Source of the DNA: an uncultured Acidobacteriota bacterium
GTDB lineage: Bacteria > Acidobacteriota > Thermoanaerobaculia > Thermoanaerobaculales > Sulfomarinibacteraceae
DNA length: 64,000 nt
Direction of reading: 5' to 3'
NCBI GenBank assembly: GCA_963814875.1
Contig: CAWFFJ010000015.1
Coordinates: 138,908 to 202,907, forward strand
Shown here: piece by piece, positions 1 through 64,000 of the stretch
Layout of the letters: each line of letters opens with the position of its first letter
How positions within the stretch are numbered: the first letter of the stretch is position 1
Position numbers and translations under genes: made by a program
The notes under the pieces: generated by a model
Seen by the model: the letters and a program-made list of their open reading frames with translations, nothing else
Databases searched by the model: none
What the model was told of the DNA's origin: nothing

Positions 1-481
1 CGAGGTCGAGCCACCATGACCGCCAGCGCTCCGCGATCTCGACGTCGAGCTCGGGGTCGGCCTGCCACAGGGAGACCACTCCCCGGCCGCCGGGCAGCCC
101 GGGGGCACGCACGGCGATCGACGCCGACAGGGCCCCGGGCGGCACGCGCCCGTCCGCGGGCCACTGTGCGACTGTCGTGCCGTGCCCGTCGCGCACCACG
201 ATCAGGCGCCGGCCCTCGATCGTCGCGTCGTCGCGGGCGACCTGGGCCAGTGTTGCGACGATTCCGTCGGCGGACAGCCCTTGCTCGAGGACGGCCCCTA
301 CCGGAGTCAGAAACTCCGCGAGCAGTGCCTCCCGGTCGCTGCGATCGCGGCGGATCTGGCGCTTGAGCTGAGTCGCGGTCATGGCGCCGAGGACGAGAGT
401 GACCACCATCGCGATGACGATGCCGAGACGCATCCCGAGCGGGAAACCGCGATTGGGGGGCTCCGGCGGTCGCCGGTGCAT
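1..481 (-). CDS. hypothetical membrane-anchored protein, N-terminal part only (3' end lies beyond the left edge)
   Basis: Manual reverse translation from ATG 481-479 (alternative ATG 433-431): MHRRPPEPPNRGFPLGMRLGIVIAMVVTLVLGAMTATQLKRQIRRDRSDREALLAEFL... It has one hydrophobic helix followed by a soluble region and stays open to position 1. It is absent from the ORF track because no stop lies in the window. No family recognised. Confidence 0.4.
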   Translation of the reverse strand, partial: MHRRPPEPPNRGFPLGMRLGIVIAMVVTLVLGAMTATQLKRQIRRDRSDREALLAEFLTPVGAVLEQGLSADGIVATLAQVARDDATIEGRRLIVVRDGHGTTVAQWPADGRVPPGALSASIAVRAPGLPGGRGVVSLWQADPELDVEIAERWRSWWLDL

Positions 482-762
482 CAGCTGGCGACGCGGTTCC
501 TCCTGAGCCGGTGCAGTCCGGACGCTGGTCGAAGGTGCAGCTCCCGCTGCCGCAGGTTCCGGCTCGACGGCGGCCTCGGCGAGGGCTACCCCGTCGTTGC
601 TGGCCTTGATCGCGCCCCCCGTCCTTCCGCCACGCGGCGGAGATCACTCGTCTCGTGCCTGGAGTTCTCCGCAGCAACAGCCGTACCAGCGCGGACCCTC
701 GAGTCAGGTTGGGTCGGGACGTCAGGATGGCAGCGGAACGTGCAGCTCCGGCAGGTCGGAGA

Positions 763-1755
763 TCACCGGGTGACCAACGACAGCAGCCACCACACGCCAG
801 CGGCAAACAGAGCTGTCGTCGGCAGGGTGAGCACCCACGCCGCGACGATGTCCCGCGCGATGCCCCAGCGCACCGCCGTCACCCGGTGGGCGGAGCCGAC
901 GCCGGCAATCGCCCCGGCGATGGTGTGGGTGGTCGACACCGGGATGCCGAAGGCCGTCGCCGAGAAGATCGAGATCGCCCCGGCGGTCTCGGCGCAGAAG
1001 CCTCCGACCGGCTTGAGACGGGTCAGGCGGACCCCCATCGTGCGGATCACCCGCCAGCCCCCGGTTGCGGTGCCGAGAGCGATCACCGTGTAGCAAGCGA
1101 TGATCACCCACACCGGAATTCGGAACTCGCCGTCGAGGTAGCCCGCCGAGTAGAGCAGGACCGCGATGATGCCCATGGTCTTCTGGGCGTCGTTGAGCCC
1201 GTGCCCGAGCGAGTAGGCCGCCGAGGAGACGAGCTGACCGACGCGGAACACCCCGTCGACGCGGCGCGGGTGCACCCGGCGGAAGATCCAGAACACCGAC
1301 ACCATGAGAACGAAGCCCAGCACCATGCCGAGCAGCGGCGCGACGAAGATGAAGACCACCACCTTGACCACGCCCGGCACGATCAAGGCACCCCAGCCCG
1401 CCTTGGCCACGCCGGCACCCGCGAGACCGCCGATGAGCGCGTGGGAGACCGAGATCGGCAGCCCGATCGAGGTGCAGATCCAGACCCATACGATCGCGGC
1501 GAGCAGCGCCGCCAGGATCAGCCACGAGTCCACCACCGCGACGTCGACGATTCCCTTGCCGACCGTCTTGGCGACCTTGACGCCGAGCCCGAAGGCAGCG
1601 ACGAAGTTGAAGAACGCCGCCCACAGGACGGCGAGACGCGGCGGCAGCACGCCGGTGGAGACGATCGTCGCGATCGAGTTCGCGGCGTCGTTCATGCCGT
1701 TCAGGAAGTCAAAGAGCAGGGCCAGGGCGATGATCGCGACCACCATCGTCAGCAC
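763..1755 (-). CDS. pit: inorganic phosphate transporter, PiT family
   Basis: 330-aa polytopic ORF. FLNGMNDAANSIAT near the N-terminus and GHGLNDAQKTMG later are the duplicated PiT signature. Confidence 0.9.
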   Translation of the reverse strand: MLTMVVAIIALALLFDFLNGMNDAANSIATIVSTGVLPPRLAVLWAAFFNFVAAFGLGVKVAKTVGKGIVDVAVVDSWLILAALLAAIVWVWICTSIGLPISVSHALIGGLAGAGVAKAGWGALIVPGVVKVVVFIFVAPLLGMVLGFVLMVSVFWIFRRVHPRRVDGVFRVGQLVSSAAYSLGHGLNDAQKTMGIIAVLLYSAGYLDGEFRIPVWVIIACYTVIALGTATGGWRVIRTMGVRLTRLKPVGGFCAETAGAISIFSATAFGIPVSTTHTIAGAIAGVGSAHRVTAVRWGIARDIVAAWVLTLPTTALFAAGVWWLLSLVTR

Positions 1756-1783
1756 GGCAAAACTCCCGTCGAGCGCGGCCCGC

Positions 1784-2407
1784 TCACGAGCCCTTGATCA
1801 CGATCCCCTCGATGACGTCGGCCACGTCCTCGCAGCGGTCGCACGCCTTCTCGAGGAGCTCGCAGATTTCCTTGAGCTTGATCAGCCGGATCGGGTCCGA
1901 GGTGTCCGCGAACAGCTCGACCACCGCTGCGCGGAAGACCGCGTCGGCCTCGTTCTCGAGCCGGTTGACCTCGATGCAGTGCTGCCGCGCCTCGGGGTGG
2001 GTACGGCGGGTGAAGAGGTCGGTCAGCGCCTTCTCGAGCTCGCCAGTTGCGGAAACCAGCAGGTCCGCCTGCAGGATGAAGCCGGGCGGCACCGCGTCGA
2101 CGCCGAACAGGAGCATGCGCCGCGCTGTTGCGTCGAGCACGTCGAGCACGTCGTCGAAGCGCGACACCAGGGCGTGGATGTCCTCGCGGTCGAACGGGGT
2201 CACGAAGCTGCGGTGGAGCCGCTCAATGGTCGCGTGGGTGATTCTGTCGCCCTCATGCTCGACCCTCTTGATGCCCTCGACCGAGGTCTCGATGTGGTCC
2301 ATGTCGTCAAGCATGGCGCGGAACAGGCGCGCGCCCTTGACCATGTTCGCGGCGGCGTTTCGCAGAAGGTCGAAGTAGCCGTCGTCCTTGGGCAGGAACC
2401 AGCGCAT
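1784..2407 (-). CDS. DUF47 / PhoU-like phosphate-transport accessory protein
   Basis: MRWFLPKDDGYFDLL...VKRVEHEGDRITH...NRLENEADAVFR is the typical DUF47 (YkaA-like) pattern. It lies directly upstream of pit, which is the usual pairing. The start was moved to the internal ATG at 2407. Confidence 0.85.
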   Translation of the reverse strand: MRWFLPKDDGYFDLLRNAAANMVKGARLFRAMLDDMDHIETSVEGIKRVEHEGDRITHATIERLHRSFVTPFDREDIHALVSRFDDVLDVLDATARRMLLFGVDAVPPGFILQADLLVSATGELEKALTDLFTRRTHPEARQHCIEVNRLENEADAVFRAAVVELFADTSDPIRLIKLKEICELLEKACDRCEDVADVIEGIVIKGS

Positions 2408-2551
2408 GTTGACCTCCAGGGTCAGGATCGTGGACGGTCGCCCACACGGCGGCGACACCTGCCGTGCATCATGCCCCGATTGCGCGCGGATGTCGACTCA
2501 CCGCGCCGGCGCGCGCTATGCTTGGCGGTGCGCCGCTGCGCACTGAGGATC

Positions 2552-2920
2552 ATGGACGCTCCCTACACCCTGCCGTTCGACCGCTTCTGGGGGTGGCTCA
2601 CCGGCCACCCGAACTGCATCGTCCGCGCCGGTACACCGGAGGCGGTGTTGTACGACGACGACGGCCTCCACTGGACCTTCGGCATCGAGGACGACCACAC
2701 CCTGCTGGTCCAGGCGCTGCGCGGCAAGCGCCTGGTCGGCGAGCTCCTGGTCGAGGGTGACCAGGTCAGCTACGTCGAGGCGGTGCCCCAGGACCATGCC
2801 GACGAGCACGTCTTCGAGCTCATCTCAGAGACCGAAGCCGATCGCTTCGCCGCCTTCTTCTTCGTCCTCACCCACGGCTTCGACCCGGAGGACGCGCCCA
2901 CACACCCCCGCATCCACTAG
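2552..2920 (+). CDS. hypothetical protein (122 aa)
   Basis: Only the last 122 codons of track ORF 1304..2920 look protein-like (MDAPYTLPFDRFWGWLTGHPNCIVRAG...). ATG at 2552. No family recognised. Confidence 0.5.
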   Translation: MDAPYTLPFDRFWGWLTGHPNCIVRAGTPEAVLYDDDGLHWTFGIEDDHTLLVQALRGKRLVGELLVEGDQVSYVEAVPQDHADEHVFELISETEADRFAAFFFVLTHGFDPEDAPTHPRIH

Positions 2921-3273
2921 CAGCGCGCGTCACTGAGCCTCTTCGCCGCGAAAGCGCTCCCGGTGAGCGGTCGTGGGCTCACTGACGCTCGCTGCTTTGG
3001 ATTCGCTGCGCGAATCCCGAGGGGGTCCTGCTCAGGAGATGGTCCGAGGGCACTTGTCGTGCGGCGCGATCCGGAGTAGGCTCCCGCGCTGGGAACGGAG
3101 GACCGATGGACGACCCTGCCGGAAGTCGACACACGCCCTGACCCCGTCCCGCTGGGCCATCTCGCGTCCGCCGGGACGGACGGGAGGATTCCTATGGCCC
3201 GCCATGAAATCAGCACCATGCCTGACCGCCCGTTCGGCGCCCGCGCCGCCATGTACCCGTGCGAGGTGCTGCC

Positions 3274-4599
3274 ATGACCCCCGCAGCCGCCACGACTCGG
3301 CTCTCGGTCGACGACCTGCGCGACGTGTGGCCGGTCCTGACCCCGGCGGAGCGGGTCGAGGGCTTCAACCTCCTCGACCGCGAGGACGCCGACGACTTCT
3401 TCCACTCCCTCTCCACCCACGCCCAGGCCCAGATCCTGGAGGGGCTGCACGGCGCCGAGCGCCGCCTGTGGCTGCGCTCGCTGCCACCCGACGACGCCGC
3501 CGACCTGCTCCAGGAGGTCGAGCCCGAGCTGCGCGCGGTGCTGCTCGGTCAGCTCGACGAGACCACTCGGCGCGAGGTCAGCGCCCTGCTCGCCTACGGC
3601 GAGGACGCCGCAGGCGGCCTGATGAGCCCGCGCTTCGCCAGAGTGCGGCCGGACCTGACCGCCGACGAGGCGATCCGCTACCTGCGCCGCCAGGCCCGCG
3701 ACCACCTCGAGACGATCTACTACGTCTACGTGCTCGACTCCGCCCAGCGGCTGCTCGGGGTGGTGTCGTTCCGCCAGCTGTTCGTGGCACCGCCCGACTG
3801 TCCGGTACGGGAGCTGATGGAGGACCGGGTGATCTCGGTGCCGGAGGACATGGACCAGGAGGCGGTGGCACGACTGTTCGCGCGCCACGACCTGCTCGCC
3901 CTGCCCGTGGTCGATGCCGAGGGACGGATGAAGGGCATCGTCACCTTCGACGACATCGTCGACGTGGTCCAGGAGGAGGCCACCGAGGACACCCACAAGC
4001 TCGGCGGCATGGAGGCCCTCGACGCCCCGTACCTGCAGACCCACTTCCTGCCCATGATCAAGAAGCGCGCGGTGTGGCTCGCCGTGCTCTTTCTCGGCGA
4101 GATGCTCACCGCCAGCGCCATGGGCCACTTCGAGGCCGAGATCGCGCGCGCGGTGGTGCTCGCCCTGTTCGTGCCGCTGATCATCTCGAGCGGCGGCAAC
4201 TCGGGTTCCCAGGCGTCGACGCTGGTCATCCGCGCCATGGCGCTCGGCGAGGTCAGGCTGCGCGACTGGTGGCGAATCGTCCGCCGCGAGGTCGCCGCCG
4301 GCTTCACACTGGGGGTCATCCTGGCGACGATCGGACTGATCCGGATCGCGGCCTGGCAGGCCCTGTTCCAGACCTACGGCGAGCACTGGATGCTGGTCGC
4401 GGCGACCGTCTCCCTCAGCCTCGTCGGGGTGGTGGCATGGGGCACCCTGTCCGGCGCCATGCTGCCGTTCGTGCTGCGCCGGCTCGGGGCCGACCCCGCC
4501 AGCGCGTCGGCGCCGTTCGTCGCCACCCTGGTCGACGTCTCAGGGCTGGTGATCTACTTCAGCCTCGCCCGACTCATCCTGGGCGGGACCCTGCTCTGA
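3274..4599 (+). CDS. mgtE: magnesium transporter MgtE
   Basis: N-domain plus CBS pair plus TM domain with ISSGGNSGSQASTLVIRAMALGEV. ATG 3274 is preceded by GAGGTG (3263-3268). The track ORF starts at GTG 3259. Confidence 0.9.
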   Translation: MTPAAATTRLSVDDLRDVWPVLTPAERVEGFNLLDREDADDFFHSLSTHAQAQILEGLHGAERRLWLRSLPPDDAADLLQEVEPELRAVLLGQLDETTRREVSALLAYGEDAAGGLMSPRFARVRPDLTADEAIRYLRRQARDHLETIYYVYVLDSAQRLLGVVSFRQLFVAPPDCPVRELMEDRVISVPEDMDQEAVARLFARHDLLALPVVDAEGRMKGIVTFDDIVDVVQEEATEDTHKLGGMEALDAPYLQTHFLPMIKKRAVWLAVLFLGEMLTASAMGHFEAEIARAVVLALFVPLIISSGGNSGSQASTLVIRAMALGEVRLRDWWRIVRREVAAGFTLGVILATIGLIRIAAWQALFQTYGEHWMLVAATVSLSLVGVVAWGTLSGAMLPFVLRRLGADPASASAPFVATLVDVSGLVIYFSLARLILGGTLL

Positions 4600-4699
4600 C
4601 CCGCCCACCGGCCACGGCCTGACGCTGAGGCAGCGATGGCAGGTAGACTGGAACGGGGACGCCGCCGGCGAATCGACGGGGATTGGCGGGGGTCGCACG

Positions 4700-5953
4700 A
4701 TGCAACGATTGTGTCGCAGGTGCGGTGCGGTGGCGATCGTGGTCCTGGCGTTGACAGAATGGTCGCCCGCGGCCGACTGGGAGACTGCAGCTGCCGCCTA
4801 CCGCAGTGGCGACTACGCCACCGCCGCACGAGAGTTCGAGGCGCTGCGCGACACCGGCCCTGCGCTCGATGCCGCGGCCTCGTCGATGTTGGGGCTGTGC
4901 CAGCTCCGGCTCGGCGCGACCGACGAGGCACTCGCCAACCTGCGCCGCGCGGTCGACCTCGACCCGACCAGCGCCCGCTTTCGAGTCGCGCACCTCCAGG
5001 GTCTGCTGACCGCCGGCCGGTGGGCCGAGGCCGACGAGGCCGCGTGGGCGGTGAACATCTCGCTCCTCGAACCGGCCGAGCGCACCAGTCTGGCACTGCT
5101 CCACGCCCAGGCACTGCTCGAGCTCGGCGAGGCGAAGATGGCGGCCGCCGTGCTCCGGGCGCAGGCTTCCGAGGACGACGGCTCTGCCGCCCTGCACCGC
5201 GCCCTCGGACTGGCCCTGCTGCGAACCGGCGAGGGCGAGCAGGCGTTCTCGGAGCTATCGTGCGCTTTCGCTCTCGATCCCCGGTCCCAGGGGGGGAGCG
5301 CCCGACGGGCGGTGCAGCTCGCACGCGACCAGGCGCGCGAGGACGGCCCGTCGATGCAGCCGTGGCGTGATCGCGCGGCAGACCTCGCCACCGCCCTCGC
5401 CGTCGTGGCACCGACGTCGGACAACCTTCGCCTTGCGGGAACCACTGCCGCCGAAGCGGGCCGCCCCGGTGAAGCGGTCGACTGGCTCACGCGGGCTCGC
5501 ACGTCGAGCCCAGAGGACCCTGCTGTCGCCATCGAGCTGGGGCAGGCGCTCGTCGCCCTGGGGCGAATGTCCGACGGCGCCGCGGAGCTGCGCCGGGCCC
5601 TGGCACTCGACCCAGAGCCGGAAACCGCGCGCCGCGTCCACGGGCAGCTGGCGCGCCTGCTGGCGCGAGAACTCCAGCTGGACGAGGCCGCCGAGCACTT
5701 CCGTCTGGCCGGGGATCAGGACCGCGCCGCCGAGATCGCCGAGATTGCGCAAGCCTGGCAGTCCACGCTGGAGAGACGACAGAAGCTGCGCACCAACCTC
5801 GAGACGGTACGGAGCATGAGCCGCAGCCTCGACGAGCTCGGCGACACGGCTGGCGTCGAGGCGCTCGAGGAGCGTACCCGCGACCTCGAGCAGGAGCTTG
5901 CCGAGATCGAGGCCAACCTGGCCCGGGTCCGGGCCGCGTTCGCCAACCTCTGA
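4700..5953 (+). CDS. secreted TPR-repeat protein with C-terminal coiled coil
   Basis: Signal-like N-terminus (AVAIVVLALTEWSPAADW), repeated Ala/Leu-rich TPR-like units, and a C-terminal heptad-like LEERTRDLEQELAEIEANLARV. Confidence 0.7.
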   Translation: MQRLCRRCGAVAIVVLALTEWSPAADWETAAAAYRSGDYATAAREFEALRDTGPALDAAASSMLGLCQLRLGATDEALANLRRAVDLDPTSARFRVAHLQGLLTAGRWAEADEAAWAVNISLLEPAERTSLALLHAQALLELGEAKMAAAVLRAQASEDDGSAALHRALGLALLRTGEGEQAFSELSCAFALDPRSQGGSARRAVQLARDQAREDGPSMQPWRDRAADLATALAVVAPTSDNLRLAGTTAAEAGRPGEAVDWLTRARTSSPEDPAVAIELGQALVALGRMSDGAAELRRALALDPEPETARRVHGQLARLLARELQLDEAAEHFRLAGDQDRAAEIAEIAQAWQSTLERRQKLRTNLETVRSMSRSLDELGDTAGVEALEERTRDLEQELAEIEANLARVRAAFANL

Positions 5954-6122
5954 GCAGGTCGCCGCCCTGCACCACGAGGTCGACGTCGCCGCGGTGGGCA
6001 GGAGTAAGCGCCCGCTCGAGATTGGCGATGAAGTCCGGGCCGCGGTGGCGTCGTTCGACCCGCGGGCGCTCGGGGAGGTCGAACCCAAGGTGGCTGTCCG
6101 CGACCAGCAGCACGCGCAGCAT
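5952..6122 (-). pseudogene. 5' remnant (57 codons) of a calcineurin-like metallophosphoesterase gene
   Basis: MLRVLLVADSHLGFDLPERPRVERRHRGPDFIANLERALTPAHRGDVDLVVQGGDLL carries motifs I (DxH) and II (GD) only. Downstream the frame turns into Arg/Pro-rich nonsense that overlaps the convergent TPR gene, whose stop is at 5951-5953. Confidence 0.5.
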
Positions 6123-6277
6123 GGGCCCAGCGCACCCGGTCTGCCGGCACGAGCGGTCGCGGCCGAGCTTCTATATGAGAGCGTTATCATGGTAGTGAGT
6201 CCGTGGCGGGAGGCTTCACGTGGGTTCCAACCCTAGAGCTCGGCACATCGACCCGGTCACAGCGGACGGAGGCTGAG

Positions 6278-7135
6278 GTGGATGTCCCGGTCGATCGCGT
6301 GCTGCGCCCGGCGGACCTCGCCGAGGCCCTCGCCGCGCTCGCCGCGGAGCCCGGAGCCCGGGCGATCGCCGGGGGCACCGACCTCATGGTCCAGCTCCGC
6401 GACGGCCGCCGCAGCGCCGCCGCGCTGGTCGACCTCGGCCGGGTGGGTCTGACCTGGATCGTGGAGCGCGAGGACGCGGTCGAGATCGGCGCCGGAACGC
6501 CGATGGACGCGATCGCCGACTCGCCAGCGGTGCGCCGGCGGGCGCCTGCCCTCGCCCACGCCGCATCCCAGGTCGGTGCGTGGCCGATCCAGTGCCGGGC
6601 GACGCTCGGCGGAAACCTCGCCAACGCCTCCCCGGCGGCGGACACCGCGCCGCCCCTGCTGGTGGCGGACGCCCGGGTCGAGCTGGTCTCGTCCACAGGC
6701 CGCCGCAGCGTGCCGCTGCACGCCTTCTTCGTCGGCCCCGGACGCACCGCCCTGCGGCCCGGCGAGCTGATCCGGGCGGTGGTCGTCCCCACGCTCGCTC
6801 CTGGAGGTTTCGAGCGCTTCGTCAAGGTCGGTCCGCGGCGCGAGCAGGTCATCTCCGCGGTGAGCGTGGCGTTGCGGGCGAGACGACGCCGTGACGGCGG
6901 GCTCGAGGACGTCCGGGTCGCGGCCGGCGCCGCGGGTCCGGTGCCGCTACGAGCGCGCACGGCGGAGGCCGCGCTCGAGGGCCGGCGCCCGGATCCGGCC
7001 GTCCGCCGCGAGGCCCTCTACGCCCTCCAGAAGGACCTCGCCCCGATCGACGACGTGCGCGCGCCCGCCGACTACCGACGCCTCGCGGCGGCGGCGCTGC
7101 TCGACCGCTTCCTCCGGGAGGCCGGCGATGGCTGA
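6278..7135 (+). CDS. Mo-hydroxylase (xanthine dehydrogenase family) FAD-binding subunit
   Basis: GTG 6278 follows GGAGG (6268-6272). AIAGGTDLMVQLR and CRATLGGNLANASPAADTAPPLL are CoxM/XdhB-type FAD-binding signatures. The 3' end overlaps the next start. Confidence 0.85.
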   Translation: MDVPVDRVLRPADLAEALAALAAEPGARAIAGGTDLMVQLRDGRRSAAALVDLGRVGLTWIVEREDAVEIGAGTPMDAIADSPAVRRRAPALAHAASQVGAWPIQCRATLGGNLANASPAADTAPPLLVADARVELVSSTGRRSVPLHAFFVGPGRTALRPGELIRAVVVPTLAPGGFERFVKVGPRREQVISAVSVALRARRRRDGGLEDVRVAAGAAGPVPLRARTAEAALEGRRPDPAVRREALYALQKDLAPIDDVRAPADYRRLAAAALLDRFLREAGDG

Positions 7136-7592
7136 GCAGGTCGAGATCCGCCTGGTTGTGAATGGCGAGAGCCGGGCCTTCCGGGTCCCTCCGGGCCGGA
7201 GGCTGCTCGACCTGCTGCGCGATGACGCCGGCCTCACCGGCACCAAGGAGGGCTGCGGCACCGGCGAGTGCGGCGCCTGCGTGGTGCTCCTCGACGGCCG
7301 CCCGGTGACCTCGTGCCTGGTGCTTGCGGCGTCGTGCGACGGCCGCGAGGTGGTCACCGTTGAAGGTCTGGTCAGCAGCGACGGCGAGCTCCACCGGTTT
7401 CAGACGGCCCTGGTCGAAGCCGGCGGCGTCCAGTGCGGCTTCTGTACCCCGGGCCTGGTGATGACCGGCGCGGCGCTGCTCGAGGCCGGCGTCCGCGATC
7501 CGGACGAGGCCCGCCGCTTGATGTCCGGCAACCTGTGCCGCTGCACCGGCTACGCCAAGGTGCTCGCCGCGCTCGAGGAGGCGGGCTCGTGA
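7128..7592 (+). CDS. Mo-hydroxylase [2Fe-2S]-binding small subunit
   Basis: ATG 7128. CGTGECGACVV plus CGFCTPG...CRCTGY are the two [2Fe-2S] cysteine motifs. Confidence 0.9.
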   Translation: MAEQVEIRLVVNGESRAFRVPPGRRLLDLLRDDAGLTGTKEGCGTGECGACVVLLDGRPVTSCLVLAASCDGREVVTVEGLVSSDGELHRFQTALVEAGGVQCGFCTPGLVMTGAALLEAGVRDPDEARRLMSGNLCRCTGYAKVLAALEEAGS

Positions 7593-9904
7593 GCCCCCCG
7601 CTCGGCGGCGCCCACCCGCGCCCCGACGCCGCGGCCAAGGTTTCGGGCCAAACCCGCTACGTCGCCGACCTCGCGCTGCCCGGGATGCTGCACGCCGCGC
7701 TCGCGGTCTCGAGCGACGCCTCGGCCCGCGTGCTCGGAATCGACACCGGCGCCGCGCGCGCAGTGGCCGACGTGGTCGCGGTGCTGACCGCGGCCGACGT
7801 CCCCGGGGTCAACCAGGTCGGCGTCATCTTCCCCGACCAGCCTCTCCTGGTCGGTGACCGTGTTCGGATGGTGGGCGACCGGCTCGCGTTGGTCGCGGCG
7901 CGCACGCCCGAGGCGGCATGGGCGGGTGCACACGCGGTATCGGCCCGGCTCGACCCGCTGCCCGCGGTCCACGACCCGGTGGCGGCGCTCGCGCCGGAGT
8001 CGCCGAGGGTGCACGACGGCGGCAACCTGGTGCGCGAGTTCCGGGTGGTGCGGGGAGATCTCGCGGCCGAGAGAGAGCGCGCCGCGGTCGTCGTCGAGGC
8101 GGCCTACGAGGTCGGCGGGCAGGACCACGCCTACCTCGAGCCCCAGGGCTGCCTGGCGATCCCCGAGGGCCGTCGGCGGATCACCGTCATCGCCTCGTGC
8201 CAGTGTCCGTTCTACATCCAGCACGCGGTCGCACGCGTCCTGGACCTGCCGCTGGCGGCGGTGCGGGTCGAGCAGGCTCCCACCGGGGGCGCCTTCGGCG
8301 GCAAGGAGGACTACCCCTCGGAGCCGGCCGCGTGCGCGGCGCTGCTCGCCTGGCACACCGGGCGACCGGTGCGGCTGATCTTCCCACGCGAGCTCGACCT
8401 CCAGGTCACCACCAAGCGCCACGCAGTCGTGGTCCGCCACCGCTGGGGCGCCGACGCGGACGGCCGGCTGGTCTTCGCCGAGGTCGACGCGGTCCTCGAC
8501 GCGGGCGCCTACGCCGGCCTCTCGACCGTGGTCGCCGAGCGCGCCAACGTGTCCGCAATCGGCCCTTACGAGGTCCCGGCGGTGCGGGTGTCAACCAAGA
8601 TCGCGCTGACCAACAACCTCTTCGGCGGCGCCTTTCGCGGCTTCGGCGCGCCCCAGGTGACGTGGGCGGCCGAGGCGACCATGGACCGCCTCGCGCTCTC
8701 TCTCGACCTCGACCCGGTCGAGCTGCGGCGCCGCAACCTGCTCGACGACGACCACCCTGTGACCTGCACCGGTCAGGAGCTGCGACGGCCGGTGCTCGCC
8801 CGGGAGTGCCTCGAGCGCGCGGTCGAGCTCGCCCGCTGGGGCGACGGCGTCGCCGCGCCCACAGACGACCTCCGCGAGGGGCTCGGCGTCTCGCTCGTCA
8901 TGTACGGCTGCAACCTCCACCACGGCGGCCAGCGCCTCGACCGATCGTCGGCGGTGGTGATCCTGCAGCCGGACGCCTCGGCGATCGTGCGCGTCGGCCT
9001 CACCGAGATGGGCCAGGGCAACCTGGTCGCCTGCCAGACGGTCGCCGCCGCCGCCCTCGGGCTCGAGCCGTCTCGGGTCGAGGTCTGGCAGCCCGACACG
9101 ACCACGGTCGCGGACTCCGGACCGACCGTGGCCTCCCGCGGCGCCCACGCGTCCGGGATGGCGATCCTCGATGCCGTGCGCCGCCTGCGCGAGCGGCTCG
9201 ATCCCATCGCGGCCGAGCTGCTCGGGTGCCGGCCGGAGGAGCTCGAGCTCGTGGACGGGCTCGCCCGCGTCGCCGGATCTCCCGAGCGTGCGCTGCCCAT
9301 GGCCAGGGTCGCCGAGGAGATGGCTGCGCGCCGGATCGAGGGCGTCGCCACTGGCTGGTACCGCTCGCCCGAGCGCGCCTACGACGCTGCCACCGGTCAG
9401 GGCGCGCCGTACGAGTTCTACGCCTTTGCCTGCCACGTCGCCCGGGTCGAGGTCGACCCCGCCCTTGGGTTGGTCCACGTTCGCGAGGTCGCCGCGGCAC
9501 ACGACGTCGGCACCGTGCTCCACCGCGCCGCCCTCGAGGGCCAGGTCGAGGGCGGGGTGGTCCAGGCCATGGGATGGGCTCTGAGCGAGGCGCTCCACCT
9601 CGACCGCGGCCGACTGCTCAACCCCAACCTCACCGACTACGTGCTGCCGACCGCGGCCGACGCGCCCGCAGTCAAGATCGCGATCCTCGAGAGCGAGTCG
9701 GCGGCGGGTCCGTTCGGCGCCAAGGGGGTCGGCGAGCCGTCGTTCATCCCGACTGCGGCCGCGATCCGCAACGCGGTCGTTGCCGCGCTCGGGGTCGAGG
9801 TCGACCGCCTGCCGATGACCCCGGCCACCGTGGTCGCCGCCCAGGGCGAACAGCACCCCTACGCCTGGGTCCTCGCCCCCGTCCCGGCTACCGAACCCCG
9901 CTGA
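7589..9904 (+). CDS. Mo-hydroxylase molybdopterin-binding large subunit
   Basis: GTG 7589 overlaps the upstream stop (GTGA). KVSGQTRYVADL, HAYLEPQ and TGGAFGGKEDY motifs. 771 aa. Confidence 0.9.
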   Translation: MSPPLGGAHPRPDAAAKVSGQTRYVADLALPGMLHAALAVSSDASARVLGIDTGAARAVADVVAVLTAADVPGVNQVGVIFPDQPLLVGDRVRMVGDRLALVAARTPEAAWAGAHAVSARLDPLPAVHDPVAALAPESPRVHDGGNLVREFRVVRGDLAAERERAAVVVEAAYEVGGQDHAYLEPQGCLAIPEGRRRITVIASCQCPFYIQHAVARVLDLPLAAVRVEQAPTGGAFGGKEDYPSEPAACAALLAWHTGRPVRLIFPRELDLQVTTKRHAVVVRHRWGADADGRLVFAEVDAVLDAGAYAGLSTVVAERANVSAIGPYEVPAVRVSTKIALTNNLFGGAFRGFGAPQVTWAAEATMDRLALSLDLDPVELRRRNLLDDDHPVTCTGQELRRPVLARECLERAVELARWGDGVAAPTDDLREGLGVSLVMYGCNLHHGGQRLDRSSAVVILQPDASAIVRVGLTEMGQGNLVACQTVAAAALGLEPSRVEVWQPDTTTVADSGPTVASRGAHASGMAILDAVRRLRERLDPIAAELLGCRPEELELVDGLARVAGSPERALPMARVAEEMAARRIEGVATGWYRSPERAYDAATGQGAPYEFYAFACHVARVEVDPALGLVHVREVAAAHDVGTVLHRAALEGQVEGGVVQAMGWALSEALHLDRGRLLNPNLTDYVLPTAADAPAVKIAILESESAAGPFGAKGVGEPSFIPTAAAIRNAVVAALGVEVDRLPMTPATVVAAQGEQHPYAWVLAPVPATEPR

Positions 9905-9922
9905 CGCCATGGCAAGGATGCT

Positions 9923-10132
9923 CACCACCAAGACACCAAGACACCAAGCAGGCGCTGAAGGTGATCGATGGCTTCTGGGTCGGCGTAGTCCGACGTTGAC
10001 GGGGCTGCGTGAAGCCACAGAGGGCTCTTGATGGAGACTCCGTCATGCGAGAAGCAGCTCCTGAGAGGGAGTATCGGTTGGCGAACTGCCAGCATCTTTC
10101 GGACTCCCTTGGTGTCTTGGTGTCTTGGTGGT
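9923..10132. repeat. octamer-arm inverted-repeat element, copy 1 (no intact cargo)
   Basis: Left arm 9923-9948 is CACCACCAAGACACCAAGACACCAAG. Right arm 10108-10132 is CTTGGTGTCTTGGTGTCTTGGTGGT, its reverse complement. The 159-bp non-coding interior begins GGCGCTGAAGGTGA..ATGGCTT, like the interior next to 12865. Confidence 0.8.
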
Positions 10133-10163
10133 TTCTTTTCGCACGCTCCCGGTGGGGGGCGCG

Positions 10164-12785
<2,622 letters not shown>

Positions 12786-12807
<22 letters not shown>

Positions 12808-12865
12808 GACACAGGGGAGCACAGAGCCCCCGCCCACCCGAAGTGAAACCACCAAGACACCAAGG
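12786..12865. repeat. left composite terminus of the cassette
   Basis: GAACAAACCACAGAGGCACTGAGACACAGGGGAGCACAGAG (8-nt periodic CACNGAGN), then CCCCCGCCCACCCGAAGTGAA, then ACCACCAAGACACCAAGG. It contains the stop codon (12805-12807) of the XdhD-like gene. Confidence 0.85.
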
Positions 12866-12988
12866 CGCTGCAAGTGAATGGCTTGAGGCGGTGGGGTGAC
12901 AAGAACGAATCGGGCATGTAGGGAGCGGCTGGCACTAGCCCGGACCCCCAACCCCAGCTGCCTCTGGTAGCATCGCCGCGGAGAGCCA

Positions 12989-13642
12989 GTGTCGCTCGCG
13001 AAAACCCTCACCCCAGAGAAGGCGCTGATCTTCAGGATCACACATCAGAGGAACGTCCCGTGGATTCTTGAGCATGGGCTCCACTGCCGGAGCTCGAACA
13101 TCGTGGACTCGGACTTCGTGAGCATTGGCAATCAAGACCTGATCGACAAGCGCGCGTCTCGTCTCGTTCCGGCGCACCCGGGGGGCGAGCTCGGCGACTA
13201 TATCCCCTTCTATTTCACGCCATATTCGCCGATGCTCCTCAACATCAGGACGGGCCGCGGCAACGTGAAAAGGCGGCGCAACGAGGAGATCGCCATCTTG
13301 GTGTCATCGCTCGCCCGCCTGTCGGAGCACGGGGTCAGGTACTTGATCACAGATAGCCACGCCTTCCTGGCGACAGCGCAGTTTTCTACAAACCTCGATG
13401 ACCTCAGAGAGTGGCTCCCATGGGAGCACCTCCAGGAACGCAACTTCAAGAGGGACCCAGACGACCCGACAGCGTTCGAGCGCTACCAAGCGGAGGCCTT
13501 GGCGCACAAGGAAGTGCCTACTGAGGCGCTGTTGGGCGTCGTTTGTTACACTGAGGGCGTAAGATCCAACCTAGAAGCCGAGCGGGTGAAACGCCGGGTT
13601 GACCTCAAGGTCCTGACGAAGCCAGATTGGTATTTCCCATGA
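12989..13642 (+). CDS. darT: DarT ssDNA ADP-ribosyltransferase toxin (DUF4433)
   Basis: 217 aa. N-terminal IFRITHQRNVPWILEHGL and C-terminal ERYQAEALAHKEVP match the DUF4433 pattern (xHITHxxNLxxIL... / QAEfLV with a catalytic Glu). GTG start after GGAGAG. The stop overlaps the darG ATG (ATGA at 13639-13642). Confidence 0.85.
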   Translation: MSLAKTLTPEKALIFRITHQRNVPWILEHGLHCRSSNIVDSDFVSIGNQDLIDKRASRLVPAHPGGELGDYIPFYFTPYSPMLLNIRTGRGNVKRRRNEEIAILVSSLARLSEHGVRYLITDSHAFLATAQFSTNLDDLREWLPWEHLQERNFKRDPDDPTAFERYQAEALAHKEVPTEALLGVVCYTEGVRSNLEAERVKRRVDLKVLTKPDWYFP

Positions 13643-14712
13643 TGCGATTCACCTCGGGCAACATGCTCCAAGCCGACGTCGAGGCGCTGGTCAACACAGT
13701 TAACACCGTCGGCGTGATGGGTAAGGGCATCGCCTTGATGTTCAAGGAGGCGTACCCGGAGAACTTCAAGTCCTACGTCGCGGCGTACAAGCGTGGGGAG
13801 ATTCGAACCGGCCACATGTTCGTCACCGAATTGCCCGCACGCCTTGAGGGCGGTCCGCGGTGGATCATCAACTTCCCAACCAAGGAGCATTGGCGGGGCC
13901 GGTCGAGAATGGAGTGGATCACCAAAGGACTCGAGGACCTCCGCCGTGTCATTCGCGAGAGGGGGATCTCCTCGATCGCAGTACCGCCCCTCGGGTGCGG
14001 CGCGGGAGGCCTCAACTGGCCGGATGTTCGGGCGGCGATCGTGGAGGCACTCGGCGATCTCAAGGCAGTCAACGTGGTCGTCTACGAGCCGACCTCGCAG
14101 TACCAGAACGTCACCAAACGGCGTGGCCTGCAGAAGCTCACGCCGGCCCGGGCGATGGTGGCCGAGTTGGTGCGCAGCTACTCCGTGCTCGGCATCGAGT
14201 GTTCGGTCCTCGAAATCCAGAAGATGGCCTGGTTCCTTGAGCGCAGCATCGAGAAACTGGACCTCCCCAACCCTCTCAACCTCTGCTTCGAGGCCAATAG
14301 GTACGGGCCGTACGCCGACCGGCTCCGCCACCTACTCGACGACCTTGACGGTAGCTACCTGCACTGTGAGCGCCGCCTGGCGGACGCGCGCCCCGCCGAC
14401 GCCATTTGGTTCGACGATGCCAAGCGGGACCTCGTCGCCGCCTACCTCGGCTCCGGCGACGCCAAGCAATACCAGGACGCGCTCGACAGGACGACCGCAC
14501 TGATCGACGGCTTCCAGTCGCCTCTCGGTCTCGAGCTGCTGGCGACGGTGGATTGGCTCGTCGCCCGCGAGGGGGTTGAGCCCGAGCTTCAGGCTGTTCG
14601 CGACGCGCTTGCGCACTGGCCAGGCGGCAGATCCGCCGGCGAGCGCAAGCTGCGCCTCTTCGACGACCGCATGCTCGGTTTGGCCCTCGAGCGCCTTTCC
14701 TCAACAACCTAG
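13639..14712 (+). CDS. darG: DarG macrodomain antitoxin (ADP-ribosyl-DNA glycohydrolase) with C-terminal DarT-binding region
   Basis: GNMLQADVEALVNTVNTVGVMGKGIALMFKEAYPENF...SIAVPPLGCGAGGL is a Macro-domain signature. A roughly 200-aa helical C-terminal domain follows. It is translationally coupled to darT. Confidence 0.85.
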   Translation: MMRFTSGNMLQADVEALVNTVNTVGVMGKGIALMFKEAYPENFKSYVAAYKRGEIRTGHMFVTELPARLEGGPRWIINFPTKEHWRGRSRMEWITKGLEDLRRVIRERGISSIAVPPLGCGAGGLNWPDVRAAIVEALGDLKAVNVVVYEPTSQYQNVTKRRGLQKLTPARAMVAELVRSYSVLGIECSVLEIQKMAWFLERSIEKLDLPNPLNLCFEANRYGPYADRLRHLLDDLDGSYLHCERRLADARPADAIWFDDAKRDLVAAYLGSGDAKQYQDALDRTTALIDGFQSPLGLELLATVDWLVAREGVEPELQAVRDALAHWPGGRSAGERKLRLFDDRMLGLALERLSSTT

Positions 14713-14786
14713 GTACCCACAGTTAGGGCAGCACACCTTCGTTCTCCGCCCTCGAGCGCACACAACGCCGGCTGTCGCCTTAGCCC

Positions 14787-14815
14787 TTGCCAACATCGTG
14801 TGGACATCGTATATT
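14787..14815 (+). promoter_or_regulatory. candidate sigma70-type promoter for the TIR-NLR operon
   Basis: TTGCCA (14787-14792), then a 17-nt spacer, then TATATT (14810-14815), about 30 nt upstream of ATG 14846. The spacer carries a direct repeat ACATCGT-GTGG-ACATCGT. It sits in an AT-richer 133-bp gap after darG. Confidence 0.35.
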
Positions 14816-14845
14816 TCGTTAGAAGGCTCGAGTCGGAGGGTCGTC

Positions 14846-15337
14846 ATGGAAACCAAGATCCGCTTCTTCGCTTCCTACGCTGCCAAGGATGGGGCCTTGG
14901 CCGAACGGCTTCTGGAACCGCTTCGCTCGCACCTCGCGGCGTCGAAGCGCTTCGCAGTCACGGTGTGGGACTTCCATCGGCTGTTGGTGGGCGAGCGGTG
15001 GCACGTGAGGATCCTGGCTGAGCTTGACCGGAGCGATTTCGGTCTGCTGCTGCTCAGCCCGGCGTTCTTGACGTCGAGGTACATCGACGAGCACGAGCTG
15101 CCCCGTCTCGTCGGAAAAGGTGAGAAGCCTGTGATCCCGGTCTGTCTGAGGCTCATCGACCTCGAACGCCAGAGCATGAAAGGGCTCGAGCAGTATCAAC
15201 TCTTCCGGCTCGGCGGCCGCACCTTCTCCCAGCTGACGACGGCTGCTCAGCGGGAGCGCTTCGTCTTCGAGCTTTACCGTCAGATCGAGGACCGCGTCGC
15301 TTCCCTGTGGGCACATGGCAGCGGTGAGGCGCCATGA
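14846..15337 (+). CDS. stand-alone TIR-domain protein (163 aa)
   Basis: ATG 14846 follows GGAGGG. KIRFFASYAAKDGALAERL...DFGLLLLSPAFLTSRYIDEHELPRL fits the bacterial TIR pattern (F-x-SY..D ... S..Y..S.(W/Y)x..E). The stop overlaps the next ATG (ATGA at 15334-15337). Confidence 0.8.
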   Translation: METKIRFFASYAAKDGALAERLLEPLRSHLAASKRFAVTVWDFHRLLVGERWHVRILAELDRSDFGLLLLSPAFLTSRYIDEHELPRLVGKGEKPVIPVCLRLIDLERQSMKGLEQYQLFRLGGRTFSQLTTAAQRERFVFELYRQIEDRVASLWAHGSGEAP

Positions 15338-18300
15338 TCGCTGCACGTCGTCGCCTGGGTGGCGGAGCATTGCGAGCAGTGCTGCCGCGGATTGAGGAGC
15401 AGTTAGGCTCGGCCGACTGCGCACGCCTACACCAGTGCTTGGATGCCCAGGACGGCGATCGCCTGCAGATGGCGCGGCTCCTTGAAAGGCTGTTCCCTGG
15501 GAAGTCCACACAGGAAGGGCAGGCCTCGCTGCGGAGCTTCCGGCAAGCATTCAACCGAGCTGCTGAAAATGCGGGGCTCGCCGTTTCCTTCACCGCCGAC
15601 ACGAAGAAACGCACACCGGCGGCCGAGCGTTGGTGCTGGTTCGAGGGTGAGGGGCTCGATGAGGCGACCATGGCGGAACGGTCCGCCGCCGAGGCGGAGC
15701 CCACGGACCCCGAGCGAATGGTCCGGCCACAAGCGAAGAAGCTCGACGCTCGTCAGGTTGTGCGCTGGGTCGTACTGGCCGCACCGCCTGACGGGGACGC
15801 AGCACGCCCGTTCATTGTCGAGCTGGAAAAGTCCCTTCGCGGCTCAAGCCGGTATGACTTCGTTGGCTGGGCGCCGTGGAACGTTCTGGCCGGCGAGAGG
15901 CCCGAGGAGGAGAGGGCGCGCCAGCTCGAGAAGGCCGACCTCGTCCTGGCCATGGTCAGCGCAGGCTTCGCGGCCGACCCTGCCGTCGTTGAGCTGTCGG
16001 ACGACGCCGTCGAGGCTGGGAAGATCGTCGTCCCGGCCCTCCTCAGCCAAGTCGACCCGAAGCGTCAGCGACTGGGCAGAATCGGCGATATCGAGCTATT
16101 CCCAAAGAACGGCAAGTCGTGTGCCGGCTGCTCCTTGCACCAGCGGGGGCAGCTGGCACACGAGCTGTTCACGGTAATCGTCGAGCGAATGGAGAAGGCA
16201 TGCGATGAGGGCGAGAAGCATCGAATCAAGGCGGAGACGGCCCTCGAGCGAGCTTTCCGGGACGATCTCGACGACTCGGGCTTTCCGGCTGAGCCGGTCC
16301 CGAGCCGCGGTCGCCTGACCAAGATCCGGCTGCTGCGAGCCGAACGTGATGAGCGCACAACGGGCCGCATCGACGGCTTCGACGCGGTCGACTACCTGGC
16401 ACGGTGGGCCGCCGACCCCTCCTCGCCCCCGTTCTGCGCTCTGCTCGGCGAGGTCGGCATCGGCAAGACCACCGCCTGCCAGCTCCTCACGCTTCGCTTG
16501 CTTGCAGCACGGAAGGAGGATCCCGGACTCCCGCTCCCGATCTACCTCGATCTGCGGCGCTACTCCTGGGACGGGAAGGTCGACTTCACCCTCGAGCAGA
16601 TCCTCGATGCCGTCCTGAGCCGGAGCTGGCGCGCAGGCTTCGGCGCGCCTCTCGGCGCAGAGGGCGTGATACGCCTCGTCACCGAGGCGGGGGCACTGGC
16701 GATCTTCGACGGGCTCGACGAGGTCCTGGTGCATATGCAGCCGAAGCTCGGCCAGGACTTCATCCGCGAGCTGTGGCGCCTCAGGCCGCCCGTGCGCCGC
16801 CGGGCCAAGCTCACCGACAGGGCGAGAGGAGGCAAGCTGCTGCTTTCATGCCGGTCGCACTACTTCCGCACCGTGCTCGAGCAGAACGCACTGCTCCTCG
16901 GCGAGGAGCGCGAGGGTCTCAGGGGCGAGGACTACGACGCCCTGGAGCTGCTGCCCTTCGACGCCCAACAGATCGAGAGCTACCTGCGGCGAAACCTCCC
17001 CGAAGTCGACGTCGAGCGGGCGCTCGAGCTGATCAGGTCGGTCCACAACCTGCCAGAGCTCGCCGAGCGACCTTTCACCCTGTCGCTGATCGGTGAGCAC
17101 CTGCCCGAGCTGGAGGCGAAGCGGGTCGCCGGCGGCACAGCCCGAGGCATCGACCTCTACCAGGCGGTGGTGGATCGCTGGCTCCAGCGCGACCACGGCA
17201 AGCACCAGCTCAACCCGAGCCACAAGCGGCTGCTCATGGAGAACCTCTCCGCCGAGCTGTGGCGCGCCGGCCGACGCGAGTGGGGCTGTGAGCAGCTCGA
17301 GGCATGGCTTGACGGGTTTCTGTTCGCCAACCCGATCATCGAGGGCGCCTATCGGACCATTGAGCGCGAGGTGCTCAAAGAGGACCTCCGCACCGCCACC
17401 TTTGTCGTGCGCACCGACGACGACACCTTCCGCTTTGCGCACTCCTCATTACAGGAGTACTTCCTCGCATCGAGGCTCCACCGGGCGCTCCGCGAGAATC
17501 ACCCCGAGGCGTGGGCGATCCCCATGCCCTCGGAAGAGACCCTCGGCTTCCTGCTTGAGCTGCTCGAGTCGCGCCCGGAGGACCGCGAGGCGTGCGAAGG
17601 AACGCTCTGCGACATCCTGGCCGTATACCGCCCGCAGGCAAGCGAGCTCGCCTTCAAAGTGTGGCTTCTCGCCCACAGCAACGGTAGGCCCCTTCCCCGA
17701 CCAAAGTGTTTCGACCTCCACGGGGCGGATTTGGCCGGTTGGCACATCTCCGCGCCGCCAGGCCGGTTGGTCGATCTGACGGGTGCCGATCTCCGGAACG
17801 CAAACTTGCGACGCGCCGTACTCGAGCGCGTCACCCTCAACGACGTTGACCTGCGAGGGAGCGATGCCGTCGCGGCCGAGCTTCACGAGGTCGAGCTGCA
17901 TGGAGCGCTGGTATCTGACGCCGACCTCACCGCCACTCTCTGGCGCCGGTCGCGGGTGGTGGATATCGACTTTTCCAAGACGCGTCTCGAGGGCTCGCGC
18001 ATGATCCGGTCGACTCTGAAGAGGGTCACCTTGCCAGGCGCGCGGGGGGAGGTGCTCGCGAGCTGCATGGTCGACGGGGCGGAGCACTCGTCCCTGGACT
18101 CTCGAGGCGGCGCGACGCTGGGGCTCTTCACCGGACATTCAAGTAACGTCGCATCCTGCGCGGTCGCGCCCGACGGCCGCCGCGGGCTCTCCGCGGGTGA
18201 CGACGGCACCGTCAGGCTCTGGGACCTCGACTCCGGCGAGTGCCTGCGCGTGCTCGAGGGACATCGAGCCGGGGTCTCGGCGTGCGCGGTCGCCCCCGAC

Positions 18301-19446
18301 GGCCGCCGCGCGCTCTCCGCGGGTGACGACGGCACCGTCAGGCTCTGGGACCTCGACTCCGACGAGTGCCTGCGCGTGCTCGAGGGGCATCGAGGCCGGG
18401 TTTTGGGGTGCGCGGTCGCCCCCGACGGCCGCCGCGCGCTCTCCGCGGGTGACGACGGCACCGTCAGGCTCTGGGACCTCGACTCCGACGAGTGCCTGCG
18501 CGTGCTCGAGGGACATCGAGGCGGGGTCTCGGCGTGCGCGGTCACCCCCGACGGCCGCCGCGCGCTCTCCGCGGGTCGTGACGACGGCACCGTCAGGCTC
18601 TGGGACCTCGACTCCGGCGAGTGCCTGCGCGTGCTCGAGGGACATCGAGCCGGGGTCTGGGCGTGCGCGGTCGCCCCCGACGGCCACCGCGCGCTCTCCG
18701 CGGGTGGTGGCGACTTCACCGTCAGGCTCTGGGACCTCGACTCCGGCGAGTGCCTGCGCGTGCTCGAGGGGCACGGGCACACCTCTTGGGGGTGCGCGGT
18801 CGCCCCCGACGGCCGCCGCGCGCTCTCCGCGGTTGACGACGGCACCGTCAGGCTCTGGGACCTCGACTCCGGCGAGTGCCTGCGCGTGCTCGGGGGCCAT
18901 CGACACTGGGTTAGGGGGTGCGCGGTCGCGCCCGACGGCCGCCGCGCGCTCTCCGCGGGTCGTGACGACGGCACCGTCAGGCTCTGGGACCTCGACTCCG
19001 GCGAGTGCCTGCGCGTGCTCGAGGGCCATCGACGCTGGGCCTGGGCGTGCGCGGTCGCGCCCGACGGCCGCCGTGCGCTCTCCGCGGGTGACGACGGCAC
19101 CGTCAGGCTCTGGGACCTCGACTCCGGCGAGTGCCTACACGTGCTCGAGGGCCATCGAGGCGAGGTCTGGGCGTGCGCGGTCGCGCCCGACGGCCGCCGC
19201 GCGCTCTCCGCGGGTGACGACGGCACCGTCAGGCTCTGGGACCTCGACTCCGGCCTCGAGACGCTGACCATGGCAACCCTGCCTGGCGGCGAGGCCGCGG
19301 CCCTCGACCCGATTTCAGGCACATGCCGGCGTGCCTCGCCCGGCGCCTGGCGGTGGCTCGGATGGCTCGCCCGCGACCCCGAGACCTGCAAAATCCGCCG
19401 CTACCCCGCCGAGAGCTTTGGCCCGCTGCCCGGGTCTGAAGACTGA
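15334..19446 (+). CDS. NLR-like STAND NTPase: unassigned N-module / TIR-like domain / NACHT / pentapeptide repeats / 9 WD40 repeats (1370 aa)
   Basis: A TIR-like alpha/beta block spans aa 142-242 (VVRWVVLAAPPDG...ADLVLAMVSAGFAADPAVVEL; 15757-16059). Walker A GEVGIGKTT is at 16447-16473 and Walker B LAIFDGLDEV at 16696-16725. A pentapeptide-like block covers aa 793-900 (ADLRNANLRRAVLERVTLNDVDLRGSD...; 17710-18033). Nine GH...TVRLWD WD40 units span 18133-19255. Confidence 0.85.
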   Translation: MIAARRRLGGGALRAVLPRIEEQLGSADCARLHQCLDAQDGDRLQMARLLERLFPGKSTQEGQASLRSFRQAFNRAAENAGLAVSFTADTKKRTPAAERWCWFEGEGLDEATMAERSAAEAEPTDPERMVRPQAKKLDARQVVRWVVLAAPPDGDAARPFIVELEKSLRGSSRYDFVGWAPWNVLAGERPEEERARQLEKADLVLAMVSAGFAADPAVVELSDDAVEAGKIVVPALLSQVDPKRQRLGRIGDIELFPKNGKSCAGCSLHQRGQLAHELFTVIVERMEKACDEGEKHRIKAETALERAFRDDLDDSGFPAEPVPSRGRLTKIRLLRAERDERTTGRIDGFDAVDYLARWAADPSSPPFCALLGEVGIGKTTACQLLTLRLLAARKEDPGLPLPIYLDLRRYSWDGKVDFTLEQILDAVLSRSWRAGFGAPLGAEGVIRLVTEAGALAIFDGLDEVLVHMQPKLGQDFIRELWRLRPPVRRRAKLTDRARGGKLLLSCRSHYFRTVLEQNALLLGEEREGLRGEDYDALELLPFDAQQIESYLRRNLPEVDVERALELIRSVHNLPELAERPFTLSLIGEHLPELEAKRVAGGTARGIDLYQAVVDRWLQRDHGKHQLNPSHKRLLMENLSAELWRAGRREWGCEQLEAWLDGFLFANPIIEGAYRTIEREVLKEDLRTATFVVRTDDDTFRFAHSSLQEYFLASRLHRALRENHPEAWAIPMPSEETLGFLLELLESRPEDREACEGTLCDILAVYRPQASELAFKVWLLAHSNGRPLPRPKCFDLHGADLAGWHISAPPGRLVDLTGADLRNANLRRAVLERVTLNDVDLRGSDAVAAELHEVELHGALVSDADLTATLWRRSRVVDIDFSKTRLEGSRMIRSTLKRVTLPGARGEVLASCMVDGAEHSSLDSRGGATLGLFTGHSSNVASCAVAPDGRRGLSAGDDGTVRLWDLDSGECLRVLEGHRAGVSACAVAPDGRRALSAGDDGTVRLWDLDSDECLRVLEGHRGRVLGCAVAPDGRRALSAGDDGTVRLWDLDSDECLRVLEGHRGGVSACAVTPDGRRALSAGRDDGTVRLWDLDSGECLRVLEGHRAGVWACAVAPDGHRALSAGGGDFTVRLWDLDSGECLRVLEGHGHTSWGCAVAPDGRRALSAVDDGTVRLWDLDSGECLRVLGGHRHWVRGCAVAPDGRRALSAGRDDGTVRLWDLDSGECLRVLEGHRRWAWACAVAPDGRRALSAGDDGTVRLWDLDSGECLHVLEGHRGEVWACAVAPDGRRALSAGDDGTVRLWDLDSGLETLTMATLPGGEAAALDPISGTCRRASPGAWRWLGWLARDPETCKIRRYPAESFGPLPGSED
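18133..19255 (+). repeat. nine tandem 126/129-bp coding repeats (WD40 units) inside the NLR gene
   Basis: Units start at 18133, 18259, 18385, 18511, 18640, 18769, 18895, 19024 and 19150. Between units 2 and 3 the last ~99 nt (GTGCGCGGTCGCCCCCGACGGCCGCCGCGCGCTCTCCGCGGGTGACGACGGCACCGTCAGGCTCTGGGACCTCGACTCC...) are identical, and the other units differ only slightly there. Differences cluster in the first ~27 nt of each unit. Confidence 0.9.
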
Positions 19447-19538
19447 GGCAAACTGGTCGTTGCCGCGGCTGTCCTTCAAGGCCCGGATCGGCTTCCGACC
19501 TTTGGCTTTCTATGGTCTCGCCCTGGGCGGGTGGGCGG

Positions 19539-19632
19539 CTTGGTGTCTTGGTGTCTTGGTGGTTCACTCTTGGGCGGGTGGGGGCTTTCAAACCCTCTGT
19601 GCGTCTCTGTGCCTCAGTGTCTCTGTGGTTTG
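19539..19632. repeat. right composite terminus of the cassette
   Basis: CTTGGTGTCTTGGTGTCTTGGTGGTTCACTCTTGGGCGGGTGGGGGCTTTCAAACCCTCTGTGCGTCTCTGTGCCTCAGTGTCTCTGTGGTTTG is the reverse complement of the left terminus modules. It ends 13 nt before the hydantoinase stop codon (19645-19647). Confidence 0.85.
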
Positions 19633-19644
19633 TCCTTCGTCCCG

Positions 19645-21000
19645 CTACGCCTTCGCCAGCAGCCGGCCGCGGGGGTGGTCGCGGTCGGTCAGAGCGCCGT
19701 CGCGGACCACCTCGACGCCGCCGAGCAGGACGTGGCGGATCGCGAGCCGGGTGGTCGCCGTGGGGAACGGAGGGTAGGCGTCCGCGAGGGTCGGCCGCAC
19801 CGGACGCGCCGGTCCCGCCGGGTCGACCACCACCAGGTCGGCGTCGGCCCCGGGGCGGATGACCCCCTTACGTTCGGCGAGACCCAGTACCCGCGCCGGG
19901 GCGGCCGAGAGCATCGAAGCGAAACGCGGCAGCGGCCACTTGTGGCGCTCGACGAGCAGCTCCCAGGCCAGGGGCAGCAGGGCGCCGACACCGGGCAGCC
20001 CACTCGGGACCGCGCGCAGGTCGCCGGCGAAAACATCCTTGTCGGCGCGGCGGAACGGGCAGTGGTCGGAGGCGAGCAGGTCGACCGCCCCCTCGGCAAC
20101 CACCGCCTCGAGGGCGGCGCGGACCGCCGACGGACGCAGGGGTGGGGTGCACAGCCGGCGGTGACCGCCATAGCCGGCGAGCGCGCGCTCGTCGAGCAGC
20201 AGGTAGTGCGGCGCGGTCTCCGAGGTCACCGCGGCGGAAGCCCGGGAGGCGGCGATCCGGCCTGCTCCGTAGGCGGTCGAGACGTGGACCACATGGGTCG
20301 CACAGCCGGTGCGCTCGGCGAGGTCGAGCAGCTTGGAGATCGCCGCGATCTCCGCCCGCTCCGGGCGCAGGCGGGCGTGGTTCTGCGGGTTCGAGAGGTC
20401 GAGGTCTGAGGCATCGACCATGTCGAGGATCTCCTGGTCCTCACAGTGGACGAGCACCGTGGCGCCGAGATCGGCGAAGCGCAGCATCGCCCCCTCGAGC
20501 CGGTCCCAGGGCGTGAACAGGCCGGCCTCGCGGTAGGTCGTGTAGAGCTTGAAGGTGGCGAAGCCGTCCGCAACCAGGGCCTCGATCTCATCCCAGTCCC
20601 AACTCTCCCCGGTCGGCGTCAGGTGCAGGGCGAGGTCGGCGTGGAGGCGCCCCCGCGCCTTGGCGACCATCCTCCCGACCGCCGCGGCCAGGCTCTCCCC
20701 CGGGCGCTGGGTGACGAAGGAGGCGATCGTGGTGACACCTTCGCGCACCGCGGCCTCGGTGCCGGAGGCGAAGTCGTCGGCGATCGGAACGCCTGCGACC
20801 TCGTCGTCGAGGTGGACGTGGAGGTCGATCACGCCGGGCAGCACCACGCACCCGGAGGCGTCGATCACGGCCTCGTCCGGGCGGCGCTCGCACCGGCCGA
20901 CCTCCATGATGTGCGTGCCCTCGACCCGCACGTCGGTCGAGGCTTCGCCGTCAGGAGTGACCACCAGCCCGCCCGCGACCAGCACCCCGCCTTCGCTCAT
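19645..21000 (-). CDS. cyclic amidohydrolase (D-hydantoinase / dihydropyrimidinase, HyuA-like)
   Basis: Start moved to ATG 21000 (MSEGGVLVAGGLVVTPDG...). The GVIDLHVHLDD metal-binding motif and 451-aa length are typical of hydantoinases. Confidence 0.85.
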   Translation of the reverse strand: MSEGGVLVAGGLVVTPDGEASTDVRVEGTHIMEVGRCERRPDEAVIDASGCVVLPGVIDLHVHLDDEVAGVPIADDFASGTEAAVREGVTTIASFVTQRPGESLAAAVGRMVAKARGRLHADLALHLTPTGESWDWDEIEALVADGFATFKLYTTYREAGLFTPWDRLEGAMLRFADLGATVLVHCEDQEILDMVDASDLDLSNPQNHARLRPERAEIAAISKLLDLAERTGCATHVVHVSTAYGAGRIAASRASAAVTSETAPHYLLLDERALAGYGGHRRLCTPPLRPSAVRAALEAVVAEGAVDLLASDHCPFRRADKDVFAGDLRAVPSGLPGVGALLPLAWELLVERHKWPLPRFASMLSAAPARVLGLAERKGVIRPGADADLVVVDPAGPARPVRPTLADAYPPFPTATTRLAIRHVLLGGVEVVRDGALTDRDHPRGRLLAKA

Positions 21001-21027
21001 CGCACCACCCCCACCCTCCCGATGCCA

Positions 21028-21119
21028 AACCACAAAGGCACGAAGACACAAAGAAATCCACAACGATTCTGGTGCCGCAGGCTCATGTCCTCTCTGTGTG
21101 TTTTTGTGTCTTCGTGGTG
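21028..21119. repeat. octamer-arm inverted-repeat element, copy 3 (diverged, minimal hairpin)
   Basis: AACCACAAAGGCACGAAGACACAAAGAAATCCACAA (21028-21063) pairs with TCTCTGTGTGTTTTTGTGTCTTCGTGGTG (21091-119) around a 27-nt loop. It has the same CACNAAGN periodicity and is preceded by the C-rich CACCACCCCCACCCTCCC (21003-21020), as in the other copies. It lies between the hydantoinase start and the ssnA-like stop. Confidence 0.6.
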
Positions 21120-21142
21120 AAAAGCGCGCTCCATCGCGGGCC

Positions 21143-22486
21143 TCAGATCCGGACCCAGAGCGCGGCGGCGCGCTCCCTCGCGTGGGCCGCGATCTCGGCC
21201 GGGTCGAGGTCGAGCTCGAGTGAGCCGTCGGCCATCAGGACCCGGCCGGCCACGACCGTCGTGACCACCGGCGCCAGCGCCATACCGAACACCAGGTGGC
21301 CGGCGAATGTGCTCGCGTCGAACGGGGTCGGCGGGTCGTAGTCGAGCACGATGAGGTCCGCGGCATAGCCTTCCCGCAGCTCGCCGACCCCCTCCGGCCA
21401 CAGCCGGGTGGCAATCGCCGGGTTGCCCGCGGTCAGCGCCGCGACCGCCTCGCCGAAGCCCGCGCCCGGGTCGCGCCGCGCCAGGCGCTGACTCCACACC
21501 GCGGCGCGCAGCTCCTCGCGCATGTCCACGGTCATCGCATCGGTGCCGAGCCCGACAAGTACTCCGGCGGCCGCCATTGCGGGCACGTCCGCGACGCCGA
21601 CCGCGTTGTTCATGTTGGACTGCGGGTTGTGGATCAGGGCGGTGCCGGTGTCGGCGAGGAGCTCGAGCTCGCCCTGGTCGAGGTGGACTCCGTGCGCCGC
21701 CACGCTCGAAGGGCCGAGCAGCCGGTGGCGGTGCAACCGCTCGACCACGCGGCAGCCGTGCTCGGCGAGGCAGTGGGCCTGGTCGGCGGTCGACTCGGCG
21801 ACGTGGACGTGGACGCCCACCCCGTGCTCGGCGGCGATCCCCGCCGCGCGCTCGAGGGTGGCGTCGGAGAGGGTGAACGAGGCGTGGAGCCCGACCAGGC
21901 CGGTGAGCAGCGGCTCCGGGCGCGCGCGCAGCCGGCGCAGGAAGCTCTCGTTCTCGGCCAGACCGGCGTCGCGGACGTCCGCCCCGTCGCGGTCGGAGAC
22001 CTCGTAGCACAGGCACGACCTGACACCGACGGCAAGGACCGCGTCGGCGAGGACCTCGAGCGAGCCGACCACAGCGCCCGGGCTGGCGTGGTGGTCGACG
22101 AGCGTGGTGGTGCCGTGGCGGACGGCGTCGAGGAGGGCGACGAGGGCCGAGACCCGGCAGTCCTCGAGCTCGAGCGCGCGGTCGAGGCGCCACCACAGAT
22201 GGCGCAGCACCTCGACGAAGTCGAGTGACGGCTCGGCGCCGCCGAAGCCGCGCACCAGGCTCGAATAGAAGTGCATGTGGGCGTTGATCAGTCCCGGCAT
22301 CACTACCCGCCCGCGGGCGTCGAGCTCACGTCCGAGAACGCCGATCGCCTCGCGGTCGGGCACCAACCGGACGATCTGCCCTCCCTCGCACACCACGGCG
22401 TGGTCCGGCAGCACGTCGCACGACGCTCCGAGAGTGACCACCGTGCCGTGGCGCACCACCAGGCGATCGCTTGAGCTGCGGCCCAC
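21143..22486 (-). CDS. ssnA: SsnA-like amidohydrolase (chlorohydrolase/aminohydrolase family)
   Basis: 447 aa. It has PGLINAHMHFYSSLVRG, the family's metal-binding HxH motif. The GTG start abuts the stop of the upstream YgfK-like gene. Confidence 0.8.
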   Translation of the reverse strand: MGRSSSDRLVVRHGTVVTLGASCDVLPDHAVVCEGGQIVRLVPDREAIGVLGRELDARGRVVMPGLINAHMHFYSSLVRGFGGAEPSLDFVEVLRHLWWRLDRALELEDCRVSALVALLDAVRHGTTTLVDHHASPGAVVGSLEVLADAVLAVGVRSCLCYEVSDRDGADVRDAGLAENESFLRRLRARPEPLLTGLVGLHASFTLSDATLERAAGIAAEHGVGVHVHVAESTADQAHCLAEHGCRVVERLHRHRLLGPSSVAAHGVHLDQGELELLADTGTALIHNPQSNMNNAVGVADVPAMAAAGVLVGLGTDAMTVDMREELRAAVWSQRLARRDPGAGFGEAVAALTAGNPAIATRLWPEGVGELREGYAADLIVLDYDPPTPFDASTFAGHLVFGMALAPVVTTVVAGRVLMADGSLELDLDPAEIAAHARERAAALWVRI

Positions 22487-24976
22487 TCAGGTCTCCTCGA
22501 GCCGCGCCGCCTCGTCGGGCGTGCGCGAGCGCATCGACAGCGCGCCCGACGGACACCGCTGCACGCACAGCGAGCAGCCGATGCAACGCGCCGCATCGGT
22601 GTGTGGGACCACCTCCTCGTCGAGCGTGATCGCGAGGTACGGACAGCGCGTGCAGCTGCCGCAGTGCAGGCACAGGCCGCGGTCGACGTCCGACACCGCC
22701 TTGACCGGGGACAGCGCCTCGAACGCGGTGATCGGGTCGGGCAGCGCACGCCCGATCAGCTCCGCCACCGAGTGAAGCCCGCGCGCCTCGAGCAGGTGGG
22801 ACAGGCCCGAGTGGAGGTCGTCGACGATCCCGTAGCCCCAACGCAGGACGACCGTGCAAACCTGCACAGTGGTCGCCCCCAGCGCGAGCAGGTCGGCGGC
22901 GTCGCGACCCGACATGACGCCGCCGTTGGCCGAGATCGGGACCCCGAATGGCGCCGCCTTGGCGATCGCCAGCGCCGTGATCGGGAGCACGCCGGCGCCC
23001 GACATCCCGACCACCACGCCCTCGTCCCATCGCGCCTCCGGGCGTGGCCGGAAGGCGAGCGCGGGGAAGGTGTTGGCGAGGGTGATGCCGGCCTTCGCCG
23101 CGGGATGGCGGGCGAGCACGTCGCGAACCGCCGCCACCACCGGCTGGATCGCGGTCACGGCGCCGGTGAGCTTGAACAGCTTGGGAACCTCCGGGTCGCC
23201 CGCGGCGAGGACCCACTCGATCACCGTGGCGGTCAGCTCCGGGTCCTGGGACACGATGTCGCCGCGGGTGCCGTCGCCGCCCTGGGGGCACGACAGGCTG
23301 TACTCGATGCCGTCGACGCCGGCCGACTCGAGCCTGCGGGTGTTGCCCTGCCAGACGATGGCATCTCCGTCGTCGTCGCCGGTCACCGGTCCGCCGGTGG
23401 AGGCGAGGGTGAGCCGGTCGGGGAACTCGCGCCGCAGGGTCTCGACCTCCCGGCAGACGCGGTCCAGCGGGTGGCCGGACACGTTGTCGCAGTTGCCGTA
23501 GGTGTCGCGGGAGAAGGTCACCATGTACTCGGCCGGGATGTGGATCGCCACGCCGTCGAAGGCGGTCTTGAGCACCCCTCCCGCCCAGCCGGCTCGGTAG
23601 GCCGCGCGCATCTGCTCGAGGCCGTCGGTGGGCGGCGCCGCCGACAGCAGCAGCGGCGAGCGCAGGGTGCGGCCGAAGAAGTCGCACTCGAGCGAAACCG
23701 GCTCCAGGCAGCGCCCGGGCAGCACCGCCGCGCTGCGGGTCGCCCGCTCGGGCACCGGCGCGGGCAAGCCCGCCAGGACCGCCTCGACCGTCGCGGCGGC
23801 GTTGGTGCCGGCGGCGACCGCCTCGACCACGCTCGACGGCCCGTTGACCGAGTCGCCGGCAACCACCACCCGAGCACCCGCCTGCACGCGGCCGGCCGGC
23901 GTCGCGCCGATCGCCACGACAACCGTATCGATGTCAGGGCGTGCAGCGTCGCTGCCAGCGACGTCGACCACCGCCGAGGGGTGGAACGGCGTCCCTTCGG
24001 GGAGGCTCACGCGAACGGTGGCGAGACCTGCGACGCGCCCGCCCTCGACCGTGACCGCCGTCACCCTCGCGCGCCCGCTGATCTCGACCCCGGCGATGGC
24101 GAGGGCGCGCCGCTCGGCGTCGGTGAGCGGGAGCTCGGACAGTGCTTCGAGCGCGATCAGCTCCACCGTCGCGGCGCCGAGACGGCGGGCAACGAGGGCG
24201 CAGTCGGCCGCCACCGCCCCGCCGCCGACCACCGCCACATGCCGGTCCGTGAGGTCGAAGCGGTCCGGGTCCGCGAGCAGCTCGAGGCCGACCACGGCCG
24301 CGTCCTCGCCGGGCACTCCGAGTGAGAGCGGAAGCCCGCGCCCGGTCGCCACCACGACCGCGTCGAAGCCCTCCTCGAGCAGCCGCCACGGGTCGTCGAC
24401 GCGCTCGGTGACCGTGCGGACGTCGCCCAGGGAGTGCGTGAAGGCGACGTCGGCCGCGAGCATCTCGCGGGTGAGACGGAAGTCCGGGATCGAGACCGCC
24501 ATCCCGCCCTCGCGCTCGGGCTCGAACACGGTCACGATGTGACCCCGCTGGGCGAGCGCACCGGCCGCGCCGAGCCCTGCAGGTCCTCCGCCGACCACCG
24601 CCACCCGCCGTCCGGAAGGGGGGACCGGAGAAGGGAACTCGGGCATCACGCCGAGCTCCCGCGCCCGGGCGACGATGGTCGACTGGCAGGCCGGGATGTC
24701 GATCGGGGCGTCGAGAGCGGCGCGCGAGCAGGCCGCCACGCAGTGGGTGTCGGGGCAGACCATGCCGCAGATGCCGCCGAGCGGGTTCGAGCCCATCACC
24801 ACGGCCGCCGCGCGGCGGAAGTCCTCCGGCGCTCCGCCCCTCACTGCCATCAGGAAGTCAGCCGGCGAGCAGTGCACAGGACACCCTCCCTGGCACGGCT
24901 TGGTCTCGCAGTACAAGCACCGCTCGACCTCCGCCCTGAGCTGCGCGTCGGTGAGCAGGGAGCGTCGAGCCTGCAT
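22487..24976 (-). CDS. fused Fe-S flavoprotein, GltD/PreT-like plus dihydroorotate/dihydropyrimidine-dehydrogenase (PreA)-like plus 2x[4Fe-4S] (YgfK-related)
   Basis: Start at ATG 24976 (MQARRSLLTDAQLRAEVERCLYCETKPCQGGCP). It has VAVVGGGPAGLGAAG and VAVVGGGAVAADCA dinucleotide folds, a TIM-barrel DHOD-like middle region, and C-terminal CLHCGSCTRCP and CIGCSLCVQRCP clusters. Confidence 0.8.
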   Translation of the reverse strand: MQARRSLLTDAQLRAEVERCLYCETKPCQGGCPVHCSPADFLMAVRGGAPEDFRRAAAVVMGSNPLGGICGMVCPDTHCVAACSRAALDAPIDIPACQSTIVARARELGVMPEFPSPVPPSGRRVAVVGGGPAGLGAAGALAQRGHIVTVFEPEREGGMAVSIPDFRLTREMLAADVAFTHSLGDVRTVTERVDDPWRLLEEGFDAVVVATGRGLPLSLGVPGEDAAVVGLELLADPDRFDLTDRHVAVVGGGAVAADCALVARRLGAATVELIALEALSELPLTDAERRALAIAGVEISGRARVTAVTVEGGRVAGLATVRVSLPEGTPFHPSAVVDVAGSDAARPDIDTVVVAIGATPAGRVQAGARVVVAGDSVNGPSSVVEAVAAGTNAAATVEAVLAGLPAPVPERATRSAAVLPGRCLEPVSLECDFFGRTLRSPLLLSAAPPTDGLEQMRAAYRAGWAGGVLKTAFDGVAIHIPAEYMVTFSRDTYGNCDNVSGHPLDRVCREVETLRREFPDRLTLASTGGPVTGDDDGDAIVWQGNTRRLESAGVDGIEYSLSCPQGGDGTRGDIVSQDPELTATVIEWVLAAGDPEVPKLFKLTGAVTAIQPVVAAVRDVLARHPAAKAGITLANTFPALAFRPRPEARWDEGVVVGMSGAGVLPITALAIAKAAPFGVPISANGGVMSGRDAADLLALGATTVQVCTVVLRWGYGIVDDLHSGLSHLLEARGLHSVAELIGRALPDPITAFEALSPVKAVSDVDRGLCLHCGSCTRCPYLAITLDEEVVPHTDAARCIGCSLCVQRCPSGALSMRSRTPDEAARLEET

Positions 24977-25000
24977 CGGATCCTCCACCCACCACTTTAC

Positions 25001-25049
25001 AGGAATTCCTGCCACACCGACCCCTGGGGTCGGTGTGGCAGGAATTCCT
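25001..25049. repeat. 49-bp perfect palindrome in a divergent promoter region
   Basis: AGGAATTCCTGCCACACCGACCCC-T-GGGGTCGGTGTGGCAGGAATTCCT has 24-nt arms and a 1-nt centre. It lies 25 nt upstream of the minus-strand ATG at 24976. Confidence 0.9.
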
Positions 25050-25177
25050 ATCTTGCGCTTCGCGCATGTGGGTTTCTTGATGAGACCGGATCCAGGATCG
25101 CCCGCGCGCTCCGTCAAGACACGGGCAATGCTCCAGCCTCTCCCATGTCCTCTTCCCGATTCGCGAAGCGAATCGAT

Positions 25178-25255
25178 GGATCTTCGGGGGCACAGGTCCC
25201 CCGATTCCGCTGCACCCAGATCATTCGCTGTCGGGACCTGTGCCCCCGAAGATCC
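25178..25255. repeat. 23-bp perfect inverted repeat with a 32-nt loop, upstream of the PLP-enzyme gene
   Basis: GGATCTTCGGGGGCACAGGTCCC (25178-25200) pairs with GGGACCTGTGCCCCCGAAGATCC (25233-25255). It ends 18 nt before ATG 25274. The small palindrome CGATTCGC-GAA-GCGAATCG sits next to it at 25158-25176. Confidence 0.9.
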
Positions 25256-25273
25256 AAGGTGTAGGATCGCGAG

Positions 25274-26747
25274 ATGGAGGTGGCGGTGGGCTCCGAATCG
25301 AGAAACGCTCGCGACCGAACGCTCGAGAGATGCCGCGCCCGCGGCATCGTGATTCCGACCCTGGCCGAGCAGCGCGACCCGGGGACCGCGCCGGCAGCTG
25401 TCCGGAAACGGCTACCGGCGGTCGACCCCAATGCCGTCGACCCGGTCAACCTGTACCGGATCACCTGGCACAACGATCCTGCGACCGGGGGCTTCGGCCC
25501 GGTCGACGCGCTCGAGCTGCCGCCGGAGCTGACCGGAGTCCCGGCGAGGATCGTCGGCCTGATCGGACGCCACTTTCCGACCGGCTCCCACAAGGTCGGA
25601 GCGGCCTTCGGCTGCCTGGTGCCGCGACTGGTGAACGGAGAGCTTCGACCCCACGAGCCAGGTCGCGGTGTGGCCGTCGACCGGCAACTACTGCCGCGGG
25701 GGTGCCTTCGACTCGGCCCTCCTGGGCTGCCACTCGCTCGCAATCCTGCCCGAGGAGATGAGCCAGGAGCGCTTCCGCTGGCTGGAGTCGATCGGCGCCG
25801 AGGTCCTCGCCACGCCGGGCTGCGAGTCGAACGTCAAGGAGATCTTCGACGCCTGCTGGGAGCTCAAGCGGACCCGGTCTGACGTGGTCGTCTTCAACCA
25901 GTTCGATGAGCTCGGCAACTACCTCTGGCACTGGGCGGTGACCGGGCCGGCGGTCGAGGAGGTGTTCACGCGCCTCGCGGGACCGGGCTCCCGGCTCGCG
26001 GGCTGGGTGTCCGCGACCGGCTCCGCCGGCACCCTCGCCGCCGGCGACTGGCTCAAGGCCCGTCACCCCGGCTGCCGGGTGGTCGCGGCAGAGGCGCTGC
26101 AGTGCCCGACCCTGCTCGCCTGCGGCTTCGGCGGCCACCGCATCGAGGGCATCGGTGACAAGCACGTGCCCTGGATCCACAACGTCCGCAACACCGACGC
26201 CGTCACCGCGATCGACGACGAGGCCACCCTACGCCTTCTGCGCCTGACCAACGAGCCCGCCGGCCATGAGCTGCTGCGCCAGCGCGGGGTCCCGGAGGCG
26301 ACCATCGCCCGCCTGCCCCTGCTCGGCATTTCGAGCCTGTGCAACGTGCTCGCCGCGATCAAGACCGCGCGCTGGTTCGAGCTCGACGGCGACGACGTGC
26401 TCCTGACCAGCTTCACCGACTCGGCCGACCTCTACCGGACCCGGCTCGACGAGCTCGCCGCGGCGCATGGTCCCTACCGCGAGCTCGACGCCGCGGTCGA
26501 CCTCGAGCGCCGGCTCCTCGGGGCCACGACCGACCACTACCACGAGCTCGGCTACCACGACCGCAAGGCGATCCACAACCTCAAGTACTTCACCTGGGTC
26601 GAACAGCAGGGCCGCACGGTAGACGAGCTCAACGCGCTGTGGAGCCCGTCCTTCTGGCATGACGTCCAGGACGGCGCGGACGCGCTCGACGCCGCGATCG
26701 CGGCGTTCAACAGCGACGCCGGCGTCGCTGTCGGAGGTGCCGCGTGA
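25274..26747 (+). CDS. PLP-dependent fold-type II enzyme (cysteine synthase/beta-subunit family), interrupted by an apparent +1 frameshift near 25643-25652
   Basis: The N-terminal part (frame of 25274) carries the PLP-lysine motif FPTGSHKVGAAFGCLVPRLV. The rest (AVWPSTGNYCRGGAFDSALLGC...SATGSAGTLAAG...) continues in frame +1 (track ORF 25668..26747). Skipping one base between 25643 and 25652 (C4 run at 25649-25652) restores one ORF. Confidence 0.75.
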
Positions 26748-27953
26748 GCCTCGAGATCGCCCACGACCTGCTCGAGTCCTGCGCCCGCCACGAGACCGAG
26801 ATCGTGGCCTTCCTGCGCGACCTGATCGCGATCCCCGCCGAGAGCGGCGCCGAGGGTGATCGCTGTGCCCGGGTGCTCGCCGAGTACCAGAGACTCGGCT
26901 TCGACGAGGCGCGCTTCGACGGGCTCGGCAACGTGGTCGGCCGGATCGGCTCCGGTCCGGTCACGGTGCTGCTGGACGGTCACGTCGACTGCGTCGGGCG
27001 TCGGCGACCCGACCTCGTGGTCGCATGACCCGTTCCGCGGCAAGCTCGAGGCTGGCGAGGTCTGGGGCCGAGGCGCGGTCGACGAGCTGCCCGCGGTGGC
27101 GACGATGCCGTGGGCGGCGCGGCTCGCGGCGGACCGCGGCCTGCTCGACGGCGTCACCCTCTACGTGGTCGCCTCGGTGATGGAGGAGGCCTTCGACGGC
27201 TTCCCGCTGCAGTGGCTGATCGAGCGCGAGGGCGTCCACCCTGACGCGGTCGTGCTCGGCGAGCCGACCGACCTCGCCGTCTACCGCGGCCACCGCGGCC
27301 GGATGGGGATCGAGGTCGTGGCCCGGGGCGTCTCCGCCCACGCTGCGCACTGCGACCTCGGCGTCAACGCGGTCACCAAGATCGCGCCGATCGTGCTCGA
27401 CGTCGATGCCCTCCATCGGCGGCTGCCCGGCCACGACGTGCTCGGCAAGGGCTCGGTGACGGTGAGCTTCATCGAGTGCACCACCGCCTCGCTCAATGCG
27501 GTGCCGGACCGCGCCCGGATCGTGCTCGACCGTCGACTCACGGCCGGCGAGACCCCCGAGTCCGCCCTCGCCGAGATCCGCGCTCTGTCCCACATCGGCG
27601 ACGCCGAGGTCCGCACTCTGACCTCCCGCGGGCGCTCGTGGCGCGGCGTCGACGTCGAGCTCGAGGAGGCCTACCCGACCTGGCTGCTCGATGCCGACCA
27701 TCCTCTGGTCGAGGGCGTCGCCGAGGCCGCGCAGGCAGTGCTCGGCGGGGCGCCACGGCTCGGGGTGTGGACCTTCTCGACCAACGGCGTCGCCACCATG
27801 GGCCGGCTCGGGATCCCGACCGTGGGCTTTGCGCCCGGGCGGGAGGAGCTCGCCCACACCACCGAGGAGCACGTCGCGGTCGCCGATCTGCTGAGAGCGA
27901 CCGCGGTCTACGCCCTGATCCCCGCCGCCCTCGCCAGGAGGTTGGGGGGATGA
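26744..27953 (+). CDS. ygeY: YgeY-like M20 family metallohydrolase, interrupted by an apparent +1 frameshift at the G3 run 26996-26998
   Basis: The GTG 26744 start overlaps the upstream stop. ...VLLDGHVDCVG (frame A) joins VGDPTSWSHDPFRGKLEAGEVWGRGAVD... (track ORF 26856..27953) if one G of GGG is removed. The stop (27951-27953) overlaps the ATG of the GxxExxY gene. Confidence 0.8.
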
Positions 27954-28372
27954 ACCACCAAGACACCAAGACACCAAGACGGAAGCCAGAGCCGGTCTCG
28001 TCTGCCATTGACGAGGTCGCTCGTCAGGTGGTCGATGCTGCATACACGGTTCATCACGAGCTCGGACCCGGTCTGCTCGAGTCGATCTACGAGGCGTGTC
28101 TTGCGCGAGAGCTCGAGCTGCGGGGCATTCCGGTCGAGCGGCAGGCGTCGATTCCGGTGGTGTACAAGGGTGTCCGGCTTCCGTCCTCGCTTCGGATCGA
28201 CCTGCTCGTCGGTGGCTGCGTCGTCGTCGAGGTGAAGGCCGTCGATGCCCTCGTCGGGGTTCACACGGCGCAGATTCTCACATACCTCAAGCTGTCAGGG
28301 CTTCGAGTCGGTTTTCTTGTCAACTTCAATGTCGGTGTCATCAAGGACGGAATCCGCAGGATCGCGCTGTGA
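27950..28372 (+). CDS. GxxExxY protein (PD-(D/E)XK nuclease superfamily)
   Basis: GPGLLESIYEACLARELELRG contains the G-x-x-E-x-x-Y motif. RIDLLVGGCVVVEVKAV gives the D...E-x-K nuclease motif. The first ~10 codons (MNHQDTKTPR) are encoded by the repeat arm. Confidence 0.85.
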   Translation: MNHQDTKTPRRKPEPVSSAIDEVARQVVDAAYTVHHELGPGLLESIYEACLARELELRGIPVERQASIPVVYKGVRLPSSLRIDLLVGGCVVVEVKAVDALVGVHTAQILTYLKLSGLRVGFLVNFNVGVIKDGIRRIAL

Positions 28373-28416
28373 CGAATCATCGGACCGACCTCTTGGTGTC
28401 TTGGTGTCTTGGTGGT
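27954..28416. mobile_element. octamer-arm inverted-repeat element, copy 4, carrying a GxxExxY nuclease gene
   Basis: The arms are 27954-27980 (ACCACCAAGACACCAAGACACCAAGAC) and 28391-28416 (TCTTGGTGTCTTGGTGTCTTGGTGGT). A single 140-aa gene fills the interior. It is inserted between the ygeY-like and ygeW-like genes. Confidence 0.6.
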
Positions 28417-28442
28417 GAGTCCACGCGCGTGGAGGATTGGAA

Positions 28443-29417
28443 ATGCAGACCAAGCTGAAGGGCAAGCACTTCATCACCACCCAGGAGTGGTCGGTCGAGG
28501 AGGTCTCAACGGCGCTTGACCTCGCGGCCGAGCTCAAGCTCGCCAAGGCGACCGGGAAGCCGCACCGGCTGCTCGACGGCAAGACCCTGTACATGATCTT
28601 CTTCGACGCCTCGACCCGGACCCGCAACTCCTTCGAGACCGGGATGACGCAGCTCGGCGGGCACGGTATCTACCTGTCGCCGGACAAGATGCAGATCTCC
28701 CACGGCGAGAACGCACGCGACACCGCCAACGTCCTGTCCCGCTACGGCGAAGGGATCGCGATCCGGCACTGCGCCTTCGGGCAGGGCAACGCCTACCTGC
28801 GCGAGGTCGCCGAGCACGCCTCGGTGCCGGTGCTCAACATGCAGTGCGACGTCTACCACCCATGCCAGATCCTCGCCGACCTGCTCACCATCCGCGAGAA
28901 GCACGGCCGAACCCGGGGGCTCAAGCTCGGCGTGGCGTGGACCTCGGCGCCCAACTACGTGCGTCCGCTGTCGGTCCCACAGAGCCTGATCCTGCTCATG
29001 CCCCGGTTCGGGATCGACGTCACCCTCGCGTATCCACCGGAGTTCCGGCTCATGCCGGAGATCGAGGAGCAGGCGCGACGCAACGCCGAGATCGCCGGCT
29101 CGCGGTTCGAGATCAGCCACCGCTTCGAGGACGCCTTCGACGACGCCGACGTGGTGATCCCGAAGTCGTGGGGACCGCTGCTCCACACCCGCGACACCCA
29201 TGAGGGCATCGAGCTCATCGCCCACTACCCCGAGTGGCGCTGCGACGCCGAGCGCATGGCGCTCGGCAAACCCGGCCTGATCTACATGCACCCGCTGCCC
29301 GCCGACCGCGGGCGCGAGGTCACCAACGAGGTCATCGACGGCCCGCAATCGGTGGTCTACGACCAGGCCGAGAACCGGCTCCACGTGCAGAAGGCGCTGA
29401 TGGCGCTCACCATGTAG
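28443..29417 (+). CDS. ygeW: YgeW-type (knotted) carbamoyltransferase
   Basis: ATG 28443 lies 7 nt after GGAGG. FFDASTRTRNSFETG (STRTR carbamoyl-phosphate motif), HPCQILADL and the PLPADRG C-terminal motif. 324 aa. Confidence 0.85.
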   Translation: MQTKLKGKHFITTQEWSVEEVSTALDLAAELKLAKATGKPHRLLDGKTLYMIFFDASTRTRNSFETGMTQLGGHGIYLSPDKMQISHGENARDTANVLSRYGEGIAIRHCAFGQGNAYLREVAEHASVPVLNMQCDVYHPCQILADLLTIREKHGRTRGLKLGVAWTSAPNYVRPLSVPQSLILLMPRFGIDVTLAYPPEFRLMPEIEEQARRNAEIAGSRFEISHRFEDAFDDADVVIPKSWGPLLHTRDTHEGIELIAHYPEWRCDAERMALGKPGLIYMHPLPADRGREVTNEVIDGPQSVVYDQAENRLHVQKALMALTM

Positions 29418-29419
29418 GG

Positions 29420-30658
29420 ATGGCGGCTTTCAGCTTCGTCTGCACCGAGTGCGGCGATCGCTTCCGCGACCAGCCGGCCCTGCTGGTGTGTCCGACCTGC
29501 GCGCGACTGCGCGAGCCGGGCGGCGAGATTCGCGGCGTGCTCGCGGTGGAGCTCGACGAGCTGCCGTCACAGTGGCCGGAGGACGGCTTCGCCGACCCCG
29601 AGGCGCTCGTCGCGTGGTGGCCGATCGCCGGCGCCTCGTCGCTGCCGGCCCTTCGGGTCGGCGGGACGCCGCTGCTGCCGGCCGCGCGGCTGCGCGCCGA
29701 GCTCGGCATGCCGCGGCTGTGGCTCAAGGACGACAGCCGCAACCCGTCCGGGTCGAGCAAGGACCGCGCCTCCCTGCTGGTCGTGGCGATGGCGGGCGAG
29801 CTCAGCCGCGACACCGTGATCACGGCCTCGACCGGCAACGCGGCGACCGCACTGGCGGCGGTCGCCGCCGCCGCCGGGGTCCGCGCGGTAGTGCTGGTGC
29901 CGGCCGGCGCGCCAGCGGCGAAGCTGGTCCAGATGGCGTCCTACGGCGCCACGGTCGTTCCGGTCCGAGGCAGCTACGACGACGCCTACGAGCTCGCCAT
30001 GGAAACCTCCGAGCGGTTCGGCTGGATGTGCCGCAACACCGCACTGAACCCGTTCACGATCGAGGGCAAGAAGACCCTCGCGCTCGAGCTCGCCGCCGAC
30101 CTCGCCCCGGAGACGCCCGACGTCGTCGTGGTTCCCGCCGGCGATGGCGTGATCGCGGCCGGGGTCGCGAAGGGCTTTGACGACCTCGTCGCGGCGGGAC
30201 TGATCCCCCGCTTACCGCGCCTGGTGCTGGTCCAGCCCGAGGGCTCGCCGGCGCTGGTCCGGGCTCTGAACAGCGGCGCACCGACTGCGGCCACGGTGGC
30301 CGCGGCGAGCGTCGCCGACAGCCTGGTCGTGGACGTTCCGCGCAACGCCCGGCTGTGCCTGGCACAGGTCCGGCGCAGCGGGGGCGGCGGCGTGCTGGTC
30401 TCGGACGATGCCATCGTCGCCGCCATCGCCCGGCTCGCGCGCCTCACCGGGGTCTTCGCCGAACCGGCGGCGGCAACTGTGCTGCCCGGCCTCGAGGCGG
30501 CGCTCGCCGAGGGCCTGATCGACCGAGAGGAGAGGGTCGTGCTGCTGGTCACCGGGACCGGGCTCAAGGACGTCGTGGCCGCCGCGCGCGCGGTCCACCT
30601 CCCCGAGCCGGTCGACCCCACCCCAGACGCCGTCGCCCTCGCAGTTCAGCGCGCGTGA
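29420..30658 (+). CDS. threonine-synthase-like PLP-dependent enzyme with N-terminal zinc-ribbon
   Basis: ATG 29420. FVCTECGDRF...CPTCARL is a Cys4 ribbon. NPSGSSKDRAS is the PLP-lysine motif, with ASTGNAATALA and VVVPAGDGV also present. Confidence 0.7.
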   Translation: MAAFSFVCTECGDRFRDQPALLVCPTCARLREPGGEIRGVLAVELDELPSQWPEDGFADPEALVAWWPIAGASSLPALRVGGTPLLPAARLRAELGMPRLWLKDDSRNPSGSSKDRASLLVVAMAGELSRDTVITASTGNAATALAAVAAAAGVRAVVLVPAGAPAAKLVQMASYGATVVPVRGSYDDAYELAMETSERFGWMCRNTALNPFTIEGKKTLALELAADLAPETPDVVVVPAGDGVIAAGVAKGFDDLVAAGLIPRLPRLVLVQPEGSPALVRALNSGAPTAATVAAASVADSLVVDVPRNARLCLAQVRRSGGGGVLVSDDAIVAAIARLARLTGVFAEPAAATVLPGLEAALAEGLIDREERVVLLVTGTGLKDVVAAARAVHLPEPVDPTPDAVALAVQRA

Positions 30659-30663
30659 GGTTT

Positions 30664-30878
30664 ACCACCAAGACACAAAGACACCAAGACACCAAGAGGA
30701 ATCACAGAGCCGGCCTTCACGACCGATCTTCGAGGTGGAGCTCCAATGGGGCATTGCGAGCGGTCCTCCGCCGCGGCAGACCTCTGTTACCTGTGGAAAA
30801 GACCGGCTGCAATGTTCCGGGTCTAGCCCTGGCTGCCTCGGGTGGGCGGGGGGCTTGGTGTCTTGGTGTCTTGGTGGT
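30664..30878. repeat. octamer-arm inverted-repeat element, copy 5 (no intact cargo)
   Basis: The arms are 30664-30698 (ACCACCAAGACACAAAGACACCAAGACACCAAGAGG) and 30854-30878 (CTTGGTGTCTTGGTGTCTTGGTGGT). The 155-bp interior ends ...GGTCTAGCCCTGGCTGCCTCGGGTGGGCGGGGGG, similar to the sequence just inside the right cassette terminus at 19514-19538. Confidence 0.8.
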
Positions 30879-32065
30879 CTTCCCCTGCCGATCGAAGCAC
30901 CGCCAACGCGGCCGCGCGGGCGGCAAGGCGGGTCGCCTTGCCCTGGAACAGCGGGGGTCGGCCGCCGCCACGACCTCCGAGTGCCTCGGCCACCTGCGGT
31001 CCGACGGTCGCCAGGTCGAGAGCGCTCGCAGCGCCGGCGACCAGGACGAAGACGCCGTCCGGGTCTTCCCCCGCCGTGAGGAGGGCGACCCGATCCGGCG
31101 CGAGCTCGGCGAGGCGGCGGCCGAGCTCGACCAGAAAGGCGGCGTCCCCGTCCGGCCAGTGACCGTCGAGCACCGCTCCCGAGCCCGCCGCGAGGGCCGC
31201 GGCCTCGGCCCGCGCGAGCTCGCCCGCCAGGCGCTTGATCGTCCGGCGCGCGTCGCGGAGCTGGCTCTCGCGCAGCTCGGTGAGCGCGACCAGCTCCGCG
31301 TCCGGCGCGCCGAGCAGCTCGCGCAGCCTCAGGTTGCGCGCCTCGTGGGCCGCCATCCTTTGGCGCGCACGGTCGCCGGCGACGAAGAACACCCGGGTGC
31401 CACCGCGCAGCCGCTCGGTGCCGACGAGGCCGACCATGCCAAGCTCCGCAGTCGAACGGACGTGGGTGCCGCCGCAGGTGTTGAGGTCGACCCCCACGAA
31501 TCTCGACCAGGCGGATGTCGCCGGCGTGCCCCTCCGGCAGGCCGCGGGATCTCACCGGCAGCTCGGCGTAGGCCTCCGCACTCACCCGCCGCGCGGTGAC
31601 GGGTCGCGCCGCGCGGACCTCGGCCGCGACGGCCTCCTCGAGCGCCGCGAGCTCCTCGGGGCCGAGCCGCGCGGCGTCGAGCTCGATGTCGGACAGCTCG
31701 GGGCCGAGGTGGAAGGCGGTCGTGGCCCAGCCAAAGCGGCCGCGGGCGATCGCGGTCAGGAGGTGCTGGGCGGTGTGCTGCTGCATGTGGTCGAAGCGGC
31801 GGGTCCAGTCGAGGGTCATCCTCGCCGGACCGAGTCCGACCGGCGCGGCGAGGAGGTGGACGATCCCTCCCTCACCACGCTGCACGTCGAGCACGGCGAC
31901 CCCGGCCAGAGTGCCGTGGTCGGCGGGCTGGCCGCCGCCCTCCGGGTAGAGCAGGGTGTTGGCGGTGACCGCCCACGGGCGACCGCTCGGGTCGAGCCCG
32001 CACGCGGTCACCTCGGTGTCGAGCTCGGCGAGGTAGGGATCGCGCTCGAAGGCCGGCATGGTCAT
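30823..32065 (-). CDS. alaX: AlaX-type alanyl-tRNA editing protein, interrupted by an apparent +1 frameshift at the C5/G5 run 31491-31495
   Basis: ATG 32065 follows GGAGGGAGGG. HTAQHLL and (after the shift) CGGTHV are the zinc motifs of the Ala/Thr-tRNA editing domain. ...GDIRLVEIRG joins VDLNTCGGTHV if one G is dropped. The last ~19 codons (EDHQDTKTPSPPPTRGSQG) are read from repeat copy 5. Confidence 0.75.
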
Positions 32066-32085
32066 GACGAAGCCCTCCCTCCGGC

Positions 32086-33510
32086 TCAGAACACGCGCCG
32101 GCTGAGAAACGTCCACCCACCAGCGGCGACCTCGACCGGGATCGTCTCGGTATCGAGGACACGCCCCGAGGGGTCGAGGTACTCGACGGTCAGCTCGTGG
32201 CGGCCCGCGGGAAGGCTCAGTCGCGCCATCGCGAGCTCGCCGGGCAGGGTCAGCCAGCTGCGCGTGTCCGCCCTCTCGGTGAGTGCTCCGAAGATGTTGA
32301 CCAGGACCCCGGCGACCTCGTCGCGCCTCTCCGCGGCCCGGGTCGCGGCGTACTTGGCGAGTGCTCGGATGATCGTCTTGACCAGGATCTTGGGGCGCTT
32401 CGCCTCGAAGGTCGCGAGCGCACGGCGGCTGAGGTCGTCGACCGGTACGGCGAATGCCGACGACGCGCCGGTGGCCGTGATCCGCGCCGTCGCCGCCCTC
32501 CTTGACGAAGGCTGCACCATGGTCGGCATCGCCACGGTGAGCCAGTAGTCCACCCTGGCGGAGGTCGGCACCACCCACGCCGGGCCCGCGCGCAGCGCCA
32601 GCTCCGCGGCCCACAGGCCGGAGTCGGCGTAGCGGTCGCTCGACAGGATCGGCAGGTTGAGGACGACCTGGTCCTTGTGTGCCACCCAGCCCGACTCGAC
32701 CACGAGCACCACGTGACCGGTGTCAGGGGGCTCGGGCGGTCGCTCGGACGAGAACACCGACGGCAGCTCCTCGGCGAGGGTGGCCAGCTCGCTGGCGAAG
32801 CCGAGCCGACGCGCCGTGCGCCCGAGGTCCTCGGCGAGCCACGGCGGCGGCGAGATCCCGGTCGTGGCAGCGTCGGCGACGTAGGCGCGGGCGGCGTTGG
32901 CGTACGCGATGTAGGCGTCGTTGGTCTCCCCGTTCGACTCGTAGAGCATGCCGGCGAGGTGGTGCAGGAAGCCGTCGTCGCCGAACCGGCCGAGGGCTCC
33001 GCCGGGGGTCTCGCCGCCAAGCTCGGCGAGGGTTGCCTCGGCCGAGCGCGCCAGCAGCAGCGAGGCCTTGCGCGCCTCGACCACCGCCTCGCCCCGCTCA
33101 CCGACGGAGATGTAGTTGAAGGCACGGTAGTAGGGCACCATCGCGAGCTCGAAGGGCTCGGCACGGTAGCTGATCGTGGTGTCGTTGGTGATCAGCGACA
33201 CCGCCGCCCGGGACACGCTGCGGGAGTAGAGGGCGTCGGCGAGGTTCTCCGCCTGCTGGAAGACGGCGTTGGACTCGGCAAAACGTCCGGCAAGGTGCAG
33301 CACCTGGCCGTGCTCGAGCAGGGTGAGCAGCCGGTTGCTGGAGCTGGTTCCATGCTCGATGCTCGCCAGGGCCCGGTCGAACCGGCCGGCCGCGAGCTCG
33401 GGCCGCAAGGCGAGGTTGGTGGCGGAGTAGGTGACGCAGCCGGCGGCGACAAGGAACGCGGCTGCGGCGCACACCCGCACTCCGCGATGCCCCGGGCTCA
33501 GCACGCGCAT
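32086..33510 (-). CDS. lipoprotein of unknown function
   Basis: The start was moved to ATG 33510 (MRVLSPGHRGVRVCAAAAFLVAAGC, with lipobox LVAAGC). The 474-aa soluble body has a helical N-half. It is adjacent to an LpoB-like lipoprotein gene. Confidence 0.55.
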   Translation of the reverse strand: MRVLSPGHRGVRVCAAAAFLVAAGCVTYSATNLALRPELAAGRFDRALASIEHGTSSSNRLLTLLEHGQVLHLAGRFAESNAVFQQAENLADALYSRSVSRAAVSLITNDTTISYRAEPFELAMVPYYRAFNYISVGERGEAVVEARKASLLLARSAEATLAELGGETPGGALGRFGDDGFLHHLAGMLYESNGETNDAYIAYANAARAYVADAATTGISPPPWLAEDLGRTARRLGFASELATLAEELPSVFSSERPPEPPDTGHVVLVVESGWVAHKDQVVLNLPILSSDRYADSGLWAAELALRAGPAWVVPTSARVDYWLTVAMPTMVQPSSRRAATARITATGASSAFAVPVDDLSRRALATFEAKRPKILVKTIIRALAKYAATRAAERRDEVAGVLVNIFGALTERADTRSWLTLPGELAMARLSLPAGRHELTVEYLDPSGRVLDTETIPVEVAAGGWTFLSRRVF

Positions 33511-33538
33511 CCCGTCACCGCCCGCTACCCGGCGCTGG

Positions 33539-34153
33539 TCACGGCCGGTAGGAGCTGCGCCCGACGAACTTCTTGATCTTGGTGGAGCCGCTCCACACCT
33601 TGACGTTGGTCTCGAGGTCGACCAGGTAGGAGTCGACCTGGTAGTACTTGACCTCGTCCTTGCCCTCGCGGTCGGAGATGGCGTTGATCTCGCCGAGCAG
33701 CATGTAGTCGGCGCCGTGCTCTCGGCCCCACTGCTTGACCGTCTCCTCGGCCGCGTAGCGCTGCTGATCCTCACGCTCCGCCCGCACCCCCTCGCGCTCC
33801 TCCGGCGAGGCGACGACCGTCACCCGGCCTGAGTTGATGAAGGTGCGCTCGAGGTCGGCGACCAGGGTCTTGACCGGAATGTGCTCGGCGGTCTTGTTGC
33901 GGAAGTCCCCGATGATGACCGCAGGCTTCTTCCCCTTCGCCTCGAGATGGTTCTCGACCCACGCGGTGTCGAGCGACTGCTGAACGAGGTCGCGCGCGAC
34001 CTGCTGGCTGTCGACATCGTTCCAGCGCCCGGAAAGATCGATCTGCTCCTCAACCGGCACCCGCGTCACCGTCGTCGAGCAGGCGCCGAGGAGCGCCGCC
34101 AAGGCTGCCGCGACCACCACGATGCATGAGCTGCTGCGCATACCCACCCCCAC
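33539..34153 (-). CDS. LpoB/YcfM-like outer-membrane lipoprotein
   Basis: It has a signal peptide plus lipobox (ALLGAC). PAVIIGDFRNKTAEHIPVKTLVADLERTFINSGRVTVV...GADYMLLGEINAI...YYQVDSYLVDLETN fits the LpoB/CsgG-like fold pattern. The start is ambiguous between 34153 and 34141. Confidence 0.6.
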   Translation of the reverse strand: MGVGMRSSSCIVVVAAALAALLGACSTTVTRVPVEEQIDLSGRWNDVDSQQVARDLVQQSLDTAWVENHLEAKGKKPAVIIGDFRNKTAEHIPVKTLVADLERTFINSGRVTVVASPEEREGVRAEREDQQRYAAEETVKQWGREHGADYMLLGEINAISDREGKDEVKYYQVDSYLVDLETNVKVWSGSTKIKKFVGRSSYRP

Positions 34154-34232
34154 GGCAGCGCCGCCGGGGCGCCGCCGAGACGCATTCTACGTGAATTGAC
34201 TTGCCCCCCGGAGCGCGCTAGCGTCCGGCGCC

Positions 34233-35516
34233 ATGGCACTGCATACGCGGATCCTGCTTGGCCTCACACTCGGCGCCGCCGCCGGGATCGCGGTCAACCT
34301 CGGCGCAGACGGCAGCGACGCGGTCGCTCGCCTGGTCTCGGTCTCGACCGAGCCGGTCGGCCGGATGTGGCTCAACGCGCTGGTGATGGTGGTCATCCCG
34401 CTGATCCTGTCCACTCTTTCCTGCGGCGTCGCCGGGCTCGGCAGCCTGCGCCGGCTCGGCCGCATCAGCGCCCGAACGGTGCTCGGCTTCGTGTCACTGA
34501 CCGCCCTGTCGGCGATGCTCGGCCTGCTGCTCATGAACGTGGTCGCGCCTGGGCGCCACCTCGCCCCGGAGGTCACCGCCCGTCTCATGGAGACGTACCG
34601 GGGCCAGACCGAGGGCGCCATGGGCCTCGCCAAGGGCGCCCTCGGGGTCGACCTCCTGGTCCGGATCATCCCCCGCAACCCGGTCGCCGCGGCGGCCGAG
34701 GGCAACATGCTCGGGGTGATCTTCTTCTCGATCATGCTCGGGGTCGGCCTGACCGCGGTCTCCCGCGAGCGGGGCAAGCCGCTGCTCGACGCCCTCGAGA
34801 GCCTCGGGCACGTCACGGTCGCGATCATCGAGCTGGTCATGAAGCTCGCCCCGATCGGCGTGTTCTGCCTCATCTTCAGCGTCACCGCACGATTCGGGCT
34901 CGGGATCCTGACGGCGCTGCTCGGCTACGTCGTGACCGTGCTCGCCGGTCTGATCCTGTTCCAGACCGTGGTCTACCCGGTGCTCCTGGTCCTCGTGGTC
35001 CGCTGCCCGCCGCTCAAGTTCATGCGCGCAATCCAGACCGTGATGTTGACGGCCTTCTCGACCTCGTCGTCGAATGCGACCCTGCCGACGACCCTGCGCA
35101 CCGCGGAGGAGGTGCTCGGCATCCCGCGCGAGATCGCGGGCTTCGTGCTCCCTCTCGGCGCGACCCTCAACATGAACGGCACCGCCCTCTTCGAGGGCTG
35201 CACCGTGCTCTTCCTGGCCCAGGTCTTCGGCGTCCACCTCAGCCTGGCGGCGCAGCTGATCGTGATCCTGATGTCGGTGCTGACCGCGATCGGGACCGCC
35301 GGCATCCCGGGGGGCTCGATCCCGCTGCTCATGATGGTGCTCGGCATGGTCGGCGTCCCGGTCGAGGGGATCGCGATCATCCTCGGCGTCGACCGGATAC
35401 TCGACATGTGCCGCACGGTGCTCAACGTCAGCGGCGACCTGGTGACGTCGGCCATGGTCGCACGCTTCGAGGAGGGCTGGGACGGGTCCGCCATCGTGCT
35501 CGAGCGTGACCAATGA
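34233..35516 (+). CDS. dicarboxylate/amino acid:cation symporter (DAACS family)
   Basis: 427 aa and polytopic. FSTSSSNATLPTT and GIPGGSIPLLMMVLG are hallmark DAACS (GltP/DctA) motifs. Confidence 0.9.
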   Translation: MALHTRILLGLTLGAAAGIAVNLGADGSDAVARLVSVSTEPVGRMWLNALVMVVIPLILSTLSCGVAGLGSLRRLGRISARTVLGFVSLTALSAMLGLLLMNVVAPGRHLAPEVTARLMETYRGQTEGAMGLAKGALGVDLLVRIIPRNPVAAAAEGNMLGVIFFSIMLGVGLTAVSRERGKPLLDALESLGHVTVAIIELVMKLAPIGVFCLIFSVTARFGLGILTALLGYVVTVLAGLILFQTVVYPVLLVLVVRCPPLKFMRAIQTVMLTAFSTSSSNATLPTTLRTAEEVLGIPREIAGFVLPLGATLNMNGTALFEGCTVLFLAQVFGVHLSLAAQLIVILMSVLTAIGTAGIPGGSIPLLMMVLGMVGVPVEGIAIILGVDRILDMCRTVLNVSGDLVTSAMVARFEEGWDGSAIVLERDQ

Positions 35517-35606
35517 GGCGCCCATGGCGGGCCTCTCGGCGTACTCTGGGACGAGACCCGCGGCTCAAGGGCGGGTCGGATGCGGACCGCCAAGGAGGCC
35601 GCGGCC

Positions 35607-36533
35607 ATGAGCTCACCCGTCGACCGTGAGTCCGGTTTCTTCAAGGACCTGATCGACAACCTCTACGACGGCGTCTACCTGGTCGACTCCGAGCGCCGCA
35701 TCACCTACTGGAACCAGGCCGCCGAGCGCCTCACCGGCTACACTGCGGACGAAGTCGTCGGCAAGCTCTGCTCCGGCAACCTGCTCGCCCACGTAGACCA
35801 CGAGGGGCGGCCGCTGTGCTCGACCGAGCTCTGCCCAGCGGCGGCGGCCATGCGCGAAGGCGCGGCGAGGGACGAGCAGGTCTTCCTGCGCCACCGCGAC
35901 GGCCACCGAGTTGCGGTCCGCACCAAGATTGCACCGATCCGCAGCCCGGAGGGCCGCATCGTGGGCGCGCTCGAGGTCTTCAGCGACGACTCCGCGGCGG
36001 TCGCCACCGCCCAGGAGATCGCGCGCCTCGAGACTGCCGCCCTGCTCGACACCGTCACCGGGGTCGGCAACCGGCGCCTCGCGGAGCTCGAGCTCGACGG
36101 CCGTCTCGGTGCGCTGGCGCGGCACGGGTGGGCGCTCGGTGTCGCCTTCGTCGACATCGATCACTTCAAAGCGGTCAACGATGCCCACGGTCATGCGGTC
36201 GGCGATGCCGTGTTGCGACTGGTCGCGCAGACCCTCAAGCGTGCCCTGCGCAGCTCCGACGCGGTCGCGCGTTGGGGCGGCGAGGAGCTGGTGCTCCTGC
36301 TCGCCGACCCGGGGACGAGCGGCCTCGGCGAGCTGTGCGAACGGCTCGGCCGCCTGGTCGCCTCGGCCCAGGTCATGCACGAGGGGGAACCTGTCAAGGT
36401 GACCGTGTCGATCGGCGCGACGCTCGCCCGGGCCCAGGACGAGGCTGCGGATGTGGTCGCCCGCGCCGACCGCTTGATGTACGCGAGCAAGGACGCGGGC
36501 CGCAACCGGGTCACCGTCGACACCGCGGGCTGA
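35607..36533 (+). CDS. PAS-domain diguanylate cyclase (GGDEF)
   Basis: ATG 35607 follows AAGGAGG. A PAS segment (ITYWNQAAERLTGYTADEVVGK) is followed by GNRR...DIDHFKAVNDAHGHAVGD...RWGGEELVLLL (GGEEL active site). Confidence 0.85.
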   Translation: MSSPVDRESGFFKDLIDNLYDGVYLVDSERRITYWNQAAERLTGYTADEVVGKLCSGNLLAHVDHEGRPLCSTELCPAAAAMREGAARDEQVFLRHRDGHRVAVRTKIAPIRSPEGRIVGALEVFSDDSAAVATAQEIARLETAALLDTVTGVGNRRLAELELDGRLGALARHGWALGVAFVDIDHFKAVNDAHGHAVGDAVLRLVAQTLKRALRSSDAVARWGGEELVLLLADPGTSGLGELCERLGRLVASAQVMHEGEPVKVTVSIGATLARAQDEAADVVARADRLMYASKDAGRNRVTVDTAG

Positions 36534-36641
36534 GGAGGCCGGGACGGCGCGCCGGCCCGTTCCCTGCCGTCAGCCCTTCACTCCTGGAGGCCCGGCCGGG
36601 AACCCCCCGCGAAGCGAGAATCGCGAGAAGGCGTGAGATGT

Positions 36642-36693
36642 GGCGCCGGAAGGGCGCAGATGTAGTCCTTCTATTTCAAGAACTTCCGGCGCC
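36642..36693. other. 11-bp perfect stem with a 30-nt AT-rich loop between convergent genes
   Basis: GGCGCCGGAAG (36642-36652) pairs with CTTCCGGCGCC (36683-36693). It lies between the GGDEF stop (36533) and the guanylyltransferase stop (36749). There is no U-tract on either strand, so its role as a terminator is uncertain. Confidence 0.3.
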
Positions 36694-36748
36694 GCAGATT
36701 GCACCTCAGTCGCGATTCAAACCCTTGAGGGGGTTTCCGGCCGGGCCT

Positions 36749-37858
36749 CTAGCTCTGCACCCGTGGATCCGGATCGCCGTCGTCCGTCGGGAGGCTCTCG
36801 ACCAGCGCCTTGACCTCCTCGGCCCGGTCGCGGTGGACGACCAGTGTCCGGCGGCCGGCACGGACCACGACGAGATCGCGGACGCCGACCAGGGCGACGG
36901 TCTCCTCCGGGTCTTCCGCGAAGACCAGGTTGTCCTCGGCATCGAGCACGTGAAGACGGGCGTGGCGGCGGTTGCCGAAGCGGTCCGCCTCGAGGTGCTC
37001 GCCGAGAGCGATCCAGCCCCCGACATCGCTCCAGCTGAAGCTCGAGCGCACGCATCGCACGTCCCTCGCCCGCTCCATGATCGCGTAGTCGACCGAGATC
37101 CGCGGCAGCGGCTCGAAGGCCGCGGCGAGAGCCGCCTCCCATGCCGCGGTTCCGTCCGCCGTGACCGCCTGCTCGAGGGCCTCGAGGTGCCCCGGAAGGT
37201 GGCGCGCGAGCTCCGCCAGGATCGAACCGGCGGTCCACGCGAACATGCCCGAGTTCCACAGGTAGATCCCGGCCATGAGGTAGGTCCGCGCAGTCACCGG
37301 GTCGGGCTTCTCGTGGAAGCGGGCGAGACGGTAGTGCTCGACCCCGTCGTCCACCCCGATCCGTTCACCGAGCTCGAGGTAGCCGTAAGCGGTCGCCGGC
37401 GAGGTCGGGGGGATGCCGAAGGTGTAAAGCGCTGACGACAGCCGCGCCGCCCGGGCGGCCGAAAGCGCCGCACGGTGGAAGGCCTCGACCGGCGAGATGA
37501 GGTGATCGGCGGTGACGGTGAGCATCACCGGGTCGCCGAAGCGCCGCCGCGCGAGCAGGGCGCCGAGGCAGACCGCCGCCGCGGTGTCGCGGCGCGCGGG
37601 CTCGCCAATGACGTTGTCCACCGGCAGCTGCGGGAGGTGCTGCCGCACCTGGGACACGAAGGCGCGCTGGGTGAGGACCAGCGTGCGCTCCGGCGGGACC
37701 AGCCCGACGAGCCGATCGACCGCGAGCTGGAGCAGGCTGCGCTCACCCACCAGCGCGTGAAACTGCTTCGGCCGTTCTGGCGTGGATAACGGCCAGAAGC
37801 GCGTTCCCACACCGCCGGCCATGACCACCGCGACGAGCTCGTTCGCTGCCTCAGCCAC
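36749..37858 (-). CDS. mannose-1-phosphate guanylyltransferase (nucleotidyltransferase domain only)
   Basis: VVMAGGVGTRFWPLSTPERPKQF is the signature sugar-nucleotidyltransferase N-terminus. 369 aa. Confidence 0.85.
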   Translation of the reverse strand: MAEAANELVAVVMAGGVGTRFWPLSTPERPKQFHALVGERSLLQLAVDRLVGLVPPERTLVLTQRAFVSQVRQHLPQLPVDNVIGEPARRDTAAAVCLGALLARRRFGDPVMLTVTADHLISPVEAFHRAALSAARAARLSSALYTFGIPPTSPATAYGYLELGERIGVDDGVEHYRLARFHEKPDPVTARTYLMAGIYLWNSGMFAWTAGSILAELARHLPGHLEALEQAVTADGTAAWEAALAAAFEPLPRISVDYAIMERARDVRCVRSSFSWSDVGGWIALGEHLEADRFGNRRHARLHVLDAEDNLVFAEDPEETVALVGVRDLVVVRAGRRTLVVHRDRAEEVKALVESLPTDDGDPDPRVQS

Positions 37859-38054
37859 CTCGCGTCCTCCCGCGGGCTGCCCGAGGCCCGACCCGCCCGC
37901 TCAATGCGATGGTACACGGACACTCCGGCTCGTAAGGCGAGAGCCGCCGCGCTTGTGTGTCCGAAACTGGGAGAATCCCCTCCGGGAGGCGAGCAGCGCA
38001 TCCCAAGCAGCGCACACCGCAGAGCCCGTTCACGGTGCTCGGCGGTGCGCGGTG

Positions 38055-38762
38055 CTACGCGAGGTCGAAGAGGAGGATCTCTGCGCCGCCGGGGCGACCG
38101 GCCAGCGCCAGGACGTCCGCGCCGCTGACGGCGAGCCCATCCCCTTCGGCGAGCTCCTCGCCGGCGGCCTCCAGCGACCCTGTCACTACCTGCAGCCAGG
38201 CGTGGCGACCTCGCGCCAGTGCGTGCTCGAGATGCATTCCGTGGGCGATTTCCCCCCGCAGGATGGTCACGTCCTGGTGGACGGTGAGCGAACCGTCGCG
38301 GCCGTCGGGTGACGCTACCGTGATCAGCGCTCCGGGCCGGGGCGCGAACGCGCGCTGCTCGTAGCTCGGAGTCAGGCCCTGGCGCTCGGGCTCGATCCAG
38401 ATCTGGAGGAAGCGGACCGCCTCGTCGGGCGACGGGTTGAACTCGGAGTGCAGGATGCCGGTCCCGGCACTCATACGCTGCACCTCGCCGGGGCGGATCA
38501 CCGACCCGGTGCCGAGGCTGTCGCGGTGCTCCAGCGCTCCTTCCACCACCACCGACACGATCTCCATGTCGCGGTGGGGGTGGGTCCCGAAGCCCTTCCC
38601 CGGTGCGACGCGGTCGTCGTTGATCACGCGCAGCGCGCTGAAACCCATCTGAGCCGGGTCCCAGTAGTCCGCGAAGGAAAACGTGTGCCGACTGTCGAGC
38701 CAACCGAGGTTGCTGACGCCGCGATCGGCGGCCCTGCGAATCCTGATCTCCGGTCCGGTCAT
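38055..38762 (-). CDS. pirin family protein
   Basis: The start was moved to ATG 38762. GWLDSRHTFSFADYWDP...GFGTHPHRDMEIVSVVVEGALEHRDSLG is the pirin cupin motif. Confidence 0.85.
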   Translation of the reverse strand: MTGPEIRIRRAADRGVSNLGWLDSRHTFSFADYWDPAQMGFSALRVINDDRVAPGKGFGTHPHRDMEIVSVVVEGALEHRDSLGTGSVIRPGEVQRMSAGTGILHSEFNPSPDEAVRFLQIWIEPERQGLTPSYEQRAFAPRPGALITVASPDGRDGSLTVHQDVTILRGEIAHGMHLEHALARGRHAWLQVVTGSLEAAGEELAEGDGLAVSGADVLALAGRPGGAEILLFDLA

Positions 38763-38978
38763 GCTGGCCTCCCCCGGCGGCGAGGTGTCGCCGTCGTGCT
38801 CAGCCTCGATCAACACAGTTCAATGTCAAATCATTTCATATCGATCTCGCTGCAACCTCCACACCGGGGCAGCCGTACATCCTGGAAACCCACTCCTGGG
38901 ACGCGGTAGAGCACGCCAAAGGCTGTCGCGTGCAATGCTCGCGCCGCGCGCCCGGGCCATTCGAACAGGAGGAGCGTC

Positions 38979-40449
38979 ATGCCCCGAGTTGCAGTTCTGA
39001 GCTGTGCCCTGGTCCTGGCGGTTGCCGCAGCCGGCTGTTCCCGGATCACCGAACCGCCCGCGCCGACCACGATCCCGATCACGACCACGTCCGAGCAGGC
39101 ACGAGCGAACTACCTCGAAGGGCGAGCGCTGCTCGAGTCGCTCCGGGCGACCGACGCGCGGTCCCACTTCGAGCGGGCGGTCGAGCTTGACCCCGGATTT
39201 GCGCTGGCTCACCTCGGAATGGCCAACACCGCTCCCTCGGCGGCGGAGTTTTTCGCCGCGCTCGACCGCGCCACCGCCGCAGTCGACAACGTCAGCGAGG
39301 GGGAAAAGCTGCTGATCGAGGCGCTCGCCGCCGGGGTCAACGGCGAGCCAGCACGTCAGAAGGAGCTCCTCGACGCCTTGGTGGCCGCATTCCCGGAGGA
39401 TCCGAGGGCATTGACAGGTCTGGCCAATTACTACTTCGGCCGCCAGGAGTGGTCCGAGGCCGCGTCGCGCTACCGGCGCGTCACCGAGCTCGAGCCGACC
39501 TTCTCCCAGGCCTACAACCAGCTCGGCTACGCCCTGCGCTTCGAAGGCGAATACGCCGGTGCCGAGGCCGCCTTCCAGCACTACGTCGCGCTTGTACCCG
39601 ACGAGCCCAACCCCTACGACTCCTATGCCGAGCTGCTGATGAAGATGGGCCGGTTCGACGAGTCGATCGCGCGCTACCGGGAAGCGCTCGAGCGCAATCC
39701 GAACTTCGTCGCGTCCTACGTAGGGATCGCGCTCGACCAGACCCTGCTCGGCAATGGCGACGTCGCCCGCGCGACCCTGGCCGAGCTCGAGGCGAAGTCC
39801 CGCAACGACGGAGAGCGTCGCGCGGCGTGCTTCCAGGCCGCGGTCACTCGCCTCCACGAGAGCGACGCCGACGGCGCGCTCGCCGATCTCACGCGTCAGT
39901 ACGCGATCGCGGAGGCCGCCGGCGACAAGGCCGCCATGGCCGGCGACCTCAACCTGATGGGGAACGTGCTGCTGTCCGCCGGACGGACGGATGAGGCGCT
40001 GGCGAAGTTCGAGCAGGGCGTCGAGACTTCGGATGCCTCGAACGCCACCGACGAGGTCAAGAATGGGGCCCACCGCAATCACGACTTCGACCTCGGTCGG
40101 GTCGAGCTCGCCCGCGGCGAAGCCGACGCCGCGGCTCGAGACCGCCGCCCGCTACCTCGCGGCGACCGAAGCCAGCGGCGTCGCCTTCGAGCGCTGGCAG
40201 GCCCACCATCTCGCGGGCCTTGTCGCAGGTGCGCAGGGCGATTGGACGACCGCGCTTACCGAGCTCGGACAGGCCAACCCGCAGGATCCCCGGGTGCTGC
40301 TGGACACCGCTCGGGCCTTGGTCGCGGCAGGCCGCCGCGACGAAGCGGCGACCGCCTGCCGCCAGGCCGCCGAGTTCAACGGCCTCGGGATCAACTACGC
40401 CCTCGCCCGGCCCCGGGCGAAGGCCCTCCTGGCCGAGCTCGGGGCGTGA
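38979..40449 (+). CDS. TPR-repeat lipoprotein, interrupted by an apparent +1 frameshift near 40125-40140
   Basis: Lipobox LAVAAAGCS, then multiple TPR units. The frame of 38979 is protein-like up to ...GRVELARGEADAA. The TPR-like C-terminus (LETAARYLAATEASGVAFERWQAHHLAGLV...) continues in frame +1 (track ORF 39991..40449). Confidence 0.65.
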
Positions 40450-40591
40450 CTGGGCAGAGGCCCTGAGCGATGAGTGGGAGGTCGAGACGCGGCCGGGGGC
40501 CTCTGCCCTGCGGGCTCGAGTCTGGATGCGCACAGCGCATCCCAAGCTGCGCGTGTCCTGGACCCCTCCGTGGGGTCCAGGGCGCGCGCTG

Positions 40592-41476
40592 CTACCTCAC
40601 GACCATCAGCCCGATCCGCAGCTGTGACGGCAGACGCTGGTCGTAGGTGCGCAGCGTCTCGCCCCAGCCGTTGAAGTACTGGACGTGGAGGTAGGCCTCG
40701 AGGTTGCCGCCGAGCAGTCTGTCGAGGGGGTAGGAGAGGTCGACCTGAAGACTGCCGTGGCCTGCCTTCGTCCCCTTGCGCACGGTCGCCGCGACCCCGA
40801 AGCCGTCGGGGTCCAACCACTCCGCGCGCAGGTCCACGTAGCCCCGGTACCCGGCAATGTCGGGGTTGTCGGAGAGATCGCCGATGTAGGCATAGAGCTT
40901 CGGTGCAATGCGGAGCTGCCCTCCGAGAACCTCGTCAGCCACGACGAAAGGCGTCACGTAGGCGATGTCGAAGCTGCGCGACTGCTCGCCGGCCTTGCCG
41001 TTGGACTCGTGCTCGAGCCCGTAACGCAGGCCGAACCGGGTCGTCTCGGAGAAGGTGTGGACCCGATCGCGCAGCACGAACAGGCTCGGCCGGTAGCTGG
41101 TGTCGAAGAACGGAGCCGAGGCGGCGCCGATGTCCCACAGCGAGGTCTGGGTGAAGCCGAGGTAGACACTGCGCAGCAGCGGCACGCGGCGTGCGGAGCG
41201 TCCTTCCGGGTCGAGGAAGCGATACTTGAAGCTGATCTGGAACTTGGCGGTGGTGCTGCCACGCCAGCCGAGCGAGAAGTACATCGGCTCGTTGGGCGAG
41301 AGCTTGCTCGCGAACTGCTGGAAGCGAGTGTCGCCGGGCTCCGCGCCGAACGTGGCCTCGGCGGCGGCGCTCGGGTTCGGGGTCAATCCCGGCGTCGGAG
41401 TCGCCGGCGATTCGGCAGCGGCAACGGCACGGGAGGCGAGCATCGCGAGCAGGACAACTCGGGCAATCGCCCTCAT
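40592..41476 (-). CDS. pldA: outer-membrane phospholipase A (OMPLA)
   Basis: Signal peptide MRAIARVVLLAMLASRAVAAA. YGLEHESNGKAG contains the H-x-S-N-G catalytic motif, and the rest is beta-barrel-like. The ATG overlaps the upstream stop (ATGA at 41473-41476). Confidence 0.8.
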   Translation of the reverse strand: MRAIARVVLLAMLASRAVAAAESPATPTPGLTPNPSAAAEATFGAEPGDTRFQQFASKLSPNEPMYFSLGWRGSTTAKFQISFKYRFLDPEGRSARRVPLLRSVYLGFTQTSLWDIGAASAPFFDTSYRPSLFVLRDRVHTFSETTRFGLRYGLEHESNGKAGEQSRSFDIAYVTPFVVADEVLGGQLRIAPKLYAYIGDLSDNPDIAGYRGYVDLRAEWLDPDGFGVAATVRKGTKAGHGSLQVDLSYPLDRLLGGNLEAYLHVQYFNGWGETLRTYDQRLPSQLRIGLMVVR

Positions 41477-42603
41477 CCGCGAGCCACCGCCTCGAGGAGG
41501 CAACCCCTGAGATGGTCACACCAACGGTCCCACTCGCCCTCCGGCGGGGCCACGGCCGAGACCCGCACCCAGCCCGGGGCGCCAAAGTCCTCCCCGGGCC
41601 ATAGACCGAGACCCCAGCGCTCGGCTGTGCGCTCGCACCATCCCAGCGAGGACAGCTCGCCGAGCACCGGCCTCAGGTCGCACCAGAGGTAGAACCCCCC
41701 CTCAGGCGGCTCGACCACGAGACCCGAGCCCTCGAAGGCCGCGCGAACCTCGATGAGGCGGGCACGGACGACGTCGCGCGCCGCCGTCAGCTCGGCCTCG
41801 TCGACGGCGGTCACCGCAATGGCGGCCTCCTGGGCCGGGGTGTTGGGCGGGTTGAGCAGGGCGCCCTGCCACCCCTCGACCGCCCGCGCCACCTCGGCGC
41901 TCGCCGCCACCCAACCGATCCGCCATCCGCACAGCGCATAGGTCTTCGAGAGGCTACGCACCTGGACGACCGTTTCGCGCCCCGGGTCCCAGGCGACCGG
42001 CGGGCGCGGCGCGTGAGGCCGCATGCGAAACGACTCGTAGGCCTCGTCACAGACCAGTCTGACGCCGTGCTCCCGACACGCCTCGACCAGTTTCTGCGCT
42101 TCGACCTCCCGCAGCACCCCTCCGGTGGGATTGCAGGGTGAGGACAGAACCAGCAGTCGGCTGCGCGGGGACAGCGCCGCCAGTACACCGTCGAGGTCCC
42201 AGCGGGCACCGCCGCCTGCCGCAGGGACCCGGACCACGCGGGCGCCGACGGCCGCGGCGGCGCGCGGGTAAGCGGGGTAGCAGGGCAGCGGACAGACGAC
42301 CTCGTCGTCGTCGGCGAGCAGGGCGCCGAACAGGGCGAGCAGGGCCGCCTTCGCGCCGTGGGTGACGACCACCTGGGAGGGCTCGACGGGCTGGCCCTGG
42401 CGCCGGTGAAGCTCGGCCAGGGCGGCACGGAGCTCGGGCAGGCCGCCCGCCGGTCCGTAGGGCACGCGGGCGGCGCCGGCGGCCCTGGAGAACGCGGCTC
42501 GAAGCCTCTCCGGCGGCGAGAAGAAGGGCTCTCCCACCAACCACGCCCGTGTCGGTCGGTTGGACCGCCCAAGCGCCGCGACGACGCGGTCGACCGCCGT
42601 CAC
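41473..42603 (-). CDS. class I/II pyridoxal-phosphate aminotransferase
   Basis: GTG 42603 overlaps the tyrA stop (GTGA). LSSPCNPTG and SLSKTYALCGWRIGW (PLP-lysine motif). 376 aa. The longer track ORF (to 43368) is a shadow over tyrA. Confidence 0.85.
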   Translation of the reverse strand: MTAVDRVVAALGRSNRPTRAWLVGEPFFSPPERLRAAFSRAAGAARVPYGPAGGLPELRAALAELHRRQGQPVEPSQVVVTHGAKAALLALFGALLADDDEVVCPLPCYPAYPRAAAAVGARVVRVPAAGGGARWDLDGVLAALSPRSRLLVLSSPCNPTGGVLREVEAQKLVEACREHGVRLVCDEAYESFRMRPHAPRPPVAWDPGRETVVQVRSLSKTYALCGWRIGWVAASAEVARAVEGWQGALLNPPNTPAQEAAIAVTAVDEAELTAARDVVRARLIEVRAAFEGSGLVVEPPEGGFYLWCDLRPVLGELSSLGWCERTAERWGLGLWPGEDFGAPGWVRVSAVAPPEGEWDRWCDHLRGCLLEAVARG

Positions 42604-43745
42604 TGCGGACCCCCGTCGACGGCGCCTGAGAGGAAGCGATCGGCCTCGCCCATGATCTCTGCGAAGCCCTCGCCGTCGCCCGCCTCCACCGCAGCGACCA
42701 GCTCCTCGGCGGCCGCCGCCAGCCGTCGACCGGTCTGGGCCGTGAGCCGGTTGAGCGCCTGAATCTGGAAGTAGAGCTCGGGGTTCTCGCCGGCGACCTC
42801 GCGGGTGGTGGCCAGCTGCTTCGAGAAGGTGACGCCAGCGACCTGGGCGAGATCTTCGGCCCCCACGCCGGAACGGCTCAGGGCCCGTGCAAAGACCAGG
42901 TTCGCGAGGTGGGTGAGCCCCAGAACCAGGCTCATCCGGCGGTCGTGGTCGGGGATGTCGAGCTCGACCAGGCGGACGCTGGTGTCGGCGAACAGCGCCT
43001 GGACGACCGCACGATCCGCGGGGTCGCCCTCGCGGCAGATCACGATCGTCCGCCCGCTCAGCATGCGCACGTCGGGACCGAACATGGGATGAAAGGAGAC
43101 CAGCCGCATCCCGCCCCCGCGCACGCGGGCCGTCACCGGCTCGAGGTGCCCCTTGAGGCTGCACATCTCCGCCACCACGCCGCGCGGCCCGACCTCCGCC
43201 AGCTCCTCGAGCAGCCCGGCGCAGACCGTCATCGGGACCGCGAGGACCACCAGGTCGGCATCGCGGGCGGCCGCGAGGTCGCTGGCTTCGCGAAAGAGCG
43301 ACGGCTCGGGCGCGGGGTCGAGCACGGTCACCTCGTGACCCTGGCCGGCGAGGAAGCCCGCCATCCATCGCCCCATCCCGCCTTTGCCGCCGACCACGAG
43401 CGATCTGAGGCGCTCGCCGGAATAACGGGCGTCGAGCAGCGTCGCCTGCTCCTCGACCGCCTTGTCGATCAGGAAGACTGCGAGGTCCCGGCCCAGGACG
43501 GGCTCGAGGTGGAGGTCGCGGCAGGCGCGCTCGAAGCGTCGGTGGACCTGCGCCTCGACCTCGAAGTTGCGCAGCGGCACGCCGCAGCGGCGCTTGAGCT
43601 CACCGATCTGGCGGGCGAGCTCGAGCCGCTCGCACACCAGGTGCAGGATCCGGCGGTCGAGAGCCTCGATGTCGCGACGGTGCTGATCGAGCAGCTCCTC
43701 GAGCCCGAGACCGTCGCCATCGTTGTCGCCCGACGCACTCGGCAT
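42600..43745 (-). CDS. tyrA: bifunctional chorismate mutase / prephenate dehydrogenase
   Basis: The N-terminal CM_2 helix pattern (IEALDRRILHLVCERLELARQIGELKR) is followed by a Rossmann GKGGMGRWMAGFL and the prephenate dehydrogenase core (SFHPMFGP). Confidence 0.85.
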   Translation of the reverse strand: MPSASGDNDGDGLGLEELLDQHRRDIEALDRRILHLVCERLELARQIGELKRRCGVPLRNFEVEAQVHRRFERACRDLHLEPVLGRDLAVFLIDKAVEEQATLLDARYSGERLRSLVVGGKGGMGRWMAGFLAGQGHEVTVLDPAPEPSLFREASDLAAARDADLVVLAVPMTVCAGLLEELAEVGPRGVVAEMCSLKGHLEPVTARVRGGGMRLVSFHPMFGPDVRMLSGRTIVICREGDPADRAVVQALFADTSVRLVELDIPDHDRRMSLVLGLTHLANLVFARALSRSGVGAEDLAQVAGVTFSKQLATTREVAGENPELYFQIQALNRLTAQTGRRLAAAAEELVAAVEAGDGEGFAEIMGEADRFLSGAVDGGPQ

Positions 43746-43784
43746 GGCGCCCTCCCTCGCCGAGCTCGCCGGCCCGGCGGTGGG

Positions 43785-44297
43785 TCAGAAGGTGTAGACC
43801 AGGCGTACCGACCAGGTCTGGTAGTCCAGGTTGAGGCCACCGATGTCTCCGGAGACGTTGTTCAACAGCGCCTCTGCCCGCAGCGTGCCGAGAAACGAGA
43901 AGCCGCCGCCGACGCTCCAGGTCGCGCCTCCGTTGGCGCCGCCGTCGGCGAGATCGCTCGCCGACACATCAGCGTAGCCGAGCCGTGCCGCGAGGTAAAC
44001 GGGTCCGAAGACGGTCAGACGCCCGACCGCGTAGAGGTGTGCGAAGCTGAGGTCTCCGCTGAGGCCGCCGCTGGCGCCGCGGCTGAAGCCGTACTCCGCG
44101 CCGACCCCGACATCGACGAACGGCAGGTCGGCGACGACCTCGAGGCCGAGCGTGTAGCCGGTGTCGGCGTCGAGGCTGATCGACCCGAGATCGAAGGAGC
44201 CCCCGAGGTCGAGCCCCGCGGTCAGGTTGAAATCGAGGGCCGCGGCGGGAAGAGCCGCGACGAGGACTGCAGCCACGAGAAACAGACGTCGCAGCAT
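43785..44297 (-). CDS. small outer-membrane beta-barrel protein
   Basis: It has a signal peptide ([16 protein letters not shown]), alternating Gly/aromatic beta-strand pattern, and a C-terminal ...VRLVYTF. Confidence 0.6.
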
Positions 44298-44458
44298 CAG
44301 GTGCCTCCCGTGCGAGGGAGTCTACCTTCCAATCCACACCGCGTCACGCCGCGGGCGGCGAGCGCTACAACCTGGAACCGCGGAATAGCCATGATCGTGG
44401 ATCCCGTTGCCTGCCGCAGACGGCGCCCCGGAACCACCGCGGTGCCGAGGAGGTCGCG

Positions 44459-46921
44459 ATGACCGACCAGTCGACTGGGTTGCACCCCGAGGACACCCCC
44501 TCGTCCTTCCTCGCCGAGATCACGGATAACCTCTACCGCGCGCGGGGCTCGAGCCTCCACTCGGCGAGCGCCTTTGACTCACACTGGGCCCTGGCGATGA
44601 CCGTGCGCGACCGCCTCGTGGACCGCTGGCGGCGGACCACCGAGGCCCAGTTCGAGGCCAACCCGAAGTTCGTCTATTACCTCTCCGCCGAGTACCTCCC
44701 GGGCCGCCAGCTGGCGAAGAACCTGCTGATCACGGGCACTCTGGAGCTGGCGAGGAGGGCTCTCGAGCCGACCCCCGTTTCCCTCGACGGCCTGCTCGAG
44801 CTCGACCCGGAGCCCGCGCTCGGCAACGGCGGCCTCGGCCGCCTCGCCTCCTGCTACCTCGACTCGATGGCGACCCTCGACATCCCCGCGGTGGGCTACG
44901 GCCTCCGCTACGAACACGGGATCTTCCGCCAGAGCTTCCGCGACGGCCGCCAGATCGAGAGCCCCGACTCGTGGCTTCACTACGGCAACCCCTGGGAGTT
45001 CCCCCAGCCCGACGACATGGTCGAGGTCGGCTTCGGCGGCCGCACGGTCCACGCCACCGACCCCGACGGTCGGTTGACGGTCCGCTGGCAGCCCGAGAAG
45101 CGGGTCCTCGGCGAGCCGTACCACACCCTGGTTGCCGGTTGGAGCACCGCCACCGTCAACCTCCTCCGGCTGTGGCGGGCGCGGGCCACCCGCGAGTTCG
45201 ACCTCGAGCTGTTCGACGTCGGCGATTACGAGCGCGCGGTCGCCGACAAGGTCGACTCGGAGACGATCTCCAAGGTCCTCTACCCCAACGACGCCACCCC
45301 TGCGGGCCGCGCGCTGCGGCTGAAGCAGCAGTACTTCTTCGTCGCCTGCTCGCTGCACGACATCCTGCGCCGCTTTCGACTGCGCAACGACGACTGGACA
45401 ACGCTGCCCGACAAGGTGGCCATCCAGCTCAACGACACTCATCCGGTGGTCGCGGTTCCGGAGCTGATGAGGCTGCTCGTCGACGTCAACGGGCTCGACT
45501 GGGAGCCGGCCTGGGAGATCTCGCGGCGCTGCCTCGCCTACACCTGCCACACCCTGCTGCCCGAGGCCCTCGAGACCTGGCCGGTGGTGATGTTCGGCCG
45601 CCTCCTGCCGCGCCACCTCGAGATCGTCTACGAGATCAACCGGCGCTTTCTCGGCTCCGTCCGCGACCGCTTCCCGGGCGACGACGCGCGCGTCGCCCGG
45701 ATGTCGCTGATCGAAGAGCAACCTGAGCGGCGGGTCCGGATGGCAAACCTCGCCGTGGTCGGCGGCTGTGCCGTCAACGGAGTCGCCGAGCTCCACTCGC
45801 GCCTGCTGCGCGAGCACACCCTGCACGACTTCGCCGAGCTCTTCCCGGAGCGCTTCACCAACGTCACCAACGGCGTCACGCCGCGGCGCTTCGTCGCACT
45901 GGCCAACCCGCGCCTCGCACACCTGATCAGCGAGGCGATCGGTGACGGCTGGGTGCGTGACCTCGACCGCCTCGCCGAGCTCGAGCCGCACGCCGACGAC
46001 GCGGGCTTCCAGCACGCTTGGCGAGAGGTCAAGGCTGCCAACAAGGCAGACCTGGCGGCACTGCTTGCCCGCAGGGACGGAATCGAGGTCGACCCGGCGA
46101 CCGTGCACGATGTGCTCGTCAAGAGGATCCACGAGTACAAGCGCCAGCTGCTCAAGATCCTCGAGGTGGTGGCCGCCTATCACCGGATCGTGGACCAGGC
46201 CGAGCTCGACGTGGTCCCTCGGACGGTTCTGCTCGGCGGCAAGGCCGCCCCCGGCTATCGCGCGGCGAAGCTCATCATCCGGCTCGCCCACGCCGTTGCC
46301 GGAGTGGTCAACGGCGATCCCGCGGTCGCCGGCCGCCTGCGCGTCGTGTTCCCGGCCAACTTCGACGTCTCCCTCGGCGAGCGCATCTACCCCGCCGCCG
46401 ACCTCTCCGAGCAGATCTCACTCGCCGGCAAGGAGGCCTCTGGGACCGGCAACATGAAGTTTGCCTTGAACGGCGCGGTCACGGTCGGGACCCTCGACGG
46501 CGCCAACATCGAGATCCTGCAGCGGGTCGGCGACGACAACTTCTTTCTCTTCGGCATGACGGTCGACGACGCGATGCGGCGGCGCGAGCGAGGCTACGAC
46601 CCGCGCGCCGAGCTCGAGGCCGACGGGGACCTCCGCCGCGCCGTCGATGCCATCGCCGACGGCGCCTTCTCGACCGGCGACCGCGAGCTCTTTCGGCCGC
46701 TGGTGGCCTCGCTCGTCGAGCACGACTCGTACATGGTGCTCGCCGACTTCCGGTCCTACCTCGACTGCGTCTCCCGCGCGCTCGAGGCGACCCGCGACCA
46801 GGATGGGTGGACCCGGCGCTCGATCCTCAACACCGCCCGCTCCGGGTTCTTCTCCTCCGACCGCTCGATCCGGGACTACTGCGAGCGGATCTGGAAGGCC
46901 GCACCGATCGCGGTCGAGTGA
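44459..46921 (+). CDS. glgP: glycogen/maltodextrin phosphorylase
   Basis: 820 aa. [16 protein letters not shown], and [14 protein letters not shown] contains the PLP-lysine motif. Confidence 0.9.
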
Positions 46922-46942
46922 GCCCGGGCCCGGTGAGTCTTT

Positions 46943-48268
46943 TCAGCGAGCCGGGGGCAACGACCGTACCAGCAGGAAGGAGCCGATGACCGCGGCGGCC
47001 AGGGACGCCGTCAGGATGCCGATCTTCGCGCTCGCGACCAGACCGGGGTCGGCGAAGGCGAGCCCGGCAATGAAGAGCGACATCGTGAACCCGATCCCGG
47101 CCAGGCATCCGACGCCCACAATCTGGCCCCAGGTCACCCCATCCGGCAGCGACCCGCGGCCGCTGCGCACGGCGAGCCAGCTCAGCAGCACGATCCCGAC
47201 CGGCTTGCCGAGCACCAGCCCCGCGACGATGCCGAGACCGACCGGGTTGGCCAGCGCGGCGCCCGCGCCCCCGCCGAGCGCGACCCCGGCGTTGGCGAGC
47301 GCGAACAGTGGCAGGATGAACCACACCTGGACGGGGTGGAGCGCGTGCTCCAGCGCGAGGCCGGCGGGGACCATCTCCCCGGACGCCTCGTGAAGGCCCT
47401 CGATGGCGTCGAGCTGCTCGGGGTCGTCGATCATGCTGTGCCGGCGAAGCTCCACCGACTCGAGCCGACCGAGGCGCTCACGGACGATTGCGAGGAAGCG
47501 CCCGGGCTCGATCCGGGCGCGCACCGGGATCACCATCGCGACCAGGATCCCGGCCACGGTGGCGTGGACGCCCGACGCGAAGACCGCGAGCCACACCCCG
47601 ACGATCAGCGGCGCCAGGACTGCGAGACGCCGGGCGCCTGTTTGGACGGCCACGAACAGCACGACCAGCAACACACCGGCGGCGGCCAGCGCGAGCCAGC
47701 GGATCTCGGCGGTGTAGAAGAGCGCGATCACCAGCACCGCGCCGAGATCGTCGGCGATCGCGAGCGCGGTCAGGAAGACCTTGAGACCGATCGGCACGCG
47801 GGAACCGAACACGGCCAGTACGCCGAGCGCGAAGGCGATGTCGGTGGCCATCGGGATGCCCCATCCCGAGGCCCCGAGCCCCCCGGCATTGAACGCGACG
47901 TAAAGCAGCGCGGGGGCGATCATCCCGCCGGCCGCCGCCGCGACCGGCAGCACAGCGCGGTCGATCGAGGACAGCTGACCGACCACTACCTCGCGCTTGA
48001 CCTCGAGCCCGACCACGAAGAAGAAGATGACCATCAGGCCGTCGTTGATCCAGTGGTGGAGCGTGAGCTTGAAGGCGGCATCGCCCCACGAGAGCCCGAT
48101 CTTGGTGTGGAGCAGGTGGTCGTAGAGCTCTGCCCACGGCGAGTTCGCCCAGATCAGTGCGGCCACGGTGCACGCCAGCAGCAGCATGCTGCCGACGACC
48201 TCCGAGCGCACGAACCACTCGAACCAGCCGCTGAAACCTCGCGCCGCCGACCCCGCGGTCCTCGCCAT
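46943..48268 (-). CDS. nhaA: Na+/H+ antiporter NhaA
   Basis: Start at ATG 48268 (MARTAGSAARGF...). WINDGLMVIFFFVVGLEVKRE and LAIADDLGAVLVIA are NhaA signatures. Confidence 0.9.
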   Translation of the reverse strand: MARTAGSAARGFSGWFEWFVRSEVVGSMLLLACTVAALIWANSPWAELYDHLLHTKIGLSWGDAAFKLTLHHWINDGLMVIFFFVVGLEVKREVVVGQLSSIDRAVLPVAAAAGGMIAPALLYVAFNAGGLGASGWGIPMATDIAFALGVLAVFGSRVPIGLKVFLTALAIADDLGAVLVIALFYTAEIRWLALAAAGVLLVVLFVAVQTGARRLAVLAPLIVGVWLAVFASGVHATVAGILVAMVIPVRARIEPGRFLAIVRERLGRLESVELRRHSMIDDPEQLDAIEGLHEASGEMVPAGLALEHALHPVQVWFILPLFALANAGVALGGGAGAALANPVGLGIVAGLVLGKPVGIVLLSWLAVRSGRGSLPDGVTWGQIVGVGCLAGIGFTMSLFIAGLAFADPGLVASAKIGILTASLAAAVIGSFLLVRSLPPAR

Positions 48269-48921
48269 CCTGGATCCCCCCTGCGATGTGGGCTTCGAAC
48301 CCGAGCGAGTCCGATGTGTTGATGCTAACCGCAATGTGGCGTTGACCCTTTCCCGCGCCTGGCACCCGTCGCAGCATCGCCTGCGCCACCGTCCGACGCA
48401 GCGAGTGGTCAGGACTGCACGCCACCGAGAGCCGACCAGACTCTGTAGCGCCAGGCCCTACCAGTCGGCCCAGCTGTGCAGCGCCTCGCGTCTCGGGCAT
48501 GAGCGAGCTTCCTGTCGGCGCACCCGTGAGGATCTGGTGCTACGGTAGCTCTCCCGCCGAGGCCGGTTAGCGCCGGTCATCCGCCGTGGGCTGAGACGGG
48601 TCCTCCGAGAGAGTGGCTGCGCGGCATCCGCCCATCGAGAGGCTCACTTTCGCGACGGGGTACGAGGCGAAGATCTCGCGGAAGATGTTCCCGAGCCGCT
48701 CGACCCTGGCCGCGGGGTCACGACCTCCGGACGTGCGTCGTCGGGCGCGACGGTGGTGCGGCCCGTGACGATCGTCGCTGGTGGCCTCTGCCCGGAGAGC
48801 GCCTCACGCAACCTCTCCTCGCTCTCCACCGTAGGATGGACCCGGGGGGCACCCGCTTGAGCTACCTGCGTTCAACCCGACTCCGCTCGCGTTGGTCCAC
48901 CCGGGCCCGGACGCTGCCGTG

Positions 48922-50187
48922 ATGCGCAGGGTTCAACGGCTGGTCGACGTCCGCCCCGGCGAGCGCGTCCCCTTGCTGCTCTCAGCCGCCTACTTTTTCC
49001 TCCTGCTGGCGAGCTACTACGTGCTGCGCCCGGTCCGCGACGAGCTTGCCGTGGCTGGCGGCGTACGCACGCTGCCGTGGCTGTGGACCGGGACCCTGGT
49101 GGTGACCCTTGCCGCTCATCCGCTGTTCGCCCTGATCGCGTCACGGCTGCCGCGGACCCGCTCGATCCCCATCACCTACCACGTGATCGCCGCCAATCTG
49201 GTGCTGTTCGCCGCCGGGTGGGCGCTCGTCTCTCCGGCCCAGGCGGTCTGGCTGGGACGCGGGTTCTACGTCTGGGTGAGCGTGTTCAACCTGTTCGTGG
49301 TGTCGGTCTTCTGGTCGTTCATGGCCGACACCTTCCGACCTGAGCAAGGCGCCCGCCTGTACGGCGCGATCGCGCTCGGCGGGACGCTCGGGGGAGTCGC
49401 CGGTTCAGGGTTCACAGCCCTCGCCGCCGAGCGGGTCCCGGCAGTGGTGCTGCTGGTGGTCTCTGCGGCGCTGGTCGAGGCGGCAGTGGTGTGCGTCACC
49501 GCTCTCGCCCGACGCTCGGTTCCAACGCGGACGGCGCCCGAGGCGCGTGACGTCGGGGTCGGCGGGGGCGCGCTCTCCGGCGTCAAGAGCGTCCTCGGCT
49601 CGCCCTACCTGCTCGGCATCTCACTGTTCCTCCTCCTCCACACCATCGCCGGGACCTTCGCCTACTTCCAGCAGACCGAGATCCTCGGCCTCGCGATCGC
49701 TGACCGGGCGGCCCGAACCGCCTTCCTTGCCCGCATCGACCTCACCGTCAACCTCCTGACCGCGGTGGTCCAGGGATTGCTCACCGGCCGTGTCCTGCAC
49801 CGGCTCGGCGTCGGGCTCACCCTCGGGCTGCTGCCGCTGGCGTGCATGCTCGGCTTCGGAGCGCTCGGCGCCATGCCCACGCTCGCGGTCCTCGCCGCCT
49901 TCCAGGTCACCCGGCGGGCCTCGAACTTCGCACTCTCCCGACCTGCTCGAGAGCTCTTGTTCACCGTCCTTGACCGCGAGGACAAGTACAAGGCGAAGAA
50001 CTTCATTGACACCTTCGTCTATCGCACCGGCGACCAGCTCTCGGCGTGGTCCTACGCCGGTCTGGCCGCGCTCGGGCTCGCCGCCGGGGGGCTCGCCACC
50101 GTCGCTTCGATGCTGGCAGCCGGTTGGTTCGTTCTCAGCCTGTGGCTCGGGCGACGCCAGTCGGCGCGCGCGGGCGAGGCGGCGTGA
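48922..50187 (+). CDS. MFS-type transporter of the Npt1/Npt2 (ATP/ADP-translocase-like) family
   Basis: About 12 predicted TM helices. The N-terminus ERVPLLLSAAYFFLLLASYYVLRPVRDELAV resembles the N-terminus of the 54400..57771 protein. The start is uncertain (TTG 48892, GTG 48919 or ATG 48922). Confidence 0.6.
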   Translation: MRRVQRLVDVRPGERVPLLLSAAYFFLLLASYYVLRPVRDELAVAGGVRTLPWLWTGTLVVTLAAHPLFALIASRLPRTRSIPITYHVIAANLVLFAAGWALVSPAQAVWLGRGFYVWVSVFNLFVVSVFWSFMADTFRPEQGARLYGAIALGGTLGGVAGSGFTALAAERVPAVVLLVVSAALVEAAVVCVTALARRSVPTRTAPEARDVGVGGGALSGVKSVLGSPYLLGISLFLLLHTIAGTFAYFQQTEILGLAIADRAARTAFLARIDLTVNLLTAVVQGLLTGRVLHRLGVGLTLGLLPLACMLGFGALGAMPTLAVLAAFQVTRRASNFALSRPARELLFTVLDREDKYKAKNFIDTFVYRTGDQLSAWSYAGLAALGLAAGGLATVASMLAAGWFVLSLWLGRRQSARAGEAA

Positions 50188-50392
50188 TAGCCTGCTCGCG
50201 TTGCCACTGCACGTCGCGAGGAGCATGGTACGGCGGCCGTGTCCGCCACCGCACGAGCGGTACGAGGTCGAAACCCCACACGGTGACGACCTCTGCACCC
50301 GGCTGAGGCCGCAACCTGGCCCTGACCGGCTGCACCCCGCTGGAGGATGTTGAGGCGATGAGGCCCGCTGCAGCACGTGGACGCGTCCCTTC

Positions 50393-51310
50393 ATGACCGA
50401 CGACGACCGTCCGACGCTGGACCCGCGAGAGCAGCCGACCGTCATGGGCCGGGTGCCCGTCGTAGGCGTTGACGATGCTGCCCGCCAACCTCGCCTGGTC
50501 GTGATCGTCGGCGGCGAGATCGGCCGCCAGGTGACGATCGGCGCCTCGCTGCTGATCGGCCGCTCTGCCGCCGCCGGCCTGCGCCTCGAGCAGCCCGCCA
50601 TCTCGCGCCGCCACGCCCGGCTCGAGAGCCTACCTGACGGCCGCGTCGAGGTCGTCGACCTCGGCTCGGCAAACGGCGTGTGGCTCAACGGCGAGAGGGT
50701 CCAGCGCGTGATCCTGAGCGACGGCGACCACCTCCAACTCGGCGACACCGTGCTCCGCTTCACTCGCGGCGATCCGGCCGAGAGCGGTCTCCTCCACCGT
50801 GTCCAACGGAAGGTGAACTTCGACGAGCTGACCGGGCTCGAGACCATGGAGTCAGCGCTCGCCGCGGTGGAGCGCTTGCTCGCTCGCGGAAGGGGCGTTC
50901 TCAGCCTCGCCATGACCGATCTCGACGGGCTGCGCGAGGTCAACACGGCCCATGGACACGGCGCCGGACGCGCGACGGTTGGCGCGATGGGCGCGGCCTT
51001 TCGCAGCGTGCTCCGGGCACCGGAGCGGGCCTGCCTGTACGGCGGAGACGAGACGCTGGTCCTGTTTCCGGGCGCCGACCTCGCCTCGGCCCGGGACCGC
51101 GCGGAGGCACTTCGCAGCGCCATCGCCGCGATGGCGGTCCCCTGGCAGGGCACGACGCTCACGGTCACCGTCAGCCTGGGTCTCGCCGAGTCGCCCCGGC
51201 ACGGCACCTCTATCTCGGAGTTGGTCGCGGCCGCCGACCGCGCGCTCTACCTCGCCAAACGCCTCGGCCGCAACCAGATCGCCACCGCTGACGAGGTCGC
51301 CGAGCCTTGA
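50393..51310 (+). CDS. FHA-domain protein fused to a GGDEF domain with a variant active site (GGDET)
   Basis: The FHA core is IGRSAAAGLRLEQPAISRRHARLE...DLGSANGVWLNGERV. The GGDEF-like domain is DLDGLREVNTAHGHGAGRATV...LYGGDETLVLF...ALYLAKRLGRNQ. Confidence 0.8.
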   Translation: MTDDDRPTLDPREQPTVMGRVPVVGVDDAARQPRLVVIVGGEIGRQVTIGASLLIGRSAAAGLRLEQPAISRRHARLESLPDGRVEVVDLGSANGVWLNGERVQRVILSDGDHLQLGDTVLRFTRGDPAESGLLHRVQRKVNFDELTGLETMESALAAVERLLARGRGVLSLAMTDLDGLREVNTAHGHGAGRATVGAMGAAFRSVLRAPERACLYGGDETLVLFPGADLASARDRAEALRSAIAAMAVPWQGTTLTVTVSLGLAESPRHGTSISELVAAADRALYLAKRLGRNQIATADEVAEP

Positions 51311-51511
51311 CCTGGTGAGAGGTGCAGGTGAGCCCGCAGCATCCACGAGAGATCGGCCGCGACCGCAGACCCGCTGGCTATCGAGCGATGAGCGGCGGAA
51401 ACTCGTCGAGCAGGCGCCGCGCGGCCACCTTCAACGGCTCGCTACTATAGCGGACGATGGAATGCGCCACGAGGGTTCCCCTGCTATCCTCAGTCGGAGG
51501 AGCTCGGGGCA

Positions 51512-53167
51512 ATGATCTCGTTTCACGTGGTTTCGACCGCCGGAGGCGTGTTTGAAAGGACTCTTGAGACCGAGTCCGTCGTCATTGGACGGTCGTCGAG
51601 TGTCGATCTCTCCGTTCCCGACCCGTCGATGTCCCGGCGACACGCCCGTCTCAAGCGATCCAGTGGCGAGTGGTTTGTCGAGGACCTCGGGTCGCGCAAC
51701 GGCACCATGATCAACGGCCAGCGGGTCGTCGGCGCACGCCTCGTCGTCGCTGGCGACGTGCTCACGGTCGGCTCCAGCCAGATCACGGTGCGCCGGCTGA
51801 ACGGCGCCTCCTCTGCGCCGGCGGCGCCAGCCGCCACGCCCGCTCACACGCTGTTCAGGCCCGTCTCCGAGATGCTCGGCGATGTTTCGCCAACCCCTTT
51901 CCCGGATCGGGTCGAGGGCGACGTCCGGCGCTACGCGGAGCGACTCCACCTGCTCACGGCGGTTCACCAGGCGCTCGGTCGCTCAATCAGCCTTGACGAG
52001 CTCCTCGAGCTGATCCTCGATCGGGCTTTCGATCACTTGCGTCCGGAGGACGGTGCGATCTTCCTGCGCACCGGCGACGACCGCTACGTGTGCGCCGCAC
52101 GACGCTCGGCGAGGCGCGGCGATGTCGAGCCGCCGGTGGTCTCGATGCACCTGGTCCAGGAGGTTGCCGAGAAGGGCCAGGCCGCACTGGTTCTCGACAC
52201 GGCGACCGATTCCCGGTTCAACCGCGCCGCCAGCCTGGTCGCGGCGGGCGTGAGGTCGCTGGTCGCGGCGCCGCTGCTCGATCCCGAAGGCTCGCTCGGG
52301 ATGATCGTGCTGGGCTCGTCGCTCGGTGTGCGCCAGTTTACCGAGGAGGACATGGAGCTGCTGGTCGCGCTCGCCTCGGTGGCGGCGATGCGCATCCGCA
52401 ATGTCCGGCTGGCCGAGGAGGCAGCGGAGCGGCGGCGGTTCGAGGAGGAGCTCGCCCTCGCGCGCCGGATCCAGCAGGCGCTGCTGTCCGACCGACTGCC
52501 CGAGATCCCCGGGTGGTCGTTCCACGCGGCCGCGACGCCCTCCCGCGGGGTCTCCGGAGACATGTACCGAGTGATCGAGCGGCGAGGCGGCGAGGAGTGC
52601 GTGATCCTGGTCGCCGACGTGTCCGGCAAGGGCATCGCGGCCTCGTTGCTGACCGCGTCTCTCGAGGCCCTCACCGCCGGCCCGATCGAGGCCGGTCTCG
52701 GTCCGGCCGAGGTGCTCGATGGAACGTCGAGGCTGCTCTACGAGCGCACGCCGCCGGAAAAGTACGCGACTGCCTTCCTGGCGGTGCTGGAGCCGGCGAG
52801 CGGGACACTGTCGTGGACCAACGCCGGTCACAACCCCGCATTCATCGTCCATGCCGAGGGCAGCGTCGACTCCCTCGATGCGACCGGGATGCCGATCGGG
52901 CTCATTCCCGGAGGGACCTACACCGCGGGCCACACCCGGCTGACCCCAGGCGACTGGCTCGTGGTCTACACCGACGGGATCACCGAGGCTGAGAATCCGG
53001 ACCAGGAGGAGTACGGCGGAGAGCGGCTCAAGGCGGTGTGCCGAGCGCATCGGGACGACAACGCTGCCGGCCTCGGCGCGGCCATCGACTCGGCTCTCAT
53101 GGCGTTCACCCAGGGAGTGCCGTTCGCCGACGACCGTACCCTGGTGGTGATCAAGCGGACCGGTTGA
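51512..53167 (+). CDS. FHA / GAF / PP2C (SpoIIE-type) serine-threonine phosphatase
   Basis: The FHA segment is VIGRSSSVDLSVPDPSMSRRHARL...DLGSRNGTMINGQRV. A GAF-like middle region follows. PP2C motifs are SGDMY, LVADVSGKGIAASL, VVYTDGITEA and FADDRTLVV. Confidence 0.85.
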   Translation: MISFHVVSTAGGVFERTLETESVVIGRSSSVDLSVPDPSMSRRHARLKRSSGEWFVEDLGSRNGTMINGQRVVGARLVVAGDVLTVGSSQITVRRLNGASSAPAAPAATPAHTLFRPVSEMLGDVSPTPFPDRVEGDVRRYAERLHLLTAVHQALGRSISLDELLELILDRAFDHLRPEDGAIFLRTGDDRYVCAARRSARRGDVEPPVVSMHLVQEVAEKGQAALVLDTATDSRFNRAASLVAAGVRSLVAAPLLDPEGSLGMIVLGSSLGVRQFTEEDMELLVALASVAAMRIRNVRLAEEAAERRRFEEELALARRIQQALLSDRLPEIPGWSFHAAATPSRGVSGDMYRVIERRGGEECVILVADVSGKGIAASLLTASLEALTAGPIEAGLGPAEVLDGTSRLLYERTPPEKYATAFLAVLEPASGTLSWTNAGHNPAFIVHAEGSVDSLDATGMPIGLIPGGTYTAGHTRLTPGDWLVVYTDGITEAENPDQEEYGGERLKAVCRAHRDDNAAGLGAAIDSALMAFTQGVPFADDRTLVVIKRTG

Positions 53168-53170
53168 CGG

Positions 53171-54403
53171 TCACTTCTCCCGCGGAGCGACCGCCGCCTG
53201 GGTCACGGGCCCGATCGACGGGCCTTCCAGCACCACCCGTCCGTCCGGGTAGACGGCCTCCAGGCGCCGACCGTCCCGGATCTCGAGCGCAGCGGGAAGA
53301 CCCGAATCGACGAACACGATTCTGCCTTCGAAGCGCGTGTGGATGGTGCCGTCGTAGCGCTCCGTGTGACCGAGCACGATGCGGTCGAGGCCGAGCGTCG
53401 AGAGGATGGTGTCGACCAACTGCGCGTGCTCGTCCTCGGTCCAGACCGCCATGCCTCGGTACCAGAGCGGGCCGTCGGGGTTGAGCAGAAACCAGTCCGA
53501 GCAGTGCAGCAGCTTCTCGAGCTGGCGCGCACGGGCGGCTTCGAAAGCGGTTAGACGACCGCGCCGGGCGACTCGCGCCTCGTAGAGCTTGAGCTCGTTG
53601 AGGGCCTGGTAGACCAGGTCCTGCAGGGAGGCGGTCGGCTGGGCGATTCCGTCGGCGATCATGGTCGCCTTGATCTCGTCGTAGGTCGCGATCTCTCCTG
53701 CGATGCGACGGTTGAGATCGTCCTCGGTGAGATCCAAGTTGGCCGGGCTGATGCCGCCGTGCAGCAGCAGCGTGCGCCCCACCCGCACCGCCGCCGGCAG
53801 CGTGCGCAACCAGCGACCGTAGGCGCCGTCGGGACCCATCGCATCGATGTACTCGAGCCGCCCCAGGGGATGCGCGCCGAGCCAGGCCGCCTTGTCTTCT
53901 GGCGCCTCGCCCGCGCTGCGTTGACCGAGGTCGAGACGGCGCCTGCGCCGGAACCGCTCCATCGCCTGCCATCCGTCGCGCCGGCGCCGCTCGGACTGAC
54001 CGTCGGCGAATACCAGGTAGGCCTCCGGATTGACGTCACGGTCGATGCCGAGGATGTTCATCACCTCGTGGTTGCCGAGAACAACCACGAAACGTCCACC
54101 AGCTGCGGCGGCCTCGTTCTGAAGTCGCATCATCAGGTCCATGACCTGGCGCACCTCACGTCCGCGGTCAAGGAAGTCGCCGACCTGGACCAGCACGGCG
54201 TCGCCCCCCACCCAGGCGCGCTGGCCGTCGATCATGCCTGCGGTTGAAAGCGCCGTCACCAAGTGGTCGAGGTCACCGTGGACATCGCCTATCGCCACGA
54301 GTCGCGGCGCCTCGACCGCTTCCTGCCCGGCCGCCACGACCGCTGCTCCAGCGAGCAGCGCTGCGGCGACCAGCCACGCGAAGCGCCTTGGCTCGGACCT
54401 CAT
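53171..54403 (-). CDS. secreted calcineurin-like metallophosphoesterase (PPP-type)
   Basis: Signal peptide, then IGDVHGD, VGDFLDRG and LGNHE motifs. The ATG overlaps the stop of the upstream gene (ATGA at 54400-54403). Confidence 0.8.
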   Translation of the reverse strand: MRSEPRRFAWLVAAALLAGAAVVAAGQEAVEAPRLVAIGDVHGDLDHLVTALSTAGMIDGQRAWVGGDAVLVQVGDFLDRGREVRQVMDLMMRLQNEAAAAGGRFVVVLGNHEVMNILGIDRDVNPEAYLVFADGQSERRRRDGWQAMERFRRRRRLDLGQRSAGEAPEDKAAWLGAHPLGRLEYIDAMGPDGAYGRWLRTLPAAVRVGRTLLLHGGISPANLDLTEDDLNRRIAGEIATYDEIKATMIADGIAQPTASLQDLVYQALNELKLYEARVARRGRLTAFEAARARQLEKLLHCSDWFLLNPDGPLWYRGMAVWTEDEHAQLVDTILSTLGLDRIVLGHTERYDGTIHTRFEGRIVFVDSGLPAALEIRDGRRLEAVYPDGRVVLEGPSIGPVTQAAVAPREK

Positions 54404-57400
54404 TGCAGGGTCTCGGCGGCGGCTTCTGCGCCGAGCCTCGACGTGATGGTGCGAAACAGGGCCTTCACAATCTCGATGTTACCCGAGAGCAGGTCGAAAA
54501 AGTCGTCGGCGTCGATTGCCAGGAGGAGCGTGCTCTCGCTCGCCACGGCGTCACCGCGATGGAGGCGGCCGCTCAAGATGTCGAACACTCCGAACGCCTC
54601 GCGCGGGCCGGCGGTGGACGACTGCCCGGGTTCGCTCCCGCTCAGCTCGACTCGCCCCTCGATAACGCAGAAGAGGGTCTCGGAGGGGTCCCCCGCCCGG
54701 TAGACACGGGTGCCGGCTGCGACCGAGCGCTCGGTCGCGATCGCCGCAAGCTGCAGCACCTGCTCGGCGGTACAGGCCGCGAACAGGTCGATTGCCCGCA
54801 GGAAGACGACCATCTCGATGCGCGCCATTGCGGTCATGCGCGGCTCCCTTCCAGTCATCGGCGACCCCTCCGAGAGCTGCCCGGAGACCCAGACCGCCGC
54901 CGCCGCGAGCTCGGGTTGGTCGGTTCGGCGCGCTAGCTCCGCGATCGCCGGCGCGAGCTCCCGATCCCGCCTCTCCCAGACCAAATGCAGAGCGGCCAGG
55001 GCCATTTCCGCCGCCGCCGGGTTGTCGCCGACGTCTGCGGAAATGAGACGAAGAATCGTATCACGGCGACTGGAGGGCACGATCCCTCGCTCCGGTCCGG
55101 CCTGGCGGAGCTTCCACGACGCGGGCACCTCGTCGATGACCGCGAACAGATCGCGCCGCTCGCGCCCGGACAGTGTGTTGTCCAGAAACTCGAGGGCGTG
55201 CGCACGCAGGGTGCGGTCGCCGCTGACCAGGCTGCGATGGACGGCGCGCACATCTGCGGCCGGGTGGAGAAGCTCCAGCAGCCCGAACAGGTTCGCCAGA
55301 CGGTGCGCCATGGCCTGGCGAAGCAGTTGGACGAGAAGCGGGTCAGCTACCGGGTCGACCGCCGGTGCCGGGCCGTCAGTGTCGGTCGGCCCTGCACCGA
55401 TCGCCGCGAGGTCGGCTAGCGCCCGGAGGTAGCCGCGCACGTCGTCGGACATCGCGGTCTCGATCGCGGCCGAGTCGAACTCGAGGTGAGGGTCGCGAGT
55501 GCGGAGGTAGACCAACGCCTCCACGACCTTGCGTCGCAGCACGGTGTCGTGCTCGTCGAGCGCACCGACAAGGGCCTCTGCGGCTGTGGGTCCTCCGATG
55601 CGTGCGATCGCCTTGGGCGCCGCCCTGCGGACCCAGATCCGCTCGCCAGACTCCTGCATGAAGAGGACCAGGGCGTCGATGGCGTGGGCGCCGTAGGCCT
55701 CCAGCGCGAGGCGCGCATCGTGCTTGAGACGGCGGTCGCGCAACAGCGAGATCAGAATCGGGAGGTAGACCGGATTGGGCCCGTCACGTTGGGTCCGCCG
55801 GCGCACCGCGGCGATCGCCTCGCGAACCACCTGACCGTCGCGGTCGTACAGGGCCTGAACGAGCTCGTCCTGGTGCGACGGCATCGACAGCTGTCCGAGT
55901 GCCCGGCAGGCCTCGGAGCGCACCGCCGGCTTGCCGTCGACCAGCATGCCGGCGAGAGCGGCATCCGCGCGGGCCGCCAGCTCGGGCGGTGCGTATCGCG
56001 CCAGGCAGACCACCGCGGCCGCGCGCACCCGGGGGTCGGGGTCGCCGATCCGAGGTGCCATCAGCTCGCAGGCGTCGCGGCCCTGCAGCGCCGCGAGGGT
56101 GCGGATCGCGGCGCTGCGCACCTCGGGCTCGGCGTCCGCCAGGCAGCGCTCGATGAGCCCGACCGCGTCGCTCCTCCCGAGTCGGGTGAGAACCTCCAAC
56201 GTGCGCAGCCGAACCGTCGGGTCGTCGTGGTAGAGCAGCAGCGGCGGCACCAGGCGGCCGCGGCCGTGCAGGGCGAGCAGATCGATGCTCGACAGCACCT
56301 GCCGGGGGTCGGGGCTGCCGAGGAACTCGACCAGCGTGGTGACCGTGGTGACGTCCTCGAGGTCGATGGTTGCGGCGCTGTCGACCGAGCCTGCGCTGAG
56401 CCCCTCGCGGAACGATCTCACATACTCGCGGCGGGTAGCGACGGTGAGCGGCAGCCACACGGCGACCAGAGCGAGAGTGAGCCAGGACAGGTGCTGCACC
56501 GGGACCAGTCCGAAGGTCACTGTGAGCAAGAAGATGGCGGAGCAGCCCTCCGCGAAGCGCTGCACGAAGACGTCGAGCGAGGCCTTGGCCCGTCGGCGCA
56601 GGTCGGCGGGCACCGGGAAGAAGAGCAGCTCCCGCGTCGACTGGTCGAGCGAGTGGCGCAGGCCGCTCTCGCCGAGCTTGAGGAATGCGCCCGCCGCGAG
56701 CAGCGCGCTCGGGCCCAGCCCGGCCGTGGCAAGGAGCAGCAGCGACCCCATCGCCACCGTCACCGGCATCACCCGCATCGCGAACCCGACCCCGAGCGCA
56801 CGGTGGATCCAGCGGGTCGCAACCAGTTGGAAGACAAAGGCGAATAGACCCATGACGCTGAAGAAGTTGCCGAACAGCGCGGCGCGCCGGTCGAGCCCGA
56901 TCGTGGTGCGCTCCACGGCCCAGTTGAACTGCACGTCGACGACCTGGGAGACCACCATCGTGAGGAACATGACCGCTGCGATCAGCAGCAGGAGCCGCGA
57001 GCCGCGTACCGCCGCCAGACCGCCGCGGGCGTCCTCGATCGAAGCCTCCGCCTGTGCAGGGCGCTGCTCAGGCGCTGGCGCCTCCGGTGCCAGGCGCCAG
57101 CGCCCGAGGCCGGCGGCGAGCACGAGCATCAGGGCCGCCGCGACCAGGAGCGACGCTCTGGTGCCGAGAAGGTCGGCGGTCAACCGGGTGAGCTGGCCGC
57201 CGGTGAGGCCACCGAGCAGCCCGCCGGCACAGATGAAAGCGAACAGCCTCCGCGCCTGGCGTGGATCGAAGACACTCGCCGAGTAGAGCCAGAACTGGCT
57301 GATCGCGATGCCAAAGGCGGTGGTGATCCAGAGGTAGAAGGCGAGCGCAACCCACCCCGAGGGTCGCGCGAAGAGCCCGTAGAAAACCACCAGGGCTGCT

Positions 57401-57771
57401 CCCTGGACCAGGCAGGAGAGCACGATCAGGCGGTGCAGGGAGCGGCCGCGGGCGAGCCGTGCGTAGAGCAGCAGAACCGGCACCGCAGTGGCGGTGAGCA
57501 GAAGGTAGACCCACGGCAGACGCTCGGCGCCGAGGCTCTCGATGTAGGTCGCCTGGCGAACCGCCTTGCCGATGTAGTGGCAGGTCTCCAGGAGGAGGAA
57601 GGCGCCGAACAGGGTCCACGCCGTCCGACCCTCGCCCTCACGAACGCCGAGCCAGCCCGACAGGCCGCGCTCACCCCCGGTCCGCAACGGGGTTCGCGGC
57701 CGGTTACGGGCCATCGCCGTGACGTCCCTCGCCCACCTCTCCTCTCGCCACCCACCGGAAGGACAGACCAC
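54400..57771 (-). CDS. Npt-like MFS transporter fused to HEAT repeats and a C-terminal cyclic-nucleotide-binding domain
   Basis: The N-terminal ~430 aa are polytopic. The middle has repeated HEAT-like units (DPxVRxAAxxxLxxL). The C-terminus is FLRAIDLFAACTAEQV...RVYRAGDPSETLFCVIEGRVEL...PREAFGVFDIL (cNMP-binding fold). An alternative start is ATG 57714. Confidence 0.75.
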   Translation of the reverse strand: MVCPSGGWREERWARDVTAMARNRPRTPLRTGGERGLSGWLGVREGEGRTAWTLFGAFLLLETCHYIGKAVRQATYIESLGAERLPWVYLLLTATAVPVLLLYARLARGRSLHRLIVLSCLVQGAALVVFYGLFARPSGWVALAFYLWITTAFGIAISQFWLYSASVFDPRQARRLFAFICAGGLLGGLTGGQLTRLTADLLGTRASLLVAAALMLVLAAGLGRWRLAPEAPAPEQRPAQAEASIEDARGGLAAVRGSRLLLLIAAVMFLTMVVSQVVDVQFNWAVERTTIGLDRRAALFGNFFSVMGLFAFVFQLVATRWIHRALGVGFAMRVMPVTVAMGSLLLLATAGLGPSALLAAGAFLKLGESGLRHSLDQSTRELLFFPVPADLRRRAKASLDVFVQRFAEGCSAIFLLTVTFGLVPVQHLSWLTLALVAVWLPLTVATRREYVRSFREGLSAGSVDSAATIDLEDVTTVTTLVEFLGSPDPRQVLSSIDLLALHGRGRLVPPLLLYHDDPTVRLRTLEVLTRLGRSDAVGLIERCLADAEPEVRSAAIRTLAALQGRDACELMAPRIGDPDPRVRAAAVVCLARYAPPELAARADAALAGMLVDGKPAVRSEACRALGQLSMPSHQDELVQALYDRDGQVVREAIAAVRRRTQRDGPNPVYLPILISLLRDRRLKHDARLALEAYGAHAIDALVLFMQESGERIWVRRAAPKAIARIGGPTAAEALVGALDEHDTVLRRKVVEALVYLRTRDPHLEFDSAAIETAMSDDVRGYLRALADLAAIGAGPTDTDGPAPAVDPVADPLLVQLLRQAMAHRLANLFGLLELLHPAADVRAVHRSLVSGDRTLRAHALEFLDNTLSGRERRDLFAVIDEVPASWKLRQAGPERGIVPSSRRDTILRLISADVGDNPAAAEMALAALHLVWERRDRELAPAIAELARRTDQPELAAAAVWVSGQLSEGSPMTGREPRMTAMARIEMVVFLRAIDLFAACTAEQVLQLAAIATERSVAAGTRVYRAGDPSETLFCVIEGRVELSGSEPGQSSTAGPREAFGVFDILSGRLHRGDAVASESTLLLAIDADDFFDLLSGNIEIVKALFRTITSRLGAEAAAETLQ

Positions 57772-58002
57772 GCCCGTCCCGCTCCTGCCGAGGGTGCGGG
57801 AATGGGCCGCCGTCGACGCGCGCGCACACGCTCGTGGCGGGGGGGGCAGAGGGGGAGAACCTCGCTCGCACCGCGTGCTCCGAATCGCGGCAGTGTACCA
57901 TCCGCACCCCGCACCGCTGGAGCGGTCGCGGCCCGCGGAAACGCTCGACAGCGTGTGCCGTATCTCTGAGAGTGCCGGCGGTCGCCGGAGCCGGGAGGTC
58001 CG

Positions 58003-58947
58003 ATGTCACACACATCGTGGAGATTTGCAAGAGCAGCTGGGCTCGCGGTCATCGCACTCACCGCGCTCGCCGGTGTCACCAGCAGCGTCGCTGCCCAGCC
58101 CGGTGAAGGTGCGGGGGCGCAGGCGCAGGAGGAGGGCCGGTGGCTGGGCCCGGACGGCGAGCGGCTGCCGTTCGTCAGCGACGAGGACGCAGAGAGCTTC
58201 CTCCGCGAGGCTCGGGTGGTGTCGAGCGAGGTGCTCGGCAGCGGCACCAGCCGTCCGTGCCGGTTGGTCCTGGAGCGGGACGGCGTCACGGCCCGCGCGA
58301 TCTTCCGCACGGTGAACACCAGCGCGTTCAACATCAACCAGCGAGCGACGCGTGAGAACCTGCTCACCGACAGCTTCGTCAACGAGGTTGCGGCCTATCG
58401 GCTGAGCCGGCTGCTCGGTCTCGACACCGTTCCGCCCACGGTCCTCCGGGAGATCGGCGGTGTACGCGGTTCCGTCCAGCTCTGGGTTGAGAACGCCCGG
58501 ACCCAGGAAGAGCTCGCCGCTGCTGATGCCGAGCACCAGAATCCCTACTACTGGGTCATGCAGGAGCGGATGATCCTGGTCTGGGACGAGCTGATCTCGA
58601 ATTGGGACCGCAACACCACCAACCTGCTCGTCGACGCCAGCGGCCGGCTGTGGTACATCGACCACACTCGGGCGTTTCGGCGCACCACCACCTTCGACCA
58701 CCTCGACCAGGTGACGGTGTGCGAGCGCCACCTCTGGGACGCCCTCCAGCAGCTCGACGAGGCGGCGGTCCGCCGCGAGCTCTCGCCCTTCCTGGAGGAC
58801 ACGCAGATCGTCGCCCTGCTGAAACGGCGGGGCCTGCTCCTACGGCACTTCGAGAGCGCCCTGCGCGCTCGGGGGGCGTCGGGCGTGCTGTACGACCTTG
58901 CCGACGCACCGCGCTTGCTCGAGGCACGGCGCACCGCGGGCGGCTGA
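58003..58947 (+). CDS. secreted protein with PI3K/PI4K-like atypical kinase motifs
   Basis: Signal peptide (AVIALTALAGVTSSVAA). ISNWDRNTTNLLVDASGRLWYIDHTRAF resembles the DRHxxN catalytic loop plus the I-D-(F/H) metal-binding loop of PI3/4-kinase-fold proteins. The family assignment is tentative. Confidence 0.45.
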   Translation: MSHTSWRFARAAGLAVIALTALAGVTSSVAAQPGEGAGAQAQEEGRWLGPDGERLPFVSDEDAESFLREARVVSSEVLGSGTSRPCRLVLERDGVTARAIFRTVNTSAFNINQRATRENLLTDSFVNEVAAYRLSRLLGLDTVPPTVLREIGGVRGSVQLWVENARTQEELAAADAEHQNPYYWVMQERMILVWDELISNWDRNTTNLLVDASGRLWYIDHTRAFRRTTTFDHLDQVTVCERHLWDALQQLDEAAVRRELSPFLEDTQIVALLKRRGLLLRHFESALRARGASGVLYDLADAPRLLEARRTAGG

Positions 58948-59062
58948 GCGCCCGCTCCGTTCGGCGACGAGCGCCTGCGGCGGATACCCTCCCTTCCCGC
59001 GTGTTGAGACCCGCCCGGAAACCCGCTATGCTCGATGGGTTCGCGGAGAGGGGAGGTTCGCC

Positions 59063-60001
59063 ATGCGCTCGATGGTGCTGCGAAACCTCGTGGTTCTGGC
59101 AGCGACCGGCCTCGTCGCGACGGTCGCAGCGGCCGGTGCGCAGGCCCGGCTGCGGGGCAAGGTGGTCGACAGCACGGGCGCACCGGTGTCGGGCGCGATC
59201 GTGGTGATCACCACGGACGAAATCGCCAGCTTTCGCAAGGAGATCGAGGTCCGCAAGGACGGCACCTTCACCGCAGTGGTCCTCGACGCCACGAGACCGT
59301 ACGTCTTTCACGTCGAGGCGCCCGGCTTCGTGCCGCACGACGAGCCTTTCAAGGTCCCTGCCGGGAGCACCGAAAACGAGTTCACGCTCACGCTGACGTC
59401 GGTCGAGCAGACGCGCAAGCAGGGCAACCCCACGCTCGCGCTGCAACCCGGGTACGCGGAGCTCGGCGAGGCCCGCGACCTGCTCACCCAGGGCAAGAAG
59501 GCCGAGGCCCGAGGCGCTCTCGAGCGCGCTGTGGCCGCCGATCCGAAGTTGCTGCTGGGGTGGTCCAGCCTGGCCCAGCTCGAGATGGACATGGGGGACG
59601 CCAAGGCGGCACTGGCGAGCGCAAACCGCTGCATGGAGCTCGACCCGGAGTCTCTCGGCTGCCTCGCGGTGGCGGCGAACGCGGCCGCCGCGCTCGGCCT
59701 AGCCGACCAACATCAGGGCTATCTGGAGCGCTATCAGAAGCTCAGTCCCGACGACCCGGCCGTGCTGTTCAACCAAGCCGCGGTCTTCCTCAACAAGATG
59801 GACGACGAGGCAGCCAGACCGCTGCTCGAGCGCTGCCTCACTTCCGACCCAGACTTCGCCAAGTGCTTGTTCGAGTATGGCATGCTGTTGCTGCGTTCGG
59901 GCGATCTCGAGGGTGCCAAGAAGGATCTGCAGCACTACCTCGAGGTCGCGCCCGACGGGTCCGACGCGGCCACCGCGCGAGAGACCCTCAAGTACCTGTG
60001 A
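59063..60001 (+). CDS. secreted carboxypeptidase-regulatory-like domain plus TPR protein
   Basis: ATG 59063 follows GGGAGG. After the signal peptide, RLRGKVVDSTGAPVSGAIVVITT is a CarboxypepD_reg-like beta-sandwich. TPR units follow. Confidence 0.6.
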   Translation: MRSMVLRNLVVLAATGLVATVAAAGAQARLRGKVVDSTGAPVSGAIVVITTDEIASFRKEIEVRKDGTFTAVVLDATRPYVFHVEAPGFVPHDEPFKVPAGSTENEFTLTLTSVEQTRKQGNPTLALQPGYAELGEARDLLTQGKKAEARGALERAVAADPKLLLGWSSLAQLEMDMGDAKAALASANRCMELDPESLGCLAVAANAAAALGLADQHQGYLERYQKLSPDDPAVLFNQAAVFLNKMDDEAARPLLERCLTSDPDFAKCLFEYGMLLLRSGDLEGAKKDLQHYLEVAPDGSDAATARETLKYL

Positions 60002-60007
60002 GGGTGT

Positions 60008-60655
60008 GTGGGTACCGAGACGACCGACCGGCTGTGCATTGGCGTCGCCGGCGGCACCGGTTCGGGCAAGACGACCATCGCCGACGAGATCGTCCGCCGG
60101 GTCGGCCGCGAGCGGATTGCGGTCGTCAACCACGATCGCTACTACCGCGACCTCTCCGAGGTCGACGAGTCGATGCGTCCTCGCCACAACTTCGACCACC
60201 CCAACGCGCTCGAGACCTCGCTGATGATCGAGCACGTGCGTCTCCTGCGGGCTGGACAGCCGGCGCCGTTGCCGGTCTACGACTTCACGCGGCACGTGCG
60301 CCTCGAACAGGTCGAGTGGGTCGAGCCGCGCTCGGTGATCCTCGTCGAAGGCATCCTGATCCTGTGGGAGCCGGTCCTGCGCGAGCTCCTGGACATCAAG
60401 ATCTTCGTCGACACGGACGCCGACATTCGGTTCATCCGCCGGCTCGGCCGGGACGTGCGCGAGCGCGGCCGCTCCGTCGACAGCGTCGTAGACCAGTACC
60501 TGGGCTCCGTGCGGCCGATGCACCTGGAGTTCGTCGAGCCGTCGCGGCGGTGGGCGGACGTGATCATTCCCGAGGGAGGGTTCAACCGGGTCGCGCTCGA
60601 CCTCGTCATCAGCCGTGTGGAACAGCTCGCGGGGGTTCGAGGGGCTGGCGCGTGA
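60008..60655 (+). CDS. udk: uridine kinase
   Basis: IGVAGGTGSGKTTIA P-loop. YYRD...NFDHPNALE...VILVEGILI...DTDADIRFIRRLGRD are Udk hallmarks. Confidence 0.9.
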   Translation: MGTETTDRLCIGVAGGTGSGKTTIADEIVRRVGRERIAVVNHDRYYRDLSEVDESMRPRHNFDHPNALETSLMIEHVRLLRAGQPAPLPVYDFTRHVRLEQVEWVEPRSVILVEGILILWEPVLRELLDIKIFVDTDADIRFIRRLGRDVRERGRSVDSVVDQYLGSVRPMHLEFVEPSRRWADVIIPEGGFNRVALDLVISRVEQLAGVRGAGA

Positions 60656-60733
60656 GCCCGCACCTGTGGTCGGCGTTTGGTCATACCACGCCCTATGCAA
60701 CCGGCCCCGGACTCCAGTAGAGTTGCAAGGACC

Positions 60734-61996
60734 ATGCGCCGAATCATCACCGTGTCGTCCGGGAAGGGGGGCGTCGGCAAGACCACCTTCGCGGTCAATT
60801 TCGCTCTCACCCTGTCACGGGTGGCGCCGACCATACTGGTCGATCTCGATACGGGAACGTCCTCGGTCCGCAACACGCTCGACGTCCCGATCGGCTCCGA
60901 TCTCTACCACTTCTTCCGTCGCGGCCGACGCCTCGACGAGTGTCTGACCCCGCTCGACCGCCGGATCGATCCCGGCGGCATGTTCCGCAACTTTGCCTTC
61001 GTCGCCGCCCCACGCAACGCCATTGACGAAATCACCAACCTCTCCGACAGCGCACGCTGGCAGCTCGTGCACGCCATCAACGAGCTTCCCGCGACCTTCA
61101 TCGTGCTCGACCTACGCGCCGGTCTCGACGCCAACGTCATCGACTTCCTGCCGCTGTCGAACTCTGGCGTCCTGGTCTTCACCCCCCATCACCCGGCCGC
61201 CACCATGGCGGCTGCCGACATCGTCAAGAGTCTCCTGTTCCGAAAGCTGCGCTTCCTGTTCTCGGAGGACTCGCCGATGTTCGGCCGCTCGGGCGACCGC
61301 CGCCAGCACCGACTCGTGAACGAGTTGCTCGACCAGGTCGAGGACGTGTACGAAGAACGGCTGCCGAACCTCGACGTGTTCCTGCGCGACCTGCTCGAGT
61401 CGCTCGGCGAGAGCCGCTACCTGCACGCGATCGCCGACGTGGTCCACTCCTTCGGGGTGTACTTCGTACTCAACATGTTCAACGGCGTACGCGAGTCCTA
61501 CGAAGGAGCAATCCAACCGTTCGTGCAGTACCTGACCCGTCACGTGTCGTCGAAGCTGCGCCTGACCAACCTCGGCTGGGTCGTCCAGGACGAGCTCATC
61601 CACCGGGCCAACTGCGAGCGGCGCCCAATTCTGCTGCAGCCGATCCGGCGCCCCGCCGAGCGGCCGATCGACCCGGTGCTGGCCGAGCTCGCCGACCTCG
61701 AAAGCGCCGTGCTCGGCCTGCCCAAGCCCGCGGAGGTGCAGCCCGGACCCATCAACCGGCGCGACGAGATCCTGCACATCGATCCGCAGGCGGCGCTGTC
61801 ACGCCAGCTCGAGATCCTGCAGCAGATGTACCACGCGAGCGGAGCGATGCAGGTCCGTGACAACTTTGCCTACATCACCCATCGGGCGCTGCATCTCGCA
61901 CGCTCTCTCCCGCCGTCAGCCTTCGGCCAAGCTCAGCTGGCGACCCCTCTCGACATGCTTCAGCAGCTCTTTCCGGAGCAGAAGCCGCGGCTCTAG
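60734..61996 (+). CDS. MinD/ParA-family P-loop ATPase with a long C-terminal extension
   Basis: ATG 60734. The deviant Walker A is SSGKGGVGKTTFAVN and Walker B is FIVLDLRAG. About 170 extra C-terminal residues have no recognised domain. Confidence 0.75.
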   Translation: MRRIITVSSGKGGVGKTTFAVNFALTLSRVAPTILVDLDTGTSSVRNTLDVPIGSDLYHFFRRGRRLDECLTPLDRRIDPGGMFRNFAFVAAPRNAIDEITNLSDSARWQLVHAINELPATFIVLDLRAGLDANVIDFLPLSNSGVLVFTPHHPAATMAAADIVKSLLFRKLRFLFSEDSPMFGRSGDRRQHRLVNELLDQVEDVYEERLPNLDVFLRDLLESLGESRYLHAIADVVHSFGVYFVLNMFNGVRESYEGAIQPFVQYLTRHVSSKLRLTNLGWVVQDELIHRANCERRPILLQPIRRPAERPIDPVLAELADLESAVLGLPKPAEVQPGPINRRDEILHIDPQAALSRQLEILQQMYHASGAMQVRDNFAYITHRALHLARSLPPSAFGQAQLATPLDMLQQLFPEQKPRL

Positions 61997-62080
61997 GCAT
62001 TCATGTCGCATCGGCCCAGCGGTGACGATCTGCATCCGCCGATGCCGCTCGACGGGCCAGGTGCGGCAGGAATGCCTATG

Positions 62081-62431
62081 TCAGATTGACCTGGTATCAC
62101 GCACGATCGGCGGTCGTCGGCGTCGGCGCAGGTGGAGCTCCTCTTCCTTGAACATGAACTTGATGGCGTGCTTGAACAAGAGCAGGTTGGGCGCGTCCGT
62201 CCGGTTGAGCTTGACGCAGGTCTTGTCGTACCACTCGATCCAGCCGGTCAGCTCCGTCCCGTCGAGGAGCACCACGACCATCGAGGTCCTATTCTGCATC
62301 TGTTTGAGGTAGTAGAAGTTCTCAGCGTTCGTCTGCTCCGCCGGAACCTGCTTACGCCGGCCCGTGGCGCGGGTTGGAAACCGCTCCATCATCTCGTTCA
62401 TCGACGGTCGGATCAGCTTGCGATCGGGCAT
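62081..62431 (-). CDS. Hfq-like Sm-fold RNA-binding protein with N-terminal extension and basic C-tail
   Basis: ATG 62431. NFYYLKQMQNRTSMVVVLLDGTELTGWIEWYDKTCVKLNRTDAPNLLLFKHAIKFM parallels Hfq in its Sm1 V-x-V-x-L-x-x-G-x-x-L-x-G-x-I-x-x-x-D and Sm2 (Y/F)KHAI motifs. Confidence 0.6.
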   Translation of the reverse strand: MPDRKLIRPSMNEMMERFPTRATGRRKQVPAEQTNAENFYYLKQMQNRTSMVVVLLDGTELTGWIEWYDKTCVKLNRTDAPNLLLFKHAIKFMFKEEELHLRRRRRPPIVRDTRSI

Positions 62432-62586
62432 CGGTGCTCCCCCTGCCCCTGAAGATGGTGCGTGGCCACCGGCATGTGATCGGTTCTGAGAAGCAAAACT
62501 CGCGCCAGAAGCCTGTGATCGGTCGGATGTCTGACCTATCATACCGGCATTGGCGGGACGAGGGAACCGGTGCTCCGGACGCGCCG

Positions 62587-63315
62587 TCAGCCCTGCGCCT
62601 CGACCGCTACCACTTCGGGTCCGGCGCTTCGGTGGGCGCGCTGGGGGTAGAGTTCGACCTCGTGCGCGAGACAGCACATCAGGCGGCCACACAGGCCGGA
62701 GATCTTGGCCGGGTTGAGGCTCAGGTTCTGGCGCTTCGCCATCCGGACGGTCACCGAGTGGAAGCGCGCCATAAAGGTGGAGCAGCACAGGCTGCGGCCG
62801 CACGGGCCGAGCCCGCCGCAGGCTTTGGCGCCGTCGCGAACGCCGTGTGGTCGCATTTCGATCCGGCGCCGGAAGCGGCCGCCGAGCTCTTTCAGGAGGG
62901 GGCGAAAGTCGACCCGTTGCTCGGCCGTAAACGACACGATGGCCTTGCGTCCAGAGAGCGGAATCCACACCTTGAGGGGCTTGATCTCGAGGCCCAATGC
63001 TCTCACGCGCTGGCGGAGGTAGGACTCTATGTCGGCCTCGAGGGTGGCGAACGAGCGCTGACGCTCGAGATCCTCCTCCGTGGCACACCGAAGGACTCGG
63101 CCGCCCTCCTGGAGGGGATCGCGCAGGACGGGACAGCAGAAGCTGGTGGCGTGGCCGACGAAAAGCCCTTCAGGCAGCTCGATCACGTAGGGCTCACCAT
63201 GGATCAGCTCGAGAGATCCGGCTCGGCACGGGATCGCGGGCACATCGGGATCGACCACGACACGCACCCAGTCTTCGTGAACCGACGCGACGGCCCGGGG
63301 ACAGGCGCAAGTCAT
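62587..63315 (-). CDS. PSP1-domain protein (RicT/YaaT-like)
   Basis: ATG 63315 overlaps the purE stop (ATGA). FTAEQRVDFRPLLKELGGRFRRRIEMRPHGVRDGAKACGGLGPCGRSLCCSTF...GLCGRLMCCL is the PSP1 C-terminal Cys-rich signature. Confidence 0.85.
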   Translation of the reverse strand: MTCACPRAVASVHEDWVRVVVDPDVPAIPCRAGSLELIHGEPYVIELPEGLFVGHATSFCCPVLRDPLQEGGRVLRCATEEDLERQRSFATLEADIESYLRQRVRALGLEIKPLKVWIPLSGRKAIVSFTAEQRVDFRPLLKELGGRFRRRIEMRPHGVRDGAKACGGLGPCGRSLCCSTFMARFHSVTVRMAKRQNLSLNPAKISGLCGRLMCCLAHEVELYPQRAHRSAGPEVVAVEAQG

Positions 63316-63830
63316 GGCTGAAGCTCCCCAGTGCATGCGGCGCGGATGTCGCGGTCGCTGCTCTCGACCGCGGCTGCGCCCTCGCGCCGCTGTGCTGCGA
63401 GCGCCTCGGCCACGTCGGGACGATCGAGGGCGACGATCTGGGCCGCGAAATGCGCGGCGTTTCTTGCGCCGGCCGAACCGACGGCGAAGGTTGCAACCGG
63501 AACGCCCGCCGGCATCTGGACGGTGGACAGCAGCGCGTCGACACCATCGAGAACTCCGCCGGGAAGGGGCACTCCGAGCACCGGCCGGAGCGTGTGCGCG
63601 GCGACCACCCCGGCGAGGTGGGCCGCCATGCCGGCGGCGCAGATGAAGACGCGGCACCCGGCGGCGTCCGCTTTGCGGACCAGCTCCACAGTCCGCTCGG
63701 GGGTCCGGTGGGCGGAGCTGACGTGAACCGTGAAGCGCAATCCGAGCCGGGACAGCACCGTAGTGGCCGGCTCGAGGTACTTCCAGTCGCTGGCGGACCC
63801 CATCAGAACGAGCACGTCACTCGGCGTCAC
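63312..63830 (-). CDS. purE: 5-(carboxyamino)imidazole ribonucleotide mutase
   Basis: VLVLMGSASDW...VSSAHRTPER...AAGMAAHLAGVVAA are PurE motifs. The start is taken as GTG 63830, overlapping the purD 3' end. The track ORF extends to 63869. Confidence 0.85.
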   Translation of the reverse strand: MTPSDVLVLMGSASDWKYLEPATTVLSRLGLRFTVHVSSAHRTPERTVELVRKADAAGCRVFICAAGMAAHLAGVVAAHTLRPVLGVPLPGGVLDGVDALLSTVQMPAGVPVATFAVGSAGARNAAHFAAQIVALDRPDVAEALAAQRREGAAAVESSDRDIRAACTGELQP

Positions 63831-64000
63831 CGGCGCCTCCCGCGAGCTTGGCCAGGGAGTCCGCACCAATGTCGGTGCGGTAGTGTCGACCGTCGAAAGC
63901 GATCTTCTCCACCCCTCGGTAGGCGGTGGCCACGGCCTCCGCGAGGTCGCTGCCGCGCCCGCACACGGACAGGACCCGTCCGCCGGAGGTCACCAGGCGG
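63818..64000 (-). CDS. purD: phosphoribosylamine-glycine ligase, C-terminal fragment (5' end beyond the right edge)
   Basis: Manual reverse translation gives ...RLVTSGGRVLSVCGRGSDLAEAVATAYRGVEKIAFDGRHYRTDIGADSLAKLAGGAGDAE-stop (TGA at 63820-63818). GGRVL...A...AY...I.F.G..YR.DIG is the PurD C-domain pattern. Confidence 0.7.

Follow-up and report, generated by a model that had tools for sequence, protein, structure and literature searches.

A GxxExxY nuclease gene enclosed by inverted tandem-octamer arms represents a very large class of bacterial elements and may be a partner of dispersed gene-less hairpins

The element described here, E4, belongs to a very large class in which a gene for a GxxExxY protein is positioned between inverted arms built from tandem octamers. 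In the 64-kb stretch of DNA that we analyzed as a whole (the window), it constitutes an insertion into an operon, placed after the stop codon of a ygeY-like gene and ahead of the ribosome-binding site of the gene that follows. Our data support the view that the GxxExxY gene and its arms form a real unit and not a coincidental arrangement, and that gene-less hairpins with the same arms far outnumber the GxxExxY genes. By analogy with the REP/RAYT systems, the GxxExxY nuclease may be the protein partner of these dispersed hairpins, a reading to which we assign a probability of about one half.

The nuclease gene of E4 (GxxExxY/PDDEXK_3; 27950 to 28372, + strand) was delineated from its open reading frame and from Pfam, NCBIfam and AF2 results; it runs from an ATG at 27950 to a TGA stop codon at 28370-28372 and encodes 140 amino acids. 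As the original prediction had stated, its start precedes the left arm by 4 nt, 18 nt separate its end from the right arm, and its codons 2-10 (NHQDTKTPR) are arm sequence. The left arm (27954 to 27979) consists of ACCAC followed by CAAGACAC units, which correspond to three CACCAAGA octamers. The right arm (28391 to 28416) is its exact reverse complement, so that the two form a 26-nt inverted repeat with 100% complementarity, 411 nt apart and described by the arm formula ACCAC(CAAGACAC)n. When up to two mismatches were allowed, the window contained 17 occurrences of the 16-mer CACCAAGACACCAAGA, with 0.02 expected by chance.

The four bases ATGA (27950 to 27953, + strand), in which the nuclease gene starts and the upstream ygeY-like (M20/YgeY-family) open reading frame stops, constitute the overlap already noticed earlier and were confirmed in the sequence. 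An AGGAGG motif is present a few nucleotides 5' of the nuclease start, within the ygeY-like gene, and the ATGA arrangement suggests that translation of the two genes may be coupled. Neither promoter-like nor terminator-like sites were found between positions 27500 and 28800, and an Rfam search of the whole window together with a tRNA scan gave no match. The upstream host gene, which encodes a YgeY-family M20 hydrolase (26744 to 27953, + strand), is split over two frames because it carries a 1-nt insertion near 26,995-27,000 relative to the 91% relative L203; the intact L203 orthologue aligns to it as two tblastn segments in different frames. Its C-terminal frame scores 327.8 bits against the NCBIfam model NF009555 (cut-off 321). 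The original prediction had placed the element between ygeY-like and ygeW-like genes; this stands for the former gene but not for the latter. The downstream gene (28443 to 29417, + strand) remains below the cut-offs of both YgeW models (213.6 bits against 453 and 196.3 bits against 500), and its best matches are the ornithine and N-acetylornithine carbamoyltransferase models; by these profile matches it encodes an ornithine/N-acetylornithine-type carbamoyltransferase.

The spacing of these two host genes in relatives, a comparison that had been proposed earlier, identifies E4 as an insertion. We located the corresponding site through carbamoyltransferase orthologues with 84-91% identity. Two relatives (L206 and L209; 84-85% identity) possess an empty ygeY-carbamoyltransferase junction with gaps of 14 nt and 3 nt, respectively, and two others have different occupants at this position: a 5'-truncated GxxExxY remnant with CACAGAGA arms in L203 (91%) and nested empty hairpins with an arm type unlike that of E4 in L204 (87%). 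Closer relatives carry CACAGAG-type arms at this site, of which E4 shows no trace. Likewise, the site in L203 orthologous to that of E5, a gene-less hairpin of the window, is occupied by a hairpin with CACAGAG-type arms, and other orthologous hairpin sites also differ in arm type.

The assignment of the E4 protein to the GxxExxY family rests on scores far above the cut-offs, both for Pfam PDDEXK_3 (PF13366; E 8.8e-42, 142.6 bits, cut-off 22, profile positions 2-117 of 117) and for NCBIfam TIGR04256 (GxxExxY; E 3.2e-42, 143.6 bits, cut-off 35). PDDEXK_3 is its sole Pfam family match, and it possesses no DDE, HUH or recombinase domain. The GxxExxY motif (G41-L-L-E44-S-I-Y47) is accompanied by the conserved motifs D84...E94-V-K96 and Q-x-x-x-Y (Q108...Y112). 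In an alignment of 53 homologues, residues E44, D84, E94, K96 and Y112 are invariant and Q108 is near-invariant; the catalytic residues are hence intact, and the GLLESIY and D...EVK motifs singled out previously fall into invariant columns. In the AF2 model (pLDDT 91.5), residues 1-17 form a disordered extension that is mostly arm-encoded, and the nuclease domain comprises residues ~18-140. The solved folds nearest to the model are those of Cas4 SSO0001 (4ic1; E 3.4e-3, TM 0.51), lambda exonuclease, RecE and AdnAB; searches of the PDB with the protein sequence and of PADLOC for the nuclease gave no match. The model thus predicts a minimal RecB/Cas4-like PD-(D/E)XK nuclease with a restriction-endonuclease-like fold and a domain of ~120 residues. 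The likeness to Cas4, RecB and lambda exonuclease consists of these best structural matches and of the conserved D...E-x-K and Q-x-x-x-Y motifs; however, the matches are weak, the GxxExxY domain is much smaller, and a CRISPR or helicase context is missing. Cas4 carries Fe-S cluster cysteines, which are probably absent from the GxxExxY protein, since it has only one invariant cysteine. The family is large, with 20,831 representative clusters (formed at 50% identity) at E <= 1e-3, and a survey of PD-(D/E)XK proteins lists the function of PF13366 as 'Unknown' (PMC3424549). Values of dN/dS of 0.07-0.16 show purifying selection on the GxxExxY genes, which are vertically inherited.

That the gene is built into an octamer-arm element, as had been proposed for the window, extends to the family at large. 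We chose 80 homologous metagenome loci by internal protein motifs alone, thereby ignoring the N-terminus, and counted inverted arms as clearly significant at z >= 6. Such arms, made of tandem C[AG]C-NN-AG-N units, flank 61 of the 74 loci with enough flanking DNA, a few more loci have weaker ones, and the loci with arms come from more than ten bacterial phyla. A typical arm contains three tandem 8-nt units with the consensus CAC-N-AAG-R and has ACCAC at its outer edge. Across phyla, the octamer hardly varies at positions 1-3 and 5-7 and is variable at 4 and 8, a pattern that fits sequence-specific recognition and not mere base pairing. Over the first 30 nt, which comprise the ATG and the arm, identity between phyla is 93-97% in genomes that span 42-70% GC, against 54-62% for gene bodies. 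The anticipated repeat-encoded peptide is also found in database homologues, as 100 of the 120 best ones begin with a sequence resembling HQDTKTPR (up to two substitutions); in other GxxExxY subfamilies, the arm is positioned upstream of the start codon, so that it is not the peptide itself that is conserved.

Both arms of an element co-vary, being much more alike than either is to the arms of other elements (21.8 versus 10.7), and arm type correlates with protein similarity (59.2% versus 55.5%, p < 0.0005). The outer ends read ACCAC/GTGGT in 42 of 100 elements, while the rest have short extensions. In the sampled loci, the arms within one element are only ~85% complementary, and their mismatches display no G.U-compatible bias (62 sense versus 76 antisense); this lack of strand bias speaks positively for neither kind of hairpin, RNA or DNA. 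Neighboring genes are frequently co-directional with the GxxExxY gene (upstream 39/50, downstream 32/42), and in 22 of 39 cases the upstream stop codon is no more than 10 nt away from the beginning of the left arm.

Within the window there are five octamer-arm elements and one GxxExxY gene. Two of these elements, E1 (9924 to 10132) and E5 (30664 to 30878), are gene-less hairpins with CACCAAGA arms and loops of ~157 nt and ~155 nt, respectively; E1 folds into one long hairpin (z = -6.9), and E5 begins 5 nt past the stop codon of the gene upstream. E2 (12792 to 19629) consists of nested arm pairs, an outer CACAGAG-type pair (12792-12826 and 19595-19629) and an inner CACCAAGA-type pair (12848-12865 and 19538-19563), around a 6.7-kb DarT-DarG-TIR-NACHT/WD40 cassette. 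E3 (21029 to 21118), a hairpin of small size and degenerate form, has arms of the CACAAAGG/CACGAAGA type and a weak fold (z = -1.5). The E1 and E5 loops resemble neither the interior of E4 nor each other to a significant degree, and an HMM search of the remainder of the window, including the inside of E2, revealed no GxxExxY remnants. E1, E5 and the cassette share nothing with the gene other than their arms and are not recognizable as deletion derivatives; the original proposal that the empty copies and the cassette are non-autonomous relatives of the gene-bearing copy is not supported. Identical copies of the DarTG cassette come from the same organism only, and its 65% relatives lack arms.

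The same imbalance between hairpins and genes is seen in genomes, in a scan none of whose loci overlaps the window. Arms of the same kind have at least 116 matches in genomes of more than ten phyla, which have the exact arm 25-mer in common; a GxxExxY gene or remnant is present in 4 of 96 arm pairs of genome contigs, and an HNH gene is present in one (L032). Decayed GxxExxY copies that are true remnants were found at three loci (L080, L098 and L203) and nested arm pairs at E2, L204 and L061; a tandem hairpin array has five units in one sample and eight in another, and a small sample of hairpins neighboring GxxExxY genes amounted to eight in four loci. One contig (L215) stops exactly at the arms. 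GxxExxY genes are also carried by Gemmatirosa kalamazoonensis KBS708, and hairpins are present in the cultured Caenispirillum salinarum AK4 and Azospirillum spp. In two 1-Mb Gemmatirosa replicons, one related arm type occupies at least 40 and 39 places (at least 79 copies) versus three places with a gene, and ~14 hairpins are present in 200 kb of one replicon; no CACCAAG arms were found in the 200 kb examined. Gene copies 1 and 2 are each situated between two hairpins, each paralogue has its own arm type, and copy 1, beside the abundant hairpin type, is frameshifted.

These elements bear little resemblance to an actively mobilizing module, which had originally been considered possible. Target-site duplications of 3 or 4 nt were found in none of 99 elements, in which 2-nt direct repeats occur 15 times versus 8.5 expected, a value inside the null range. 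Among 84 elements, there were no similar ones with different flanks that would point to recent transposition; the close pairs were all orthologous loci, and orthologous GxxExxY copies diverge as much as their flanks. Homologues are missing from all 50,697 phage records and occur in 7 of 72,556 plasmid records, all of them large non-mobilizable plasmids; the arm 25-mer was found in one viral contig, a duplicate of a Caenispirillum-like locus. With inverted termini, one enclosed gene and many short gene-less inverted-repeat copies beside the gene-bearing one, the elements have a superficial likeness to a conventional insertion sequence with MITE derivatives that moves by cut-and-paste or copy-paste, and the nested loop insertions of E2 and L204 recall insertion sequences such as IS1397 and ISKpn1, which insert into REP loops. 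ISPpu9 inserts in REPs as well (PMC8450116). However, apart from the missing duplications and the near absence from plasmids and phages, the domain is that of a RecB/Cas4-like nuclease and belongs to no transposase family, near-identical copies at different loci were not found, and internal deletion of the gene-bearing copy does not account for those without a gene; we consider this explanation very improbable. A further lead, a 23S rRNA intervening-sequence element, was rejected: all loci together yielded two isolated rRNA-motif matches only (L020 and L142), and no rRNA reached the Rfam gathering score in L013, L020, L061 or L142.

A less remote explanation, which we nevertheless regard as unlikely, holds that the hairpins are an independent and older repeat family that another enzyme or a host function spreads or maintains, and that the GxxExxY gene is a selfish passenger in their loops, spread for instance when an empty hairpin is cut and repaired by copying via ~25 bp of arm homology, that is, by homing into a dispersed target. 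Homing endonuclease genes include PD-(D/E)XK types such as I-Ssp6803I, and they share with the GxxExxY gene the format of a small free-standing nuclease gene, presence and absence at one site (occupied alleles of the E4 site in the window, L203 and L204; empty ones in L206 and L209), varied occupants and degenerate copies (L080, L098, L203) as in a homing cycle, and missing target-site duplications, as befits repair-based copying. A passenger would also account for the great excess of hairpins over genes and for the unrelated loops of these hairpins, for other loop cargo (the HNH gene of L032, the DarTG-TIR-NACHT cassette of E2) and for the nested pairs of E2, L204 and L061, which show that loops take insertions. 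Yet arm type tracks the protein clade and each Gemmatirosa paralogue has its own arms, so that gene and arms tend to be co-inherited instead of local hairpins being sampled, and E4 lacks the CACAGAG-type arms of its closer relatives. The GxxExxY gene, unlike homing genes, does not reside within an intron or intein, and its candidate target is a dispersed repeat and not a unique site in a conserved gene; its long vertical persistence, with flank-like divergence and dN/dS of 0.07-0.16, argues against rapid cycles of invasion and decay. More doubtful still is an effect of the arms as an RNA stem in the operon transcript, which would make the insertion harmless through RNase III processing or a limit on translation and leave the nuclease with an unrelated task, e.g., in repair or defense. 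REP elements and the fold-back inhibition of IS10 type provide precedents for effects at the RNA level, and E4 is placed suitably: in an operon, co-directional, right after a stop codon, without promoter or terminator, and with a stem that begins one base past the AUG. But a sense-strand excess of G.U-compatible changes (62 versus 76) is not seen, any compensated change would be acceptable in a pure stem, yet six octamer positions out of eight hardly vary across phyla, and there is neither an Rfam family match nor an rRNA context nor a PADLOC match for the protein.

Collectively, E4 resembles a RAYT-like partner of long standing that is passed on vertically, more than it resembles an actively jumping or a classical homing element. 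The features that it shares with REP/REPIN-RAYT systems are dispersed intergenic palindromic repeats, often just past stop codons and inside operons, one or few genes between inverted repeats that far outnumber them, distinct paralogues with distinct repeat types, and vertical inheritance under purifying selection without target-site duplication (PMC3116915, PMC3337134, PMC5581495). In contrast, the GxxExxY protein is a PD-(D/E)XK nuclease and RAYT an IS200/IS605-like HUH/Y1 transposase, and tandem 8-nt units take the place of the single 20-40 nt palindrome of a REP. REP families are generally considered lineage-specific, whereas more than ten phyla share the exact 25-mer of the GxxExxY arms. 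At one of its ends, a REP has a conserved tetranucleotide tag, GTAG or CGTC (PMC3733652); the GxxExxY arms end in ACCAC and have neither tag. Since the HUH transposase is missing, we do not file the element as a RAYT system, only as one that would work like it. REPIN families are known to decay, diverging more and falling in number, in lineages in which RAYT was lost or inactivated.

From the association of gene and arms, we infer that the nuclease may act on the arms. As a RAYT-like partner, it would recognize the repeated CAC..AAG units, either as folded single-stranded DNA or as duplex, and cut there; cuts of this kind would lead hairpins to be gained, lost, converted and nested and would preserve the gene's own flanks. 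Without a recognizable promoter of its own, the nuclease gene would probably depend on read-through transcription from the host operon, and because only one base separates its start codon from the 26-bp stem, translation would occur only by re-initiation at the ATGA overlap, resulting in a low level of the nuclease. Several observations weigh against this RAYT-like reading: the E1 and E5 loops and the E2 cargo have no sequence in common with the gene, recent duplicates at different loci and target-site duplications are missing, the sampled arms are imperfectly complementary and their mismatches free of strand bias, Gemmatirosa copy 1 is frameshifted next to abundant hairpins, and a 25-mer common to more than ten phyla could be explained by a conserved host factor as well as by nucleases that are 60% identical.

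In the openly searchable (non-subscription) literature, we found no description of the arm sequence, its peptide or the linkage of gene and arms; the pairing of GxxExxY genes with hairpins is apparently undescribed so far. Tentatively, GxxExxY nucleases and tandem-octamer hairpins could constitute an unrecognized pan-bacterial repeat-plus-enzyme system, the PD-(D/E)XK counterpart of REPIN/RAYT, in which the nuclease would read CAC-N-AAG-R units, would create, convert and nest hairpins, and would occasionally have arm-enclosed cargo such as defense cassettes. Among protein families of 'Unknown' function, GxxExxY/PDDEXK_3 ranks with the larger ones, and the arm rule provides it with a concrete candidate substrate that is testable with oligonucleotides. 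A hairpin repeat conserved across phyla at 42-70% GC is unusual for bacterial repeats, and it also breaks metagenome assemblies; its loops may be landing sites for defense cassettes. If true, this reading would give a role to a family of more than 20,000 clusters and a reason for the occurrence of one 25-mer in more than ten phyla, and it would extend the REP/RAYT paradigm to a second enzyme class that works by a different mechanism.

The GxxExxY nuclease gene of the window (GC content 70%) is a 140-aa ORF on the forward strand, with its ATG at 27950 and its TGA at 28370-28372, and it belongs to the family to which the original prediction had assigned it (Pfam PDDEXK_3, E 8.8e-42; NCBIfam TIGR04256, E 3.2e-42). 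Its start codon shares bases with the TGA stop of the M20/YgeY-family ORF that precedes it (ATGA). A repeat search delimited two inverted arms of 26 nt each (27954-27979 and 28391-28416), which lie 411 nt apart, are 100% complementary, and consist of ACCAC followed by CAAGACAC units, giving three CACCAAGA octamers. The predicted geometry proved exact: the gene starts 4 nt before the left arm and ends 18 nt before the right arm, and the arm encodes the peptide NHQDTKTPR. Across the whole window, the octamer 16-mer (up to two mismatches) occurs 17 times, against 0.02 expected. The proposed neighbors fared less well. The downstream gene (28443-29417), thought to be ygeW-like, scores well under both YgeW cut-offs and resembles an ornithine/N-acetylornithine carbamoyltransferase gene. 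A ygeY-like gene is indeed present upstream, but a 1-nt insertion at about 26,995-27,000, relative to the intact 402-aa orthologue at the related locus L203, splits it into two frames; the break marks a pseudogene or is an error of the assembly. In Acidobacteriota-like relatives, the carbamoyltransferase gene is part of a conserved PALP - M20 - carbamoyltransferase - PALP cluster that adjoins amidohydrolase genes and a gene for an oxidoreductase with Fe-S, flavin and DHO-dehydrogenase domains.

An alignment of 53 homologues revealed invariant residues E44, D84, E94, K96 and Y112 and a near-invariant Q108, which from their sequence represent the D...ExK plus QxxxY nuclease signature; the PD-(D/E)XK motif residues D84, E94 and K96 expected from the original prediction are thus all retained. 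AlphaFold2 predicts the structure with high confidence (pLDDT 91.5), low values being limited to about the first ten residues (mean pLDDT 49), and the arm-encoded part (residues 1-17) is modeled without secondary structure. A sequence search of the PDB gave no match, and the closest solved folds (Cas4 SSO0001, lambda exonuclease, RecE and the AdnAB nuclease domain) are weak matches (best E 3.4e-3, TM 0.51). The GxxExxY family comprises 20,831 representative clusters (50% identity) at E <= 1e-3, and its function is given as "Unknown" in a survey of PD-(D/E)XK proteins (PMC3424549). The top-scoring representatives (P0121-P0137) are 260-295 aa long and contain two tandem GxxExxY domains and the motif variant GPGxxExxYE.

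A start resembling HQDTKTPR (up to two substitutions) is present in 100 of the 120 best database homologues, which are 58-71% identical and whose source names point to a number of bacterial phyla and, in one case, to an archaeal MAG. This search was biased by its word index, and two unbiased tests were added. When 1.84 billion representatives were searched with the nuclease domain alone, roughly 25-30 of 149 N-termini, counted by eye, were repeat-encoded; they were of the kinds HQDTKTPR, HRGTEDTE, AEDAEDAE, RQGRQGRQ and HKDTK, all of the octamer type. In the second test, 80 metagenome loci were recovered by the internal motifs AQ[VLI]LTYLKL and GLLES[VI]YExC alone. Clearly significant inverted repeats (z >= 6) enclose the gene in 61 of the 74 loci with enough flank, and weaker ones in a few more; arm flanking is a property of the GxxExxY family. 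All of these arms are tandem repeats of an 8-9-nt unit with the pattern C[AG]C-NN-AG-N, typically with three units per arm. The octamer consensus is C-A-C-N-A-A-G-R, with next to no variation at positions 1-3 and 5-7. In about half of these loci the start codon comes only after the left arm; hence the arm-encoded peptide is incidental, and the conserved entity is the nucleic acid. A comparison of the window with loci from genomes of 42-64% GC confirmed this: the ATG and arm are 93-97% identical, the gene bodies 54-62%. Within an element, the similarity between left and right arm is far higher than that between arms taken from different elements, and arm type co-varies with protein similarity, a modest but significant correlation.

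A scan for tandem CAC-anchored octamers revealed four further elements in the window. E1 (9924-10132) and E5 (30664-30878) carry the same CACCAAGA arms as the nuclease element around loops of about 155 nt, and each folds into a single long hairpin (z = -6.9 and -5.1, respectively); their loops lack similarity to the nuclease gene and to each other. E3, at 21029-21118, is a hairpin as well, small and degenerate. E2 (12792-19629) has two nested arm pairs, an outer one of the CACAGAG type and an inner one of the CACCAAGA type, and its innermost loop is a 6.7-kb cassette encoding DarT, DarG, a TIR protein and a 1370-aa NACHT-WD40 protein. Exactly this cassette, broken at the inner arms, makes up an independent metagenome contig (L215); arms are absent around 65%-identical DarT relatives. 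Several hairpins carry a G-rich GGGCGGGTGGG(C/G)GG motif and its complement just inside the arms (window 19525-19537, 19573-19586 and 30843-30856; L203 12255-12270 and 12330-12345), which may form a second, inner repeat layer. The G-rich motif persists at an orthologous site where the arms are of another type. A six-frame HMM search of the window found no second GxxExxY gene or remnant.

Gene-less hairpins are widespread. The exact 25-mer ACCACCAAGACACCAAGACACCAAG occurs in at least 116 stretches of species-representative genomes; the matches listed include Acidobacteriota, Verrucomicrobiota, Alphaproteobacteria (among them the cultured Azospirillum, Caenispirillum and Telmatospirillum), Cyanobacteria, Chloroflexia, Armatimonadota, WOR-3, Methylomirabilota, Ignavibacteria and others. 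Arm pairing defined 96 elements with loops mostly of 8-140 nt, four of which hold a GxxExxY gene or remnant. The only other coding cargo, in one element (L032 2442-3222), is a 250-aa HNH protein, identified by motif only. In two copies from the same MAG (L061 1495-2255 and L020 3276-3603), an unrelated second inverted repeat, GGAATACTCTCGCACCTTG...GGATAACGGC, lies inside CACCAAGA arms, once with and once without a GxxExxY gene. The inverted repeats usually end in ACCAC/GTGGT, and no target-site duplication was found around the arm-paired elements; a conventional IS or MITE is effectively excluded.

The complete replicons of the cultured Gemmatirosa kalamazoonensis contain a frameshifted GxxExxY copy between two complete CGCAGAGGA-type hairpins, a type present in at least 40 and at least 39 places in two 1-Mb replicons. 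A second, divergent and intact copy is located between hairpins of 11-nt GGACTGAAGAA units, and CACCAAG arms are absent from the 200 kb examined. The arm family is thus genome-specific and corresponds to the arms beside the resident genes, and each paralogue has its own arm type.

Downstream carbamoyltransferase orthologues served to locate the insertion site in relatives, in which the spacing from ygeY to the next gene is polymorphic. The junction is empty in L206 (85% identity; 14 nt from stop to next start) and L209 (84%; 3 nt), while L203 (91%) holds a 5'-truncated GxxExxY remnant with CACAGAGA-type arms and L204 (87%) has empty hairpins nested one inside another, the outer arms being CACAGAGG. 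The nuclease element is hence an insertion between a stop codon and a ribosome-binding site, at a site that was occupied more than once or remodeled. The E3 and E5 sites in L203 (2835-3030 and 12215-12395) also hold hairpins, of different octamer types and loops, which suggests arm-type switching or replacement in place; an inner GCCGCCCACCC/GGGTGGGCGGC motif is kept. Directly 3' of a cyanobacterial GxxExxY gene, hairpin units of 75 nt, each retaining ATGAACCACC, are repeated in tandem, with five copies in one sample and eight in another (L003 10414-10790; L004 10414-11010). Among 84 elements, closely similar copies were orthologous loci only, with flanks diverged equally, and such loci show purifying selection on the gene (dN/dS 0.16 and 0.07). 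A search of 72,556 plasmid records yielded homologues in seven, every one a large, non-mobilisable plasmid, and the phage records yielded none; an arm was found in one viral contig. Collectively, these features are those of a resident that has persisted for a long time, mostly by vertical inheritance, and is not actively hopping.

Neighboring genes are mostly co-directional (39 of 50 upstream, 32 of 42 downstream), in 22 of 39 cases no more than 10 nt separate the upstream stop codon from the beginning of the left arm, and no promoter-like or terminator-like site was found in the window around the nuclease element. The nuclease gene would be transcribed by read-through and translated by re-initiation at the ATGA overlap, the stem beginning one base past its AUG. 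An RNA-only role of the arms is improbable, given the invariant octamer motif and the outcome of a test for RNA-level pairing: G.U-compatible arm mismatches show no strand bias (62 vs. 76). Together with an arm complementarity of about 85% across elements and the invariant octamer positions, this favors recognition of a repeated motif over a simple structural stem.

The main alternative, though still unlikely, is that the hairpins are independent and that the GxxExxY gene rides in their loops as a passenger or invades them in the manner of a homing gene; unrelated loops, other cargo and nested arm pairs speak for it, while the correlation of arm type with protein clade and the paralogue-specific arms speak against it. 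By analogy with the palindromic REP repeats and their RAYT transposases, we consider it about an even chance (probability roughly 0.5) that the GxxExxY nuclease acts on hairpins carrying its own arm type. The data show the association of gene and arms, the conservation and co-variation of the arms, the polymorphism of the insertion and the selection on the gene; how the nuclease acts on the arms and how the elements spread are what we infer. The nuclease element resembles RAYT systems in all genomic features open to testing. Lacking the GTAG/CGTC tag and the HUH transposase that defines the RAYT family, it does not itself belong to that family. We found no description of the arm sequence, the arm peptide or the gene-arm linkage in the searchable literature. 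We rate the GxxExxY nuclease and its arms as a repeat-associated enzyme with non-autonomous hairpins, a linkage that is apparently new.
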